Of a stretch of 8,414 bases of DNA, positions 1 through 8,414 are shown one piece after another. Where the stretch lies: positions 1 to 8,414 of the forward strand of contig CANFGS010000042.1 of NCBI GenBank assembly GCA_947446595.1. The letters are read 5' to 3'. The notes beneath the pieces are model-generated. The model made no database searches, was not told the DNA's origin, and saw nothing but the letters and a program-made list of their open reading frames with translations. How positions within the stretch are numbered: the stretch's first letter is position 1; each line of letters begins with the position of its first letter. The position numbers and the translations under genes are program-made. Origin of the DNA: Neisseriaceae bacterium (lineage in GTDB: Bacteria > Pseudomonadota > Gammaproteobacteria > Burkholderiales > UBA11063).

Positions 1-56
1 GAAACCTTCAAACCCCACTGCTCGCAAGAGTGGTGGGGTTTTTTATTTGCGGCGTG
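1..56 (+). repeat. Copy A of the conserved porin post-stop/terminator element; it is cut by the window edge
   Basis: gaaaccttcaaaccccactgctcgcaagagtggtggggtttttt matches 7034-7077 with 3-4 differences. It also matches the reverse complement of 7632-7676. Weaker similarity to copy B continues for ~12 nt past the T-run (9/12). Confidence 0.8.
10..44 (+). terminator. Rho-independent terminator, presumably for a gene upstream of the window
   Basis: The 11-bp stem is ccccactgctc / gagtggtgggg (2 G-U pairs). It has a GCAA (GNRA) tetraloop and is followed by TTTTTT at 39-44. Confidence 0.8.
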
Positions 57-168
57 TACATCATGCATTAACAATTAGCAATATAGAAACTACTGTCACA
101 ACAATAACGGTTGGCGTGTAAATTAACTGTTGCAATATCACTTGCAATTAACCACAGGAGCACACGCA

Positions 169-402
169 ATGACAGACGCACATGACGCACAAAAGCAACT
201 TGAACAATTACTCAAGCAACAAGAAGATTTAGCAGCAAAGATTGATGCACAACGCAAAGCCAGTCGTGATGCTGCACTGGAAACGGTTAAGAATTTGTGC
301 AAAGCGTACGAATTTAGCGCGGCAGATTTGAAAGGTTACATCAAAGCCACACGCACACGCAGCGCAACTAAAAAGGCAACGCCTCGCAAAAGACGCAGCT
401 GA
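169..402 (+). CDS. Small H-NS-family-like protein: N-terminal coiled-coil/oligomerisation region plus a basic tail, with no recognisable C-terminal DNA-binding domain
   Basis: AGGAG at 156-160 lies 8 nt before the ATG at 169 (the ORF track starts at a TTG at 130). The pattern QKQLEQLLKQQEDLAAKIDAQRK...ETVKNLCKAYEFSAADL resembles the N-terminal half of betaproteobacterial H-NS-like proteins. The protein ends in ...KKATPRKRRS, without a TWxGRG-type motif. Confidence 0.6.
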   Translation: MTDAHDAQKQLEQLLKQQEDLAAKIDAQRKASRDAALETVKNLCKAYEFSAADLKGYIKATRTRSATKKATPRKRRS

Positions 403-502
403 ACAAGCAGCCAGCGTAATTAAGCACTGGGCGCATATTGTTTTACAACAGCACCGTCCAGTAACTGCTACTGCCACTTACCGCACACTAACGTCAGCAC
501 AA

Positions 503-1147
503 GTGCAGCGTTTGGAGCGTGTGTGCACACAGTTGTTGCGTGCTGCACATGCACCAGTAGCTGCTGCCAGCATGCGTGCAGTGCTAACGGCAGACGAATA
601 CGACACATACACAAGCCAACTGACAGCACCGCAAACGCACTATGACGTGCTACGTGAGCAGGGCAGACCAGATGCACTAACTGGATACATTGAACTGCTT
701 AGGCGTGCAGACTTTACAAATGCACGTGCAAACGCTGCAGCAAACCGCGTGAACAATTACAGGAATGCACTTAAGTTACGAGAACAAAGTGACCACGAGT
801 ATGAATTGGCGTGTGAATACATGGAAGAACAATTTAGCGTGTGTGACGCAGGCGAACGTGCGCGGTTGGAAGCGTGGTTGGACAGACCGTTTGACTACGG
901 CATTGGTGGCTTAATTAGCATTGACTGCGTGGGTGTTGCACGTGTAATTGGCAGCACCAGCCAATACTGCAGACACAAACAGGAGCGTGCACAACAGCAG
1001 CTGATTTGGCGACGACAGTGTCAGCTAGATGCTCTTGGAAGTGCGGCGTATGACATGTTGTACGAACCAGATGTTGCAGCCAATCCCACCATGAGCCATC
1101 GACTGTGTGCACTACTGGACAACCTGCGCGATGCAGACACCATTTAG
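503..1147 (+). CDS. Hypothetical protein (214 aa from GTG 503; an alternative ATG lies at 572)
   Basis: This is a long ORF with the same GCA/ACA/CAA codon preference as neighbouring island genes. No clear SD precedes either start. I recognise no family. Confidence 0.55.
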   Translation: MQRLERVCTQLLRAAHAPVAAASMRAVLTADEYDTYTSQLTAPQTHYDVLREQGRPDALTGYIELLRRADFTNARANAAANRVNNYRNALKLREQSDHEYELACEYMEEQFSVCDAGERARLEAWLDRPFDYGIGGLISIDCVGVARVIGSTSQYCRHKQERAQQQLIWRRQCQLDALGSAAYDMLYEPDVAANPTMSHRLCALLDNLRDADTI

Positions 1148-1165
1148 CTTGCAACAGCGTACAAA

Positions 1166-1738
1166 TTAAGCCAATTCAACTGCACGGCGCAGCATGTCAT
1201 CATTAGCGTCAATGTACACAGCAGTGGTGCTGATATTGCGGTGTCCCATCAAGCGCATGAGTACACGTATCCCAGTGCCTTGATTGGCTAAATTGGTTGC
1301 AAATGTTCTGCGTCCACTGTGGCTACTGGCACCATCAATGCCCGCGTTCCTGTACAACCAGCGCACATGTCCTGCAAGAGTGTTAGCAGTAAAGCCGCGG
1401 CGTGGCTTTTGTTGTGTGTAAAAAAACGCCCAGTCACCTGCGCGCTGTTTGGTAGTGTCAACGTAGCGTTGTAATTCCTTGCGCAGTCGCTCACTAACAA
1501 ACACCGTGCGTGCATGACAGCGTTTGGTTTGCTCTGCGCGCAGGTGTATCTCGTCACGTACACGTCCTGCGTCGTTAACAACATCAGCCCATGTAAGTGC
1601 AGCGCACTCACCTACACGTAAACCTGCCAAGTGTTGTAGCAATATGATTGCGCGGTTACGTGGTGCGTGCACACGTGTTGCTATGTGGTCTAGTACTCTG
1701 CGCAATTCCTGCGCACTAAATGTTTTTGCTTGTGCCAT
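1166..1738 (-). CDS. Short (190 aa) tyrosine recombinase / phage-integrase-family protein consisting essentially of the catalytic domain
   Basis: AAGGAG (1753-1748, minus strand) lies 9 nt before the ATG at 1738. Catalytic signature: GLRVGE (Arg I), HSGRRTF (H-x-x-R), GHRNISTTAVY (His ... Tyr nucleophile). No N-terminal arm-binding or SAM-like domain fits in 190 aa. Confidence 0.9.
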   Translation of the reverse strand: MAQAKTFSAQELRRVLDHIATRVHAPRNRAIILLQHLAGLRVGECAALTWADVVNDAGRVRDEIHLRAEQTKRCHARTVFVSERLRKELQRYVDTTKQRAGDWAFFYTQQKPRRGFTANTLAGHVRWLYRNAGIDGASSHSGRRTFATNLANQGTGIRVLMRLMGHRNISTTAVYIDANDDMLRRAVELA

Positions 1739-1830
1739 GTGTCAGTGCTCCTTAAAAGTTCACATAAATAAAGCACTAGCAGTATGTTTTCAGCGAGCCA
1801 GTTTGGGCAACCAGTTTGTGCAATATGCGC

Positions 1831-1853
1831 AGGTCTTTGTGTGTCAAAGACTT
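1831..1853 (-). promoter_or_regulatory. Operator-like palindrome overlapping a -35-like TTGACA, upstream of the short recombinase gene
   Basis: aggtctttg-tgtgt-caaagactt has 9-bp arms with 1 mismatch. On the minus strand it contains a perfect TTGACA (1847-1842). The best -10 candidate at 16-nt spacing is weak (TATTGC). Confidence 0.3.
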
Positions 1854-1981
1854 GCCAATTGGTTCACGGCTAATCGTTATTTTGTGTGGAAATATTTAGT
1901 ACTTTCTGTTGGCCGCACTAAATTAAGCCCTACAAGCTGTCAAATTACTAGCCAGCTACCAGACTAGCTGACAGGTGCTAA

Positions 1982-2026
1982 TGACGTGCTTTTGACGTGC
2001 GTTTGACGTGTTTGCGTGCGCGCACG
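1982..2026. promoter_or_regulatory. Iteron cluster: TGACGTG x3 at exact 11-bp phasing, a degenerate 4th copy, and a perfect 12-bp palindrome
   Basis: TGACGTG occurs at 1982, 1993 and 2004, each in a TTTGACGTGC-like unit. TG-CGTGC follows at 2013. CGTGCGCGCACG (2015-2026) is self-complementary. An A/T-rich tract follows at 2040-2105. Confidence 0.6.
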
Positions 2027-2125
2027 AAATGGGTTTTGCACATGACAAAATCAGTGCTGCGAAAAATTTACAAATCAAAATCTATTTGGTGTGGTGATTT
2101 TTTACCTATACCCACCACATTGATA

Positions 2126-2144
2126 GCGAACTTTGCAAGTTCGC
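2126..2144. other. Perfect 8-bp stem / 3-nt loop hairpin
   Basis: The sequence is gcgaactt-tgc-aagttcgc. No T-run follows on either strand, so I do not call it a terminator. Confidence 0.4.
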
Positions 2145-2280
2145 TTGTGCTTTCACAAAACACCTATCGCTCGTCGCTCAGTGTTTTATTCAGCACACTG
2201 TTGTGTTAAATGATTGAATTGCGAACACAACGCAGTTGTGTGAGTGGTATTGGGTTCATTTAGATAGATTAGATTGGACG

Positions 2281-2331
2281 CACGACGGCTATGTGACTTG
2301 GATAAGAAGTCAACATAACCGCCGTGTCGTG
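2281..2331. other. Long bulged palindrome with a 7-nt centre; candidate recombination core site or structured RNA/ssDNA element
   Basis: The left arm is cacgac-ggc-tatgt-gactt and the centre is ggataag. The right arm is aagtc-a-acata-acc-gcc-gt-gtcgtg. All blocks are complementary, with 6 extra nt in the right arm. Confidence 0.4.
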
Positions 2332-2554
2332 TAGTTTCATTTGAGTGAGTTGAGTCGTTACTACACGCCTGTAACAGAGTTGTGTGGAGACAGATGTATT
2401 GAAACTCCCAGCCGTGTGTTGCACGTACTGCTCTGCGGCATCACCATTTGTCACACGCTGTTACAGCAACGTGTGTAGTGCGGGGTCATTAGCCGTCATA
2501 TTACAACCCGCGTTTGTCCACTGTTAACGTGTTGGTTATCACGTGTGTATTTGA

Positions 2555-2938
2555 TTAGGTGCCTGATTTTGGTAGTAGCTTGTGTGCTGCGAACAGTTGC
2601 CTGTTTACTTTGGTTGCTATGTTTAGGACTGGATACGCGGATTCTGGTTTGAGTCGTGCGCACAGTTTGGTGTTACCAACGCGACGCTGGAAGTCGCGCA
2701 GGGTTTTGGATTGTTCAGTTGTTAATAGATTTGGATGTTGTGTGAGTAGAGTGTGTGCCGTAAGTTGTGCCTTTAGCAGTTTGGGATTTAGGTTGTTAAA
2801 TGTTGCCGTATTAAAGCCTGAGTTTTTAAGCCATTTATCAGTAGCCAACTTGGATTGGTTTTGCTTGCGCAGGATGCCAAACTGGGCATGTGTAAGTTTG
2901 TCTTTGAGTTGTTTCATATAGTTATTTAGCAAGACCAC
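2555..2938 (-). CDS. Hypothetical protein (127 aa from GTG 2938, or 120 aa from ATG 2917)
   Basis: The K/Q/L/T-rich ORF has island-typical codon usage. The overlapping plus-strand ORF (2559-2921) is Cys/Ser/Arg-rich, as expected for an antisense artefact. No convincing SD is present. Confidence 0.55.
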   Translation of the reverse strand: MVLLNNYMKQLKDKLTHAQFGILRKQNQSKLATDKWLKNSGFNTATFNNLNPKLLKAQLTAHTLLTQHPNLLTTEQSKTLRDFQRRVGNTKLCARLKPESAYPVLNIATKVNRQLFAAHKLLPKSGT

Positions 2939-3077
2939 ATAAAAGCAGATAAATTTCTTGGCAGATTTATGGCTTAAAACAGGCAGTTATGAGTGCAATA
3001 ACTGCTGCATGTGCATGATTTGGGCGAATTAGTTGGTAGTGTGCGGGTGTGAATAAATACATAAAAGGAGACCACAA

Positions 3078-3695
3078 GTGCGATTACAGGAATTTGCCAG
3101 TGCAGAAGAACAAATGGCGCTGTGGCGTTTGGTAAGTGACAGTGTGTGGGCAAGTATTGGCCAACAAGCACACCTTGAACGGCAAGAGCGTGCTGCAAAA
3201 GCTGCGCAGGCTAAAACTAAACGCAAACGTGGAAATAGAGCAGGTAGTAAATCAAGCAGCACACCAGTGCCAATTAAGATGCCAAAGCAACCAAATAACA
3301 AAGTTGCAACAGCAAATGCACCAACTGCACCAACTGCAGCCAACACTGCGCCAGTTGGTAATGCTGTGGCTAATGCAAGCACGAGTGGTATGTACAAGAA
3401 TGGCAGCAACACGAATGCAGCAAACAAAATAGCAGCCAATTCAAATGTTGCAATCACGCCAACAACAGCCGCACAACCAAGTCCTGCATTTAGTCCAGCA
3501 CATCCTGCAACACCAACAGTTCCCGCGCCAGCAAATTACAGTACACAAAAAGCGTCTAGCGGGTCACAAGACGCATTTAATTGGCGAAATACACCTACAC
3601 ACAAAAAATTACCAGCCGCCACCGACAGGCATAGTGCAAATGCTTACCGCACACAAACAGTGCATCCAAGTGCACGTGGTGCAATAACCCGATAA
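3078..3695 (+). CDS. Hypothetical protein: short structured N-terminus, a K/R-rich linker, then a long A/T/N/P-rich low-complexity region
   Basis: AAAGGAG (GGAG at 3067-3070) lies 7 nt before the GTG at 3078. Codon choice (GCA, ACA, CAA, CCA) matches the other island genes. I recognise no family. Confidence 0.6.
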   Translation: MRLQEFASAEEQMALWRLVSDSVWASIGQQAHLERQERAAKAAQAKTKRKRGNRAGSKSSSTPVPIKMPKQPNNKVATANAPTAPTAANTAPVGNAVANASTSGMYKNGSNTNAANKIAANSNVAITPTTAAQPSPAFSPAHPATPTVPAPANYSTQKASSGSQDAFNWRNTPTHKKLPAATDRHSANAYRTQTVHPSARGAITR

Positions 3696-3785
3696 ATTGG
3701 CGGTGTAAACATAGAGTGTGGTTGCCCAAGTGTGCGGGCTGACAATAAAGTTTGTGCTGTAACGACAACACAACGGAGTAATTAA

Positions 3786-4238
3786 ATGTCAACAGCAACA
3801 CTTGCAACGCTCTCAGCGTTGAAATTAACAGCAGCACGTAAACCTCGTGCACTACCTGAGGCTGTCAAACGCCGTAACAAACTGCTCAACAAATTAAAAG
3901 AGCAACGCGAACTTGCACTGGCGCAAAGCGAAGGACGTACATATGTGCCCAAACGTCTGCGTACCGTGCGTGACTTGGATGGCAACAGAGTAGTGCGTGA
4001 AATGCCTGTGCGTATCAAGCCTTGGTGGTGGACAGGCGAGAAGAACGAGACACTGCTGAGCGTGTTCTACGGTAGCAAGACGTTGGAGTTGGGCAAAGGT
4101 AAGACAGCAGTTGAAATTGCCAACCCACGCGAACTGGTCAATGTGCTGGATGTGTTGATTACTGCAACGCAAAACGCAGAATTGGATGCACAGATTGATG
4201 CTGCCAGCAATAAGTTACGCGATAGCTTTAAGAAATAG
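3786..4238 (+). CDS. Conserved-looking hypothetical protein (150 aa)
   Basis: GGAG at 3775-3778 lies 7 nt before the ATG at 3786. The motifs RRNKLL..L.EQ...A, IKPWWW, YGSK.LELGKGKTAVE and ELDAQID recall an uncharacterised proteobacterial family often seen near integrases. That link is from memory only and I cannot name the family reliably. Confidence 0.7.
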   Translation: MSTATLATLSALKLTAARKPRALPEAVKRRNKLLNKLKEQRELALAQSEGRTYVPKRLRTVRDLDGNRVVREMPVRIKPWWWTGEKNETLLSVFYGSKTLELGKGKTAVEIANPRELVNVLDVLITATQNAELDAQIDAASNKLRDSFKK

Positions 4239-4277
4239 CTAATGGATAGCAAAGACTAGACAGCAGAGCATTAACGC

Positions 4278-5594
4278 TTAGGTGCGTTTGCTCTGCAGCA
4301 TGGCAATATTTTGCTCACCCGTTACCGTACTGGCGTAGTGGTTGTTGATAACTTCTACGCTGGTACGTGCATTTCGCGCCAATGTCACCAAGTCAATTCC
4401 TTGACCGTACAAGAGCCTAAATGTAATGGCGCTGTGGCGCAGACTGTAAAGGCTTCGCGGATTACCATGCGGATTGAGCTTTAATCCAGTGTGCTGTAAC
4501 ACCCAGTTAAACATATAACTGAGCACGTTCATTGCGTAGCGACGGTTGGGAATGTCTGGCAAGAACAGGTAATCATTTGTACCAATACGCTTGCGTGGTG
4601 TTTGGTACTGGCATATTTGACGGTAAATGCGCACAGCAGGCAGCAGCGTAACAATGGGCGCAGCGTGCAACTTGGTCTCAGGCAATGTCAATCGTAAATA
4701 TGTCTGCTTGCTGTGTACGATTTCCACATGACGGTGGCGTAGCTTAACCAAGTCACCTGGACGGATAAAGCTATTGACCATAAACCCAATCGCCCAAGCA
4801 ACATCTGGTGGCATACGATTGTCGTTGTAGCACTGTTGTAAGCGTTTACGCATGTCTTTGCGTGTGTCTGGATGCGTTGTGCCACGCAGTGCACGTGCAG
4901 CACGTAGCAATTGCCAATATTCTGTAGGTGTAAATGCGCCGCGTGACGTGCTGCGAACTTTGATTTTGGGGACATCTGGCACATGTTCAATTAAACCTGT
5001 GCGTTGTGCATGCGTCAGCACCTTTCGCACAATTACAAGGTAATGGCTAACTGTGGTTGTGCTGAACTTGGCGCTGAGTGTCTGTGCAAATGCCAGTAAC
5101 TTTTGGTAAGTTAATTCACCAATCAACTTGGTGCCAAATGCAGGCAATATGTGTGCATCCAAACGGTTACGAAACATTCGTAAACTGCCTGCACCATATT
5201 CACCGCGTTCAACACGTGCTTGCTCGTTTGCATAAACTTGTGCTGCAACGGCACCAAATGTCATTTGTGCTGGTGTATTGCTGTCATTTCCAGTCGTACC
5301 CTGCAGACTTGCATGCTGGGAATACTTGACCAACAAGTCTTCATAAAACCAACGTGCAAATCTCTGTGCCAACACTAGATTACATGTTTTGGTACTTTGC
5401 TTGTGTGTGCGTCCTGCATGCCAGCAACGCACTTGCCAATATCTACTGGCTGCTATTTTGTAGATAACCAATTTGTTTGGGTAATTTGGTACTGCGGTGA
5501 TGCTTGATGGTATTGGTACGGTGCGTGTGCGTTTAATCAAACGGTCGTTGGCTGCATCAATTTGGTAGTTGGCAACTGTTGTCATCATGCTCAC
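4278..5594 (-). CDS. Tyrosine integrase, 438 aa (phage-integrase family)
   Basis: The C-terminal catalytic domain carries FIRPGD (Arg I), LYSLRHSAITF and LARNARTSVEVINNHY (Tyr nucleophile). The N-terminal ~230 aa is long enough for arm- and core-binding domains. The start is GTG 5594 or ATG 5588/5585, and the SD is weak. Confidence 0.9.
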   Translation of the reverse strand: MSMMTTVANYQIDAANDRLIKRTRTVPIPSSITAVPNYPNKLVIYKIAASRYWQVRCWHAGRTHKQSTKTCNLVLAQRFARWFYEDLLVKYSQHASLQGTTGNDSNTPAQMTFGAVAAQVYANEQARVERGEYGAGSLRMFRNRLDAHILPAFGTKLIGELTYQKLLAFAQTLSAKFSTTTVSHYLVIVRKVLTHAQRTGLIEHVPDVPKIKVRSTSRGAFTPTEYWQLLRAARALRGTTHPDTRKDMRKRLQQCYNDNRMPPDVAWAIGFMVNSFIRPGDLVKLRHRHVEIVHSKQTYLRLTLPETKLHAAPIVTLLPAVRIYRQICQYQTPRKRIGTNDYLFLPDIPNRRYAMNVLSYMFNWVLQHTGLKLNPHGNPRSLYSLRHSAITFRLLYGQGIDLVTLARNARTSVEVINNHYASTVTGEQNIAMLQSKRT

Positions 5595-5807
5595 AGCTTA
5601 AAGTAGCACGCCGCAAAGGTCTAGCAAATAAGTTTTGTGTGTGCAAATTACAGCGTGCGATATCACCTTCAGTCAGCCGCTAAACAACCGTTCCTGCCGT
5701 GCACAAAATAGACTAATTAGTGTTGTTATTTGTGCGTGACATGTAGCGCACTTCAAACCGTACAACTTGTTGCAATTACAAATTGGTGCTGTCAATGTAG
5801 CACCTTG

Positions 5808-5849
5808 CAAATACCTTTTAGCAACTAGCTGCCGCAGGCAAATGTGCAA
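5808..5849 (+). repeat. Conserved leader at the integrase/porin junction (module 1)
   Basis: caaatacc..ctgcc..ggcaaatgtgcaa aligns by hand with the reverse complement of 7817-7855 (caaatacg..ctgcc..ggtaaatgtgcta). About 29-30 of ~42 columns match, with 3 small gaps. Confidence 0.45.
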
Positions 5850-5860
5850 CCCTCGTTGCA

Positions 5861-7000
5861 TTGGCTGCACTCGTAAGCGTGACAGCGTTCGCACAAACAT
5901 CTGTAAAACTGTTGGGAAACATTGACGCTGGATATCAATCCAACGATTACAAAGGAAACAAGATTTCCGGTATCAACAACAACGGCTCTGCTACTTCACA
6001 AATCGACATTGAAGTTATTGAAGATTTGGGCGGCGGTTTGAAAGCTAAAGTTTGGTTGGAATCAGACATCAACCCAGTTGCTGCTCAAGCTAACACTGGT
6101 TATGCCTCAAGTATCAAATCAGGTACTGACGCAGGCGGCGGTACTTGGTTGAACTCTGAGCAAAAAGTTGGCTTGGCTGGCAATTTTGGTGAAGTTGCTG
6201 TTGGTGTTGTCAACAACAAAACATTAGCTGCCAACGGTACAGGTCAACCTTTTGGTACTGCCATTGGTTCTGGCTACGGTAGCATCATCAAGGCTTCTGC
6301 TGGCGTTGCTGCAAGCACTGCTTCAGTTGTTCGCTTTGACAACTCTGTTCGTTACGACACACCCGTTGTTAATGGCTTCTCTGGTTCGGTTTACTACGTG
6401 GCAAAACAAGCTGTCAGTAACGGCAAAGCTAACTACAGCACAACATTGGGCGCGTTCAGCAAGGCTGGTATCAATGAATATTCAGTAAACTACTCAAACG
6501 GTCCAGTGAATGCAACCTATGTCATTCAACAAGCTGATTACAACGGCGTAGTGACTCCTGGTGCTGTTGACTACAACACAGCAACTGCTGGTGTACCTAC
6601 TGCTGTCGCTGGAACAGCTTTGACAACAAAGTCTTCTTTGAAGACTCTGTCTGCTAGCTACGCTTGGAACGCATTTACCTTTGGTGCGACAACTCAATCA
6701 TTGAAAGATGATGCATCTACAAATGCAGTTAACACCAAAGCCACCTTGGGTAGTGTTAAGTACACAATGGGCGCAACAATGCTCGGCCTAACATCAGGTT
6801 CTTTGACAAACAGTGTTACCAACACAAAGTCAACATTCTTGGGTTACGGTGCTCAGTATCAATTGAGCAAAACGACAAAAGTCTACGCTCAGTTTGAAAC
6901 TCTGAATGACGACGGCGGTACAGTAGCAGCAGTTACTGGTTACACCGAAGTTGGTACAAAGCGTACTCGCTCAGGTTTAGGTGTTAACGTCGCCTTCTAA
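5861..7000 (+). CDS. Outer-membrane general-diffusion porin (Gram-negative porin family); the 5' end appears incomplete
   Basis: It has a signal-peptide C-region ...ALVSVTAFA|QTS and a mature N-terminus SVKLLGNIDAGY. It has a G/N/T/S/Y-rich beta-barrel composition and a C-terminal ...GLGVNVAF with terminal Phe. Codon usage looks like a highly expressed gene (GGT/GCT/ACT). The only in-frame start after the TAG at 5819-5821 is TTG 5861, which has no SD. Confidence 0.85.
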   Translation: MAALVSVTAFAQTSVKLLGNIDAGYQSNDYKGNKISGINNNGSATSQIDIEVIEDLGGGLKAKVWLESDINPVAAQANTGYASSIKSGTDAGGGTWLNSEQKVGLAGNFGEVAVGVVNNKTLAANGTGQPFGTAIGSGYGSIIKASAGVAASTASVVRFDNSVRYDTPVVNGFSGSVYYVAKQAVSNGKANYSTTLGAFSKAGINEYSVNYSNGPVNATYVIQQADYNGVVTPGAVDYNTATAGVPTAVAGTALTTKSSLKTLSASYAWNAFTFGATTQSLKDDASTNAVNTKATLGSVKYTMGATMLGLTSGSLTNSVTNTKSTFLGYGAQYQLSKTTKVYAQFETLNDDGGTVAAVTGYTEVGTKRTRSGLGVNVAF

Positions 7001-7080
7001 TCCCCGCGCTGGCTAAACCAGTTAAGGATTTAGAAAACCTTGAAACCCCATTGCTCGCAAGAGTGGTGGGGTTTTTTAAT
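6994..7080 (+). repeat. Copy B of the porin post-stop element (last two codons, small hairpin, terminator)
   Basis: By hand alignment about 80 of 88 positions are identical to the reverse complement of 7629-7716. Its 3' half matches 1-47. Confidence 0.9.
7043..7077 (+). terminator. Rho-independent terminator of the porin gene
   Basis: The stem is ccccattgctc / gagtggtgggg with a GCAA loop, followed by TTTTTT at 7072-7077. Confidence 0.85.
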
Positions 7081-7101
7081 TGTGGGGTGGTGTTTGCTGT
7101 T

Positions 7102-7539
7102 GTGAAAGAAAGGATAACGATTGTTGGCACTATTTATGGCTTTTCCGATGCTAAGGCTATAAACGAAATTTATTGCGACACACATTGCTCCCAATACCCA
7201 ACGGTGCGCCCTTTGACAAAAATTCGTACACAAATTGAATTGGATGATGGCACAGAGGTTTGGGTCGATGGTGTTCCAAAATTTTGCGATGAAGACGACA
7301 TCCTAGATATTGAAACTGAAGAAGTTGATCTTGACAGCCTGTGTGCAGACATCTCGCAAGCGATTAATTCTGGTTGGATTGAAATTGGCTTAATAGCCAA
7401 TGAGAAGCTTAGATATGCTTATTACCAAACGCTGAAAATCTATTCCAATGGACAAGGCGTAAGAACATACGCCTTGACTGGACAGCAATTCCCGCAAGGA
7501 GTTACAACTGAATTCACTAAGTTGTTTCAGTCTATTTGA
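7102..7539 (+). CDS. Hypothetical small acidic protein; the start is uncertain (GTG 7102 proposed)
   Basis: The ORF is open from 7051, but 7051-7080 is terminator repeat. The frame has no ATG codon at all. The AT-rich codon usage differs from the island. A clean terminator follows, and I recognise no family. Confidence 0.5.
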   Translation: MKERITIVGTIYGFSDAKAINEIYCDTHCSQYPTVRPLTKIRTQIELDDGTEVWVDGVPKFCDEDDILDIETEEVDLDSLCADISQAINSGWIEIGLIANEKLRYAYYQTLKIYSNGQGVRTYALTGQQFPQGVTTEFTKLFQSI

Positions 7540-7558
7540 CAGTCTTTTATTAATTTTT

Positions 7559-7582
7559 AACCCGCCTTAGTGCGGGTTTTTT
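7559..7582 (+). terminator. Rho-independent terminator of the 7102-7539 ORF
   Basis: The stem is aacccgc / gcgggtt with a cttagt loop. The T-run is at 7577-7582. Confidence 0.8.
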
Positions 7583-7594
7583 ATTGCCTATATC

Positions 7595-7611
7595 TGTCGT
7601 GTAACACGACA
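7595..7611. other. Perfect 8-bp-arm palindrome TGTCGTGT-A-ACACGACA
   Basis: Read directly from the sequence. It lies between two convergent terminators, and its function is unknown. Confidence 0.35.
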
Positions 7612-7628
7612 CCACAAACTACTCGCCC

Positions 7629-7716
7629 ATTAAAAAACCCCACCACTCTTGCGAGCATTGGGGTTTAAAGGTTTTCTAAATCCTCTAACTGGCTAAGCCA
7701 GCAGGGGGATTAGAAG
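7629..7716 (-). repeat. Copy C of the porin post-stop element, inverted
   Basis: The reverse complement is cttctaatccccctgctggcttagccagttagaggatttagaaaacctttaaaccccaatgctcgcaagagtggtggggttttttaat. This aligns with 6994-7080. Confidence 0.9.
7632..7666 (-). terminator. Rho-independent terminator (minus strand) behind the porin remnant
   Basis: It is the same hairpin as copies A and B, with one A.G mismatch in the stem. On the minus strand a T6 run follows (plus-strand A6 at 7632-7637). Confidence 0.7.
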
Positions 7717-7817
7717 TTCTTGCGCAAAGCAATAGAAGTGATCTTCTGTGTCTCGCCCAACATGTTGACCATCTGACCGCCGTAGGCGTTGTTGCCTTGA
7801 TAGAACATGCCATAGCT
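7710..7817 (-). pseudogene. Porin gene remnant: the last ~35 codons plus the stop
   Basis: The minus-strand translation is ...SYGMFYQGNNAYGGQMVNMLGETQKITSIALRKNF*. This aligns with the final strands of the intact porin (Y..F...N..GG ... L/G..x.F). A near-identical porin 3' UTR follows. The rest of the 84-aa ORF (7710-7964) is antisense to the integrase fragment. Confidence 0.75.
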
Positions 7818-8414
7818 AGCACATTTACCGATTGGCAGAAAGATAAACGTATTTGGATCAAAAGCAACTACCACCAAATGCCCTACGAAATGACAAGCTT
7901 GATTCGGTTCATGGTGTACACCTTTGTTCGGCCAGGTGATATTCGTCAAATTCAAAACAAACACATAGAAATCATCAAAGGCCAGTACAACTATTTACGG
8001 TTAAACCTGCCAGAGGTAAAGCGGCACAAGGCTGCGACCGTTAGCTTGCCACCAGCAGTCAATATTTACAAGCATCTAATGGCTTATCAAACGTCGCGCG
8101 GCTATGGCAAACCAGATGACTATGTGTTCTTTCCAGAAGAAAAAAACCGCCGTTTGATGCTCGACATCATCGGTTGGTTGTTCAATTGGATATTGAAAGA
8201 TTTAGATTTCAAATTAGGGCCACATGGTGTCGAGCGCACTTTGTATAGCTTGCGTCACACGGCTATTACTTTTAGGTTGATTTATGGTGGCAATATCGAT
8301 TTGTTAACCCTTGCCCGAAATGCCCGTACATCGGTGGAGATGATTGAAAAGTTTTATGCCAGTACCTTGTCTGCGGAGATGAATATTGCACTTTTACATG
8401 GTAAACGCCGCTAA
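7797..8414 (+). pseudogene. 5'-truncated paralog of the 438-aa integrase (catalytic domain only); its stop codon is the last triplet of the window
   Basis: From about nt 7866 the translation aligns with residues ~256-438 of the 4278-5594 product. By hand count 89 of 168 residues are identical from FMV onward, including FVRPGD, LYSLRHTAITF and TLARNARTSVEMI..FY. The N-terminal ~250 codons are absent. The ORF opens only with a TTG at 7797, and no SD is present. Confidence 0.7.
7817..7855 (-). repeat. Conserved leader at the integrase/porin junction (module 2)
   Basis: See 5808-5849. In both copies GGY AAA TGT GCW (G-K-C-A) is in the porin reading frame. Confidence 0.45.

Follow-up and report, generated by a model that had tools for sequence, protein, structure and literature searches.

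A candidate ~7-kb mobile element that may insert in the first codons of porin genes and place its own porin behind the host promoter

Introduction

Porins encoded by prophages include Lc of PA-2 and NmpC of DLP12; these genes, which belong to lambdoid prophages (complete or defective), come with promoters of their own and sit elsewhere than at a resident porin gene. In integrons, promoterless genes are captured by a resident promoter through tyrosine recombinase chemistry. The vsa, vpma and vsp systems of Mycoplasma switch surface proteins at an expression site by site-specific recombination (PMC2268961). SXT/R391 ICEs in prfC and dusA-specific islands are known examples of insertion at the 5' end of a gene in which the target is repaired (PMC2791158, PMC8409611).

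Here, we analyzed a stretch of 8,414 nt (contig CANFGS010000042.1, positions 1–8,414, + strand; hereafter, the window) for which an initial annotation had proposed a porin-swap element. Comparison of the window with related loci (L numbers below) supports this interpretation at the level of sequence, and we consider it probable that a ~7-kb mobile element inserts in the first codons of a porin gene and puts its own promoterless porin behind the host promoter. Most of the predictions made in the annotation were open to checking in related contigs, and the majority of them were borne out. In the literature that was searched, we came across no account of an element of this kind.

Results

As a starting point, we collected the features of the window in Table 1.

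Table 1. Features of the window (coordinates in nt)
Feature	Position	Strand	Remarks
Copy A	1–45	+	3'UTR end of the upstream (incoming) porin; terminator hairpin 10–41 and T run
Island (non-porin backbone)	46–5847		Left edge within 46–57, just past the T run; right edge 5847
77-aa protein	169–402	+	Coiled-coil N-terminus, basic C-terminus; phrog_10171 match
214-aa protein	503–1147	+	215- and 221-aa variants in relatives
Small tyrosine recombinase, 190 aa	1166–1738	-	Pfam Phage_integrase, E = 2.4e-28
Gene-poor stretch	1739–3077		Called ORFs differ between copies; window ORF 2555–2938 (-), 120 or 153 aa in relatives
205-aa low-complexity protein	3078–3695	+	Rich in Ala, Asn, Thr, Pro
DUF6641 protein, 150 aa	3786–4238	+	Pfam PF20346, E = 1.5e-9; phrog_31551, E = 1.1e-22
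Integrase Int1, 435-aa tyrosine recombinase	4278–5585	-	phrog_1, E = 8.8e-27; Phage_int_M
Island-side arm, right junction	5586–5847	+	ACCTT repeats (~5803–5817); copy of the porin 5'UTR end without SD
Crossover core AACCCTCGTTGC (proposed)	5848–5859	+	Porin signal-peptide codons Lys3 to Ala7; found once in the window
Displaced resident porin (porin1)	5849–7000	+	Porin_4; 383 codons, body intact but lacking promoter, SD and start codon
porin1 3'UTR with copy B	7001–7089	+	Hairpin 7042–7075; same sequence after intact L008 porin1
Neighbouring ORF, start uncertain	7051–7539	+	Conserved; own terminator 7559–7578; homologues in L008 (130 aa) and L022 (171 aa)
Copy C	7605–7709	-	3'UTR and terminator of a second, convergent porin (porin2)
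porin2 remnant	7710–7810	-	Last 33 codons and stop; 84% aa identity to L008 porin2 C-terminus
Filler, 9 nt	7811–7819
Int2 3' fragment	7820–8414	+	First ~237 codons missing; 96.5% nt identity to L008 4383–4977; weak Pfam Phage_integrase match

The annotation had described an island that ends at a leader fused to a start-less porin, and the right junction bears this out: the island stops at 5847 and the 5' coding region of a porin runs from 5848 (Pfam Porin_4, E = 5.5e-35), with no start codon before a TTG at 5861 that itself lies within the signal peptide. The frame of porin1 is closed upstream by a TAG at 5819–5821, the only nearby ATG (5842–5844) is out of frame, the SD sequence GGAG is replaced by TTAG in the island-side arm, and the + strand showed no promoter-like site. 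The body itself has no internal stop codon, and reading frames are still open in five of five displaced porins. An intact porin1 allele (P0001; 98% amino acid identity) that starts with MKKTLVA and has a promoter region is present in L008, L009 and L010, which represent the empty site: porin1 (98% identity in amino acids, 95–99% in nucleotides) with its native 5'UTR and ATGAAAAAAACCCTCGTTGC, and with the same downstream DNA.

The 12 nt of the core are common to attB-, attL-, attR- and attP-like junctions, and in the island-side form the core lies inside the inverted repeat TGCAA-CCCTCG-TTGCA. GGYAAATGTGC, which had been put forward as the core, belongs to the island-side arm and is missing at the left junction (the window has it a second time, within the coding sequence of a second integrase). 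The broader expectation of a short core shared by both junctions holds in L022, in which AACCCTCGTTGC is found at both, in direct orientation, at 12450 and 19538. The island end, ...gcaggcaaatgtgc followed by AACCCTCGTTGC, is joined exactly to at least six different porin bodies (window, L013, L015, L016, L017, L018, L022, and L112), and the element is found in at least six different displaced porins and at least three downstream contexts.

The left junction lies outside the window, whose own upstream gene is known by homology only. In related contigs the upstream gene is, as predicted, a full-length porin with the native 5'UTR, an SD sequence (GGAG) and ATG AAA AAA, located at a conserved COQ7-adjacent locus in L012/L024, L022, L023, L026, L027, L029, L030, and L031, and also present in L020. 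Its stop codon had been placed ~45 nt before position 1; the figure by homology with L014 is ~35 nt. The conserved 5'UTR region yielded no match to a sigma-70 consensus promoter, and the term "promoter" is used here on grounds of conservation and position. Island-free relatives with a single porin at the locus, another prediction, were found in L011 (a 1.2-Mb contig) and L007 (a MAG), both with one porin after COQ7. The complete arrangement is seen in L022 (a 58-kb chromosomal contig) in the order T2SS, OsmC, threonine dehydratase, COQ7, 5'UTR, porinA, island and start-less porinB; here the two core copies are 7,088 bp apart and enclose a porin body together with the island.

The flank of L022 is 99.83% identical to that of L012 over 8,615 nt, up to ~30 nt past the core, and the islands of these near-isogenic loci are 95.6% identical, but their first porins share only ~30% amino acid identity. 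One porin body was found with two left arms: behind the host promoter in L012, and in L016 behind the integrase end and followed by the island left end (100% identical over 408 aa; 99.4% over 2,522 nt, with identity beginning at the core). Both comparisons argue against a simple knock-out, in which a porin-less island would have hit the 5' end of the second gene of an older tandem porin pair and the upstream porin would be the host's own. The very diverse left-side porins (at least eight kinds), which are unlinked to island variants, and the variant core TCCCTTGTTGC that the upstream porin of L020 has of its own would fit such a history. However, a single core crossover would leave the promoter, 5'UTR and ATG of the second porin at the left end of the island, and these are absent in 12 of 12 loci, where the island abuts the terminator. 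Further, the native 5'UTR, wherever present, is followed by ATG and a porin body and never directly by island DNA, and the island-free relatives have one porin and not a pair. We therefore regard the knock-out as unlikely and favor insertion of a unit that brings its own porin.

The annotation had also given weight to two direct repeats, copies A and B, that bracket the island plus the displaced porin. The repeats are real and direct (2–56 and 7035–7089; 55 nt, 91% identical) and the bracketing stands, but they are general porin terminators that are also present in island-free genomes. A G+C-rich hairpin of 14 bp with a U run after it forms in each copy (copy A: -23.8 kcal/mol, z = -3.6), indicating that the copies are intrinsic terminators. 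The same terminator follows porins in island-free L007, L011 and L008, orphan copies occur too, and the sequence of copy A follows the porin stop codon in L012, L014, L015, L017, L018, L019, L020, and L022. A and B thus bracket the island and the displaced porin because every porin ends with that terminator. A 36-nt core of the repeat, AAACCCCAYTGCTCGCAAGAGTGGTGGGGTTTTTTA, is present in three places when one mismatch is allowed (10–45, +; 7043–7078, +; 7631–7666, -), with none expected by chance (200 shuffles). The third, inverted copy (copy C, 7605–7684), previously unremarked, lies beyond what is left of a porin (33 codons), itself joined to a second, truncated integrase, implying that the repeat is a general porin 3'UTR and not an insertion product; its region is homologous to the DNA after the L007 porin and after L008 porin2. 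Repeats A and B are conserved porin terminators of the lineage, not att repeats or attachment-site duplications.

That island DNA begins directly after copy A was confirmed: the sequence common to the window and 12 related loci begins at 1–11, inside the conserved terminator, and at least eight unrelated porin 3' ends precede the shared sequence in those loci. This start of homology inside the terminator, together with the direct orientation of A and B around the island and porin1, could be taken to mean that the terminator is the att site, that the unit consists of the island and the start-less right porin, and that it was inserted in the 3'UTR/terminator of the resident porin with A and B as the duplicated site. 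We find this very doubtful given the presence of the terminator after every porin and as orphan copies. It is at odds, moreover, with a 5' junction that is nucleotide-exact in more than 25 contexts and in three integrase subfamilies and that adjoins the integrase gene, and with the native 5' end of porin1 ahead of the same downstream DNA in L008–L010, which indicates that porin1 is resident and not cargo.

We next consider the backbone of the element. It is colinear and 95.7–98.4% identical among loci in which it is flanked by different porins (L001–L006, L012–L018, L020–L022); the backbones of L017 and L018 have internal deletions and the integrase of both carries a deletion, the match in L016 falls into two pieces (93.6% and 97.4%), and L019 shares window 1–2929 only. 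The backbone variant is not closely linked to the kind of porin at the left end (same-porin pairs are 95.4–98.8% identical, different-porin pairs up to 99.1%), which points to an exchange of cargo, to recombination between island copies or to strains being blurred in the metagenome consensus; a crossover confined to the 5' core could not swap cargo. The Int1 gene, divergent from the displaced porin, is terminal in the element and 262 nt away from the junction. The DUF6641 gene is always convergent with the integrase gene, and adjoins it in nearly all metagenome loci that reach far enough past the integrase. The small recombinase consists of a catalytic domain only and has the size of FimB/FimE; its weak NCBIfam matches to Xer and DNA-invertase models were all below curated cutoffs, and its amino acid identity is 41–57% in most related elements and 86% in one. 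The exact 77-aa protein is indexed in 92 blocks of the collection, and distant homologues of the 214-aa protein occupy the same position in other subfamilies. Scans with Pfam, PHROG and NCBIfam recognised no transfer, replication or excisionase genes in the element; nor were there phage structural, lysis or replication genes, the PHROG matches being integrases and two unannotated PHROGs. Integrase matches in the NCBIfam and Pfam scans were generic and sub-threshold only. A search for a relative in IMG/VR returned no match.

Beyond porin1, the neighbouring ORF at 7051–7539 is chromosomal context outside the element, and the Int2 fragment is what remains of another member of the element family, oriented the other way. 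In L008, a full Int2 (41% identical to Int1) abuts a start-less porin2, with the same target, the same junction type gcaggcATGcaaTAAaCCCTCGTTGC and an in-frame stop codon; L008 2282–4382 is absent from the window. Sites within one array are direct (L022), and in the window and L008 two elements face opposite ways on either side of a convergent pair of porins. Among the loci compared, we saw no two that were inversion isomers of each other.

Finally, we surveyed the family across metagenomes; the element hosts are uncultured freshwater Burkholderiales. Relatives of Int were encoded by 440 of 540 candidates, and 80 loci were kept for study (integrase 58–95% identical). The backbone of Int, DUF6641 and small recombinase is conserved in the family. 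A porin was found at most 700 nt upstream of the integrase in 55 loci, in every one of which it is divergent and lacks Met-Lys-Lys, often with a stop codon immediately ahead of TLVA, an arrangement also seen in other subfamilies; porin homology starts mostly 250–310 nt (range 180–420) from the integrase start. L055 (a 214-kb contig) and L044 have a porin 3' end and terminator at the far end of the element. A join like that expected of attP, with the integrase end leading through the core and the cargo porin to the left end of the island, is present in L016 and L017; tandem copies would explain it as well as a circle would, and L060 contains tandem copies in an 18-kb contig. All of this evidence comes from metagenome assemblies, the porin flanks are repeats of 60–170 nt and short reads cannot phase adjacency across a 1.2-kb porin body, but chimeric joins at conserved porin 5' and 3' flanks that do not reflect real molecules are hardly credible, since the island-core-porin and promoter-core-porin junctions share 12 nt only, too short for chimeras, and identical junctions turn up in dozens of samples, in different assemblies (ENA GROS21, JGI and other metagenome records) and within the 58-kb and 214-kb contigs.

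Discussion

Sequence comparison shows the junctions with their core, an empty site, an architecture that is conserved and an element present in several target porins; with its integrase at one end, the unit thereby has most features of a site-specific integrative element with a tyrosine integrase. In the mechanism that we propose, the window would be the right-hand six sevenths of a ~7-kb integrated unit, made up of a promoterless porin body with its terminator and then ~5.8 kb of backbone encoding the 77-aa and 214-aa proteins, the small tyrosine recombinase, the low-complexity protein, DUF6641 and the 435-aa tyrosine integrase. The integrase would recombine the element site (island arm ...GCAGGCAAATGTGC, core AACCCTCGTTGC and the signal-peptide codons of the cargo porin) with the identical 12 nt at codons 3–7 of the resident porin (...GGAGAAACTTGAAATGAAAAA followed by AACCCTCGTTGC...). 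Integration would fuse the host 5'UTR, SD and ATG-AAA-AA in frame to the porin of the element, which would then be expressed, and would shift the resident body ~7 kb downstream behind an arm without SD or in-frame start, so that the resident porin should not be made. Repeated insertions would generate tandem arrays of intact, start-less porins. The unit may also excise as a circle and may be transferred from cell to cell.

The initial annotation had called this process a 5'-end analogue of tRNA 3'-end restoration; the difference from prfC and dusA (PMC2791158, PMC8409611) is that the target would be replaced instead of repaired. Like the SXT/R391 prfC and dusA islands, the porin element has a tyrosine integrase and a putative att site that falls within the first codons of a conserved gene of the chromosome; the gene for the integrase lies by that junction. 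Unlike them, it is tiny (~7 kb) and without recognisable transfer genes, its arm by the displaced gene has no SD and no in-frame start, and at attL it would set a complete gene body of its own downstream of the host promoter. A target-restoring 5'-end island was rejected, as no promoter-like site and no new N-terminus were found for the displaced gene, whose frame is closed by the TAG and which lacks the SD.

The Mycoplasma vsa, vpma and vsp loci would resemble the arrangement proposed here in having one active promoter, several intact silent genes that share a 5' recombination site, and a tyrosine recombinase nearby, and the outcome in both cases would be a changed major surface protein. The Mycoplasma systems, however, are fixed chromosomal loci that switch by inversion, whereas the porin units are insertions with sites seen in direct orientation, polymorphic between near-identical chromosomes and present at several target genes.

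With integrons, the porin element would have in common the capture of a promoterless gene by a resident promoter, tyrosine recombinase chemistry, and an order in which the newest insertion is nearest the promoter and older ones are pushed downstream as a silent array. It differs in lacking IntI, attI and attC, in the integrase and 5.8-kb backbone that each unit has of its own, in a site inside the coding sequence that would make the fusion translational, and in cassettes that are all alleles of one protein family. Integron-integrase models matched 46–64 residues of the small recombinase at 22.7–47.3 bits against cutoffs of 265–435, the repeat search of the window yielded no attC-like repeats, and an integron was rejected.

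Like the prophage porins Lc and NmpC, the element would bring an alternative porin and alter the composition of the outer membrane; unlike them, its porin would need to capture the host porin promoter for expression, and the resident gene is physically cut off from that promoter. A porin-carrying prophage (lysogenic conversion) was rejected on the gene content described above and the IMG/VR search.

The major outer-membrane porin is commonly a phage receptor, and the benefit of the exchange may lie in changed recognition by phages or predators. If the proposed porin swap is true, insertion of this element would accomplish the replacement of a cell-surface protein in one step.

Porin Terminators on Either Side of the Island

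Copies A and B (window 2-56 and 7035-7089) are 55-nt direct repeats that are 91% identical and spaced 7,033 bp apart. With at most one mismatch allowed, a 36-nt core of the repeat occurs three times (10-45 and 7043-7078 on the forward strand; 7631-7666 on the reverse strand) where none is expected by chance, and each copy folds as a 14-bp G+C-rich hairpin with a T run behind it, the form of an intrinsic terminator. The frame of the displaced porin (porin1) is closed upstream by TAG (5819-5821) and its first start codon is a TTG within the signal peptide. Together with the gene calls, the repeats and this start-less frame bear out the initial annotation, which had described direct copies A and B bracketing an island and a porin lacking its start.

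A single type of 3'UTR and terminator follows every porin gene of the lineage, even when the porins share only ~30% amino acid identity, and it is also found in island-free genomes (L007, an uncultured Burkholderiales MAG; L011, a 1.2-Mb contig; and L008). Since this terminator stands behind all porins, with or without an island, the possibility that copies A and B are attachment-site duplications is ruled out; they bracket the island and the displaced porin because a porin terminates on either side. Copy C, a third and inverted copy that the initial annotation left unused, comes after a 33-codon porin remnant. A second conserved hairpin precedes the terminator and forms the first portion of the 3'UTR (TCCCCRCGCTGGCTWAGCCAGTT...; window 7001-7041 and, on the reverse strand, 7667-7709). 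That genes so divergent share a conserved 3'UTR points to a function, such as mRNA stability, production of an sRNA from the 3'UTR or a role as recombination handle. Searching genome contigs for the terminator returned only L007, an island-free relative with orphan terminators; at 1290-1620 of this otherwise island-free MAG, between an ABC-transporter permease gene and a substrate-binding-protein gene, two orphan porin 3'UTR/terminator elements enclose 68 nt left over from an Int1-like integrase gene, an arrangement that resembles the scar of an earlier insertion.

The Right Junction Lies Within the First Codons of a Porin Gene

Among database proteins, P0001 is the closest to the window porin; it is an intact allele, 98% identical, with the N-terminus MKKTLVALAALVSVTAFAQTS. 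In L008, L009 and L010, a conserved 5'UTR, GGAG and ATGAAAAAAACCCTCGTTGC precede the P0001 gene, and the DNA downstream of it is the same as in the window. Homology between these loci and the window begins at AACCCTCGTTGC (window 5848), left of which island DNA (...GCAGGCAAATGTGC) takes the place of the native porin 5' region. Other contigs have this island end fused, at the identical nucleotide position, to six or more different porin bodies. When compared to the native 5'UTR end ACCTTGGAGAAACTTGAAATG, the island arm ACCTTTTAGCAACTAGCTGCCGCAGGCAAATG has no Shine-Dalgarno sequence and its ATG is out of frame; judged by sequence, this arm resembles a porin 5'UTR end that has been disabled. Open reading frames are retained in the displaced porins in 5/5 cases, and the window porin1 differs from the expressed allele by 7 synonymous and 7 non-synonymous codons, a number too small to judge selection. 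Within the 45 nt left of the core (window 5790-5847), ACCTT (often CACCTT) is repeated two to three times with ~11-nt phasing in all integrase subfamilies, and one copy is present in the native 5'UTR; we infer that these repeats are candidate protein-binding sites.

Related Contigs Reveal the Left Junction and the Empty Site

The window ends inside terminator A, and we therefore read the left side from related contigs that extend further. In L012/L024 and L022, type II secretion genes, OsmC, threonine dehydratase, COQ7 and the conserved 5'UTR are followed by ATGAAAAAAACCCTCGTTGC, a full-length porin, the terminator and the island, such that the full-length porin that had been predicted upstream of the island is present in these relatives. 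The 58-kb contig L022 contains both junctions, with the core at 12450 and again at 19538, 7,088 bp apart, and the second copy leads into a start-less porin. The expectation of a short core shared by both junctions thus holds, but the motif initially proposed, GGYAAATGTGC, is not that core: it belongs to the island-side arm and is missing from the left junctions. This motif occurs twice in the window (5837-5847, forward; 7819-7829, reverse) versus 0.02 expected. The second occurrence is within the coding sequence of Int2, a second integrase, and borders a 2.1-kb deletion relative to L008, whose intact Int2 reads GGTAAATGTGT at this site; one base of it is supplied by filler, and the occurrence may reflect either coincidence or use as a pseudo-site.

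As also anticipated, island-free relatives have a single porin at the locus: L011 and L007 carry the same flanking genes and one porin after COQ7. Over 8,615 nt the flanks of L022 and L012 match at 99.83%, with the identity ending ~30 nt past the core; the islands of the two contigs are 95.6% identical, and the first porin of one is unrelated to that of the other (~30% identity). At the protein level, the L012 first porin and the L016 porin match completely (100% identity), with 99.4% nucleotide identity over 2,522 nt beginning at the core; in L016 this porin has an integrase end on one side and an island left end on the other, each from a separate island copy. Finding the same porin body with either left arm is as expected of recombination at the core. 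Wherever the native 5'UTR is present, ATG and a porin body come next and never island DNA, which excludes integration of a cargo-less island by a single crossover. The leading porin of L020 has a variant core. A search for an intact allele of the L022 displaced porin (porinB), at an empty COQ7 site in that lineage, gave only start-less copies in the same context.

The porin 5'UTR itself (~150-170 nt; L008 171-315, L012 8419-8562 and L007 4563-4738 on the reverse strand) is conserved across loci whose proteins share ~30% identity, starts with the palindrome TGTTGCACATAAGCAACG and includes the GGAGGTTGTCCCGYGAAAGCGGAGACC hairpin. It had no match in Rfam, and a consensus sigma-70 promoter was not found in this region upstream of intact porin1.

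Gene Content of the Island and a Second, Decayed Element

Seven called genes and one porin are located between copies A and B.

Features of the island, the displaced porin and the second-element remnant (window coordinates)
Feature	Position	Strand
77-aa protein	169-402	
214-aa protein	503-1147	
Small tyrosine recombinase, 190 aa	1166-1738	-
Gene-poor stretch	1739-3077	
Low-complexity protein, 205 aa	3078-3695	
DUF6641 protein	3786-4238	
Int1, tyrosine integrase, 435 aa	4278-5585	-
Porin_4 porin (porin1)	5849-7000	
Porin2 3'UTR/terminator (copy C)	from 7605	-
Porin2, last 33 codons	7710-7810	-
9-nt filler joining porin2 remnant to Int2 fragment	7811-7819	
Int2 3' part, 198 codons	7820-8414	

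The small recombinase consists of a catalytic domain only, is FimB/FimE-sized and shares 41-57% amino acid identity across most related elements (86% in one); no invertible segment was seen for it. The 1.3-kb gene-poor stretch, in which the called ORFs vary by copy (none, 120 aa or 153 aa), could contain an origin, a regulatory RNA or binding sites. Strand composition is strongly biased in window 1-4200 (AT skew on the coding strand reaching +0.4, many CA/TG runs), which distinguishes the island from the porin and flanking DNA. Some island copies have internal deletions in the integrase gene (island positions 4853-5287 in L017 and 4280-4624 in L018), indicating that arrays include decayed, non-autonomous units. 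No excisionase, replication or transfer functions were recognized in the element. Exact-protein look-ups with the DUF6641 protein, Int1 and TTG-started porin1 gave no match, and a tRNA search, PADLOC, a PDB sequence search with Int1 and NCBIfam on the proteins of no known function returned nothing informative.

Window 7605-8414 is what is left of a second, oppositely oriented element of this family, in which 2,101 bp are deleted relative to L008 (L008 2282-4382). The L008 Int2 is only 41% identical to Int1 and lies head-to-head with another start-less porin (junction gcaggcATGcaaTAAaCCCTCGTTGC). With this decayed second element, both porins of the convergent pair in this region have been hit.

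The Element Family Is Common in Metagenomes

We scanned a metagenome collection with an Int1 and Int2 alignment and kept 80 loci (58-95% identity); integrase relatives were encoded in 440 of 540 candidate stretches, and the exact 77-aa island protein was indexed in 92 blocks of the assembly collection, so that the family is common in the metagenome collection. IMG/VR scanned with the integrase alignment yielded no relatives. Of the loci with a porin locatable in the 700 nt upstream of the integrase, 55/55 had it in divergent orientation; the distance from the integrase start to the start of porin homology was mostly 250-310 nt (range 180-420), and these porins had a frame without Met-Lys-Lys, often with a stop codon directly before TLVA. 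The integrase, DUF6641 and small recombinase make up the backbone conserved across related loci. At the far end of the element, L055 (on a 214-kb contig) and L044 again have an adjoining porin stop codon and terminator, and L060 has a tandem arrangement. No clear, tight linkage was seen between backbone variant and cargo porin type.

Discussion

Comparison of the assembled junctions shows that a 12-bp core (window 5848-5859, porin codons 3-7) is common to the attB-, attL-, attR- and attP-like sites, that the host 5'UTR, Shine-Dalgarno sequence and first codons are fused in frame with the leading porin, and that the displaced porin has lost every translation signal. Near-identical chromosomes are polymorphic for the unit, and several different target porins are occupied. 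Int1 would catalyze strand exchange inside the spacer CCCTCG, which has the half-sites TGCAA and TTGCA on either side; the leading porin would be expressed, displaced porins would be silent and the unit would leave as a circle. Cargo cannot be exchanged through recombination at the 5' core, and we conjecture that it could be swapped by homologous recombination, either within the conserved 3'UTR/terminator or from one island copy to another in a tandem array.

Elements that insert at the 5' end of a gene have already been described, namely SXT/R391 in prfC and the dusA-specific islands (PMC2791158, PMC8409611), but the target restoration that defines them was absent here when tested. Mycoplasma vsa/vpma/vsp loci have one expression site and silent intact genes with a common 5' recombination site (PMC2268961); those are fixed inversion systems, whereas the units here are insertions. 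Integrons capture a promoter with position-dependent expression, but have IntI, attI and attC, none of which is in this element. Our literature searches found no description of a porin-targeting, porin-carrying integrative element or of promoter-capture porin replacement.

A wider reading, which we hold tentatively and consider rather unlikely to be correct as a whole, is that of a self-renewing 'porin integron' with archived porin arrays, integrase-driven switching, horizontal allele exchange and terminators as the cargo handle. Intact start-less porins would be stored in tandem, with one expression site ahead of them; the integrases would move units by excision, re-insertion or inversion between the two convergent sites of porin expression, and copies A, B and C would offer the homologous-recombination handle through which the backbone gains new cargo porins.

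In the outer membrane, porins are frequently the most abundant proteins, and phages and bacteriocins commonly use them as receptors. Hypervariable surface loci are thought to let abundant freshwater bacteria survive phage pressure, and to our knowledge the mechanisms behind such loci are mostly unknown. The element would swap the porin in one recombination event, without regulatory signals of its own, and the old allele would stay intact and reusable later. This proposal can be tested directly, given a defined 12-bp site and integrase. If the 'porin integron' reading were true, it would give a lineage reversible switching of the major porin and horizontal exchange of porin alleles, so that the population as a whole could escape phages for which the porin is the receptor.

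What the first reader, a model, noticed from the sequence alone, without database searches (positions are those of the whole stretch)
4278..8414. Two mirror-image integrase-porin modules, one intact and one decayed
- **Module 1:** the integrase (4278-5594, minus strand) diverges from the porin (5861-7000, plus strand), which ends in the 3' element at 6994-7080.
- **Module 2:** this has the same layout, inverted. It consists of the 3' element (7716-7629), the last 35 porin codons (7817-7710, minus strand), a ~40-bp leader (7855-7817) and an integrase paralog reading away from it (from ~7866, plus strand).
- **Similarity:** the integrases are about half identical at the protein level. The 3' elements match at about 80/88 nt. 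The leaders are ~70% identical by hand alignment.
- **Implication:** the same integrase family sitting head-to-head with a porin twice argues for a functional or mechanistic link. Either the porin 5' end is the integration target, or the porin is dedicated cargo. Chance adjacency looks unlikely.
Basis: partly seen in the sequence, partly recalled or inferred. Interest (0 to 1): 0.7.

Follow-up and report, generated by a model that had tools for sequence, protein, structure and literature searches.

The report
Recombinase-driven porin gene swapping locus
Freshwater bacteria change which outer-membrane porin they make by cutting and rejoining DNA at one 12-13-base site inside the porin's signal-peptide codons; this window shows a resident flip-switch of that kind, now broken by a deletion and invaded by a mobile element that uses the same site.

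Summary
The integrase-porin linkage is real and mechanistic, but the two modules are different things.

- **Shared site:** both integrases sit next to the core AACCCTCGTTGC (window 5848-5859), which encodes porin signal-peptide codons 3-7.
- **Module 1:** this is the right-hand junction (attR) of a ~7-kb integrative element. It runs from a porin lying off the left edge, through its terminator (2-56) and cargo, to int1 (4278-5594). The insertion left porin B (5849-7000) without a start codon.
- **Module 2:** this is the remnant of a resident invertase (int2) and its silent partner porin C. A 2.1-kb deletion destroyed both.
- **Empty site:** contig L104 carries promoter-ATG-porin B, a small ORF, full-length start-less porin C and full int2. 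It is 95-96% identical to the window.
- **Inversion seen in nature:** contigs L107 and L108 carry the same locus with the internal 3.2 kb inverted at 99.87% identity. The exchange is confined to 13 nt, and porin C is then fused to ATG-AAA-AAA.
- **Family-wide pattern:** 54 of 60 integrase homologues have a divergent porin, and all 65 integrase-adjacent divergent porins (partial ones on short contigs included) lack a start.

The "leader" is int2 coding sequence. The 3' element is a family-wide porin 3'UTR. I found no prior description.

The parts
2..56 (+). 3' UTR and terminator of an upstream porin (porin A, off the left edge of the window). This porin is the one carried by the integrative element. 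Terminator hairpin at 10-41.
   Evidence: Direct repeat of 7035-7089 at 91%. In related contigs the identical cargo is preceded by complete or partial porin genes.
57..4277 (.). Element cargo: 77-aa basic protein (169-402 +), 214-aa protein (503-1147 +), 190-aa Xer/FimB-sized tyrosine recombinase (1166-1738 -), ORF-poor stretch with 11-bp iterons (1975-2013), 127-aa ORF (2555-2938 -), 205-aa low-complexity protein (3078-3695 +), DUF6641 protein (3786-4238 +).
   Evidence: ORFs. Pfam, PHROG and NCBIfam scans. The same gene set is 96.7% identical over 5.9 kb in L110, and is also found in L001-L007 and L109-L118.
4278..5594 (-). int1, the tyrosine integrase of the mobile element (438 aa).
   Evidence: PHROG integrase at 8.8e-27 and Phage_int_M. 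88 homologous loci fetched. Alignment A1 has invariant RPGD..K..LRH..Y positions.
5595..5847 (+). Element-side arm of the attR junction, between the int1 start and the core. Contains three same-strand GTAGCRC motifs (5603, 5743, 5797), which are candidate arm-type sites.
   Evidence: This sequence is conserved with the element in L001, L110 and L113 but absent from the empty site L104. Motif count. No promoter-like site on the + strand.
5848..5859 (+). Recombination core AACCCTCGTTGC, which encodes signal-peptide codons ~3-7 (..T L V A).
   Evidence: Homology to the empty site L104 starts exactly here (L104 324 = window 5848). The same junction occurs in all int1-type loci. The inversion exchange is confined to AAACCCTCGTTGC.
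5849..7000 (+). Porin B, the displaced resident porin. It is start-less and presumably silent.
   Evidence: Porin_4 at 2.7e-34. The frame has no ATG or GTG after the stop at 5819-5821. An intact MKK-initiated version, 98% identical (P0121), sits behind the promoter in L104.
6994..7104 (+). Porin B 3' UTR: stem-loop at about 7008-7023 plus an intrinsic terminator at 7042-7075.
   Evidence: In a 50-sequence alignment, 14 of 18 base pairs show compensatory changes.
7102..7539 (+). Small resident ORF (ORF162 in the window, ORF130 in L104) between the two convergent porins, with its own terminator at 7559-7578. It lies inside the invertible segment.
   Evidence: A homologous ORF is present in L104 and inverted in L107 and L108. 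No family hit.
7605..7716 (-). Porin C 3' UTR, an inverted copy of the 3' element.
7710..7820 (-). Porin C remnant: the last ~36 codons plus the stop.
   Evidence: Full-length porin C is in L104 (2181-3449, -).
7811..7816 (.). Deletion junction with a few filler bases. 2101 bp present in L104 (2282-4382) are missing here: most of porin C, its core, the spacer and int2 codons 1-~236.
   Evidence: blastn of L104 against the window, and junction sequences.
7817..8414 (+). int2 remnant: the C-terminal ~198 codons of the resident invertase-type tyrosine recombinase, with its stop at 8412-8414.
   Evidence: 49% identical to int1. 96.5% identical to L104 4383-4977. 79% identical to the resident integrases of L011 and L019. 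Full-length relatives sit between a start-less porin and host genes in L096 and L097.

Best explanation
The window is a porin expression-switch locus of a freshwater Burkholderiales bacterium.

**Resident system (shown)**
- One promoter, 5'UTR and ATG-AAA-AA(A) are followed by the core AAACCCTCGTTGC.
- Two convergent porin bodies lie between this core and an inverted copy of it.
- A tyrosine recombinase gene (int2) sits next to the inverted copy.
- Recombination between the two cores inverts the ~3.2-kb segment. This fuses one or the other porin body in frame to the promoter and start codon. The other porin is left start-less beside int2. That int2 is the catalyst is inferred from adjacency.

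**Mobile element (shown by comparison)**
- Elements of about 5-11 kb carry a related integrase (int1), a ~250-bp arm, the same core, and a start-less porin with its 3'UTR, plus variable cargo.
- Integration at a core puts the element's porin behind the host promoter and ATG. It pushes the resident porin, now start-less, next to int1.

**In this window**
- Such an element has integrated at the core of porin B (5848). Its own porin lies off the left edge.
- A 2.1-kb deletion removed most of porin C and the N-terminal half of int2, which locks the resident switch.

**Inferred purpose**
- Rapid and horizontally extensible variation of the major porin, most plausibly to escape phages or other agents that use the porin as a receptor.
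For: **Shown directly**
- **Linkage:** 54 of 60 integrase homologues have a divergent porin within 700 bp. All 65 integrase-adjacent divergent porins (54 plus 11 partial ones on short contigs) lack an MKK start.
- **Junction position:** every int1-type junction falls at AACCCTCGTTGC. Intact porins read ATGAAAAAAACCCTCGTTGC.
- **Complete elements:** they are flanked by direct copies of the core. The far porin is intact and lies behind the same host promoter next to coq7 in L021, L025, L032, L042, L052, L057 and L109.
- **Empty site:** L104 matches window 5848-7810 at 95.4% and 7820-8414 at 96.5%. Homology begins exactly at the core. L104 carries the full porin C and full int2 that the window lacks.
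- **Inversion:** L107 and L108 equal L104 with 3182 bp inverted at 99.87% identity and both flanks unchanged. Porin C is then MKK-fused (P0169, 100% identical) and porin B is start-less beside int2. The exchange lies within 13 nt.
- **Element mobility:** the same element (96.7% over 5.9 kb) abuts a different porin and different host genes in L110. It occurs in tandem in L113 and L114. It is integrated at the silent core beside int2-type genes in L011 and L019.
- **Larger invertible segment:** the 9-kb host segment between cores occurs in both orientations among genomes (L025, L097 and L011 against L024 and L019).
- **int2-type is resident:** it sits between a start-less porin and host ABC-transporter genes in L096 and L097.

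**Inferred**
- Catalysis by the adjacent integrases.
- Silence of start-less porins. No in-frame start and no promoter-like site were found.
- The anti-phage or receptor-variation role.
Against: - No experiment links int1 or int2 to the rearrangements.
- No excised circular (attP) form was found.
- For the L097-type locus, only one orientation was seen in four further contigs.
- The left end of the element (attL) is outside the window. It is known only from sister contigs (L109).
- A TTG at 5861 could in principle start a truncated signal peptide, so complete silence of porin B is not proven.
- The elements have no recognisable transfer or replication genes, so how they move between cells is unknown.
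- All comparison sequences are metagenome contigs or MAGs.
Confidence: 0.85

Rival explanations
1. General (RecA-dependent) homologous recombination or gene conversion between the conserved porin 5' (signal-peptide) and 3' (UTR) flanks produces the rearrangements. The integrases are passengers of islands that happen to sit there.
For: - Porin signal-peptide regions and 3'UTRs are conserved repeats.
- In L097 the two 5' regions are identical over more than 100 nt.
- The same cargo is found behind at least 7 different porins, with the break near the terminator. This needs a second, possibly homologous, exchange.
Against: - In L104 against L107 the exchange is confined to 13 identical nt, and the sequence diverges immediately on both sides. 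That is too short for efficient RecA recombination.
- Element junctions fall at the same nucleotide in dozens of loci with unrelated porins.
- Integrase adjacency to the core is near-universal, at 54 of 60.
Confidence: 0.07
2. Local duplication followed by decay. The two modules are paralogous copies of one integrase-porin unit with no site-specific function.
For: - The integrases are 49% identical.
- The 3' elements are 86% identical.
- One module is truncated.
Against: - The 3' element is family-wide, not module-specific.
- Porin B and porin C are unrelated in sequence beyond family level.
- The empty-site and inverted-state contigs and the family statistics are not explained by duplication.
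Confidence: 0.02
3. The element is a defective prophage or phage satellite. Its porin is ordinary lysogenic-conversion cargo expressed from its own promoter, and insertion next to a host porin is incidental.
For: - int1 matches phage integrase profiles.
- DUF6641 and the 77-aa protein hit PHROGs of unknown function.
Against: - There are no relatives in 2.9 million IMG/VR contigs and no match in 50,697 phage genomes.
- No structural or replication genes were recognised.
- Element-borne porins carry no start of their own. At the expression site they are fused to the host ATG.
Confidence: 0.04
4. The alternative arrangements are metagenome assembly chimeras formed at repeated sequences.
For: - Many contigs break near the core: 12 end 310-400 bp upstream of the integrase start.
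- The core and the 3'UTR are repeats.
Against: - The shared core is only 12-13 nt, far below assembly k-mer sizes.
- State B was assembled independently in two samples (L107, L108), and state A in others (L104, and the intact porin B in L105 and L106).
- The same architectures recur in NCBI MAGs and in many projects.
Confidence: 0.02

Closest known systems
Mycoplasma vsa / vsp / vpma surface-lipoprotein switches (HvsR, Mbr, Xer1 tyrosine recombinases)
   Same: - A single expression site, silent gene copies, and an adjacent tyrosine recombinase.
- Site-specific inversions place a silent gene behind the unique promoter.
- In M. pulmonis vsa the expression site also supplies the RBS and the 5' coding region (PMC2268961, introduction).
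- Xer1 was shown genetically to be required (PMC2268961 abstract).
   Different: - Here the protein is the general porin of a Gram-negative bacterium.
- The site is 12-13 nt at signal-peptide codons 3-7.
- The integrases are large, arm-domain (P4/lambda-like) types.
- The same core is also the attachment site of mobile elements that import new alleles.
Dichelobacter nodosus Omp1 multiple site-specific inversion system (Moses et al. 1995, cited as ref. 23 in PMC5903667)
   Same: Phase and antigenic variation of an outer-membrane protein family by site-specific DNA inversion.
   Different: - The details come from my own knowledge, not from a test here. As I recall, the crossover sites resemble those of Hin/Din serine invertases.
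- No mobile element delivering new alleles is described.
- The organism, recombinase class and site are all different.
Integrons
   Same: - A recombinase gene lies divergent from an insertion site.
- Promoter-less genes are captured at that site and expressed from a resident promoter.
- Arrays form in which downstream cassettes are silent.
   Different: - The recombinases are not IntI. The integron-integrase NCBIfam models hit only the small cargo recombinase, far below cut-off, and do not hit int1.
- The exchange is at a 5' coding-sequence core, not at a folded attC.
- Each mobile unit brings its own integrase and cargo.
- Fusion is in frame, at codon 3.
Genomic islands that integrate into the 5' end of a gene (dusA-specific integrases; a paper on dusA-targeting islands is listed, and the details here are from my own knowledge)
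   Same: A tyrosine integrase targets the 5' coding end of a conserved host gene, and the element replaces part of that gene.
   Different: - In dusA islands, the element restores the same gene by supplying a new 5' end.
- Here the element supplies a different, divergent gene body. That body takes over the host's promoter and start, and the old body is orphaned.
Campylobacter fetus sap S-layer switching (from my own knowledge)
   Same: A single promoter is moved among 5'-conserved surface-protein gene cassettes by inversion. This resembles layout 3 seen in L072 and L075.
   Different: It is reported to be largely RecA-dependent and uses long conserved 5' regions, with no dedicated adjacent integrase.

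Membership tests
Tyrosine recombinase (phage integrase) superfamily | Sequence match to integrase catalytic-domain profiles | tested here: met
   - int1: PHROG phrog_1 integrase at 8.8e-27 and Phage_int_M at 6e-7.
- int2 fragment: PF00589 at 6.9e-4, below the Pfam cut-off, but 49% identical to int1.
- int2-type relatives carry PF13102 and PF00589.
Tyrosine recombinase (phage integrase) superfamily | Conserved catalytic R..K..(H)xxR..Y residues | tested here: inconclusive
   In alignment A1, R278 (RPGD), K308, R386-H387 (LRH) and Y420 (HYAS) are invariant. Assigning them to catalytic roles rests on motif resemblance only.
Expression-site inversion switch (shufflon-like, Mycoplasma vsa/vpma type) | One promoter and start, with alternative 5'-truncated gene bodies | tested here: met
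   L104, L107, L097 and L066 each have one MKK-initiated porin behind the promoter and one start-less porin.
Expression-site inversion switch (shufflon-like, Mycoplasma vsa/vpma type) | Inverted repeat crossover sites bounding the invertible segment | tested here: met
   AAACCCTCGTTGC is present in inverted orientation at both ends in L104. In L097 the inverted repeats exceed 100 nt.
Expression-site inversion switch (shufflon-like, Mycoplasma vsa/vpma type) | Both orientations exist in natural populations, with reciprocal junctions | tested here: met
   L104 against L107 and L108: 3182 bp inverted at 99.87% identity, flanks unchanged, junctions reciprocal.
Expression-site inversion switch (shufflon-like, Mycoplasma vsa/vpma type) | The adjacent recombinase is required for switching | not testable with these tools
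   This needs genetics or biochemistry. In the window itself int2 is truncated, so the switch is predicted to be locked.
Integrative mobile element (genomic island with tyrosine integrase) | Integrase gene at one end, with direct repeats (attL/attR) flanking the element | tested here: met
   L024, L025, L032 and L044 have direct core repeats at both ends. The window holds attR only. The attL of the same element family is in L109.
Integrative mobile element (genomic island with tyrosine integrase) | An unoccupied target site in related genomes | tested here: met
   L104, and the L097 expression site.
Integrative mobile element (genomic island with tyrosine integrase) | The same element in different genomic contexts | tested here: met
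   Window against L110 (different displaced porin and host genes) and L113/L114 (tandem). Insertion at the silent core in L011 and L019.
Integrative mobile element (genomic island with tyrosine integrase) | An excised circular intermediate or attP | not tested
   No contig with an attP configuration was identified. A dedicated read-level search could not be run.
Integron | IntI-type integrase | tested here: not met
   The NCBIfam integron-integrase models do not hit int1. They hit only the 190-aa cargo recombinase, at 47 bits against a cut-off of 265.
Integron | Cassettes bounded by attC sites at which recombination occurs | tested here: not met
   The observed exchanges are at the 5' coding core. 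The 3' hairpin element is a conserved 3'UTR and terminator.
Prophage / phage satellite | Relatives in viral collections, or recognisable viral structural or replication genes | tested here: not met
   No relative in IMG/VR, no match in phage genomes, and only integrase or unknown-function PHROG hits.

The most novel reading that the evidence does not exclude
The major-porin locus of abundant freshwater Burkholderiales (Limnohabitans, Polynucleobacter and relatives) is an open, integron-like exchange platform.
- A single 12-13-nt core in the signal-peptide codons is shared by resident invertases and by a large family of mobile integrases.
- Cells can therefore flip between stored porins and also import foreign porin bodies that are switched on by in-frame fusion at codon 3.
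- Elements may integrate at the 5' core and resolve at the conserved 3'UTR. They would then leave their porin behind and depart with the host's. This would explain why one cargo type is found behind at least 7 different porins.
Probability: 0.45. Interest if true: 0.9.

Novelty: new variant of a known kind. Interest (0 to 1): 0.82.

Why it matters
- **Why porins matter:** they are the main gateway for nutrients and a prime receptor for phages and other agents acting at the cell surface.
- **What this adds:** a dedicated, widespread recombinase family switches and horizontally replaces the major porin. The last protein search found 2519 relatives at E <= 1e-40, and the metagenome scan found 483 loci. 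This would be a previously unrecognised route of surface variation in some of the most abundant freshwater bacteria.
- **Ecological consequence:** it offers a concrete mechanism for strain-level microdiversity and for phage-host dynamics in lakes.
- **Possible tool:** the pair of integrases shares a very short, defined site and makes in-frame fusions. It could serve for cassette exchange.
- **Annotation consequence:** integrase-adjacent 'porin' genes called from internal TTG codons are probably silent cassettes.

Tried and rejected
- **Leader similarity:** alignment with a shuffle control is marginal, and the stretch is int2 coding sequence. Rejected.
- **Exact-protein look-ups:** int1, porin B from its TTG, the int2 fragment and ORF162 found nothing. 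Progress came only through homologue searches.
- **Viral origin:** the phage-genome megablast and the IMG/VR scan were both negative.
- **Rfam and tRNA:** there is no family for the 3' element, only sub-threshold terminator-like hits at 7517-7621. There is no tRNA target.
- **Cargo function:** Pfam, PADLOC, PHROG and NCBIfam gave almost nothing. The hits were an AAA ATPase, an esterase and serine or tyrosine recombinases.
- **Second orientation at the L097 locus:** contigs L098-L101 all show the same state.
- **L079 against L080:** the integrase orientation differs while the flank-porin linkage is kept. At 72-74% identity this is too diverged to interpret. It may reflect recombination between the inverted 3'UTRs.
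- **Early models dropped:**
  - Integration at the porin terminator, with direct repeats 2-56 and 7035-7089 acting as att sites. This was dropped once the 3'UTR proved family-wide and the core junction was defined.
  - Module 2 as a second element junction. This was replaced by the resident-invertase reading after L096, L097 and L104.
- **Literature:** eight full-text searches found no description of this system.

Full report
**1. What is in the window**

The ORF list and family scans give the following layout.

| Coordinates | Feature |
|---|---|
| 2-56 | terminator-type element |
| 169-402 (+) | 77-aa basic protein |
| 503-1147 (+) | 214-aa protein |
| 1166-1738 (-) | 190-aa Xer/FimB-sized tyrosine recombinase |
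| 3078-3695 (+) | low-complexity 205-aa protein |
| 3786-4238 (+) | DUF6641 protein |
| 4278-5594 (-) | int1, 438 aa |
| 5861-7000 (+) | Porin_4 porin (as listed) |
| 7051-7539 (+) | small ORF |
| 7710-7964 (-) | 84-aa ORF |
| 7797-8414 (+) | 205-aa ORF, 49% identical to int1 residues 238-437 |

- The porin frame is open from the stop at 5819-5821. It reads ..GKCATLVALAALVSVTAFAQ with no ATG or GTG.
- The 3' elements are an inverted repeat (about 6994-7104 against 7605-7716). There is a third, direct copy at 2-56.

**2.

- The 'leader' (7817-7855) is coding sequence of the second integrase. The peptide TFTDWQKDKRIWIKSNYHQMP aligns with full-length relatives in L011, L019 and L104.
- Read on the other strand, the N-terminal 48 residues of the 84-aa minus-strand ORF are antisense integrase.
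- The leader's similarity to module 1 is marginal (score 13 against 8.4 +/- 1.5 in shuffles, with 8 of 500 reaching it).
- The last 36 codons at 7710-7820 are a porin C-terminus.
- int2 is therefore only a C-terminal half. Module 2 is a deletion product.

**3. The proposed test: neighbours of integrase homologues**

- A genome scan gave 8 loci in Limnohabitans, Polynucleobacter and other Burkholderiales MAGs.
- A metagenome scan found 483 relatives, of which the best 80 were kept.
- I mapped these with locally built porin and integrase HMMs:
  - 60 integrase genes have an intact N-terminus and at least 1.3 kb upstream.
  - 54 of them have a divergent porin within 700 bp.
  - 5 of the other 6 have a porin in another linked layout. 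In L089 none was detected.
- All 65 integrase-adjacent divergent porins (54 plus 11 partial ones on short contigs) lack an MKK-type start. The single regex hit was a false positive.
- Twelve contigs end 310-400 bp upstream of the integrase start, just past the junction.

**4. The junction**

- In all int1-type loci the porin reading frame begins at AACCCTCGTTGC (T-L-V-A). Upstream is element-specific sequence.
- Intact porins read ATGAAAAAAACCCTCGTTGC.
- A more distant integrase subgroup (about 50-60% identity) joins a few codons further in, at ..GC(A/C)(T/C)TGGCTGC (A-L-A-A).

**5. Integrative elements**

- Many loci hold a second porin 5-9 kb beyond the integrase, in the same orientation. 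That porin is intact.
- In L021, L025, L032, L042, L052 and L057 it lies behind a conserved 5'UTR and promoter next to the host genes coq7 and osmC.
- The architecture is: coq7 <- P-ATGAAAAA | core - porin E - 3'UTR - cargo - int(-) - arm | core - porin H (start-less).
- Direct repeats begin exactly at the core.
- For the window's own element family:
  - L109 shows the left end: coq7, promoter, ATG, core, a 424-aa porin, 3'UTR, then cargo 97.5% identical to window 11-1260.
  - L110 shows the same element (96.7% over 5.9 kb) abutting a different displaced porin and different host genes.
  - L113 and L114 show tandem copies.
- Elements also sit at the silent core beside int2-type genes in L011 and L019.

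**6. The resident switch**

- int2-type integrases (79% identical to the window fragment) are chromosomal residents.
- In L096 (an NCBI MAG) and L097, a start-less porin and the integrase lie between a BioY/CbiQ/ABC cluster and an amino-acid ABC transporter, with no cargo.
- In L097 the promoter-linked porin lies 9.6 kb away in inverted orientation, with more than 100 nt of identical 5' sequence.
- The intervening host genes occur in both orientations relative to the promoter among genomes.
- Other layouts in the family also point to inversion:
  - inverted cores around [porin - int - porin] in L063 and L066;
  - inverted cores around [int - promoter - ATG] between divergent porins in L072 and L075.

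**7. Direct evidence for this very locus**

- A search with porin B found P0121, 98% identical and seven residues longer (MKKTLVA...).
- Its contig L104 reads: promoter - ATGAAAAA | AACCCTCGTTGC - porin B - ORF130 - porin C (full length, start-less, minus strand) - core - int2 (434 aa).
- L104 324-2281 matches window 5848-7810 at 95.4%. L104 4383-4977 matches window 7820-8414 at 96.5%.
- The window therefore equals L104 plus two changes:
  - the int1 element inserted exactly at the core;
  - loss of L104 2282-4382, with a few filler bases at 7811-7816.
- A search with porin C found P0169, 100% identical with MKK added.
- Its contigs L107 and L108 come from two other samples. They are L104 with the internal 3182 bp inverted at 99.87% identity and both flanks unchanged.
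- The four junctions are reciprocal, and the exchange lies within AAACCCTCGTTGC.
- A 13-nt exchange window, divergent on both sides, points to conservative site-specific recombination rather than RecA.

**8. The 3' element**

- All 79 distinct porins of this family whose downstream sequence was available carry the same ~90-nt 3'UTR: TTCTAATCCCC, a short stem-loop, AAGGATTTAAAAG, then an intrinsic terminator.
- In a 50-sequence alignment, 14 of 18 predicted pairs show compensatory changes.
- No Rfam family matches.
- Its similarity between modules is therefore not evidence of module duplication.
- The same cargo is preceded by at least 7 different porins, and identity begins just after the terminator. 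Some second exchange near the 3'UTR must therefore occur. An attractive but untested idea is integration at the 5' core followed by resolution at the 3'UTR, which would swap porins between element and host.

**9. How it most likely works**

- **Shown:**
  - the architectures;
  - the precise core;
  - the empty, occupied and inverted states;
  - the start-less status of integrase-adjacent porins.
- **Inferred:**
  - int2 catalyses inversion, and int1 catalyses integration and excision;
  - both have an N-terminal arm-type domain motif (..KLV[IV]YKI.AS.YWQVR..);
  - the int1-core spacer holds three GTAGCRC repeats;
  - start-less porins are silent, with no promoter-like site on the + strand;
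  - the benefit is receptor variation.
- **In this window:**
  - the resident switch is predicted to be locked, because int2 is truncated and porin C is destroyed;
  - porin B is orphaned behind int1;
  - the expressed porin, if any, is the element's, off the left edge.

**10. Comparison with known systems**

- The logic matches the Mycoplasma vsa, vsp and vpma expression-site switches run by adjacent tyrosine recombinases (PMC2268961).
- It also recalls Omp1 inversion in D. nodosus (Moses et al. 1995, cited in PMC5903667).
- Capture of promoter-less genes recalls integrons, but the integrase type and the site do not fit.
- Integration into a gene's 5' end recalls dusA islands.
- New here:
  - the target is the general porin of Burkholderiales;
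  - the core is tiny and lies inside coding sequence;
  - mobile elements use the same core to install foreign porin bodies by in-frame fusion at codon 3.
- Eight full-text searches found no description of this.

**11. Verdict**

- Novelty: a new variant of a known kind.
- Interest: high.

Noticed in passing
window 2-56; L002, L004, L109, L111-L117 upstream of the 77-aa gene: Near-identical element cargo (the 77-aa protein is 100% identical) is preceded by at least 7 different porin C-termini. DNA identity starts just after the porin terminator. This implies a second exchange point at or near the conserved 3'UTR, and possibly porin swapping between element and host.
   Followed up: partly
window 1166-1738 (-): The cargo includes a 190-aa catalytic-domain-only tyrosine recombinase, similar in size to Xer and FimB/FimE (PF00589 at 2e-28). 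Homologues (47-49% identical) or a serine resolvase occupy the same position in other elements. Its substrate is unknown.
   Followed up: partly
window 1975-2013, within the ORF-poor stretch 1739-2554: Three direct repeats spaced 11 bp apart (GTGCTnnTGACGTGCKT), resembling iterons or operator arrays. They lie in about 800 bp with no convincing ORF.
   Followed up: no
window 5603, 5743, 5797 (+): Three same-strand GTAGCRC motifs fall within the 253-bp spacer between int1 and the core, out of 5 in the whole window. Other elements carry their own repeats there (GTTGTACACCG...CGTACAAC). These are candidate arm-type integrase binding sites.
   Followed up: partly
window 3786-4238 (+); also L008-L012, L019, L021, L025, L052, L057: A DUF6641 gene (PHROG 31551, unknown function) lies tail-to-tail with the int1-type gene in these loci. 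It is a candidate directionality factor or regulator.
   Followed up: no
window 6994-7104 and 7605-7716; alignment A2: The porin 3'UTR is conserved at sequence level across genera whose porin proteins share only 26-41% identity. It has a covarying stem-loop upstream of the terminator and no Rfam family. It may be a regulatory RNA element in its own right.
   Followed up: partly
window 3078-3695 (+); L009 6318-6791 and 10614-11078; L019 14772-15227; L021 13685-14131: A protein with a conserved N-terminus (MRLxEF..EE...L..LV...) and a Pro/Ala/Thr/Gln-rich tail recurs in the elements. No family hit.
   Followed up: no
L025 16262-19395; L009 1429-4700: A conserved pair of large cargo proteins (about 610-655 aa and 433-440 aa) has no Pfam or PADLOC hit and occurs in two different elements. 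They could be an uncharacterised accessory or defence module.
   Followed up: partly
L079 against L080; L063 and L066: In layouts where the integrase lies between two convergent porins, the inverted 3'UTRs flank the integrase gene. Integrase orientation relative to the flank and porin differs between related contigs. This suggests that inversion also occurs between the 3'UTR repeats.
   Followed up: partly
L096 5877-7208; window 5861: Gene callers start integrase-adjacent porins at an internal TTG in the signal peptide. Public annotations of these 'porins' therefore probably describe silent cassettes.
   Followed up: no

Follow-up and report, generated by a model that had tools for sequence, protein, structure and literature searches.

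The window, by which we mean the whole stretch of 8,414 nucleotides that was analysed (contig CANFGS010000042.1 of a Neisseriaceae bacterium), is organised around two genes that point away from each other. On the minus strand, int1 (4278-5594) encodes a divergent tyrosine integrase of 438 aa (PHROG_1 integrase, E = 8.8e-27; Pfam Phage_int_M), and on the plus strand lies the body of a porin gene, porinA (5849-7000), with 383 codons plus the stop but without codons 1 to 3. The porinA product spans positions 3-309 of the 310 in the Pfam Porin_4 profile (E = 5.6e-35) and ends in ..GVNVAF, with an aromatic last residue, in keeping with a Gram-negative porin. The intergenic region in front of int1, hereafter J (5595-5848), is conserved in 8 int1-type loci and leads into an 11-nt core, ACCCTCGTTGC (5849-5859, plus strand), which makes up porin codons 4 to 7 (T L V A) and is present only once within the window. 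The cassette closes with a conserved 3' segment (7001-7078, plus strand) that holds a terminator at 7042-7075 and has an inverted copy at 7636-7712.

The beginning of porinA is abnormal. The initial annotation had the porin frame opening after a TAG at 5819-5821, and our reading of the window confirmed that this TAG is in frame. The frame runs on as QLAAAGKCA TLVALAALVSVTAFA|QTSVKLLGNIDAGY and continues past the predicted cleavage site as QTSVKLLGN, so that the signal peptide is kept apart from its first three codons. It had also been claimed that neither ATG nor GTG occurs in frame before the mature protein; this is right for ATG and wrong for GTG, one of which (5879-5881) is the second V of VSVTAFA, 5 codons 5' of the predicted cleavage site. 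A start at this GTG would leave the product without its signal peptide. The in-frame TTG at 5861 indeed has no Shine-Dalgarno (SD) sequence (upstream reads GTGCAACCCTCGTTGCA), and the signal peptide that it would leave has 11 uncharged residues by our count, not 12. The ATG at 5842 lies, as described, in another frame, which closes after 27 codons (MCNPRC...GKH, stop at 5923-5925), and the body proved free of internal stops through 7000. The homopolymer suspected at 5849-5853 is no real one, the letters there being ACCCT, and the frameshift or read error that was to be excluded there is contradicted by a J junction of the same type on seven other independent contigs, in front of different porins (L005, L007-L010, L013 and L066).

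The closest database protein to porinA, P0001 (98% identity; N-terminus MKKTLVALAALVSVTAFAQ), is encoded by three contigs (L001-L003) in which the gene has its normal upstream part, hereafter E, which J replaces in the window. The porinA body is 98.7-98.9% identical at the nucleotide level to these E-linked alleles; by BLAST, window positions 5848-7810 match L001 324-2281 with 95.4% identity over 1963 nt, and the matches to L002 and L003 are 98.9% over 1235 nt. Both DNA alignment and BLAST make this homology begin exactly at 5848/5849, and upstream of 5848 they find none with L001-L003 over more than 250 nt. The comparison with orthologous porin loci that the initial annotation had proposed as a check thus places the break to the nucleotide. 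Across it, the expressed allele reads ..GGAGAAACTTGAAATGAAAAAA|ACCCTCGTTGC and the window ..GCCGCAGGCAAATGTGCA|ACCCTCGTTGC (in a longer view, ..CCTTGGAGAAACTTGAAATGAAAAAA|ACCCTCGTTGCATTGG and ..GCTGCCGCAGGCAAATGTGCA|ACCCTCGTTGCATTGG, respectively). The exchanged part consists exactly of codons 1 to 3, the SD and the promoter side: J, with its in-frame TAG, stands in for the promoter, the SD and ATG AAA AAA.

We infer that porinA is silent, because the SD, the start codon and the n-region of the signal peptide are absent and an in-frame stop is present. A promoter scan gave no plus-strand promoter-like site in J, such scans being uninformative for J and E alike. With respect to the expressed alleles the body carries 13-14 substitutions, 7 of them nonsynonymous, and no indels in 1152 nt, and its dN/dS of about 0.35 rests on these 13-14 changes. 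The earlier view of a porin recently silenced and not long dead therefore agrees with the lack of stops and indels and the few substitutions, the silence itself being deduced. A decaying pseudogene was rejected, as the porinA body has neither stop nor indel and all 42 readable J-linked porins of the survey described below are intact. An ordinary local mutation or indel that destroyed the start, or an error of sequencing, could appeal to a superficial AAATG common to J and the true start region; it would have to explain why homology is lost wholly upstream of 5848, why the same J recurs on seven further contigs before other porins and why the body is undamaged, and we give it a negligible probability.

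The break is not a peculiarity of this contig. A survey of TLVA-type core junctions from more than 80 related loci yielded 74, of which 22 are E-type and 52 J-type. All 74 meet ACCCTCGTTGC at one identical nucleotide, and the core is identical, its three wobble positions included, in 73 of them, with a single substitution in one J-type junction. The J sequences at the 52 J-type junctions belong to at least five unrelated families, every one of these junctions has an in-frame stop 0-13 codons 5' of the core, and in 51 of the 52 no ATG, GTG or TTG lies between stop and core. Of the J-linked porins, 42 could be followed to the stop; all are intact, with 322-435 codons (median 383), and resemble in this the 22 E-linked porins (338-398 codons). 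In L007, the J-int segment is 88% identical in nucleotides to that of the window, yet the porin is unrelated, the homology stopping at the core. The suggestion that a recombinase site lies at the break is borne out in so far as the break is an invariant 11-nt core beside a tyrosine integrase. As for the GCAAAT(T)AC-like motifs at 5642, 5771 and 5807, which had been put forward as possible sites too, the block at 5771 is found in all 8 related J regions and the other two are not conserved; a role as arm-type sites is thus disfavoured by two of the three. Paired ACCTT-like motifs, seen on reading the alignments to the left of the core in E and in the J families, could instead be integrase-binding half-sites.

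The same survey bears on three other explanations. The first is a RecA-dependent cassette exchange or gene conversion between porin paralogs, by way of the segments that they conserve at the 5' end (signal peptide) and the 3' end (terminator), with the integrase a mere neighbour. At their 5' ends the cassettes do have about 50-100 nt in common, at their 3' ends about 90 nt, and their signal-peptide variants look reshuffled. Homologous exchange would, however, scatter the breakpoints, whereas five unrelated J families break at one exact nucleotide, at a core invariant even at wobble positions and with an integrase gene beside the break in 57 of 58 loci; we hold such an exchange to be decidedly unlikely.

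The second is that a J-linked porin is still made, through TTG 5861, GTG 5879 or read-through, and hence is not silent. That all J-linked copies are intact, and that an in-frame TTG and GTG lie within the signal sequence, would fit with this. Such initiation would nevertheless proceed without an SD, downstream of the in-frame stop that every J carries and of a J devoid of plus-strand promoter-like sites, to give a product lacking the positively charged n-region or the entire signal peptide, and it appears very improbable to us. J-linked copies as a group would rather be unexpressed, as judged from their sequence, and their complete intactness is compatible either with fast turnover or with selection. 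Many database porins annotated from internal GTG or TTG starts (e.g. P0002, P0007 and P0009) likewise have no MKK start and are probably silent cassettes.

The third is an assembly chimera, in which two genomes were joined into one contig where they have the short core and signal sequence in common. The join does sit in sequence that is repeated among cassettes, and metagenome contigs often end beside int (L001, L005, L006). The sequence shared here with other cassettes nonetheless amounts to just 11-50 nt, about 60 independent contigs, drawn from many samples, have the same architecture, and each flank is corroborated separately, which makes a chimera barely credible.

The family of the integrase itself was searched with a four-member alignment, which retrieved 440 relatives from metagenome contigs and two from species-representative genomes. 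R277, K307, R385 and Y419 are invariant across the four members. By our reading of the alignment, int1 has a Tyr where the HxxR motif usually has His, and the third His is unclear; the PF00589 match is below threshold, and a PDB sequence search with int1 returned no relative. In the 57 loci mentioned above, out of 58 with enough upstream sequence, the porin points away from int at a distance of no more than 450 nt, and none of these int-adjacent porins has a start codon.

On the other side of int1, and convergent with it, lies a DUF6641 gene (3786-4238, plus strand; Pfam E = 1.5e-9), which accompanies int in nearly all the elements of our synteny table and is a candidate accessory or directionality factor. 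Further left come a conserved block that resembles a structured RNA (2125-2515, plus strand), with 93 predicted pairs, 24 of which show compensatory changes, and a tyrosine recombinase of 190 aa reduced to its catalytic domain (1166-1738, minus strand; Pfam PF00589, E = 2.4e-28). Rfam gave no match for the block, nor for anything else in the window, L001 or L010. The small recombinase has homologs in about 30 loci (43-56%, and 86% in L066) and is a conserved cargo gene; int1 rather than this protein would be the catalyst. Positions 1-1165 hold further cargo, orf90 (130-402) and orf214 (503-1147), and the element runs past the left end of the window. L037 and L048 have orf214 homologs beside their far-end porin, and L056 has them within its cargo. 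We recognised no transfer, replication or phage genes among the cargo, and PADLOC found no defence match in ten cargo proteins. A phage origin was rejected, as IMG/VR contained no relatives and the PHROG matches were the integrase and unknown families only.

These modules (small recombinase, 2125-2515 block, DUF6641, int1, J, porin) keep in the window the relative order that they have in related loci, where the whole arrangement can be followed. Drawn from the chromosomal side (SBP3 and beyond), the standard order begins with a leftward porin without start, the core, J and a rightward int, followed by the leftward DUF6641 gene, the small 190-aa recombinase and variable cargo; at the far end stand a second leftward porin, its core, ATGAAAAAA and the 5' UTR, and then COQ7 in the rightward direction, OsmC and ThrDH. 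The elements measure about 6-11 kb. A second porin in the same orientation occurs 3.4-8.2 kb beyond int in 9 of the 9 loci with more than 9.5 kb of downstream sequence. Far-end porins with this core could be typed in 21 cases, 18 of which are E-linked (ATG AAA AAA) and three J-linked (L022, L042 and L057), and those of L063 and L071 are likewise without start. COQ7 directly follows the far-end porin in nine loci (L010, L013, L014, L025, L028, L030, L035, L058 and L061), and the sequence of L040 reaches the start of a COQ7 gene. A J-linked and an E-linked core in direct orientation were found in L010, L013, L014, L025, L028, L030, L035, L040 and L058, and tandem arrays in L035, L022 and L057. 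The two porins of one locus have, in most loci, little in common beyond some 50-100 nt at their 5' end and are therefore different proteins. The elements occur in many freshwater Burkholderiales, and the host of the present one is an uncultured freshwater lineage of this order; the MAG labels attached to L005 and L006 seem unreliable.

An empty site is seen in one related genome, and which of the two porins is resident can be read from two before/after pairs. In the 1.2-Mb contig L004, COQ7, an E-linked porin, TPR, GT8 and SBP3 follow one another with no int, and these flanks match the outer flanks of the occupied loci. In the first pair, L051 (1-2092) and L025 (16812-18903) are 99.3% identical, with a 100% identical porin body; at the core, L025 runs into E and COQ7, and L051 into a different J and int. 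The second pair is the window itself and L001, which agree rightward of the core (orf162, porinB remnant and int2, see below), L001 having E on its left; the upstream 200 nt of L001 match the COQ7-porin spacer of L004 and L010. In both pairs the int-adjacent porin and the flank outside it belong to the resident sequence, and what is new begins at the core, with J and int. By this topology the inserted unit would be the segment between the two cores, that is, J, int, cargo and the far-end porin body. The possibility that the element carries the int-adjacent porin, with boundaries running from terminator to terminator, was accordingly rejected, that porin being resident in both pairs. One further pair, L040 and L042, is identical over 20,672 nt and diverges at the core, the far-end porin being joined to E in L040 and to the element's own J in L042; the latter joint may come from a circle or a tandem copy, or from an assembler misled by a repeat of about 80 nt. 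By analogy with the complete loci, the direct repeat and the incoming porin, now at the expression site, would lie to the left of the window in this genome.

Inversion deserves separate consideration, since it was first suggested by L001. An invertible, shufflon-like porin switch would flip the segment between inverted cores and so place one of two convergent porins behind a fixed expression site, and the window would then show the "off" copy. Four loci (L001, L006, L074 and L076) do have an E-linked porin facing a porin-J-int unit with the cores inverted, and the logic of an expression site plus a silent copy is the same. The window, on the other hand, has one core, int1-type loci (L010, L013 and L009) and most others have direct cores with a 4-8 kb element between them, and the L051/L025 pair is an insertion with no flip. 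The convergent porins of L076 are separated by ordinary chromosomal genes and therefore represent two separate target loci. In L005 the targeted porin is a neighbour of ispB, in L006 it faces a porin adjacent to fur, and we read the convergent cases as several porin paralogs, each a possible target. Inversion as the main mechanism was dropped after the synteny survey and is in our opinion unlikely; the integrase could also invert the DNA between cores that happen to be inverted.

The right-hand part of the window is a matter apart. Between the two porin cassettes lies orf162 (7051-7539, plus strand), whose product is 85% identical in amino acids to its counterpart in L001 and 78% to that in L009; its true start is probably near 7150, and homology to L009 in this region begins at 7162. 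It is followed by the remnant of a second porin gene, porinB (7636-7808, minus strand), consisting of the 3' conserved segment and the last 32 codons (7713-7808), by a deletion junction (7809-7819) with CATGC microhomology at the joint, and by the 3' half of a second integrase gene, int2 (7820-8414, plus strand; 96.5% nucleotide identity to L001 4383-4977). Compared with L001, about 2.1 kb are gone (2282-4382 of that contig), comprising most of porinB, its J' and int2 codons 1 to about 237. At full length, as judged from the intact copy of L001, int2 is 41% identical to int1. A second element, older than the first and the one that had displaced porinB, has here undergone an ordinary deletion. 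The initial annotation had seen in 7817-7829 a junction motif conserved from the porinA break, and we rejected this stretch as a recombination site. The GGYAAATGTGCWA found there, on the minus strand, differs at 2 positions from the copy at 5837-5849, and the 13-mer is not enriched, with 3 occurrences at up to 2 mismatches against 1.0 expected; as many as 3 were attained in 14 of 200 shuffles. Native int2 codons (..T F T..), which the intact int of L001 has as well, account for ten of its bases, next to an unrelated 2.1-kb deletion.

Taken together, we consider an in-frame exchange of the porin body at codon 4, brought about by an integrative element, to be likely, and the porin of the window to be the displaced resident copy. 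The window would be the integrase-proximal junction of a small integrative element inserted in the 5' end of the resident major-porin gene, J being the arm derived from the element, and the far end of the element would bring in a porin body without promoter and start codon. The integrase would recombine the 11-nt core common to the element (J-core-cassette) and to the chromosomal porin (E-core-resident body), with strand exchange presumably within the core. As the core consists of codons 4 to 7, in frame after ATG AAA AAA, the products of integration would be in frame. The imported body would gain codons 1 to 3 (MKK) together with the SD, the 5' UTR and the promoter of the host; a host promoter is assumed because the 5' UTR and SD are conserved, and scans upstream of E in L004 and L001 gave no sigma-70 consensus promoter. 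The old body, porinA (5849-7000), would be parked behind J, with no SD, no start and the in-frame TAG at 5819, and would remain intact and silent beside int. Repeated integrations would build tandem arrays of silent cassettes, and excision or deletion between cores could return an older cassette to the expression site.

If this is true, one recombination step changes the porin without loss of porin function, which would allow rapid surface diversification in abundant lake bacteria and would explain the high variability of this porin locus. Porins are the chief exposed proteins of these bacteria and, among Gram-negative bacteria, common phage receptors. The likely benefit would be a changed surface-exposed porin, for instance in the escape from phages or grazers. 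The system would also be an example of a site-specific recombinase that fuses proteins precisely and in frame at a core as short as 11 nt, all of them invariant. Whether we are dealing with a so far undescribed, self-mobile class of porin-swapping elements in freshwater Burkholderiales, defined by in-frame integration at codon 4, intact displaced bodies in re-usable, integron-like arrays and a conserved structured RNA beside a domain-minimal tyrosine recombinase, perhaps acting in site choice or excision, is to our mind an evenly balanced question. We found no published description of such a porin-swapping system in the full-text literature, of which our coverage was incomplete, and novelty is unproven.

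Several known systems have parts of this design. Integrons also rely on a tyrosine recombinase that inserts promoterless units at one expression site, the newest being expressed and the older ones silent in arrays. Unlike in integrons, the integrase here rides on the mobile unit and not on the platform, the site is within a coding sequence, with in-frame fusion after codon 3, and the units are of about 6-11 kb with cargo, as opposed to single genes ending in attC hairpins. In line with these differences, int1 gave no match to integron integrases, the matches of the small recombinase are far below the cut-off, and recombination is at a 5' core and not at a hairpin on the 3' side. A shufflon has inverted sites flanking a segment; the window has one core, and the cores of standard loci are in direct orientation.

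Besides integrons, the closest likeness in logic is to expression sites with silent cassettes, such as the vsa locus of Mycoplasma pulmonis with its recombinase HvsR, the omp1 inversions of Dichelobacter nodosus and pilE/pilS of Neisseria. In these, too, one site gives the promoter and 5' end, and the silent copies are intact minus exactly that part; in vsa and omp1, moreover, recombination takes place within the 5' part of a sequence that codes for a surface or outer-membrane protein. All three draw, by inversion or gene conversion, on a repertoire that is fixed in the chromosome, whereas in the porin system new bodies would arrive on a self-contained element, with direct-repeat geometry, and the arrays would grow by accretion.

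Integration inside genes is known from the hlb-converting phages of Staphylococcus aureus, the "active lysogeny" of the comK phage of Listeria and the skin element in sigK of Bacillus, where a tyrosine or serine integrase likewise targets a coding sequence and excision can restore the split gene, which is otherwise intact. Those elements just interrupt their gene, whereas the porin element would replace the body in frame, so that porin function is kept and the protein changed. Finally, tandem accretion at one att site is known for SCCmec and ACME at orfX and for islands at tRNA genes, and successive porin elements stack at the same site in a similar manner (L035, L022, L057, and L051 as compared with L025). 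The target here differs from theirs in being the 5' end of a porin gene, and every event would thus alter which gene is expressed.

Very divergent bodies lie between conserved 5' and 3' ends in the porin cassettes. Their 3' segment, a stretch of about 77 nt reaching from stop codon to terminator, is present in the window as two near-identical inverted copies (7001-7078 on the plus strand and 7636-7712 on the minus strand) and recurs 3' of the porins at the related loci L004, L009, L010, L035 and L058, so that the cassette ends are conserved around the divergent bodies. The terminator hairpin of porinA, the start-less porin body, is overlapped by orf162 over roughly its first 30 codons (window 7051-7150). 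As homology of orf162 to L009 starts only at 7162, its true start probably lies further downstream. No family was found for the orf162 protein.

Two pairs of loci were compared. We found that L051 (1-2092) and L025 (16812-18903) form a before/after pair for one integration event. The porin of this pair is of the expressed type in L025, where it is linked to E, the normal upstream part of the expression site; its copy in L051 is presumably silent and sits beside a newly arrived integrase of another type of J, the element arm between integrase and core. In the second pair, L040 and L042, which come from different samples, the sequences are identical over 20.7 kb and part company at the core, the proposed 11-nt recombination site (locus position 20671). 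The far-end porin, at the other end of the element, is joined to E and the neighbouring COQ7 gene in one of them and to the element's own J in the other; this J-joined form could be the junction of a circle or of a tandem copy, or could have arisen in assembly. The expression-site leader (AAACCTTGGAGAACCTTGAAATG) and all the unrelated J families have in common a pair of ACCTT-like motifs, spaced 10-14 nt apart in the last 45 nt or so before the core; in the window the pair consists of GCACCTTG near 5800 and ATACCTTT near 5812. These paired motifs are candidate recombinase half-sites.

Among the twelve closest database homologs of the porin, half (P0002, P0007 and P0009-P0012) have internal GTG, ATG or TTG starts, inside or after the signal peptide (e.g., VSAFAQSS.. 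and MTAFAQSS..), and are probably start-less silent cassettes whose start was misassigned by gene callers. The MAG records with L005 and L006 bear the names 'Bordetella parapertussis' and 'Comamonas sp. lk'; these labels look unreliable, because both the gene content and the origin point to lake Burkholderiales instead.

A route by which old displaced cassettes disappear is shown at window 7806-7820, where a 2.1-kb deletion has brought the middle of int2, the second integrase, up against the last 32 codons of a second porin on the minus strand, with CATGC microhomology and about 9 poorly aligned nt at the joint. Locus L066 is a decayed element: its integrase is cut off after about 340 residues, and the DUF6641 gene is absent with everything up to an RNA-like block; J and its start-less porin are kept.

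In the window, this block (2125-2515, plus strand) lies between the DUF6641 gene and a small recombinase gene, and shows 70-78% nucleotide conservation across element cargos that otherwise vary. RNAalifold predicted 93 pairs, 24 of them with compensatory changes, and the 3' end is predicted to be terminator-like. No Rfam family matched the block, which probably represents a structured RNA of some 350-400 nt not described before.

The small gene (1166-1738, minus strand) encodes a tyrosine recombinase of 190 aa, reduced to the catalytic domain (PF00589, E 2.4e-28). Its homologs are kept in about 30 elements (43-56% conserved, and 86% in L066), which thus have two recombinases each. The recombinase has weak matches to Xer, the integron integrase and Fim-type invertases.
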